30,176 bases of DNA, from positions 24,822-54,997 of the forward strand of contig JAVZBY010000007.1 in assembly GCA_038874655.1 (NCBI GenBank), given 5' to 3'. Under the pieces are notes generated by a model. That model saw only the letters and a program-made list of their open reading frames with translations, did not search any database and was not told where the DNA came from. Origin of the DNA: Candidatus Woesearchaeota archaeon. Lineage in GTDB: Archaea; Nanobdellota; Nanobdellia; Woesearchaeales; GW2011-AR15. Position 1 is the first letter of the stretch, and every line of letters begins with the position of its first letter. The position numbers and the translations under genes were made by a program. Positions 1 to 30,176 of the stretch are shown here, piece by piece.

Positions 1-34
1 TTTAAACTAGTTTCTTTTAATTAAAGTATATACA

Positions 35-460
35 TTACTCCTTAGGTATTAAAGTATATACATTACCCTTTAATTTAGTCTTAAAAGGATCACCCTTTAA
101 AGCATTAGCGTAGCTATCAAATCTTCTAACTAATATTTCCCTTACTTGAAGATGTAGATAGGGATATCTTCTTTGTTCCTTTTCAAAAGGATTTCTAGAA
201 AAATAAGCCTCAATAGCTAGGACTGGTGGAACATTATCTCTACTATAATCTAAAACAATGGTTGGATCTCTAGTTAAATCATTAATGACAAGGTTTTCAA
301 TGCTTCCTCTAGTATTAGAAGTAAGCACAATTATCTTTATTGGTCCAGATACACTTTTCCAAAAATAGTTTTCATCGACTTTTCTCGGAGAATCACTCAA
401 AGGAAGATAATAAGATACGATACCTTCCATTGTAATCTCACTTTTTTCTAGGGGTTCCAT
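35..460 (-). CDS. hypothetical protein (141 aa)
   Basis: Open frame preceded by a strong SD (AAAGGTGAG, minus strand, ~467-475). No motif recognised. Confidence 0.75.
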   Translation of the reverse strand: MEPLEKSEITMEGIVSYYLPLSDSPRKVDENYFWKSVSGPIKIIVLTSNTRGSIENLVINDLTRDPTIVLDYSRDNVPPVLAIEAYFSRNPFEKEQRRYPYLHLQVREILVRRFDSYANALKGDPFKTKLKGNVYTLIPKE

Positions 461-622
461 TTTTTCTCACCTTTGTTTGTTTTTTATTTTTACTATTTTT
501 TAGTAATAATTTTATAGAATGAGGTTCTAATTTATAATTATTTTCCTTATAATTTATAATTTTTTTAAAAATTATATAATAAATTAGAAAAATATATAAA
601 TATAGATTATATTATAATAATT

Positions 623-1496
623 ATGAAAAGAAAAATAATGCAAATAGCAGATACTACTTTTGTAGTTTCATTGCCCTTAAAATGGGCAAGAGAGCATAAT
701 TTAAAAAAAGGAGATGAAGTTGAATTAGTTGCTGAAAAAAATCAATTATGTCTTAGGTTTGAAAATACAATAGATAAAAAAAGTTATTCTGTTGATGTTC
801 AAGAGTATAATAGAATGGCTGGAAGATATATTGTGTCATTATATAGACTAGGTTATGATGAGATTGAAGTAAAATTCTCAGATCCTAATTATGTTTCCAA
901 GATTCCAAAAGAATTATTTGAAAATACTATTGGCTTTGAAGTTATAAGCCAAAAACTAAATTCATGTATAATAAAAAATTTATCTGAATCTGATGATGAG
1001 GAATTAGAAAATATAATCAAAAGATTGTGGTTTTTGCTTAAAGAAATGTCAAAAGATTTAGTTGAGGCAATAAAAAATAAGGATAAAACTACTTTAAAAT
1101 CAATGAAAGAGAGAGAAAAAACAATAAATAAATTTTCAAATTATTGTATTAGATTATTATGAAAAATCTTTTGCTCTTTATTATTTTATTCGTTTTTTTG
1201 AGAATATTTCTGATGATATTAAAGAAATAGCTTTATTATGTTCAGAAAAAATGCCTAAGAAAGATATTGATTCAGATTTGAAAAAAATTATATCTTTAAT
1301 TAATAGTTTTTATGATTTATACTATTCCTTTGATTTGAAAATTGGAGAGTCCCTTGTTAATGACACGGAATTATTAATTAATGAATTAATTAATAAAAAA
1401 AATGAGCATGAATCCTATTTTAGTATGTATAGTTTAACAAAAAAGATTAAACAGCTTGTGTCTGTAGTTTTAGAGGTGAATATTGAAAATTCTTAG
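623..1496 (+). pseudogene. AbrB/SpoVT-PhoU phosphate-uptake-regulator family protein, split by a frameshift near 1150-1162
   Basis: N-terminus MKRKIMQIADTTFVVSLPLKWAREHNLKKGDEV is an AbrB/MazE domain, followed by LYRLGYDEIEV..IGFEVI and PhoU-like helices. The frame stops at TGA 1160-1162. The +1 frame is open across the junction (YEKSFALYYFIRFFENISDDIKEI...) and runs into ORF 1251-1496. Confidence 0.75.
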
Positions 1497-3273
1497 TATT
1501 TCCTTTTTCACTATGAATTTGTTTCAAGACATTTTCATATAGTGGTAAAGCAATATAATAATCACTATTTATTTCTATAGATCTAACTTTGTTTGTATAT
1601 TTTTCTATAACATATTCCCAGTTAAATTCTACATTTCTATCAATTAAATAATCAAATATAAATCTTAAACTTGAATATTCCTCATTATTTAAATTACCAA
1701 ATAATGGCACATTTTTTAAGAAATCTAAAAAGGTTGCTATATTATTTCCTTTTTTTGATTTCTCCCATTCACTATAAACTTGATTTAGTCTATGATATAA
1801 GTATGAAGTTACTGCAGCTTTCATTAGATTGATAATTATATCTTCTTTAACATGTGAAAAGGTTTCGGCTAAGGTTTTAATTTGATCAAAAATATTTAAA
1901 TAAATATTTTCAATTTCAACATAATTTATAACATCTTTTGAGTATATATTTAATATTAAATTGCTTTCAGATTGTATATTTGATAAAACTTCTTCTAGAG
2001 TATTATAAAAATTTTTTATAGCGATTTCTTTATTAAACTCAATTGAAAATTGATCTTTTAATTTTGTTATAATTTCTTTAAAGTAATCTAGGTTATTATT
2101 TGATTCAATCGAACCTAATTCTTCAATTATATATTCTGCTAATATTGTATATCCAAAAAGTCTTTGGTAATTATTTGATTTTTTATCGGTTTGTGGTTCT
2201 TTTAAAATATGGGCTATTTCTCTAATAGCTCTGAATAAACCATATTTTAGCATTTCTCTATTTGTATATTGTCTTTCTAAGTAAATATCAAATTTTTCAC
2301 ATATTTTTTGTCTATAATTATTATGATCATCTCCTTTTAAATAATCAAATAAATCTATTAATAATGCATTTCTTACTCTTTGAGTTTTCTCTTCTTTTGT
2401 CAGAGTCTCATCTGTGAAAAGTGTATTATGTATTCTAGTTATGAAGTTATCATCAATGGCTTTTCTTTCAAAATCTATTAATAATTGGACAAGGCTAAAT
2501 CCTCTTTTCATTTTATCTATGTTTAATCTATATCCTGGTTCAACTGCTAAATAAGTAATATTATCTAACCAAGAAACAGGCACACCTGTTCTATCAAAAT
2601 CATAAACTTTTATTGAATTTGCAATATCAGGAACAAGATTACTTTGATTAGATAAGTTTTTGAATTGATTTATTATATTTAATATACACTTATTTTCAAA
2701 ATAATCAACTATTGCATGCTTAGGCATACAATCATAAGCTCCTGAGTTAAAATCAAAACCATTAATTAAAAAATTAGCCATCTGTGATAACATATCATTA
2801 GAATATTTCAAGCCTAAATTATCATTAATAATTTTTAGAGATTCTTCTATCTTGTTTCTATAATAATCTGGATTTTGTTCCTGTCTTTGAATTTTACCAT
2901 CAAGAGCAGAAGAAACTTGTGCTAACCTCAAAGATTGTCCTAAAAAAAGAGCATATCTTAGATGATTTATTGCTCTAATTATTTCTTTTAATTGTGCCTC
3001 TCCTAAAGAACTATGTTGAATGTTTCTTTCTATTTCAGCAATTTCATGTAATACATTTTCTAAAGAATTGGATGTATCAAACCAATCTAAAACAAGTTTT
3101 TTATTAGTTTCATCACTATCAATTAATCTTGATGCTAAAATAAAAGGATAAAGTTGATTTAAAATTTCATAAGCTATTTTCTCTGCATTAAATCTATTAC
3201 CTTCCTCAGGTTTAAATGATTTAGTAAATGTTTTATCTTTTTGATTTTTATCTATTGTGGAATTATTAGGCAT
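1447..3273 (-). CDS. large hypothetical, probably alpha-helical soluble protein (~608 aa)
   Basis: Long open frame. The ORF track starts at TTG 3285; ATG 3273 is preferred because it lies 20 nt after a TTTATATACT box. No family motif recognised. Confidence 0.75.
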   Translation of the reverse strand: MPNNSTIDKNQKDKTFTKSFKPEEGNRFNAEKIAYEILNQLYPFILASRLIDSDETNKKLVLDWFDTSNSLENVLHEIAEIERNIQHSSLGEAQLKEIIRAINHLRYALFLGQSLRLAQVSSALDGKIQRQEQNPDYYRNKIEESLKIINDNLGLKYSNDMLSQMANFLINGFDFNSGAYDCMPKHAIVDYFENKCILNIINQFKNLSNQSNLVPDIANSIKVYDFDRTGVPVSWLDNITYLAVEPGYRLNIDKMKRGFSLVQLLIDFERKAIDDNFITRIHNTLFTDETLTKEEKTQRVRNALLIDLFDYLKGDDHNNYRQKICEKFDIYLERQYTNREMLKYGLFRAIREIAHILKEPQTDKKSNNYQRLFGYTILAEYIIEELGSIESNNNLDYFKEIITKLKDQFSIEFNKEIAIKNFYNTLEEVLSNIQSESNLILNIYSKDVINYVEIENIYLNIFDQIKTLAETFSHVKEDIIINLMKAAVTSYLYHRLNQVYSEWEKSKKGNNIATFLDFLKNVPLFGNLNNEEYSSLRFIFDYLIDRNVEFNWEYVIEKYTNKVRSIEINSDYYIALPLYENVLKQIHSEKGNTKNFQYSPLKLQTQAV

Positions 3274-3293
3274 GATAAGAATCAAGTAGTTTA

Positions 3294-3303
3294 AGTATAT
3301 AAA
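3294..3303 (-). promoter_or_regulatory. archaeal TATA box TTTATATACT, probably driving a leaderless transcript
   Basis: Lies 20 nt upstream of ATG 3273. The identical 10-mer occurs upstream of secE (13534-13543) and the TPR gene (5084-5093). Confidence 0.55.
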
Positions 3304-3368
3304 TATTTCTAATTTTATTACTATATAATAGCAAAAAGTTTATATATGAGATGTGTTTATTAATTAAT

Positions 3369-3938
3369 ATGATTAATGTTCAAACTAATTTAATTAAAAT
3401 TTATATATATTTTAGGAATATATTAATTAATATTAATCCTAATAGCAAGTTTTTTGTTTTTATATTATTATCTTTATTTCTATTTTTCATTAATAAAATT
3501 TTATTTTTTATATTATTAATTATGCTATTTGATATAGCAAAAACTTTTTTAGAAAGAGCTTATGGTTTAAAAATACCTATATTTTTTATAGATTATGGAA
3601 TTATAATTATAAGTTTATTAATAAGCCCTTTTAGTGCTATGTTTTTAGTTTTTTATTTACTCTTTATAAGAATAATTACAGCAGATTTTAAGGTTAAGCA
3701 TTTACTAAAAATCCCTCTGTTAATTTTTATATTATTTATTGCTCCTTATTTTAGAAATTCAGGATTTGTTTTTGCATGTACTTCACTTTTTGCTCTAAGA
3801 TATATTATAGAGCATTCTTTATTTTTAATTTTTTCAAAAGATATAAAGATGGAGTTATTGTATGAAAGGATTATTAATACTATATTTGCTTTTTTATTTT
3901 TTGCTTTAATTTCTCCATTTATAAGATTCTTTTTCTAA
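3369..3938 (+). CDS. polytopic membrane protein (~6 TM), divergent relative of 13651-14199 and 14875-15468
   Basis: Highly hydrophobic ~190 aa with similar length and helix spacing to the two paralogs. Start uncertain (3351 or 3369). Confidence 0.7.
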   Translation: MINVQTNLIKIYIYFRNILININPNSKFFVFILLSLFLFFINKILFFILLIMLFDIAKTFLERAYGLKIPIFFIDYGIIIISLLISPFSAMFLVFYLLFIRIITADFKVKHLLKIPLLIFILFIAPYFRNSGFVFACTSLFALRYIIEHSLFLIFSKDIKMELLYERIINTIFAFLFFALISPFIRFFF

Positions 3939-3968
3939 TATTTTAATTAAGTCTATTTTATAAATTTT

Positions 3969-4394
3969 TCACTTATTCCCAAAATAAAAAAACTTCTCAA
4001 CACTTACCTCGCTTGGAGCAACATTATTTCTATCAATTGGTTTTGTTAAATCTTTTTTTTGTTTTTCTTCACTAGTGTCATTATTAGTTAATGTTTTTTG
4101 GGCTTTTTTAACAATACCTAATTTAGCATCATTAAGTTCTTTTTCTAATTCTTCCTGTTTTTTCTTTGTTTCTTGTAATTCTTGAACAATTCTTTGTATT
4201 GCAATTGTCAATTTTCTAACTTCTTTTCTTAGCTCATCTAGATCATTTGAGTTCTCAACAGGAGATTCTTTTATATTTTCAGTTCCATATATTTTTTCAG
4301 CAGCAGAAATTGCACTATCAGTGTCATAGCCAATATTATGTTTTTTTAATTGGTTAGCCATCTCATTTAATTTTTGAATTTTTGTTACATCCAT
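3969..4394 (-). CDS. hypothetical coiled-coil protein
   Basis: SD AGGTGA lies 5 nt before ATG 4394; the GTG of the ORF track is part of that SD. Central heptads LDELRKEVRKLTIAIQRIVQELQETKKKQEELEKEL; C-terminus VSVEKFFYFGNK. Confidence 0.8.
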   Translation of the reverse strand: MDVTKIQKLNEMANQLKKHNIGYDTDSAISAAEKIYGTENIKESPVENSNDLDELRKEVRKLTIAIQRIVQELQETKKKQEELEKELNDAKLGIVKKAQKTLTNNDTSEEKQKKDLTKPIDRNNVAPSEVSVEKFFYFGNK

Positions 4395-4436
4395 TTTTTT
4401 CACCTATAAATTTTTATAAGTATTAATATAAAATTT

Positions 4437-5054
4437 TTAATCATACATTCTTCTTATTTCTTCTAAAACTTTTATGTTTTCTAAAACATGTTGAAAATTC
4501 TTATCCTTATCATAAACGATTTTAAAATATTTAATTGATTCTGATAATTCATTATAATCTTTTGATTGATAATAATATTTGTTAGCCAAATTTATAGCTA
4601 AATCATAGTTGTAATGTATATTTTCAGGATATTTCTCAACTAAATACTTTAACTGCTCAACTGCTTTATCATATTGAGCATTTTTATTATACAATAATGC
4701 TAAATTGTTTCTTGCTTTTTCATAATCAGGATCAATTTCTAGAGCTTTTTTAAAGTAATCCTCAGCTAAGAGTGGATTTTTTTCCTTAAAATAGTATCCT
4801 AAATTATTTAAAACATTTTTATTATTTGGCTCAACTTCTAAAGCTTTTTTGTAAGCTGTTAATGCATGTTCTTCATATTTATTTTTCATTAAAAAATTAC
4901 CAAGTGTTAAGTAAAAATTAGCATCTTTTATTTTTATGTTTGATTTTATTAAAATTGTTTGAGCAAAAACATAACTAGTAAGCATGATAAATATTAAAAT
5001 TCCTAAAACTAATGCGGTTTTTATTTGTAAATTTTTTTTGTTTTTTTCTTTCAT
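4437..5054 (-). CDS. membrane-anchored or secreted TPR-repeat protein
   Basis: Basic N-terminus plus hydrophobic helix ending VFA. TPR signatures include ALTAYKKALEVEPNN, LNNLGYYF, AEDYFKKALEIDPDY and ARNNLALLY. Confidence 0.85.
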   Translation of the reverse strand: MKEKNKKNLQIKTALVLGILIFIMLTSYVFAQTILIKSNIKIKDANFYLTLGNFLMKNKYEEHALTAYKKALEVEPNNKNVLNNLGYYFKEKNPLLAEDYFKKALEIDPDYEKARNNLALLYNKNAQYDKAVEQLKYLVEKYPENIHYNYDLAINLANKYYYQSKDYNELSESIKYFKIVYDKDKNFQHVLENIKVLEEIRRMYD

Positions 5055-5083
5055 AGGCTTTCTTTTAATTATGATTTTTTATT

Positions 5084-5093
5084 AGTATATAAA
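5084..5093 (-). promoter_or_regulatory. TATA box TTTATATACT upstream of the TPR gene
   Basis: Same 10-mer as at 3294 and 13534; 29 nt upstream of ATG 5054. Confidence 0.45.
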
Positions 5094-5204
5094 TATTACT
5101 ATTAATTATATTAGTATACATTTTTATATATTAATTTTTATAAGAGAGAAATATAAAAGACCTAAAATAACCTAAAATATAATTTTTTATAGTAAATTAT
5201 TTAT

Positions 5205-5238
5205 ATCTCCTTTTTATATAACTAATAAAAGGGGTGAT
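5205..5238 (+). promoter_or_regulatory. SD GGGGTGAT (5231-5238) inside a potential stem-loop
   Basis: ATCTCCTTTTTAT (5205-5217) can pair with ATAAAAGGGG-T-GAT (5225-5238), giving a 7-nt loop, one bulge and two G-U pairs. Confidence 0.45.
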
Positions 5239-5242
5239 TTAA

Positions 5243-7123
5243 ATTATTATTAGGCATGCTTTTAATAATATAAGTATTGAAAAGAATTTTGATTTATCTT
5301 TTATAAATAAGAAAAGAGCATTTTTTTTAACTTCTAATGGAAATTATTTTTATTACAATGATGATTCTAAATATAGGGGTCTTTTTTTTGTAGAAAAAAA
5401 AGATAAATTTGATTGGACTTTATTTAAGACAATTGATAAAATTGAGTTTTTTAATGAAGATAAAACATTAAACTTGAATAATTTAAATAACTCAAATGAA
5501 GAAGTTTTTTTAAACAGGTTTGATAAGTTTGAATGTCATTTAAATAGTAATATTTTCAGGTATTTTTTTGTAAATAATTCTTTTGTTTTGGAAACAGAAT
5601 TTAAAGGAAATTGTTTAATTACATTGGATATGAGAGAAATTTATGATTTTGATGATCAAGGAAGAATTTATAATATTTATGTTAAGAAAGGTTGTATTGT
5701 TATTGAATATAATAAATATTTGAATAATTTTTTAGACAATTTAAACTATAAAAGATATTTAGTTATAAAAACTAATTTAGATATAGATGAAAAAAATTCA
5801 TTTCAAATTCTTAATAAATGGAAAGAAGTTTTATATCAAGAAGATGAAAAAAGAAAGTCATATCCTTGGAAATTGTATATATATGAAGCTTTAAAATTTA
5901 AAGTTGATAAAAAAGCAAGGTTTGTTTTTAATTATTCAGAAAATTTGGATTTGGCAATAGAAAAGGTTAAATCAGATTTTAATAAACCCTATGAGGAAAA
6001 AACAAAATTTTTTAATCTTAAAAATGATAAAATCTCAATAGAAAAGAGTTTTGCATTTAATTGTGCTGTAAAAAGCTTTTTTGATTTATATGTAAAATTT
6101 GATGATAATGATGTTTTTGGTTTTTATGCTGGCTTACCTTGGTTTTTTCAAATATGGGCTAGAGATGAATTAATATCTTTAAAAGCATTAAAATCTATTT
6201 ATGAGTTCGAGAAAAATGAGATTTACATTGAATTAGGAAAAAAAATATTGTTAGACAGGATTAATAAAATAGATGAAACAGGAAAATTGCCAAACAGATT
6301 TCCTTTGTCTGAATTAGATAGTGCTGATGCCACAGGTTGGCTTTACAACAGAATTTTTGAGTTTTTAGAATATTTCTCTCAAAAAGAATTATCAAATATT
6401 AGAGAAAAATTGGAAAAAAGTGTATTGTCTTTTAAGAATAATATGCAAGATTATCTAATAAAAAATAAAGCTAATGAAACATGGATGGATACATCTTTTG
6501 AAAATGATACTAGGGAAGGATTTAGAATTGAAATTCAAGCTTTATGGCTATCTATGTTGAGATTAGCTAATTATATTGATAGATTGTTAATTAAAAAACA
6601 AACTTATTATGAATTTGAAGAAGTTGTTAGAGAAAAGGTTAAAAAAGATTTTTTTGAAAATGGAACTTTAAAAGATGGTAAGGATGATAATACTATTAGA
6701 CCAAACCTTTTTTTAGCGTGTTATGTTTATCCAGAGTTATTAACAAAAGAAGAATGGGAGTCTGTTTTTGATAAGGCAATTGAAAGATTATGGCTTGATT
6801 GGGGTGGTTTTTCTACAATTGATAAAAATCATAGGTTATTTTCACCTTATTATACTGGAGAAGATAATAAAAGCTATCACAGAGGAGATAGTTGGTTTTT
6901 TTTAAATAATATTGCAGCAATTTGTATGTGTAAAATTAACAAAGAGAAATATAAAAGTTATATAGATAAAATAATAGAATCAAGTACTTATGATATATTA
7001 TATGATGGTGCTATTGCAAGACCTAGTGAATTAAGCTCAGCTAATAATCAAGAAGCTAATGCATCATTATTTCAATTATGGAGTGCAGCAACATATATAG
7101 AACTATTAACGATTTATAAATGA
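5243..7123 (+). CDS. amylo-alpha-1,6-glucosidase / glycogen debranching enzyme (GDE_C-type), probable ATT start
   Basis: Motifs AGLPWFFQIWARDELIS, TWMDT, IEIQALW, RPNLFLA, YHRGDSW and QLWSAA. The frame is open 77 codons upstream of the ORF-track TTG 5474, back to ATT 5243, which is 5 nt after GGTGA. Confidence 0.85.
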   Translation: MIIRHAFNNISIEKNFDLSFINKKRAFFLTSNGNYFYYNDDSKYRGLFFVEKKDKFDWTLFKTIDKIEFFNEDKTLNLNNLNNSNEEVFLNRFDKFECHLNSNIFRYFFVNNSFVLETEFKGNCLITLDMREIYDFDDQGRIYNIYVKKGCIVIEYNKYLNNFLDNLNYKRYLVIKTNLDIDEKNSFQILNKWKEVLYQEDEKRKSYPWKLYIYEALKFKVDKKARFVFNYSENLDLAIEKVKSDFNKPYEEKTKFFNLKNDKISIEKSFAFNCAVKSFFDLYVKFDDNDVFGFYAGLPWFFQIWARDELISLKALKSIYEFEKNEIYIELGKKILLDRINKIDETGKLPNRFPLSELDSADATGWLYNRIFEFLEYFSQKELSNIREKLEKSVLSFKNNMQDYLIKNKANETWMDTSFENDTREGFRIEIQALWLSMLRLANYIDRLLIKKQTYYEFEEVVREKVKKDFFENGTLKDGKDDNTIRPNLFLACYVYPELLTKEEWESVFDKAIERLWLDWGGFSTIDKNHRLFSPYYTGEDNKSYHRGDSWFFLNNIAAICMCKINKEKYKSYIDKIIESSTYDILYDGAIARPSELSSANNQEANASLFQLWSAATYIELLTIYK

Positions 7124-7215
7124 ATTTTTAACTTTTTAATTTATTTTAATAATCTATAATTATACTAATATTATACGAATCTATTTTATATACATTTATA
7201 TTAAATTTATAAGTC

Positions 7216-7794
7216 CTATTTATCTAATCTTATTTTATCAAAGACACTATAACCTTTACCTTCTCTTAAAAAGAAATCTATATCAAAACTAAAGTTTGCA
7301 TTTAGTTTTATGTTTTCCATTTTTTTATTTGCATATATTAAACAAAGTTGAAATTCAGGACTATCCTTATTCAGCATATCATTATATTCATAGATTATTT
7401 TTACTGAGTTGTTTGATTTTTCTAAGTTAAGTGTATTTTTCTCTATATCTCCATAAGATAATTCAATTTCATTTTTATTTATGTTAAATTCTTTTTTCCT
7501 TGTAAAACTTTTTCCATCAATTTCAGATAAACCATCAATTTTTAATGCTTCATTTATTACATTTTTGAAATCATCTAAAATGTATAATTCTAATTTAAGT
7601 TGTATTCCTGTATCTTTAAAAACTAACATTAAATAGGGGTATTTTTTATTAAAATCCATTATTATTTTCTTTATTTTTTTTATGTCTTCTTTTGCTTCAG
7701 GTTTTCCTTCAGAGTATAAGTAATCAATATTTTTTAAGCTAGTAAAAATTAGTGAGATATCTTTTAAAAAGGTTGTTTCAATATCATTAGCCAT
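7216..7794 (-). CDS. hypothetical protein (192 aa)
   Basis: Open frame with ATG start; no motif recognised. Confidence 0.7.
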   Translation of the reverse strand: MANDIETTFLKDISLIFTSLKNIDYLYSEGKPEAKEDIKKIKKIIMDFNKKYPYLMLVFKDTGIQLKLELYILDDFKNVINEALKIDGLSEIDGKSFTRKKEFNINKNEIELSYGDIEKNTLNLEKSNNSVKIIYEYNDMLNKDSPEFQLCLIYANKKMENIKLNANFSFDIDFFLREGKGYSVFDKIRLDK

Positions 7795-7916
7795 ATTTTT
7801 AATGAAATGTCTTTTATTTATATAATTAATGCAGGTTTATGATAATGAATTTAAGAGATTTCCTAACTTTATGTTTATTATTAAAATTTATTAATTGATT
7901 CTAATTTTATTTTTAT

Positions 7917-9236
7917 ATGAAATTTTTTGCTATAATTAATGAAGGAACAGAAGGTTTTTTTTATGATGATTTAAAAAGAATTAGCAAAAATTTAGAATTG
8001 AGCTATAAAATTCTTTTTAATAGTGATGGAATAATTTTATTTGAGTTTGATGACATTTCTAAAAGTAATATTCATAATAAAGATAATCTTGATAATAAAG
8101 AAATTGATAAATTACATTTTAACAATTTTGAGAAAAATTTAATTGAAAATATATCAGATATAAAGTTTTCTGATCAAGTTTATTTATTATTAAAAAGATA
8201 TAAAGGAATTTCGAGATATAAAAGTAGTTTGAAAAATGTTAAACATCAAACAGCAAAAATCTCAAAAGGTTTATTTTTTAAATATATGAACTATAAATTA
8301 TCTTATAATTTATCAAAAAATAAGAATTTATTTGAATTAAATTCTAAATCAAATTCAATAGAAGTAGAATTTGAAATTCCTATCTTAGTAAAAGCAACTT
8401 ACACAGGAAGAAGAGATTATAAAGCATTAGATATTGAGAGAAATGTTTGTGAAGGATTAAAAAAAAGTTTATTAAAGAAATTTAAAGATAATAAGTTATG
8501 CTTAAAATTTTCTTTGGCAAATATTTTTAATAAAAATCAAGATAAGATAAATTATAAAGTAGAGGTAAATTATAAATTAGAAGTTAGATCTTATATAAGT
8601 GAGAATATTTCTCTATTAGGACTTAATGTAAAAAATTATTTTGATTTTGTTTTTACTAAAGGTTCTTTGAATAAAGGATTAGCTGAGGTTTTATTAGAAA
8701 TTGCTGAGTTAAATAAAGAGGATTTTGTTATTGATCCAATGTGTGGTACAGGCATAATACCTATTCTAGTTTCAATGAGAGGAATTAAAACTATCGGGAA
8801 TGATATAGATAATGAAAAAATTATTTTAGCAGAAAAAAATAAAAAATTGCATTCTATTGAGAAAAATTTGGAATTTTTTAATCAAAATGCATTAAATTTA
8901 AGTTTTGATAATCACATATTTAGTAAGGTAATTTCAAATCTGCCTTATGATAAAGAAGCATTTTTTTATGAATCCAAGGAGGATTTTGAAAAAAATAGAT
9001 TTACAATAGAAAAAAATCAATCTAATTTTAATGATGTAAATTATTTTTTAAAAAGATTTTTTAGTGAGATGATTAGAATTACTAAAAATAATGCAGTTTT
9101 TGTTTTTTTAAGCAGATATGACTTAACTGAGGTTGTCAATATTTATTTTAAAGAAATTCTTCATATAGATAAAGTATATAATATAAAAAATGCTGGTTTA
9201 AGTTTAAAAATCTTTAAATTAAGGAAGATTGCTTAA
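7917..9236 (+). CDS. SAM-dependent RNA N2-guanine-type methyltransferase (Trm14/Trm11/UPF0020-like) with degenerate THUMP-like N-terminus
   Basis: SAM motif VIDPMCGTGII, GNDID, and motif IV ISNLPY (NPPY-like). The N-terminal half is padded with N/K-rich insertions. Confidence 0.7.
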   Translation: MKFFAIINEGTEGFFYDDLKRISKNLELSYKILFNSDGIILFEFDDISKSNIHNKDNLDNKEIDKLHFNNFEKNLIENISDIKFSDQVYLLLKRYKGISRYKSSLKNVKHQTAKISKGLFFKYMNYKLSYNLSKNKNLFELNSKSNSIEVEFEIPILVKATYTGRRDYKALDIERNVCEGLKKSLLKKFKDNKLCLKFSLANIFNKNQDKINYKVEVNYKLEVRSYISENISLLGLNVKNYFDFVFTKGSLNKGLAEVLLEIAELNKEDFVIDPMCGTGIIPILVSMRGIKTIGNDIDNEKIILAEKNKKLHSIEKNLEFFNQNALNLSFDNHIFSKVISNLPYDKEAFFYESKEDFEKNRFTIEKNQSNFNDVNYFLKRFFSEMIRITKNNAVFVFLSRYDLTEVVNIYFKEILHIDKVYNIKNAGLSLKIFKLRKIA

Positions 9237-9306
9237 TAAAGAAAGTTTTTTAATAAAGCAATATCTTTAAAAAGTATATTTATTTTATAATTTTTGGGGT
9301 GATATT

Positions 9307-11346
9307 TTGGTTGATTGCATAATAAAAAATGTAAGAAAAAGAGATAATTCTATTGATGTTTTTAAGATTTCAAAAATTGAAAATGCAGTTGAAAAAGCAA
9401 TGTTAGCAGTTCATATACAAAATGAAGAACTACCAAAAATAATTGCTTTAAAGGTTGTTGATGAATTAAATAAAAAAGAAAAAGATTATATACCTCATGT
9501 TGAAGAGATACAAGACATTATTGAAAAAACATTGATTAATGAAGGTCATGCTGAAATTGCAAAAGCATATATACTTTATAGGCAAAAAAGAGCAGAATTA
9601 AGAAAATTAAAACAAGATCTTTTAGGAAGATTTGATGATTCTAAATTAAGTATTAATGGTTTATTGGTTGCAAAATCAAGATATTTACTTGCAGATAATA
9701 ATGGAAATGTATTAGAGAGTCCAAAAGAAATGTTTAAAAGAGTAGCTAAAGCAGTTGCAAATGCTGAAAAACTTTATAAAAAACCAGAAGAAGAAAGAAA
9801 AAAATTAGAAGAGGAATTTTATGAGATAATGCATTCATTAGAATTTGTGCCAAGTGGTAGAATTTTGGCAAACGCAGGAAGAAAAAAAGCTATGCTATAT
9901 AGTAGTTTTGTTATTCCAATAGAAGATAATATAAAAGGTGTTTTTAGAGCACTTTATGAAAAAGCATTGATTCAAAGATTAGGTGGCGGAACAGGATTTT
10001 CATTTTCAAGATTAAGGCAAAAAGGCAAAAAATTAAACACAACCTCTGGATATGCTTCTGGGCCAGTTGCTTTTATAAAGTTGTTTGACCATGCCTCTGA
10101 TTTAACTGTTCATGTGGGAAATAGAAAACCAGCAAACATGGGATCTTTAAGTGTTGAGCATCCTGATATTATTGAATTTATAACAATGAAAGATAGAAGA
10201 GAAATTAAAAACTTCAATATTAGTGTTGAGATCACAGATTCTTTTATGAATGCAGTTAAAACTAATGAAAAGTATGCATTAAAAGATCCTAGTACTGGTG
10301 AGATTATTGATTATGTTGATGCAAATAATATTTTTCATTTAATTATAACAATGGCATGGAAAACAGGAGACCCTGGTGTTTTATTTATTGATAAAATTAA
10401 TGACTTAAATCCATTTCCTAAAATTGCCAGGATAGAAACAACAGATCCTTGCGGTGATCAATTATTATTGCCTTATGAAGGTGGAATTTTAGGTGCAATA
10501 AATCTTTCTAAATTTGTTAAATATGAGAAAATATCTTGGAAGAGATTAGAAGAAGTTGTTAAACTGAGTGTTAGATTTTTAGATAATGCAATAGACATAA
10601 GTAATTTTCCAATAAAAAAATTAGAAGAAATGGCGAAAGGAACAAGAAAAATAGGTTTAGGTGTAATGGGTTTTGCAGATATGCTTTATAAATTGAGAAT
10701 TCCTTATAATTCTGAGAAAGCAGTTGAAACAGCAGAAAAAATAATGAAATTCATTTATAATATTGCTTATGATACTTCAGAAGAATTATCTAATGAAAAA
10801 GGTGTTTTTCCATATTGGAGTCAAAGTATATATAAAGGAAAAAGAAAATTAAGAAATAGTTCTTTATTGGCAATTTCTCCAACTGGCTCTAGAAGCATAT
10901 TAGCAGATACTAGTCCTGGAATTGAGCCAAATTTTGCATTAGGTTATACTAGAAAAATTTTAGGTAGTATGGATATATTACAAATTAACAAAGTTTTAGA
11001 ACAAGAGCTAAAGGATAGAAATTTGTATAATGAGGAACTATTAAAAGAGATAATTTCAAAAGGTTCATTAAGAAATATTAATTTACCCAATATTCAAATT
11101 CCTGATGATTTAAAAAATGTTTTTATTACTGCTTATGAAGTAGAGCCTGAGTGGCATATTAAAATACAAGCAGCTTTTCAAAAATATATTGATAATGCAA
11201 TATCTAAAACAATAAATTTTGAAAAAAATGCAACCATAGAAGATATAAAAAAAGCATTTTTATTAGCATATGATCTAGGCTGTAAAGGAATTACTGTTTA
11301 TAGACAAGGTAGTTTAAATGAAGAGGTGTTTAGCATTGCCAAGTAA
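9307..11346 (+). CDS. nrdJ: ATP-cone class II (adenosylcobalamin-dependent) ribonucleotide-reductase-like protein with non-canonical active site
   Basis: SD GGGGTGA plus TTG start. ATP cone (VRKRD...VEEIQDIIEKTL...AKAYILYR). NrdJ motifs GGGTGFSFSRLR, SGPVAF, HPDIIEFI, NFNISV, GDPGVLFID, RKIGLGVMGFAD, ISPTG..GIEP, HIKIQAAFQKYIDNAISKTIN and KGITVYR. Catalytic residues are altered (see findings). Confidence 0.9.
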   Translation: MVDCIIKNVRKRDNSIDVFKISKIENAVEKAMLAVHIQNEELPKIIALKVVDELNKKEKDYIPHVEEIQDIIEKTLINEGHAEIAKAYILYRQKRAELRKLKQDLLGRFDDSKLSINGLLVAKSRYLLADNNGNVLESPKEMFKRVAKAVANAEKLYKKPEEERKKLEEEFYEIMHSLEFVPSGRILANAGRKKAMLYSSFVIPIEDNIKGVFRALYEKALIQRLGGGTGFSFSRLRQKGKKLNTTSGYASGPVAFIKLFDHASDLTVHVGNRKPANMGSLSVEHPDIIEFITMKDRREIKNFNISVEITDSFMNAVKTNEKYALKDPSTGEIIDYVDANNIFHLIITMAWKTGDPGVLFIDKINDLNPFPKIARIETTDPCGDQLLLPYEGGILGAINLSKFVKYEKISWKRLEEVVKLSVRFLDNAIDISNFPIKKLEEMAKGTRKIGLGVMGFADMLYKLRIPYNSEKAVETAEKIMKFIYNIAYDTSEELSNEKGVFPYWSQSIYKGKRKLRNSSLLAISPTGSRSILADTSPGIEPNFALGYTRKILGSMDILQINKVLEQELKDRNLYNEELLKEIISKGSLRNINLPNIQIPDDLKNVFITAYEVEPEWHIKIQAAFQKYIDNAISKTINFEKNATIEDIKKAFLLAYDLGCKGITVYRQGSLNEEVFSIAK

Positions 11347-11917
11347 ATTTAAAATCTATACTAAGGTTGGGGATTTTGGAGAAACAAATTTGTGTGATGG
11401 TTCTAAAACTTCAAAAGATTCATTTAGAGTTGAAGCTTATGGTTCTGTTGATGAGTTAAACTCACTATTAGGTTTATGTATAGTTAAATGTCCATATGAA
11501 GATGTTAAAGAACATTTAAAAGATATACAAATGGATTTATTTGCTATAGGAAGTAATCTAGCTTATCCTTCTGATTTAAGTCAAGCAAGTATAAAAGGGC
11601 CAAATATAGCAGAAAAAATTCCAAGAATAAATGATGAATTAATTGAAAAATTAGAAAAATTAATAGATAAATATGATGAAGAATTGCCAGTTTTAAAACA
11701 TTTTATTTTAGCAGGAGGTAATGAAATTTCAGCGTTATTACATTTTGCAAGAACTGTTTGCAGAAGAGCTGAAAGAAGGGTAGTAAGTTTAAAAAATCAT
11801 GAAGAGGTTAATAAAAACATAATTAAATATATGAATAGATTATCTGATTATTTATTTACTGCTGCAAGATTAGTTAGTCATAGAGATAGAAAAAAGGATA
11901 TTGAATGGATTCCCTAA
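11336..11917 (+). CDS. pduO: ATP:cob(I)alamin adenosyltransferase, PduO type
   Basis: KIYTKVGDFGET, RVEAYGSVDELNS, LHFARTVCRRAER, YMNRLSDYLF. Likely TTG 11336 after SD GAGGTG (11323-11328) inside the nrdJ 3' end; alternative ATG 11318. Confidence 0.93.
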   Translation: MPSKFKIYTKVGDFGETNLCDGSKTSKDSFRVEAYGSVDELNSLLGLCIVKCPYEDVKEHLKDIQMDLFAIGSNLAYPSDLSQASIKGPNIAEKIPRINDELIEKLEKLIDKYDEELPVLKHFILAGGNEISALLHFARTVCRRAERRVVSLKNHEEVNKNIIKYMNRLSDYLFTAARLVSHRDRKKDIEWIP

Positions 11918-11985
11918 TTTTAGAAATTTTGTTAGATTTTTATATTCTTTTTAATAAAATTATATTATTTTGAAATGGTGATATA

Positions 11986-12690
11986 ATGGAAATAAAAAAA
12001 ATTAATGTGTTGGACAAGGGTTTTGTTGAATTGCTAGATACAATGCCACAAGATAAAATGGATATGGCAGTTGTTTCTGCTGCAAGAGTTTCTTATTTAA
12101 CTGATTCAAAAGGTGAAGAAAAAGATAAAGCATTAATTGATTTTTTGATGAAACATGGGCATACAAGTCCTTTTGAAATGGCTGAATTTAAATTTAGGGT
12201 TAAAGCTCCTGTTGTTGTATGGTGGCAATGGGTCAGACATAGAATGGCAGAGTATAATGCACAATCAGGAAGATATGTAAAGTATGATGAAACAGAGTAT
12301 TATTTACCAGATAAATTAAGGCAGCCTGCAAAACATAACAGGCAAGCCTCAGATGAAGATAAATTTATTGAAGGTCAAGAGCATTTAATAAAAGAAATGG
12401 AAGAACATTACAAGAAAGGAATTTCACTATATAATAAGCTTTTAGAAAAAGGTGTTGCAAGAGAAGAAGCACGCTTAGTTTTACCTGGTTTTGCTATGTA
12501 TCATACTTTTATTGTTAAAATGAATTGTCATTCTTTAATGAACTTTATAAACAAAAGAAACCATAGAGATGCTCAATGGGAAATAAGACAATATGCAAAA
12601 GTTATAGAAGACTTTTTTAAAGAGAAAATGCCATGGAGCTATGAAGCATATAAAAAATGGTATCCTGGCGTTGATAGGAATTTAGAATAA
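11986..12690 (+). CDS. thyX: flavin-dependent thymidylate synthase
   Basis: RHR-x7-S-x-R motif (RHRMAEYNAQSGRY), plus AARVSY, GHTSPFE, REEARLVLP and AQWEIRQYA. SD GGTGA 4 nt before ATG. Confidence 0.95.
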   Translation: MEIKKINVLDKGFVELLDTMPQDKMDMAVVSAARVSYLTDSKGEEKDKALIDFLMKHGHTSPFEMAEFKFRVKAPVVVWWQWVRHRMAEYNAQSGRYVKYDETEYYLPDKLRQPAKHNRQASDEDKFIEGQEHLIKEMEEHYKKGISLYNKLLEKGVAREEARLVLPGFAMYHTFIVKMNCHSLMNFINKRNHRDAQWEIRQYAKVIEDFFKEKMPWSYEAYKKWYPGVDRNLE

Positions 12691-12774
12691 ATAAAATATA
12701 ATAAACTTGTGAATAAAAATATATTTATTTTAATTAACTTTTAAATTTTATTTAGTTATAAAAAAAGAAGATAT

Positions 12775-13248
12775 TTACTCAACATCCTCAATTTCTGGTT
12801 CTTCAGTCTCTCTTCTAATAACTTTTACTGCATCTAATTTTACTGTAATTGGAATTTTTACAGCTGCTTGTATTAATTCAACAACAACTTCTTCTTTTGT
12901 TTTATCAATTCTTTGAACTTTTGCTTGCTCTCTTTTAAAAGGGCCAGAAATTATTTCAACAATATCATTTTTTTGTATATTAACTTCTTTTTTCACTTGT
13001 TCTAGCATGTGTTCTATTTCTTTATAATCAACAGGTTTTGGCAAAATTCCACGAGCATATGGAACACCAAAAGCAGCTTGCTCAGCATCAGATTTTGTTT
13101 CAGCTTCAACAAAAAGATAACCTCTCATACCATGAGGTCTAATAACAGAGTAAACATTTAATTTTTTTTTAAGAGCATTACTTGAAACAAAATCTAAAAC
13201 TTGGTCTTCTCTATTAGCTGTTGTTCTTAAAGCAAATAATGTTGGCAT
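12775..13248 (-). CDS. spt5: transcription elongation factor Spt5 (archaeal NusG)
   Basis: NGN domain (LRTTANRE...RGYLFVE) plus KOW (DIVEIISGPFK). SD GGAGGT. Confidence 0.95.
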   Translation of the reverse strand: MPTLFALRTTANREDQVLDFVSSNALKKKLNVYSVIRPHGMRGYLFVEAETKSDAEQAAFGVPYARGILPKPVDYKEIEHMLEQVKKEVNIQKNDIVEIISGPFKREQAKVQRIDKTKEEVVVELIQAAVKIPITVKLDAVKVIRRETEEPEIEDVE

Positions 13249-13341
13249 TTTAACCTCCTAGTTTATATGAAAATAAAAGGATTTAATTTTTATTTTTTTT
13301 TCTAAAAAAATTATGTTTTTTAAGACTATAAAATTTTTAAT

Positions 13342-13512
13342 TTATACTATTATTTCTTTTAATAGGAATAATAAAAATCCCATTAATCCTAGTAATAATA
13401 TCCCTAAGCCAGATACTTTGACAATTGTTTGCAATTCTTCTTTAGTTGGCTTTTTTGTTACAGTTAATACTCTTTTGCATTCAATTATAAATGATTTTAG
13501 ATTTTGAAGCAT
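13342..13512 (-). CDS. secE: protein translocase subunit SecE / Sec61-gamma (56 aa; missed by the ORF track)
   Basis: Manual translation MLQNLKSFIIECKRVLTVTKKPTKEELQTIVKVSGLGILLLGLMGFLLFLLKEIIV* shows RVL..TKKP..EE plus a TM helix. Canonical position upstream of spt5. Confidence 0.92.
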   Translation of the reverse strand: MLQNLKSFIIECKRVLTVTKKPTKEELQTIVKVSGLGILLLGLMGFLLFLLKEIIV

Positions 13513-13533
13513 TAAGATAAAGCAAAAATATCA

Positions 13534-13543
13534 AGTATATAAA
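13534..13543 (-). promoter_or_regulatory. TATA box TTTATATACT of the secE-spt5 unit, probably leaderless
   Basis: 21 nt upstream of the secE ATG, with no SD present. Confidence 0.55.
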
Positions 13544-13650
13544 GATTACTAGTTTTTAGATTTTAAATTAAATTTTTTTTAGAATTTTTGCTTTATTTTA
13601 ATGTTTAAAAGAATCAAAAAATATTTAATTATGTTGTATTTTTTTAATTT

Positions 13651-14199
13651 GTGAATAAACTAGAAAATTTTAAAATTTTCCTAGAAAAAAATAAAATTTT
13701 TCTCATATTTGCATTATTACTAATAATAATATTCAATAAATATTTAGCCCTTGTTTTCACATTTATTATATTAGGTTTTATTAGTTTGTATAGTATAAAA
13801 GTTAGTAGAATTGTGCCTCATATATCTGTTGAAACTGTTGGAGCATCTTCAATATTAATTTCCTATGTATGGGGATGGAAGTTTGGATTAGCTTTTGCGT
13901 TAATTATTGGTTTTTATGGTTATGCTAGAGAAGGTTTAATCAAATTAAAATCTATAGTAAATGTTTTATTAATGGGTGTTGTAGCAGTTGTAGCATCTAT
14001 CTTTTATAGTTTACATTATAGCTTTTTTGTTTCATATATGCTTAGTTTTATTGTTAGAATGGTTTTAAATGCTATTATTTTTCCTATGATTGAATCAGAT
14101 ATGTTTGAAAATATGATTCATGGGTTTGGAGATCCTTTGTTTAATATGTTTATAACTTTTCATTTTATAAATCTTTACTATATGAGATGGAATTTATAA
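13651..14199 (+). CDS. polytopic membrane protein, ECF S-component-like
   Basis: About 6 hydrophobic segments. RIVPHISVET...SYVWGWKFG aligns with RFVPHITLET...AYLYGPAAG of 14875-15468. The family assignment is inference. Confidence 0.7.
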   Translation: MNKLENFKIFLEKNKIFLIFALLLIIIFNKYLALVFTFIILGFISLYSIKVSRIVPHISVETVGASSILISYVWGWKFGLAFALIIGFYGYAREGLIKLKSIVNVLLMGVVAVVASIFYSLHYSFFVSYMLSFIVRMVLNAIIFPMIESDMFENMIHGFGDPLFNMFITFHFINLYYMRWNL

Positions 14200-14287
14200 T
14201 AAAAATCAAAAAAATTATATAATTAACAGTCTTACAAATTTGAAAATTATCTAACCATTGAATAATATTTAAATTAAGGTGAAAAAA

Positions 14288-14806
14288 ATGAAAAATAATC
14301 CTTTTAGCATTGTAGATAAAATTATTACAGAAACACCTGTTTCAGAGATAATGATAACTTCAATTATGACTTTAAAAGAAAGTAATAATGTAAAAGATGC
14401 AATTGATTTAATGGCAGAACATTCAATATCTGGTGTTTTAATTAAAGATTCAAAAAATAAACCAATAGGCATAGTAAGTGAGGGAGATATTATAAAAAAG
14501 GTTTTGCATAAGAATAAAGATCCTAAAAAAGTTCTTTTGAAGGAAATAATGAGCAAACATTTATTCACTATAAAAAATGATGAGCATATTGGAAAAGCAG
14601 CAGAAATCATGAAAAAAAATTCAATAAGTAAATTGCCTGTGGTAAATGAAGAAAATGAAATGATTGGATATATAACTAAAGCTGATTTATTAGAGAAACT
14701 TAATGAGATCTATTATCAAAATAGTAGATTAAAATGGTTGCCAATAGTTCTTATTATACAATTATTAGTTATATGTGTATTGATTTGGATGTATATCAAT
14801 AAGTAG
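14288..14806 (+). CDS. CBS-pair protein with C-terminal transmembrane anchor
   Basis: Two CBS repeats (PVSEIM...IGIVSEGDI; LKEIMS...KLPVV...IGYITKADL), then WLPIVLIIQLLVICVLIWMYINK*. SD AAGGTGA 5 nt before ATG 14288. Confidence 0.88.
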   Translation: MKNNPFSIVDKIITETPVSEIMITSIMTLKESNNVKDAIDLMAEHSISGVLIKDSKNKPIGIVSEGDIIKKVLHKNKDPKKVLLKEIMSKHLFTIKNDEHIGKAAEIMKKNSISKLPVVNEENEMIGYITKADLLEKLNEIYYQNSRLKWLPIVLIIQLLVICVLIWMYINK

Positions 14807-14874
14807 ATTTTATTTTTTCATAAAAAACATATAGAAAACTTTATAATAATTAAAAAAAACAAAATCATAGAAAA

Positions 14875-15468
14875 TTGATAAACAAAGAAAAACAAAAATT
14901 AAAAGAGAAATACACGCAATTAGCAAAAAAGTATTTAGATACAAAAAAGATTCTTGTTATTTTTATTGCGCTTATATTGATATTAATGTTTTCTAAGGCA
15001 TTTAAAGGTATTTTACTTATAATTTTATTTATACCCTTAGTGCATTATTCTGTGAGAATTACAAGATTTGTGCCGCATATAACATTAGAAACTTATACAG
15101 GAAGTGCAATTTTAATGGCTTATTTATATGGACCTGCTGCAGGTGCTCTAAGTGCTTTGGTTTTAGGAATTTATGGTTATTTTTCTAATGGAGTAACAAA
15201 ATTTTTAGCTTTATTGAATGTATTTGTAGCAACTTTAACTGGATTTGTTTTTGGTTTTTTAGTTCAGCATAAGTTATTAAATTTAGGGTTTTCCTCAACA
15301 TTTTTTGTAGCAATACTCTTTAATAATATTGTTTCATATTTTGTTTTTTTGGTTTTTGATCCAGACCAAATACAAAATGTAATTTACAGAATTACTCATG
15401 TAATATGGAATGGCTTTATATCAATCCTATTTTTTACTTTATTATATAACCTGTATAATTTATTTTAA
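14875..15468 (+). CDS. polytopic membrane protein, ECF S-component-like (paralog of 13651-14199)
   Basis: Shares YS....R.VPHI..ET and Y..G...G motifs with 13651-14199; ~6 TM; TTG start. Confidence 0.7.
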   Translation: MINKEKQKLKEKYTQLAKKYLDTKKILVIFIALILILMFSKAFKGILLIILFIPLVHYSVRITRFVPHITLETYTGSAILMAYLYGPAAGALSALVLGIYGYFSNGVTKFLALLNVFVATLTGFVFGFLVQHKLLNLGFSSTFFVAILFNNIVSYFVFLVFDPDQIQNVIYRITHVIWNGFISILFFTLLYNLYNLF

Positions 15469-15565
15469 ATAATTTTTATTATTTTATTATTATTATTTTA
15501 TTCTTATTCTATAAAATTATCTAATTTAAGTTATATTTTTAAGTAAAAGATTTTTTTATATTTTT

Positions 15566-16348
15566 ATGAAAGTGATAAAAGTTCCTTTTAATGCTAATGC
15601 ACTTGAAAAAAAAAACGGAATAGAAAACGCACCAGATAAGATTGTTTCTTTTTTAAATAATTTTTATTTAAAAGAAAATGGTTTATTACCTTTTTTTGAA
15701 ATAGATTCAATAAAAGTTGATAATGCTAATATAGAATATAGTAATCAACAAATTGAACTTTTTGTTTCTAATTTACAAGAAAAAGCAGTTCTTTTAGGTG
15801 GAGATCATTCTATAACTTATCCTAGCTTTAGAGCGTTTTCTAAAAAATTTAAAAATCCTGGCTTAATAATTTTTGATGCGCATGTAGATTGTGAAAATGA
15901 TTTTAGACCACCTACTCATGAAGATTTTGTTAGGGTTTTGATAGAAGAAGGCACACTAAAAAAAGAAAATCTTATTTTTATAGGTATTAGAAATATGCAT
16001 ACCAATGAGTTAGATTTCATAAAAAAGAATAAATTGAAAATATATGATATGAAAGAAATAAGTAATGATGGCAAAAATGAGATCATTGAAGCAATAATGT
16101 CAGTTGCAAAGAACTTTGATGGATTGTATATATCTTTAGATATTGATGCTCTAGATCCAGCATTTGCTCCTGGGACAGGCTATATTGAACCAGGAGGTTT
16201 ATCAACCAGAGAATTATTGTTTTTCATTCAAAAATTAAAAAATTTAAAAAATATTTATATGTGGGATTTAGTTGAAGTTAATCCTATCAAAGATATTAAT
16301 GATTTAACTTCTATAACAGCAGCTAAAATAATTATAGAAATAATTTAA
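15566..16348 (+). CDS. arginase/agmatinase family ureohydrolase
   Basis: Metal-ligand motifs GGDHSIT, DAHVD, SLDIDALDPAFAPGTG and DLVEVNP. Confidence 0.92.
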   Translation: MKVIKVPFNANALEKKNGIENAPDKIVSFLNNFYLKENGLLPFFEIDSIKVDNANIEYSNQQIELFVSNLQEKAVLLGGDHSITYPSFRAFSKKFKNPGLIIFDAHVDCENDFRPPTHEDFVRVLIEEGTLKKENLIFIGIRNMHTNELDFIKKNKLKIYDMKEISNDGKNEIIEAIMSVAKNFDGLYISLDIDALDPAFAPGTGYIEPGGLSTRELLFFIQKLKNLKNIYMWDLVEVNPIKDINDLTSITAAKIIIEII

Positions 16349-16387
16349 TTAAAATGAATTAAAAATAAAATTTTAATTATTAAAATT

Positions 16388-16951
16388 TTAAATTTTTCCT
16401 ACTAAATCTAAACCAGGCTTTAATGTTTTTTCTCCGGGTTTCCATGATGCAGGACATACTTCACCATCATGCTCTCTGACATATTTAGCAGCTTGTAATT
16501 TTCTTAATATTTCAGAAGCACTTCTTCCTATTGAATTATCATGAATGTCCATAGCTTTTAAAACACCATCAGGATCTATTATGAAGGTTGCTCTTAATGT
16601 AATTCCTTCATCTTCTAGATAGATGCCAAATTCTCTGGATATTTTTCCACTTGGGTCAGCACCCATAGGATATTTTATTTTGTTTATTGCTTTTGATTCA
16701 TCGTGCCATGCTTTATGAACAAAAACAGTATCAGTTGAAAAGCTTATGATTTCAGCATCTTCTTTTTTAAATTTTTCATAATAATCAGCTAATTCTTCTA
16801 ATTCTGTTGGACAAACAAAAGTAAAATCAGCAGGATAAAAAGCCAAAACTAGCCATTTTCCAATATAATCTGAAAACTTCATTTTTTTAATGTCATCATT
16901 ATAGTATGCTTCAAATTCAAAATCTTTTATTTTTTCTCCAATTTTTACCAT
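16388..16951 (-). CDS. ahpC: 2-Cys peroxiredoxin (AhpC/Prx1)
   Basis: FYPADFTFVCPTE and GEVCPASW. SD GAGGTGA. Confidence 0.95.
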   Translation of the reverse strand: MVKIGEKIKDFEFEAYYNDDIKKMKFSDYIGKWLVLAFYPADFTFVCPTELEELADYYEKFKKEDAEIISFSTDTVFVHKAWHDESKAINKIKYPMGADPSGKISREFGIYLEDEGITLRATFIIDPDGVLKAMDIHDNSIGRSASEILRKLQAAKYVREHDGEVCPASWKPGEKTLKPGLDLVGKI

Positions 16952-17013
16952 TTTTTCACCTCATTAAGATAATAAAGAATTTTTAAAAGATATAATATTT
17001 ATAACTTTTTTGT

Positions 17014-17670
17014 TTATAAACTTTTTAAAAAATTTTCAATTATAATATGATTTCTTACTTCTGGATGAAATAAAACTCCGTAAATAGGTTTTTCTTTATG
17101 TTTAATGCCTACTATTCTATTTTTTGATTTAGCAATGACTCTTAAATCTTTAGAAATTATAACATTGTTTGAATGAATTTCATATGCCTTAAAGACTCCA
17201 TTAAATAATGGATTTTCTTTAATTGTTTTAATTTCACTAAATGAAATAATTTTTTCTTTTTTTAAATTTGAATTAAATATTAATGAGATTATTTGCATAC
17301 CGGCACATATCCCTAATAAGGGTTTGTTTATTGACATAATCCAATGAAAATTATGCATATATTTTAAAAAATCTTGATCTTTTAAAGGATTACCTGAAAT
17401 TATAATATGGGTTATTTTTTTTAAATAAAATTCATTTTTTAAAATTATATTAAGTGAATCATCTCTGTAATCTAAAACAAAATAATTTAAATTTAGATTT
17501 TTAATTACATTGACTATTGGTTCAAGAAATTCATATTCACTTAATTTATTTGAACATGTATTTATTATTAAGATTTCTTTATTTGAATTATTTTTTTTTT
17601 CTTTTTTAGTAAATTGTTTATTGATTTTTTTTTCTTTTTTATAATTTATATTATATTCTACTTTTTTCAT
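17014..17670 (-). CDS. stand-alone class I glutamine amidotransferase
   Basis: IISG, KPLLGICAGMQ (nucleophile Cys) and GVLFHPE (His-Glu). Lys-rich N-terminal extension. Confidence 0.88.
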   Translation of the reverse strand: MKKVEYNINYKKEKKINKQFTKKEKKNNSNKEILIINTCSNKLSEYEFLEPIVNVIKNLNLNYFVLDYRDDSLNIILKNEFYLKKITHIIISGNPLKDQDFLKYMHNFHWIMSINKPLLGICAGMQIISLIFNSNLKKEKIISFSEIKTIKENPLFNGVFKAYEIHSNNVIISKDLRVIAKSKNRIVGIKHKEKPIYGVLFHPEVRNHIIIENFLKSL

Positions 17671-17689
17671 TTATTTATCATCTCTTTTT

Positions 17690-18385
17690 TTATCCTTTTT
17701 TAATTTTTTTTTCAATTAACTGAGCTTTATTTATTTTGTATATTCCTCTATAATTAGAATATTCAATTTTATAATCTTCAATTTTTAGTTTATAATTAAA
17801 AAAAGGAGCATCTAAAACAAAAGTTTCTATTTCCCCTCCTTCTCCAGAAGGATTTATTTTATATTTTTCTTTTAAGATTATTAATTCCTTTATAGTTTTT
17901 GTATCTAATTTTCTTCCCAGCCACTTTTTATCAAAAGGATATGCAAAAACTCCTGCTATAATTACATTGAATTTATTTTTTACTAATTCTCTAAGCAATT
18001 CTATTTGATCTTTTTGCCATAAAGGATTAAAACACCATAAATCTAGTTCATCACATATTTTTTGAATTCTAATGCTTTGGTATATAGATTCTATTGCTCC
18101 TGAAACAATACCTTCAATAAAAAAAAAATCTTTTGCTTGTTTTATTGCTTCTTTTAAATCATCTAACTCTTTTTCTTTTTTGCCTTTTGTTTCTTTTATT
18201 ATTTGAGGTAAATTAACTGCTTGTGATTGCAATTTTGTTAAATCTATGTTAGGTGTATGAAACATATAGCTCTCTTGGTTTGAAGATTTAAGAGTTATTA
18301 AACATTTTACTTGGTGATATTGAATAGCCCTATATAATGCATAACAAGAATCTTTTCCACCTGAAAATAATACACCTAATCTCAT
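17690..18385 (-). CDS. dph6: diphthine--ammonia ligase family (PP-loop ATPase, Dph6/MJ0570)
   Basis: LFSGGKDS, SYMFH, GAIESIYQ, PLWQ and GEGGEIETFV. Confidence 0.88.
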   Translation of the reverse strand: MRLGVLFSGGKDSCYALYRAIQYHQVKCLITLKSSNQESYMFHTPNIDLTKLQSQAVNLPQIIKETKGKKEKELDDLKEAIKQAKDFFFIEGIVSGAIESIYQSIRIQKICDELDLWCFNPLWQKDQIELLRELVKNKFNVIIAGVFAYPFDKKWLGRKLDTKTIKELIILKEKYKINPSGEGGEIETFVLDAPFFNYKLKIEDYKIEYSNYRGIYKINKAQLIEKKIKKG

Positions 18386-18459
18386 AATTTTTTAAAATGT
18401 GGTTTTATTAAAAAATTTTATTGAAAAAATTTATTAAATTGCATTTAATCTTTAAAATA

Positions 18460-19446
18460 ATGCCTGTTTTAAAGCCATTCCCTGATAAAGATAAGATAAA
18501 GTTAAAACCTGCATTTGAAGAGAGATATAAAAAAATTTTAGGTTGCAGGTTTGATGATTACTTAAATTATAGTTTATCATTTTTAACAAGGTCTATTAGA
18601 ATAAATACATTAAAAACAACAATTGATTTTGTGAAAGATTCTTTAGAAAAACAAGGATGGATATTAACAAAAATACCATTTTGTGATGAGGGTTTTTGGG
18701 TCGAACATAGAGATGGTAGATTAGATATTGGAAATACAAAAGAGCATGTTTTAGGTTATTATTATGTGCAAGAAGCTGCTTCTATGATACCACCTATTGT
18801 TTTAGATCCAAAACCAGGAGAATTTATTTTAGATATGTGTGCTTCTCCTGGTAGTAAAACAACTCAAATAGCGCAATATATGGAAAATAAAGGAATTTTA
18901 ATTGCAAATGATTTTACAACAGATAGGATGAAACCATTAGGATTAAATGTTCAGAGAATGGGTATCTCTAATGTAATAATTACGATGATGTTTGGCCAAT
19001 GGTTTGCTAAAAAAAATTTAAAGTTTGATAGGATTTTATTAGATGCACCATGTTCTGGCACAGGAACAATAAGAAAAAGCTTGAAAACATTAACAATATG
19101 GAATCCAACTATGATTAAAAGATTGGCTGCAACACAAAAAAAACTAATTGAAACAGCTTTTAATGTATTAAAAGAAGATGGAATCCTTGTTTATTCTACT
19201 TGTTCTAATGAACCCGAGGAAAATGAAGGTGTGGTGTCTCATTTATTAGAAAAATATAAAAACGCAAAAGTTGAAGAAATAAGGATTGATAATCTAAAAA
19301 TTTCTAAACCTATTTTAGAGTTTAGTGATGATAATGATATTTTTAAATATAATCCAGAAGTAAAAAAAACAGTTAGAATTTGGCCACAAGATAATGACAC
19401 AGAAGGGTTTTTTATTGCAAAAATAAGAAAAGTAAAGATTTCTTAA
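18460..19446 (+). CDS. RsmB/Nop2/RsmF-family RNA m5C methyltransferase
   Basis: QEAASMIP, DMCASPGSKT, DAPCSGTG, YSTCS and GFFIA. ATG 18460 preferred over TTG 18421. Confidence 0.92.
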   Translation: MPVLKPFPDKDKIKLKPAFEERYKKILGCRFDDYLNYSLSFLTRSIRINTLKTTIDFVKDSLEKQGWILTKIPFCDEGFWVEHRDGRLDIGNTKEHVLGYYYVQEAASMIPPIVLDPKPGEFILDMCASPGSKTTQIAQYMENKGILIANDFTTDRMKPLGLNVQRMGISNVIITMMFGQWFAKKNLKFDRILLDAPCSGTGTIRKSLKTLTIWNPTMIKRLAATQKKLIETAFNVLKEDGILVYSTCSNEPEENEGVVSHLLEKYKNAKVEEIRIDNLKISKPILEFSDDNDIFKYNPEVKKTVRIWPQDNDTEGFFIAKIRKVKIS

Positions 19447-19548
19447 TTTAAAAATCTTAATAGATGAAAAGACTACTTTAAATTTGTATAAAAACTAGAA
19501 ATAATATCCATAATCTTTATAAAGGGATGTAATTTTCATGAATAAATT

Positions 19549-19860
19549 ATGGAACAAACTGCTAATTTACAACAAAATCAAGAGCAAATTGAACAATTAC
19601 CTAATGAATTAGAAGAATTAAAAAAAGATATGAAAAAGAATTTAATTTTTGGTAGTGATAGAGTATTAAAATTAATTAGACAAGGAAAAATAGAGAAGGT
19701 TTACTTTTCATCAAATACACCTGAAAATATTAAAAAAGACATAGAATATTATGCTAAACTTTCAAAAATAAAAACTGTTTATTTGAATTTGCCTAATGAT
19801 GAATTAGGTGTTTTTTGCAAAAAACCCTTTTCAGTAGCAGTTATAGGATTACAAAAATGA
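19549..19860 (+). CDS. rpl30e: 50S ribosomal protein L30e
   Basis: LIFGSDRVLK..., DIEYYAKLSKI and ELGVFCKKPFSVAVI. Directly upstream of nusA. Confidence 0.92.
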   Translation: MEQTANLQQNQEQIEQLPNELEELKKDMKKNLIFGSDRVLKLIRQGKIEKVYFSSNTPENIKKDIEYYAKLSKIKTVYLNLPNDELGVFCKKPFSVAVIGLQK

Positions 19861-19909
19861 AAGAATTATTTTGAGAAATATTTTTAGAGAGATACGCTAG
19901 AATTTTAGA

Positions 19910-20329
19910 ATGTCAAAAATCACTTATAATGCAGAAATTTTGAAATTAATGTCTTTGTTTGAAAAAATAACAAAGACACACATTAAAGATTGCTTTATAG
20001 ACAATAGTAATTTATTAACATTTGTTGTTAATGATTTTGAATTAGGAAAAGCAATTGGAAAACAAGCAGTCAATGTTAAAAAAATTGAGTCAATGTTAAA
20101 GAGAAAGATTAAAATATTGGGCTTTAATAATAATCCTGTTCAATTTATTAAAAATTTGATTTATCCTATAACAGATGTTGAGATTAATCAAAAGGAAAAT
20201 ATATTTTTTGTAAAGGCAAAAGATATAAAAGTTAAAGGCATATTGATTGGTAGAGAGCAATCAAATATAAAAAATTTGAATGATATTTTCCAAAAATATT
20301 TTAAAGATATGTCGATAAAAATAGTTTAG
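19910..20329 (+). CDS. nusA: archaeal KH-domain NusA
   Basis: FEKITKTHIKDC, GKAIGKQAVNVK and GILIGREQSNIK; synteny with rpl30e and rps12. Confidence 0.92.
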   Translation: MSKITYNAEILKLMSLFEKITKTHIKDCFIDNSNLLTFVVNDFELGKAIGKQAVNVKKIESMLKRKIKILGFNNNPVQFIKNLIYPITDVEINQKENIFFVKAKDIKVKGILIGREQSNIKNLNDIFQKYFKDMSIKIV

Positions 20330-20392
20330 TGTAAAAAATTCAACTAAAAATTAAAAAATAAGAATTAAACATCAAAAATAAAGGTCAAAAAA

Positions 20393-20830
20393 ATGGGTAA
20401 AAAAACAAATGGTCTAAATGCTGCAAAAGCACTTTTAAAGAGAAGAGAAACTTTTAGATGGAAAAAACCTTCTTATAAAAGAAGGGTTTTAAAATTAAAA
20501 GAAAAATCAGACCCATTAGGCGGTGTTTCACAAGCAAGTGGTATTGTCTTAGAAAAAACACAAATAGAAAGAAAGCAGCCACACTCAGGTTTAATTAAAT
20601 GTGTAAAAGTACAATTAATTAAAAATGGTAGACAAGTAACTGCATTTTTACCTGGAGATGGAGCAACAAAATTTGTAGATGAACACGATGAGGTTATGAT
20701 TGAATGTATCGGTGGTGCAAAAGGTAGATCAAAAGGAGATATCCCAGGAGTTAGATGGCAAGTTATTAAGGTTAATGATCAATCATTATCAGCTTTACTA
20801 TCTGGTAAATTAGAAAAAGCTAGAAAGTAA
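20393..20830 (+). CDS. rps12: 30S ribosomal protein uS12 (archaeal S12/S23) with divergent decoding loop
   Basis: [28 protein letters not shown] and GDIPGVRW. The PNSA motif reads PHSG. Confidence 0.96.
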
Positions 20831-20889
20831 AATTAAAAATAACATTATTATTTTTGTAATTAAATAAAAACATTAAAAAGGTTATTAAA

Positions 20890-21519
20890 ATGTCAGAAAA
20901 AAAATCATATGAAGATAATGGTTTTGAAGTTAAAGCATTTAATAGATGGAGCACAGAAGGAATAAAAGTAAGTGATCCTGGATTAGTCAATTATATTACT
21001 TTAAAGCCTAGAATTATGCCAAAAACAGGAGCTAGATATGGAAGTAAAAGATTCCATAAATCAAAAATATTTATTGTTGAAAGATTAATGAATAAGATGA
21101 TGGTTGCTGGCCATAAAAGTGGAAAGCATTTTATTTCCTCAGGTAGAAATACTGGAAAAGCTTTATCTGTTTATAAATTGGTTGAAGAAGCATTTATAAA
21201 AATAGAACAAAAAACAGGTAAAAATCCTGTAGAAGTTTTTGTTAAAGCATTAGAAAATGCTGCTCCAAGAGAGGAAATTATTACAATTGAGTATGGTGGA
21301 GCAAGATATCCAAAAGCTGTGGAAGTAGCACCTCAAAGAAGAATTGACCAAGCTATAAAATACATGGTTCAAGGTGTTTATCAAAAATCATTTGACAATA
21401 AAAAAAGCGCAGTTGATAATTTAGTTGATGAAATAATAAATGCTTATAATTGTTCAACTAACTCAGCTGCTATTGCTAAAAAATATGAAATGGAAAGACA
21501 GTGTGATAGTTCTAGATAA
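20890..21519 (+). CDS. rps7: 30S ribosomal protein uS7
   Basis: DPGLVNYI, IVERLMNK, NPVEVFVKALENAAPREE and AVEVAPQRRID. Confidence 0.96.
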   Translation: MSEKKSYEDNGFEVKAFNRWSTEGIKVSDPGLVNYITLKPRIMPKTGARYGSKRFHKSKIFIVERLMNKMMVAGHKSGKHFISSGRNTGKALSVYKLVEEAFIKIEQKTGKNPVEVFVKALENAAPREEIITIEYGGARYPKAVEVAPQRRIDQAIKYMVQGVYQKSFDNKKSAVDNLVDEIINAYNCSTNSAAIAKKYEMERQCDSSR

Positions 21520-21613
21520 AATTAATAAACTATCTTACATAAACTTTTATAACTATCATTTATTTTAAATTTTTAATAAGATTTTAAATTAAGAAAATAG
21601 TAAAAAAATTCTT

Positions 21614-22915
21614 TTAATATTCTAAATCTTTATATAATGGAAACTCTTTTATAAATTCTAGGACTTCTTCTTTTACTTTTTCCTTTATTTCTTTATTATC
21701 TGGATTGCTTAAAACTTTGTAATACCATTCTGCTATTTGTTTCATTTCTGATTCTTTCATACCTCTTGATGTTATTGCTGGTGTGCCAATTCTTAAACCA
21801 CATGGATCAAAAGGAGTTCCTCTATCTCCAGGAATCATGTTTTTGTTTGTATAAATATGGACTTCATCTAAAACAGAAACTGCTTTTTTGCCTCTAATTC
21901 CAAAGCTTTTTTCAACATCCATTAAAATTAAATGATTATCTGTGCCTCCAGACACTAAATAAACACCATAATCTAATAATGAATCTGCCAATACTTTTGC
22001 ATTTTTTACTATTTGTTCTGCATACTTTTTAAAATCAGGTTGTAATGCTTCTTTGAATGCAACTGCCTTTGCTGCTATAACATGATCTAAAGGACCTCCT
22101 TGCATCCCAGGAAAGACAGCACTATCTATTTTTTGTGCTAAATTTTTCTTTTTTTCTTGTAAAGTATTAGTAGTTCTATCTAATCTGTCTTCTATTTTTG
22201 ACATTATCATTGCTCCTCTTGGTCCTCTCAAGGTTTTATGTGTTGTTGTTGTCACAACATCAGCAATAGGAACAGGATTTTCATGAACACCTGTTGCACA
22301 TAAACCAGCAATATGAGCTATATCAGACATATGATAAGCATTTACTTCTTCTGCAATATCTTGAAATTCTTTAAAATCTAATTTTCTTGGATATGCTGAA
22401 AAACCTGACAATAAAATTTTTGGTTTTATTTTCAAAGCCATTTTTCTTACTTCGTCCATATCAATAAATCCTGTTTCTGGATCAACTCCATAATGATAAA
22501 ATTCATAAAATTTGCCAGAAAAATTTACACTACTGCCATGTGTTAAATGACCTCCTGCATTTAAATCCATTGCTAAAATTTTATCTTTTAATTCAGCTAA
22601 TGCAAAAAAAACTTCCATGTTTGCTTGACTACCTGCATGAGGTTGTACATTCACATGCTCAGCATTAAATAATTTTTTAGCTCTTTCAATTGCTAAATTT
22701 TCGCTTTGATCAATAAATTCATTGCCACCATAATATCTTTTTCCAGAATAACCTTCAGAGTATTTATTTGTTAATGGCGTGCCCATTGCTTCTAAAACAG
22801 CTTTTGAAACAAAATTTTCAGAAGCAATCATTTCAATTCCATTTCTTTGTCTGTTGGTTTCATTTATAATTACTTTGTAAATTTCTGGATCAACATTTTT
22901 TAAAGAATCTAGCAT
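21614..22915 (-). CDS. glyA: serine hydroxymethyltransferase
   Basis: IASENF, NKYSEGY..RYYGG, GGHLTHG, TTTTHKTLRGPRG (PLP Lys), FPGMQGGP and GLRIGTPAITSRG. SD AGGTGA. Confidence 0.97.
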   Translation of the reverse strand: MLDSLKNVDPEIYKVIINETNRQRNGIEMIASENFVSKAVLEAMGTPLTNKYSEGYSGKRYYGGNEFIDQSENLAIERAKKLFNAEHVNVQPHAGSQANMEVFFALAELKDKILAMDLNAGGHLTHGSSVNFSGKFYEFYHYGVDPETGFIDMDEVRKMALKIKPKILLSGFSAYPRKLDFKEFQDIAEEVNAYHMSDIAHIAGLCATGVHENPVPIADVVTTTTHKTLRGPRGAMIMSKIEDRLDRTTNTLQEKKKNLAQKIDSAVFPGMQGGPLDHVIAAKAVAFKEALQPDFKKYAEQIVKNAKVLADSLLDYGVYLVSGGTDNHLILMDVEKSFGIRGKKAVSVLDEVHIYTNKNMIPGDRGTPFDPCGLRIGTPAITSRGMKESEMKQIAEWYYKVLSNPDNKEIKEKVKEEVLEFIKEFPLYKDLEY

Positions 22916-23082
22916 TTAATTCACCTTTATTCAAATTTATTTACTTTTCTATTATTCAAGGAATTATTATATAATATAGTTAATATTTTTCAAATATTTG
23001 TTATTTTAAAAAAGTTTTTATAATTGAATTTATATTTATTTAAATATTGGTTTTATTTTTTATATAACAATGAGGAATTAAA

Positions 23083-23601
23083 ATGGAAGTTGATTTAAAA
23101 AGATTTATAAGAGAAATTCCAGATTTTCCAAAAAAAGGAATTCTTTTTTATGATATAACTACCTTGATAAAAGAGGGTAATGCTTATAATATATGTATAG
23201 AAAATTTATATAACTTAGTAAAAAATAAAAAATATGATAAAGTTGCTGCTATTGAAAGCAGAGGTTTTATTTTTGCTGCACCTTTAGCAATAAAATTAGG
23301 ATGTGGCTTAGCAATAATAAGAAAACCAGGAAAATTACCAAGTGAAGTTATAAGTGAAAGTTATGAATTAGAATATGGTAAAGGTGTATTAGAGATACAT
23401 AAAGATGCTATTTTACCTAATGAAAAAGTATTGCTAGTAGATGATTTGTTAGCAACTGGTGGAACTATGTTAGCAGCAACTAAATTAATTGAAAAATTGG
23501 GCGGTGAAGTTAGAGATATATTATTTGTTATAGAACTTGAATTTTTAAAAGGTAGAGAAAAATTAATAAAGTATAATATTAATTCGTTAGTTAAATATTA
23601 A
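23083..23601 (+). CDS. apt: adenine phosphoribosyltransferase
   Basis: IPDFPKKGILFYDIT, IESRGF, RKPGKLP, YELEYG and VDDLLATGGT. Confidence 0.96.
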   Translation: MEVDLKRFIREIPDFPKKGILFYDITTLIKEGNAYNICIENLYNLVKNKKYDKVAAIESRGFIFAAPLAIKLGCGLAIIRKPGKLPSEVISESYELEYGKGVLEIHKDAILPNEKVLLVDDLLATGGTMLAATKLIEKLGGEVRDILFVIELEFLKGREKLIKYNINSLVKY

Positions 23602-23632
23602 AAAAAGTTTTAAAAATAATTTCTAATATAAA

Positions 23633-24535
23633 ATGGTAGAGACAAATTTAAAAGAAACGAATAAAGAAAAAATACCTCGCTTTAATTTACATTTGAGCTC
23701 TGGCTTAAAAATAACAGATACAATAAAGAGAAAGAATATTATTTCTGTTCCTTCATTAGGATTAGGAACTTATAAAATGATAGGTGATACTTGCTATAAT
23801 GCAGTTAAAATAGCAATTTTAAATGGATATAGTTTAATTGATACAGCAGAATATTATGATAATGAAACACAAATTGGAAAAGCAATAAAAGAATTAATTG
23901 ATAACAAAATAATTACAAGAAAAAATCTTTTTATTATATCAAAAGTATGGTATGACCATTTAAGATATGATGATGTTATTGATGCATGTTTAAGTTCTTT
24001 AAAAAGATTAGGAACAGATTACATTGATCTTTACTTAATTCATTGGCCAAATAAAAATATTTCAATGGAAGAAACATTTGAAGCATTTGAAAGATTGTTT
24101 CATGAAGGAAAAATAAAGTACATAGGAGTTAGTAATTTTACAATTAGACATTTAAAAGAAGCTATGGCTATTTCGAAAGTGCCTATTTTATTTAATGAAA
24201 TCGAATTTCATCCATTTTTATATCAAAAAGAAATACTTGATTTCTGCAATAAAAATAATATAAAGATAATTGCTTATTCACCCATTGCAAGAGGTTTAGT
24301 AAATGAAAATAATTTGTTAATAGACATAGGAAAAAAATATAAAAAAACACCAGTACAAATAAGTTTGAGATGGCTTTACCAGCATGGAATTATTGCAATT
24401 CCAAAAGGTAGTAGTGAAGAACATATAAAAGAAAATATGAATATATTTGATTTTGAGATTTCAAAAGAAGATATGGAAAAAATAAATAATTTGCCTCAAA
24501 AAAGATTAGTAAACCCAGAATTTGCTGAATTTTAA
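23633..24535 (+). CDS. aldo/keto reductase
   Basis: LGLGTY, IDTAEYY, ISKVW, LYLIHWP (D-Y-K-H tetrad), IGVSNF and AYSPI. Confidence 0.94.
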   Translation: MVETNLKETNKEKIPRFNLHLSSGLKITDTIKRKNIISVPSLGLGTYKMIGDTCYNAVKIAILNGYSLIDTAEYYDNETQIGKAIKELIDNKIITRKNLFIISKVWYDHLRYDDVIDACLSSLKRLGTDYIDLYLIHWPNKNISMEETFEAFERLFHEGKIKYIGVSNFTIRHLKEAMAISKVPILFNEIEFHPFLYQKEILDFCNKNNIKIIAYSPIARGLVNENNLLIDIGKKYKKTPVQISLRWLYQHGIIAIPKGSSEEHIKENMNIFDFEISKEDMEKINNLPQKRLVNPEFAEF

Positions 24536-24590
24536 AAAATAATTTTAATTATCGGAAAACTATTTAAAGGGATGAATTTGCTTTTTTATA

Positions 24591-25571
24591 ATGATTTTAT
24601 TTGATTTAATTATTTTTTTAATAGCATGTATAATTTTATCTCAAAGTAGTACTTATTTAGTAAAATCGTTAGCGAAAATTTCATCTTATTTAAGAGTAAA
24701 TGAATTTGCAATTGGTTTTATTTTAGTTGCTGTTGCAACTTCTTTGCCAGAAACTTTTATTGGAATAGTTAGTGCATTATCTAAAACACCAGAATTTTCC
24801 ATAGGTAATGTGTTAGGGGCCAATATTATAGATATGACTTTAATTGTTGGAATAGGAGCTTTATTATCAAAGAAGATTAACATTAATAGTAAAATAATTA
24901 AAAAAGATATGTATATGATGTTTGCTATATTAGTTTTACCTGTATTTTTAATGTTTGACCACTATTTATGGCAATTTTTAGGTTTGAATGTAGAAAGAGG
25001 TATTTCTAGAATTGATGGTATTATATTATTATTTGTTTTTCTTTATTATATATTTACACTAGTTAAACAAGAAACAAAGTTTACTAAAACAATAGAATAT
25101 ACTTCAAGAAAAGATGCTATAAAAAATTTTTCTATTTTTGTTATTTCACTAACATTGTTAATAACAAGTTCTAATTTTGTTATAGATTATGCAAAGATAT
25201 TGTCCTATGAATTAAATTTAAATCCTTTATTGATTGGAATTTTTATAATTTCATTAGGAACTACTCTACCAGAATTGATGTTTACTATTAAATCAATAAA
25301 TTTAAAGCATGATGAGATGGCTATTGGTGATATTGTTGGTAGTGTAATTACAAATTCTACATTGGTTTTGGGAATGACTGCAATTATACATCCTATTATT
25401 GTTGTTCCAAGTGTTTATATAACAACAGTTATGTTTTTGATTTTTAGTGCTTTTTTGTTTTTAAATTTTTCTGAAAGTGATTCTGGAATTTCATGGAAAG
25501 AAGGATTAATATTGATATTTTTTTATATTTTGTTTATTTTTATTGAATCTTACCTTAGATCATTAATATGA
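24591..25571 (+). CDS. Na+/Ca2+ exchanger (CaCA family) antiporter
   Basis: Alpha-repeats ATSLPE...GNVLGAN and GTTLPE...GDIVGS; ~10 TM. Confidence 0.92.
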   Translation: MILFDLIIFLIACIILSQSSTYLVKSLAKISSYLRVNEFAIGFILVAVATSLPETFIGIVSALSKTPEFSIGNVLGANIIDMTLIVGIGALLSKKININSKIIKKDMYMMFAILVLPVFLMFDHYLWQFLGLNVERGISRIDGIILLFVFLYYIFTLVKQETKFTKTIEYTSRKDAIKNFSIFVISLTLLITSSNFVIDYAKILSYELNLNPLLIGIFIISLGTTLPELMFTIKSINLKHDEMAIGDIVGSVITNSTLVLGMTAIIHPIIVVPSVYITTVMFLIFSAFLFLNFSESDSGISWKEGLILIFFYILFIFIESYLRSLI

Positions 25572-25679
25572 ATTAATTCATTTAATAAGAATTGATATTT
25601 TTTGAATATTTTATTAACTATTAATTTGTTTGACTATAACTTTAAATAAATCTAACTTTTCATTTTTTTTGGTGAGAGT

Positions 25680-27308
25680 ATGGCAAAAGATGTACAACCT
25701 ATTTTTATTCTTCCAGAAGGTACAAAAAGAAATACAGGAAAACCTGCACAACAAAATAATATATTGGCAGCAAAATTAGTAGCAGAAACAGTTAGAACAA
25801 CATTAGGCCCAAAAGGTATGGATAAAATGTTAGTAGATAGTTTTGGCGATATCGTTGTTACAAATGATGGCGTTACTATATTAAAAGAAATGCATATTGA
25901 GCATCCTGCTGCAAAGATGATGGTTGAAATTGCTAAAACACAAGAAGAAGAAGTAGGAGATGGCACTACAACTAGTGTTGTTTTAGCTGGTGAACTTTTA
26001 AAAAAAGCAGAAGATCTTTTAGAAAAAGAAATTCATCCTACTGTTATAATTAAAGGTTATAGACTAGCATCTGAAAAAGCAATTCAAATATTAAATGAAA
26101 TTGCTTTAGAAATAAAGGAGAATGATGATGCAATACTTGAAAAAATTGCACAAACAGCAATGACTGGAAAAGGAACTGAATCTAATAAAGATGTTTTATC
26201 AAAGATAACCGTTAAAGCAGTTAAACAAGTTATTAAAAAAGAGAATGGTGTTTTAATTGCTGATAAAGATGATATAAAAATAGAACAAAAAACAGGTAGC
26301 AATATTGAAGAAAGTGAATTAATAGAAGGTATTGTCTTAGACAAAGAAAGAGTGCATAGTGGTATGCCTAGATTTGTAAAAAATGCAAAGATTGCTTTGA
26401 TTGATTCTCCATTAGAAATTAAAAATACAGAAACAGATGCAAAAATACAGATAACAGATCCAAATCAATTACAGGCATTTTTGGATATGGAAGAAAGAAT
26501 GCTAAAAAATATGGTTGATAAAATTGTTAAATCAAAGGCTAATGTAGTATTATGCCAAAAAGGAATAGATGAATTAGCTCAGCATTTTTTAGCAAAAAAC
26601 GGAATTTATGCTGTTAGAAGGGTTAAAAAAAGTGATATGGATAAACTAGCAAAAGCAACAGGCGCAAAAATAATTACAAATCTAGATGATTTAAATGAGA
26701 ATGATTTAGGCTATGCTGAATTAGTTGAAGAAAGTAAAGTTGGGGATGAATTGATGACTTTTGTTAGAGGTTGTCCAAATGCAAAATCAGTAACAATTTT
26801 AGTAAGAGGTTCTACTGAACATGTTGCAGATGAAGCTAAAAGAGCAATTGAAGATGCTATTGGTGATTTATTTACAGCATTAAAAACTGGAAAGATTGTT
26901 ATGGGTGCAGGTTCTACTGAGATTGAGTTATCAAAAAGATTAATGAAGTATGCAGAAACCTTATCTGGAAGAGAACAATTAGCTGTAAAAGCATTTGCAG
27001 AAGCTATGGAAGTTATTCCTAGAACATTAGCAGAAAATGCTGGATTGGATCCTATTGATACTTTAGCTGAGTTAAAATCTGCTCATGAAAAGAATCAATT
27101 ATGGGCAGGCATTAATGTTTTTACAGGAAAAGTAATGGATGCATTTAAAGAAGGTGTAATTGAGCCATTAAAAGTAAAAACATTAGCAATAAGTTCTGCA
27201 ACAGAAGTAGCCACAATGATTTTAAGAATAGATGATGTGATAGCATCAGGGCCAAAAGAAGTTGAAAAACCTAAAAATACAAATCCAAGTGAAGAGTTAG
27301 ATATGTAA
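25680..27308 (+). CDS. ths: thermosome (group II chaperonin) subunit
   Basis: [38 protein letters not shown] and ILRIDD. SD GGTGAG. Confidence 0.97.
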
Positions 27309-27325
27309 AATTAATTTTAAATTAA

Positions 27326-27556
27326 TTATTTTTTTGATTTTAATTTTTTTTCAATTTTTTTAATTCTTTGCAATAATGCATTTTGATTATACAATACTTT
27401 TTCCATTAGTTCAGAATGTTTATAGATAGATTGTTTTAATTCTTTAACATTAGTATTAAGTTCATATTCTAAACCATTTATTTCTATACCTAATTTAAGA
27501 ATATCTTTTTTTACATTTTCAAATGATTTTTTTATATTTTTTTCTGAGATTGACAT
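27326..27556 (-). CDS. small coiled-coil hypothetical protein (paralog of 27636-27893)
   Basis: EKNIKKSFENVKKDI and NQNALLQRIKKIEKKL align with the neighbouring gene. Confidence 0.75.
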   Translation of the reverse strand: MSISEKNIKKSFENVKKDILKLGIEINGLEYELNTNVKELKQSIYKHSELMEKVLYNQNALLQRIKKIEKKLKSKK

Positions 27557-27635
27557 TTTATTTTTATTCTATTTAAAAATTGTTAATTTCTTGATTTCTT
27601 ATTATTTTAATTATAACTATCTAATTTATAGTATC

Positions 27636-27893
27636 TTATGCAAATAATTTTATTTCTTTTTTATTGTTTTTTAAATGACTTATCTCTTTTTCCAAATCTC
27701 TTACTCTAATTAATAAATGTTTTTGGTTTTCATAAATCTGCTTTATTGTCTTATTTTGTTGTAATAATGCCTCTTTTAATTCACTAAGTTCTTTTTTTGT
27801 CATATCTATCTCTTTTTTTGTATTTAAAAAATCTTCTTTAACTTTTGAAAAAGATTTTGCAACATTATACTCAAATTGTTTTAAGTTTTCCAT
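27636..27893 (-). CDS. small coiled-coil hypothetical protein (paralog of 27326-27556)
   Basis: EYNVAKSFSKVKEDF and NQKHLLIRVRDLEKEI. SD GGTGA before ATG. Confidence 0.8.
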   Translation of the reverse strand: MENLKQFEYNVAKSFSKVKEDFLNTKKEIDMTKKELSELKEALLQQNKTIKQIYENQKHLLIRVRDLEKEISHLKNNKKEIKLFA

Positions 27894-28018
27894 TTTATCA
27901 CCAAGTAGTAAATAAAAAATAGTTGTATTTAAATTTTTCTATTTTAACTATTAAAAAGTAATAACATTTTTATTTATTATATTATTTAAATAAAATAATT
28001 TAAATAAAATAAATTAAC

Positions 28019-29749
28019 TTAATGAAAATAACTATTCAACACATATTGATGTACCATTCTATGTGTGTTAAAGAAAGAAGCATTAAAAGCAATAGCATGT
28101 CTCATTATTTCTGTCCATTTGTCCCAGTCATTATAAAACATTGGAATTATGATTTCTCTTAATTTTAAGTACATTTCCTTTGCATCTTGGTTATCTGTTG
28201 CATAATCATCTTTTATATTGTTTTCATGCCATTTAGGGCCTATAGACCAGCCTGTTATGTTTTCTACATGGCCTTCAATCCACCAACCATCTAAAACAGA
28301 AAAACTAGGAATTCCATTATGTGCTGCTTTCATACCACTAGTTCCAGATGCTTCTAATGGTCTTCTTGGTGTATTTAGCCATAGATCAACTCCAGAAACT
28401 AGTAATTTTGCTAGTCTCATATCATAATCAACTAAATAAACAACTTTTATCTTATCTTTTAATCTTTCTATGATTTCAAATAATTTTCTTATTAGTTCTT
28501 TTCCTGCATTGTCTCTTGGATGTGCTTTTCCACCTATTATAACTTGAAATTTTCCAACATTATCATGAATATCAATTAATTCATTTAAATTTGAAAAGAA
28601 TAAATCTAATCTTTTATAGGGTGTGCTTCTTCTTGCAAAACCTATTGTAAAGGTATTATAATCTAAATCTGCATGTGTAATTGAATTGACATAATCAATT
28701 AATTTTTTTTTTGCTGATAAATGTGCTTCCCAAATCTCTTTTCTTGATATGCTTAAAGCATATCTTAAATTAAAAGGATCATAACGCCAAGCTGGAATAT
28801 GCTTATCAAATAACTCTTTAAATTCATCACATGTCCATACATATGAATTAACACCATTAGTTATTGAATCAATTGGATATCCTGGAAACATAGTTTTTGA
28901 AACTTCTCTGTGTCTTAGTGCAACACCATTTATGTATTCAGAATTATTCAATGCTAATAGGGTCATATTTAATTTATCATTATAAAAATACATATTAAGT
29001 ATTTGCTCATCCATAAAATCTTTACCTAAAATATGTAAAACATCATTTTTATCAAATTGATCATGTCCTGCTGGAACAGGTGTATGCGTTGTAAAAACAC
29101 ATTTCTTTTTGACTTCCATAAAATCATATTTTTTGAATATATCTGTTTCTTGTTTTTTTTCAGTTCTCTTTAATAATTCCAAAGTTAAAAAAGCAGAATG
29201 ACCTTCATTCATGTGATATTTTTTGATTTTTTTATATCCTAATGCTTCTAACATTCTAGTTCCTGCAATACCTAAGATAATTTCTTGTTTTATTCTGTAT
29301 CTAAGGTCTCCACCATATAAATGTGCTGTAATTTCTCTATCTTCTGGAGCATTTTCTTCTAAATTAGTATCTAAAAAATAAATCGGCACTTCAAACCCTT
29401 TTATGCCTACAACTTTATATTCCCAAGCAGCCACTTTTACTTCTCTACCCTCAATATTAACAGAAACTCTTTGAGGCATAAGTTTCATAAATTTTATAGG
29501 ATACCAATCTACTGGTTTTTCAATTTGATACCCATTTTGAATTTCTTGTTTAAAATAACCTTTATTACAAATTATAGAAATTGCAACAACAGGAACTATT
29601 AAATCTGCAAATGTTTTTATTGTATCTCCAGCTAAAATACCTAAACCACCTGAATAAGTAGGAATGTTTTCATCTATTCCTATTTCCATAGAAAAATATG
29701 CAATTGACCTTATATCTTTTTCATGCTGTTTTTCTAATAAGTGTTTCAT
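28019..29749 (-). CDS. glgP: alpha-glucan (glycogen/maltodextrin) phosphorylase, GT35
   Basis: AYFSMEIG, YSGGLGILAGD, HMNEGH, FTTHTPVPAGHD, ITNGV, GFARR..YKR and EASGTSGMKA (PLP Lys). SD GAGGT. Confidence 0.96.
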   Translation of the reverse strand: MKHLLEKQHEKDIRSIAYFSMEIGIDENIPTYSGGLGILAGDTIKTFADLIVPVVAISIICNKGYFKQEIQNGYQIEKPVDWYPIKFMKLMPQRVSVNIEGREVKVAAWEYKVVGIKGFEVPIYFLDTNLEENAPEDREITAHLYGGDLRYRIKQEIILGIAGTRMLEALGYKKIKKYHMNEGHSAFLTLELLKRTEKKQETDIFKKYDFMEVKKKCVFTTHTPVPAGHDQFDKNDVLHILGKDFMDEQILNMYFYNDKLNMTLLALNNSEYINGVALRHREVSKTMFPGYPIDSITNGVNSYVWTCDEFKELFDKHIPAWRYDPFNLRYALSISRKEIWEAHLSAKKKLIDYVNSITHADLDYNTFTIGFARRSTPYKRLDLFFSNLNELIDIHDNVGKFQVIIGGKAHPRDNAGKELIRKLFEIIERLKDKIKVVYLVDYDMRLAKLLVSGVDLWLNTPRRPLEASGTSGMKAAHNGIPSFSVLDGWWIEGHVENITGWSIGPKWHENNIKDDYATDNQDAKEMYLKLREIIIPMFYNDWDKWTEIMRHAIAFNASFFNTHRMVHQYVLNSYFH

Positions 29750-29965
29750 TTTACCTCTTTTTTTGATATTTTAAGTAAATAATAAGAAATTTATTTATTG
29801 GTTTAATAAACTTTTTGTTTTTATTTGTGATTATTTTGAAAAAGATATTTTTAATAATTCATAAACATTCCTATATAAGAGAGATTTAATCAAAAAAAGA
29901 AATATTTATATATAGATAATTTCTACTATAAAGTAGTTAATATAATTTACCTATAGGTGAAAAAG

Positions 29966-30176
29966 ATGAAAAAAAGTTTTTATGGAATATTATTATTAAT
30001 TTTTGTAGTTTCATTTCTTTTTTCAGTTGTAAATGTTAATGCTCTTTCCTGCTCAGGAAGTTGTGAAAGTGGTTCTGAATGTAATGCAGCTGGTGATCCT
30101 TCTGAGGGTAAAATGTGGTCATGCAGAAAAGTTAATGGTGCATTTCAATGTGTACAAGAAGAGATAAACGCAGGAG
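29966..30176 (+). CDS. secreted Cys-rich protein, 5' partial (runs off the window)
   Basis: SD AGGTGA 5 nt before ATG. MKKSFYGILLLIFVVSFLFSVVNVNA|LSCSGSCESGSECNAAGDPSEGKMWSCRKVNGAFQCVQEEINAG is a signal peptide followed by 5 Cys in ~40 aa. Confidence 0.8.
   Translation, partial: MKKSFYGILLLIFVVSFLFSVVNVNALSCSGSCESGSECNAAGDPSEGKMWSCRKVNGAFQCVQEEINAG

Follow-up and report, generated by a model that had tools for sequence, protein, structure and literature searches.

A class II ribonucleotide reductase homologue of Woesearchaeota that keeps the radical cysteine and has lost the reducing cysteines: a candidate AdoCbl-dependent radical enzyme

In the characterised class I and class II ribonucleotide reductases (RNRs), an active-site cysteine pair reduces the substrate and a C-terminal pair recycles it, as set out in Table 1 of PMC4390871. 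Section 2.5 of PMC9669993 counts 3175 class II sequences, out of 3347, with the finger-loop motif NPCXE. Schell et al. 2021 (PMC8365446) reported that the loop P-N-S-P marks reducers of NDPs and P-[ASG]-G-R marks reducers of NTPs. Sequences without the catalytic residues are normally filtered out as non-functional, according to the PASV preprint. The best sequence match to our protein among solved structures is Thermotoga maritima NrdJ (PDB 1xje, 3o0o; 1.8e-114). It has the catalytic set Cys/Asn/Cys/Glu/Cys, found in LSACFV, N-P-C-G-E and YEAC, an NDP-type P-N-S-P loop and conserved specificity loops 1 and 2; an ATP-cone is absent from the chain that was crystallised.

The window, that is, the whole stretch of 30,176 nucleotides that was analysed, contains an nrdJ-like gene on the + strand (9307..11346). 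It is a single open reading frame of 679 aa with a TTG start, and it encodes a class II RNR homologue with an ATP-cone, hereafter the variant. Three Pfam domains were found, PF03477 (ATP-cone), PF00317 (RNR all-alpha) and PF02867 (RNR barrel). The variant scored 615 bits against TIGR02504 (NrdJ_Z; cut-off 399.95) and 53 bits against TIGR02505 (RTPR; cut-off 340). The AF2 model had a pLDDT of 88.7, and the closest PDB fold found by Foldseek was T. maritima NrdJ with AdoCbl (3o0o_A, TM 0.84, 37% identity). By domains, TIGR02504 score and fold, the variant is a member of the class II family.

The catalytic positions were located by phmmer alignment to 1xje and 1xjk, and the T. maritima set is replaced by Ser/Asp/Cys/Asp/Gly. 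The beta-A reducing cysteine (T. maritima C134) is Ser200 (AGT, 9904..9906, + strand) in LYSSFVIP, and the beta-F reducing cysteine (T. maritima C333) is Gly393 (GGA, 10483..10485, + strand) in TTDPCGDQLLLPYEGGILGAINL. The finger loop T-T-D-P-C-G-D (residues 378-384, 10438..10458, + strand) carries Cys382 (TGC, 10450..10452), which aligns to the radical cysteine of N-P-C-G-E. On its two sides are Asp380 (GAT, 10444..10446) at the canonical Asn position and Asp384 (GAT, 10456..10458) at the canonical Glu position, so that the loop reads D-P-C-G-D and not N-x-C-x-E. The first-pass annotation had described this same pattern, a retained radical cysteine with both reducing cysteines gone and both flanking residues Asp, and the codons and the alignment agree with it. 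We take positions 200, 380, 382, 384 and 393 to be the counterparts of E. coli C225, N437, C439, E441 and C462, in part after the numbering of the PASV preprint. A consensus error at these codons had been raised as an objection, and the check was negative. The D-P-C-G-D/E finger loop was present in 43 of the best 120 database matches, which come from independent assemblies. A Logan contig of run X1 showed 0 differences over 9786-11784, although X1 may be the source sample and would then not be independent; a contig of a second run, X2, showed 0 differences over 9786-9983, with X2 and X3 covering only parts of the stretch.

The variant sequences formed one monophyletic clade (47 tips, SH-aLRT 98), and the hosts were DPANN archaea labelled as Woesearchaeota or Nanoarchaeota. 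Database searching gave 43 independent clusters with the residue pattern, and another 15 genome loci carry it. For the same three genome pairs, dN/dS was 0.079-0.093 for the variant and 0.116-0.137 for the canonical NrdJ encoded alongside it (the partner), and the variant/partner ratio of core p-distances had a median of 1.07 (55 pairs, 11 genomes). As judged from these sequences, the variant is a selectively maintained paralogue of class II RNR under strong purifying selection. It had been proposed that the changes were coordinated rather than random decay, and that a homologue search with tests of monophyly and dN/dS would bear on this. The search gave one clade, with dN/dS no higher than in the same-genome canonical NrdJ, and the altered finger loop was the most conserved element; the proposal is supported.

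Basal members of the clade retain one or both reducing cysteines, and it follows that the Asn-to-Asp change and the loss of the tail came first. Other tail-less, non-canonical NrdJ-like lineages of the same order also keep the finger-loop cysteine. One representative (P0340) seemingly lacks the radical cysteine, which indicates that non-catalytic RNR homologues exist. In a profile search of 50%-identity representatives the clade was largely merged with canonical clusters, and only P0041 and the intermediate P0242 stood out; the size of the family was not obtained from this set. The variant does not appear to be an already characterised subclass, as literature searches found no published description of an NrdJ without the cysteine pair; such sequences may be listed in the supplementary material of Burnim et al. 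or of Schell et al.

Within the clade, the former cysteine positions are variable, with S, I, N or C at the beta-A site and G, S, V, C or I at the beta-F site. T378, D380, P381, C382, G383 and D384 are invariant among 35 clade members; D380 was found in 43 of 43 members and D384 in 98%. The region from the finger loop to beta-F was the best conserved stretch of the tight clade (mean pairwise identity of 0.87 vs 0.71 for the core). An invariant finger loop together with freely varying former cysteine positions fits a working radical tip whose reductant positions are dispensable. Cysteine occurs at three positions of the entire sequence, 4, 382 and 659. Of these, the clade keeps just C382 and C659 without exception, the latter within a GCKG motif common to canonical relatives. 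Thus there is no substitute cysteine pair.

The C-terminal end has also changed. In the AF2 model the variant ends 13 residues past the last barrel strand (E661-666). The Cys-rich tail was absent in 43 of 43 clade members, whereas at least two cysteines were found within the last 40 residues in all 73 canonical sequences. The cysteine pair or zinc-finger tail through which thioredoxin or glutaredoxin re-reduces the enzyme is therefore missing. Because every electron-delivering cysteine has been lost, the variant is likely to have a function other than ordinary DNA-precursor synthesis. The statement that the rest of the ORF is intact holds for the frame, the domains and the fold; it fails for this tail and for specificity loops 1 and 2, which are relaxed.

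The N-terminal ATP-cone (residues 8-96, 9328..9594, + strand; PF03477, 8.9e-21) retains the motifs KR(D)G...F and VE.QD.VE...AKAYILYR.KR. All of 35 clade members share K11, R12, F19, E66, Q69, D70, E73, A85, K86, I89, R92 and R99, a pattern that 72 canonical NrdJ with a cone show as well, so that by sequence the variant would carry an ATP-cone of the same kind. The apical phosphate-binding loop P182-S-G-R185 (9850..9861, + strand) matches the known NTP type, and P-[SGA]-G-R was found in 43 of 43 clade members. The distal loop P-T-G-S-R-S (residues 525-530, 10879..10896, + strand) contains Arg529; all 43 clade members have Arg here, and each of the 73 canonical sequences has Ile or Leu. R185 was also considered as a clade-specific gain, and this was rejected because G184-R185 belongs to the known NTP-type motif and is also present in the nearest canonical relatives (P0029 and P0038). 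Of these two pocket arginines, only R529 is clade-specific.

The region from specificity loop 1 to loop 2 (residues 236-278, 10012..10140, + strand) is relaxed compared with canonical NrdJ. P238, D241, V243, G248, S251, S255, K268, Q269, G270, R274 and G275, all conserved in canonical sequences, are unconserved in the clade, and R273, A276 and N277 stay invariant in 35 members. The mean pairwise identities in the tight clade were 0.63 for loop 1, 0.76 for loop 2 and 0.71 for the core, compared with 0.88, 0.98 and 0.77, respectively, in the partner clade.

A gene for a PduO-type ATP:cob(I)alamin adenosyltransferase (11318..11917, + strand; PF01923 3.8e-59, TIGR00636) overlaps the end of the nrdJ-like gene. 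The cluster ends with thyX, encoding an FAD-dependent thymidylate synthase (11986..12690, + strand; PF02511, TIGR02170). A pduO homologue lies directly 3' of the variant in 13 of 13 tight-clade loci (the window and L033-L044). In each of the 11 loci where the downstream sequence is long enough, the next gene function is thymidylate synthase: thyX after pduO in four (the window, L033, L034 and L035), thyA with folA in the other seven. This conserved neighbour ties the variant to deoxynucleotide supply. From gene order, the variant is predicted to be co-transcribed with pduO and the thymidylate synthase gene.

PF01923 had a single match in this genome (G000), so this pduO is the only gene of its kind found there. 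No B12-binding protein of PF02310 was found in the genome, which leaves the two NrdJ homologues as its only recognisable users of AdoCbl among those tested. Use of AdoCbl by the variant is predicted from the pduO gene directly downstream and from its best fold match, the AdoCbl complex 3o0o. NrdD, PFL and FTHFS were not found in the genome, which is 97% complete; no dedicated ketoreductase was conserved in the neighbourhood of the variant; and an Rfam scan of the window gave 0 families, with no riboswitch found upstream. An external small reductant, as in the formate-dependent class III NrdD, had been offered as one option. Use of formate is weakened because the beta-A cysteine, which such class III enzymes keep, is gone (Ser) and neither PFL nor FTHFS was found; another small donor may act directly.

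Whether the genome has another, canonical nrdJ had been left as a check. A second, complete NrdJ of 660 aa was found on another contig (C2; L001 1177-3159), and the pduO gene stays with the variant where, as here, the two nrdJ genes are apart. The closest named relatives of this canonical protein are clostridial NrdJ (54-56% identity), in another NrdJ subclade. A canonical RNR was present in every variant-bearing genome examined, which indicates that the variant is not needed as a reductase. In the tight clade the partner is a cone-less, Cys-tailed NrdJ of the 'ATNPCAEIW' type in 12 of 13 genomes, and the 13th had only fragments; in five loci (L035, L039, L042, L043 and L044) a PCAEIW-type partner lies directly upstream of the variant. 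The wider-clade genome G125 has a cone-bearing partner of 944 aa. There were 26 variant clusters (at least 63% identity) and 26 full-length partner-type clusters (P0121-P0146, 67-87% identity, all CNCEC), followed by a sharp drop. The cluster numbers therefore match, and several variant and partner clusters have a longest contig of equal length, which suggests that they may lie on the same contigs. A scan of metagenome contigs with the canonical partner returned nothing closer than 49% identity.

We give about an even chance to the reading that the variant still works as an AdoCbl/thiyl-radical enzyme, with an NTP as substrate and regulation by ATP/dATP, and that its reaction either draws on an external electron donor or ends at dehydration. 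In this reaction PduO would pass AdoCbl to the variant, and homolysis of the Co-C bond would give a thiyl radical on Cys382, which would take the 3'-H from a bound ribonucleoside triphosphate. The base for the 3'-OH would be Asp384. Asp380 occupies the site whose residue hydrogen-bonds the 2'-OH, and in place of the lost beta-A cysteine it would supply the proton with which the 2'-OH leaves. As the variant has no electrons of its own, the resulting 3'-keto-2'-radical would be either reduced from outside or re-hydrogenated by Cys382. In the first case a donor would enter the cavity opened by Ser200 and Gly393 and the product would be a dNTP; in the second the radical would regain hydrogen from Cys382, giving net dehydration to a 3'-keto-2'-deoxy-NTP. 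The ATP-cone may switch the activity by the ATP/dATP ratio. Class II enzymes exchange the 5'-hydrogens of AdoCbl through the radical cysteine and do not need the reducing pair for this. Mutants of E. coli RNR at C225/C462 and N437/E441 reportedly carry out the first half-reaction and release 3'-keto-2'-deoxynucleotide. Against a catalytic role, such a product is unstable, and the neighbourhood offers no conserved ketoreductase to act on it.

The main alternative, which we think possible but on the unlikely side, is that the variant is a non-catalytic partner of the canonical NrdJ, with a pocket that binds NTP or AdoCbl only as a ligand. It would be either a regulatory subunit, sensing ATP/dATP through the ATP-cone in a heterodimer or higher oligomer with the cone-less catalytic NrdJ, or an AdoCbl-holding or loading subunit fed by PduO. 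The constant co-occurrence with a canonical RNR, the partner genes directly upstream in five loci and the equal cluster numbers favour this. Against the catalytic reading, pduO might provide for the canonical NrdJ instead, whose gene is the one directly upstream of the variant in those five loci. Loops 1 and 2 are relaxed and both reductant cysteines and the tail are lost, which speaks for a partner role as well; the relaxed loops would also fit a protein without substrate turnover. P0238 and P0239 are natural proteins in which one chain joins two different NrdJ cores to a single tail, a precedent for paired paralogous cores, and yeast Rnr4 and the herpesvirus R1 homologues are reportedly further precedents. 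However, the radical cysteine and both Asp residues are invariant and lie in the most conserved stretch, and a scaffold or cone-carrier would need none of them. A heterodimer should keep loop 1 of the variant for the active site of the partner, but loop 1 is the least conserved part. The partner itself looks self-sufficient, with five catalytic residues, conserved loops and a tail, and pduO remains with the variant when the genes are separated. The tight-clade partner lacks the cone that the variant keeps, which also speaks for a partnership; as a general rule, the idea that the variant supplies an ATP-cone to a cone-less partner was rejected, since the partner in G125 has its own.

It is rather improbable that the variant, as a radical enzyme, has moved away from deoxynucleotide supply to a new substrate, for example a phosphorylated ribose derivative in place of a standard NTP, or to a new reaction such as epimerisation or elimination, and that its place in the operon serves cofactor sharing only. 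R529, E308, S280, D380 and D384 are invariant in the clade and have no counterpart in canonical NrdJ, and the base-reading residues of loop 2 are lost. Two carboxylates next to a cis-diol would also recall the metal-assisted diol binding that is said to occur in AdoCbl diol dehydratase. However, the operon is purely one of deoxynucleotide metabolism (nrdJ, pduO, thymidylate synthase and, in relatives, folA), and this survives the swap between thyX and thyA with folA. The ATP-cone, a dATP/ATP sensor, is retained, and the NTP-type apical loop is shared with P0029 and P0038. An assembly or consensus artefact, or a pseudogene drifting after a second NrdJ was acquired, would agree with the redundant canonical NrdJ and with the routine discarding of such sequences by curation pipelines (PASV preprint), but it is so improbable that it can be set aside, given the same residues in 43 independent clusters and 15 further loci, the open 679-aa frame with its well-modelled fold, a dN/dS of 0.08-0.09, below that of the partner, and the 0 differences at the covered codons in the contigs of two runs.

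Returning to the catalytic reading, we suggest with considerable reserve that the variant is the first natural RNR-fold AdoCbl/thiyl-radical enzyme without a protein-borne reductant, either a donor-fed NTP reductase or a ribonucleotide 2'-dehydratase. In both versions the proton transfers of the Cys/Asn/Glu set would fall to Asp380 and Asp384, with the ATP-cone as the gate of the reaction. An NTP reductase fed by a small molecule or in trans would be, by analogy, a present-day counterpart of the ancestral RNR, class II-like and dependent on formate, that Lundin et al. 2015 discuss. An AdoCbl-dependent ribonucleotide 2'-dehydratase would similarly amount to diol-dehydratase chemistry on a nucleotide. 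Here, a sequence of the kind that is usually filtered out belongs to a conserved family under strong selection, with radical tip, pocket and ATP-cone intact, in a dNTP/dTMP operon with a cofactor-activating enzyme. If it is catalytic, it is a natural enzyme that separates the radical half from the reductive half of RNR chemistry, and it would bear on the evolution of ribonucleotide reduction and on other uses of the RNR scaffold. As a silent partner it would be the first pseudo-subunit, regulatory or cofactor-handling, for a class II RNR. In both cases the annotation and counting of nrdJ copies in DPANN genomes should change. The protein is compact and has only two cysteines in some clade members, which makes it suited to studies of AdoCbl-driven thiyl radicals.

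Among known systems, T. maritima NrdJ shares with the variant the barrel, the all-alpha domain and the radical-cysteine finger loop; the variant differs from it in Ser/Asp/Cys/Asp/Gly, P-S-G-R, relaxed loops, an ATP-cone and the lack of a Cys tail. The same-genome canonical NrdJ belongs to the same family (47% core identity), has an NTP-type apical loop (P-G-G-R) and shares its genomes, and often its operon, with the variant. It differs in having the full catalytic set of five, strongly conserved specificity loops and a tail that is rich in cysteine and resembles a zinc finger, and in lacking an ATP-cone. Among the NTP-reducing class II RNRs (L. leichmannii RTPR and Thermus virus NrdJm), the P-S-G-R loop of the variant is as in L. 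leichmannii (PMC8365446), but these enzymes keep the reducing and the C-terminal cysteine pairs, and those studied are monomeric and distant in sequence. The formate-dependent class III RNR (NrdD) takes electrons from a small molecule and reduces NTPs (Lundin 2015, PMC4390871), which is a functional analogy for a variant with an external reductant. It is a glycyl-radical enzyme and keeps the beta-A cysteine, which works with Met (PMC9669993, within section 2.5), whereas the variant has lost that cysteine.

The residue states of the variant resemble those of E. coli NrdA active-site mutants, and the variant differs in being a natural clade under purifying selection and not a self-inactivating laboratory protein. 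It also has further fixed changes, namely R529, S397A and the loss of the tail. These mutants (C225S, C462S/A, N437D and E441Q/D) are said to carry out 3'-H abstraction and loss of water and then to yield 3'-keto-2'-deoxynucleotide, base and furanone in place of dNDP. Yeast Rnr4 and the herpesvirus R1 homologues are reported to be paralogues that lost catalytic or cofactor residues and were retained for a partner or for other functions. However, they lost essential radical or metal residues, and the radical-cysteine loop of the variant is its best conserved part. The likeness to AdoCbl eliminases of the diol dehydratase type is mechanistic only and lies in the radical dehydration of a 1,2-diol; by fold, the variant is an RNR.

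The nrdJ-like gene, here called the variant, is a single open reading frame in the ORF listing of the window (9307–11346, + strand) and encodes 679 amino acids. Its active-site codons were read from the raw sequence: Ser200 within LYSSFVIP (AGT, 9904–9906), Asp380 (GAT, 10444–10446), Cys382 (TGC, 10450–10452), Asp384 (GAT, 10456–10458) and Gly393 (GGA, 10483–10485), all on the + strand. When phmmer aligned the protein with T. maritima NrdJ (1xje/1xjk, E = 1.8 × 10−114), Ser200 stood opposite the Cys of LSACFV, Asp380, Cys382 and Asp384 opposite N-P-C-G-E, and Gly393 opposite the Cys of YEAC. The residues named in the first-pass annotation, which had claimed that the radical cysteine was kept and the reducing cysteines were lost, were therefore correct to the base. 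Pfam assigned an ATP-cone (residues 8–96), an RNR all-alpha domain (113–194) and an RNR barrel, and the protein scored 615 bits against TIGR02504, the NCBIfam NrdJ_Z equivalog (cut-off 399.95). The whole protein has three cysteines (positions 4, 382 and 659). Only C382 and C659 were invariant among 35 aligned clade members, and C659 lies within a GCKG motif common to canonical relatives; thus, there is no hidden replacement cysteine pair. The AlphaFold2 model built from this 35-member alignment was confident (pLDDT 88.7, pTM 0.88), and its top PDB match was the T. maritima NrdJ–dTTP–GDP–AdoCbl complex (3o0o_A; TM 0.84 on target, 37% identity). Among public sequencing runs, the stretch 9307–11917 was present only in X1–X3, which come from two studies and are all labelled hot-springs metagenomes; the version in X3 is that of a close relative and differs at a few positions (C>T at 10371, T>A at 10374).

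The genome (1.26 Mb, 17 contigs, 97% complete) contains a second RNR gene, which answers a question raised with the original claim. This complete NrdJ on contig C2 (locus L001, 1177–3159; 660 aa), here called the partner, is without an ATP-cone, has all five catalytic residues and ends in a Cys-rich tail. Its nearest named non-DPANN relatives are clostridial NrdJ/NrdZ (Caloranaerobacter, Gottschalkia; 54–56% identity). Three thioredoxin-family matches were found in the genome, and neither NrdD nor a PF02310 B12-binding protein was found there. The only PduO-type adenosyltransferase gene of the genome, pduO (11318–11917), overlaps the 3' end of the variant and is directly followed by thyX (11986–12690). 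An SHMT gene at 21614–22915 of the window can supply methylene-tetrahydrofolate to ThyX. Elsewhere in the window, a GDE_C glycogen-debranching-type glucosidase (5474–7123, +) and a carbohydrate phosphorylase (28019–29749, −) were recognised, both in a 1.26-Mb DPANN genome. Six ORFs of 144–612 aa had no Pfam family at E ≤ 1 × 10−5 (1447–3285 (−), 3351–3938 (+), 3969–4403 (−), 7216–7794 (−), 13651–14199 (+) and 14875–15468 (+)), the 612-aa ORF being the largest gene in the window that lacks an explanation.

We analyzed the best 120 hits from a 5.8-billion-protein collection, whose source names were Woesearchaeota, Nanoarchaeota or 'archaeon'. The catalytic sites are written below as five letters, for the beta-A Cys site, the finger-loop Asn, Cys and Glu sites and the beta-F Cys site (canonical CNCEC; SDCDG in the variant). 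Asp380, Cys382 and Asp384 (Glu in one) occurred together in 43 of the 120 hits, and the remaining five non-canonical hits had other patterns; with the partner added, 73 of the 121 scored sequences were Cys-Asn-Cys-Glu-Cys. All 43 Asp380 proteins terminate shortly past the last barrel strand. At least two cysteines were present in the last 40 residues of all 73 canonical sequences, many of which had six in a zinc-finger pattern. Arg529 also marks the group (43/43, versus Ile or Leu in 73/73 canonical sequences). In a maximum-likelihood tree (137 rows × 695 columns, LG+G4), made by quick search with sequences longer than 850 aa omitted because of inteins and with some long branches, the Asp380 sequences formed a single clade with 47 tips (43 proteins and 4 locus copies; SH-aLRT 98). 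Two canonical NrdJ with an ATP-cone (P0029 and P0038) make up its sister group (support 91). One or both cysteines are retained in basal members (CDCDS, CDCEI, CDCDV, CDCDC), and the window protein falls within a tight subclade, SDCDG, with 27 tips (support 100). By this quick tree, the changes would apparently have begun with Asn-to-Asp, followed in turn by tail loss, Glu-to-Asp and the loss of both cysteines. In P0242, a cluster representative outside the clade listing, only Asn-to-Asp has changed, and all cysteines and a 2-Cys tail are kept; it may represent the first step, or a sign that an active RNR can tolerate Asp.

We scanned genome contigs with the clade alignment and obtained 80 loci, 15 of which (L033–L047) contained a D-P-C-G-D gene. 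The window and L033–L044 made up 13 tight-clade loci, and pduO was directly downstream of the variant in all of them; it was not found at the three more distant loci (L045–L047) within the sequence available there. A thymidylate synthase followed pduO in all 11 loci with enough downstream sequence: thyX in four (the window, L033, L034 and L035), and thyA with folA (DHFR) in seven (L036, L038–L041, L043 and L044), with family membership assigned by BLAST clustering and ThyA and DHFR confirmed by Pfam for L043. The exchange of thyX for thyA and folA at the same operon position is a non-orthologous replacement.

A canonical, cone-less, Cys-tailed NrdJ with the motif 'ATNPCAEIW' adjoins the variant upstream in L035, L039, L042, L043 (the closed chromosome CP010425.1 of Archaeon GW2011_AR15) and L044, and lies 6.6 kb upstream in L036; with whole-genome searches for the remaining loci, this type was found in 12 of the 13 tight-clade genomes. 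The 13th (L037, bin G128) has only C-terminal fragments of it, as two short ORFs at the contig start, and the genome search gave a TAA within the match to this region. The L037 record (contig of 3214 bases, bin of 3.1 Mb) is titled Heimdallarchaeota; its variant copy is 69% identical, of Woesearchaeota type and accompanied by its pduO, and its place in a bin of another phylum is probably due to binning contamination. The wider-clade genomes G125, G129 and G130 contain other canonical RNRs, and no variant-bearing genome without a canonical RNR was found among the genomes examined. The back-translated T-D-P-C-G-D pattern was also counted across 401 sampled genomes from the order of the window: 15 genomes had it, versus 2 for the reversed control, and within the family of the window 7 of 8 genomes carried it. 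One genome flagged unpublished (G112) is included in these counts, and no particular conclusion depends on it. The partner type comprises 26 full-length clusters (P0121–P0146; 67–87% identity, then a sharp drop), all canonical at the five sites. Their number equals that of the variant clusters at ≥63% identity, and in several cases a variant and a partner cluster have longest contigs of equal length. With its clostridial relatives, the partner is possibly a horizontal acquisition made before the older ATP-cone copy lost its function.

Selection was compared in 11 genomes with both genes. The p-distance of the variant core (from residue 110) divided by that of the partner had a median of 1.07 over all 55 genome pairs (range 0.83–1.56). 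Nei–Gojobori dN/dS, calculated for three genome pairs with dS of 0.7–1.5 (farther pairs are close to saturation), was 0.079–0.093 for the variant and 0.116–0.137 for the partner. These comparisons indicate that constraint on the variant is at least equal to that on the presumably essential reductase. In 72 canonical NrdJ with a cone, 247 columns reach at least 90% conservation; the variant clade retained 138 of them, and the canonical but divergent partner clade 164. The variant and partner clades are of comparable depth (core identity 0.71 and 0.77, respectively), and the variant was best conserved in the finger-to-beta-F region (identity 0.87). Its specificity loops were at or below its core average (loop 1, 0.63; loop 2, 0.76), whereas those of the partner were far above (0.88 and 0.98). 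The former cysteine positions are free to vary in the clade (S/I/N/C at 200; G/S/V/C/I at 393). This uneven conservation suggests that the radical tip is selected, that the reductant positions are not, and that the specificity apparatus is relaxed.

The nucleotide pocket could also be examined. According to Schell et al. (PMC8365446), the apical-loop motif is P-N-S-P in NDP reducers and P-[A/S/G]-G-R in NTP reducers, with P-S-G-R in L. leichmannii. Residues 182–185 of the window protein are P-S-G-R, and P-[SGA]-G-R was found in all 43 clade members; P-N-S-P was found in 68 of the 73 canonical top hits. Since the nearest canonical relatives and the partner have P-G-G-R, the G-R pair of the variant was inherited and is not new. 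It argues that ribonucleoside triphosphate binding persists. The distal loop is P-T-G-S-R-S and contains the clade-specific Arg529, and the cone of the variant retains the residues conserved in canonical ATP-cones.

We give roughly even chances to the reading that the variant is an active radical enzyme acting on an NTP. AdoCbl would generate a thiyl radical on the variant, which would attack the 3'-H of the bound NTP. Asp384 could serve as the base in place of the canonical glutamate. Asp380, where Asn contacts the 2'-OH, could give the proton that normally comes from the lost beta-A cysteine, and Ser200 and Gly393 would widen the face through which electrons usually enter. Electrons from outside, given by a small molecule or, in trans, by the tail of the partner, might then carry the reaction on to a dNTP. 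An environmental electron donor is possible; the runs that contain this sequence are labelled hot-springs metagenomes. Alternatively, Cys382 might return the hydrogen, which would leave a 3'-keto-2'-deoxy-NTP. This outcome is the chemistry of E. coli C225, C462, N437 and E441 mutants, and it is formally that of AdoCbl diol dehydratases. The first-pass annotation had offered a dehydratase, an externally reduced RNR or a pseudo-enzyme; this interpretation is partly supported, in that its view of a coordinated pattern with the radical Cys kept was borne out, each of the three functions is at most a candidate, and reduction by formate lost ground, because the beta-A Cys is gone and neither PFL nor FTHFS was found in the genome. 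Formate-using class III enzymes keep this cysteine (PMC9669993).

The main rival, a serious if rather doubtful alternative, is that the variant is a silent ATP-cone-bearing regulatory subunit, or an AdoCbl-handling subunit, of the cone-less NrdJ. The strict co-occurrence with a canonical NrdJ, the tandem genes and the lost specificity loops would fit such a role. So would natural polypeptides that join two different NrdJ cores: P0238 (1600 aa) and P0239 (1351 aa) carry two complete RNR cores in tandem, both Cys-Asn-Cys-Glu-Cys, with apical and specificity loops that differ between the halves and a single zinc-finger-like Cys tail closing the chain, so that each resembles a covalently joined 'heterodimer' of two NrdJ cores. 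However, the radical tip of the variant is invariant, loop 1, which a canonical heterodimer needs, is poorly conserved, the partner in G125 bears its own cone, and the partner appears self-sufficient. It seems improbable that the variant works on another substrate, or by another chemistry, outside dNTP supply, and readings beyond those listed here have only a slight chance. An artefact or a decaying gene is scarcely credible, as the residue pattern is coordinated rather than randomly decayed, being shared by 43 proteins of a single well-supported clade, with low dN/dS in the three genome pairs compared.

Other tail-less NrdJ-like lineages exist in the same archaeal order (L008/L048, L009/L051, L030, L031, L070, L075, L026 and L020), with patterns such as ASCEA, TDCSV, SSCEG, CDCEA, and CNCEC without a tail. 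Several adjoin a canonical tail-bearing NrdJ, and one contig (G020:C60) has three consecutive RNR genes. Pairs of degenerate and canonical NrdJ seem to have arisen repeatedly. One protein, P0340, is apparently without the radical Cys and has degenerate phosphate loops; it is a candidate for a truly dead RNR homologue.

In large RNR phylogenies, 3175 of the 3347 class II sequences contain NPCXE; the passages on this motif leave the others undiscussed (PMC9669993). Curation pipelines treat sequences without N437, C439, E441 or C462 as bycatch and drop them, as happened to 286 of the 29,401 RNRdb representatives (PASV preprint), and organisms with several NrdJ were counted by phosphate motif only in the relevant passages of Schell et al. 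(PMC8365446). We found no relevant description in the literature on cysteine-less or RNR-like AdoCbl proteins, DPANN NrdJ or RNR pseudoenzymes; supplementary tables might list such sequences. A conserved, selected and operon-embedded class II RNR homologue that has kept the radical half and discarded the reductive half would surprise specialists. As a small soluble protein it lends itself to direct tests, and if its radical chemistry is confirmed, it would come closer to being a new class of enzyme built on the RNR scaffold. Compared with RNRs of classes I and II, the variant is a NrdJ in sequence and fold, but it is without N-x-C-x-E, the reducing cysteine pair and the C-terminal cysteines. 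Because these three defining features fail, annotation as a ribonucleoside-di/triphosphate reductase does not fit it.
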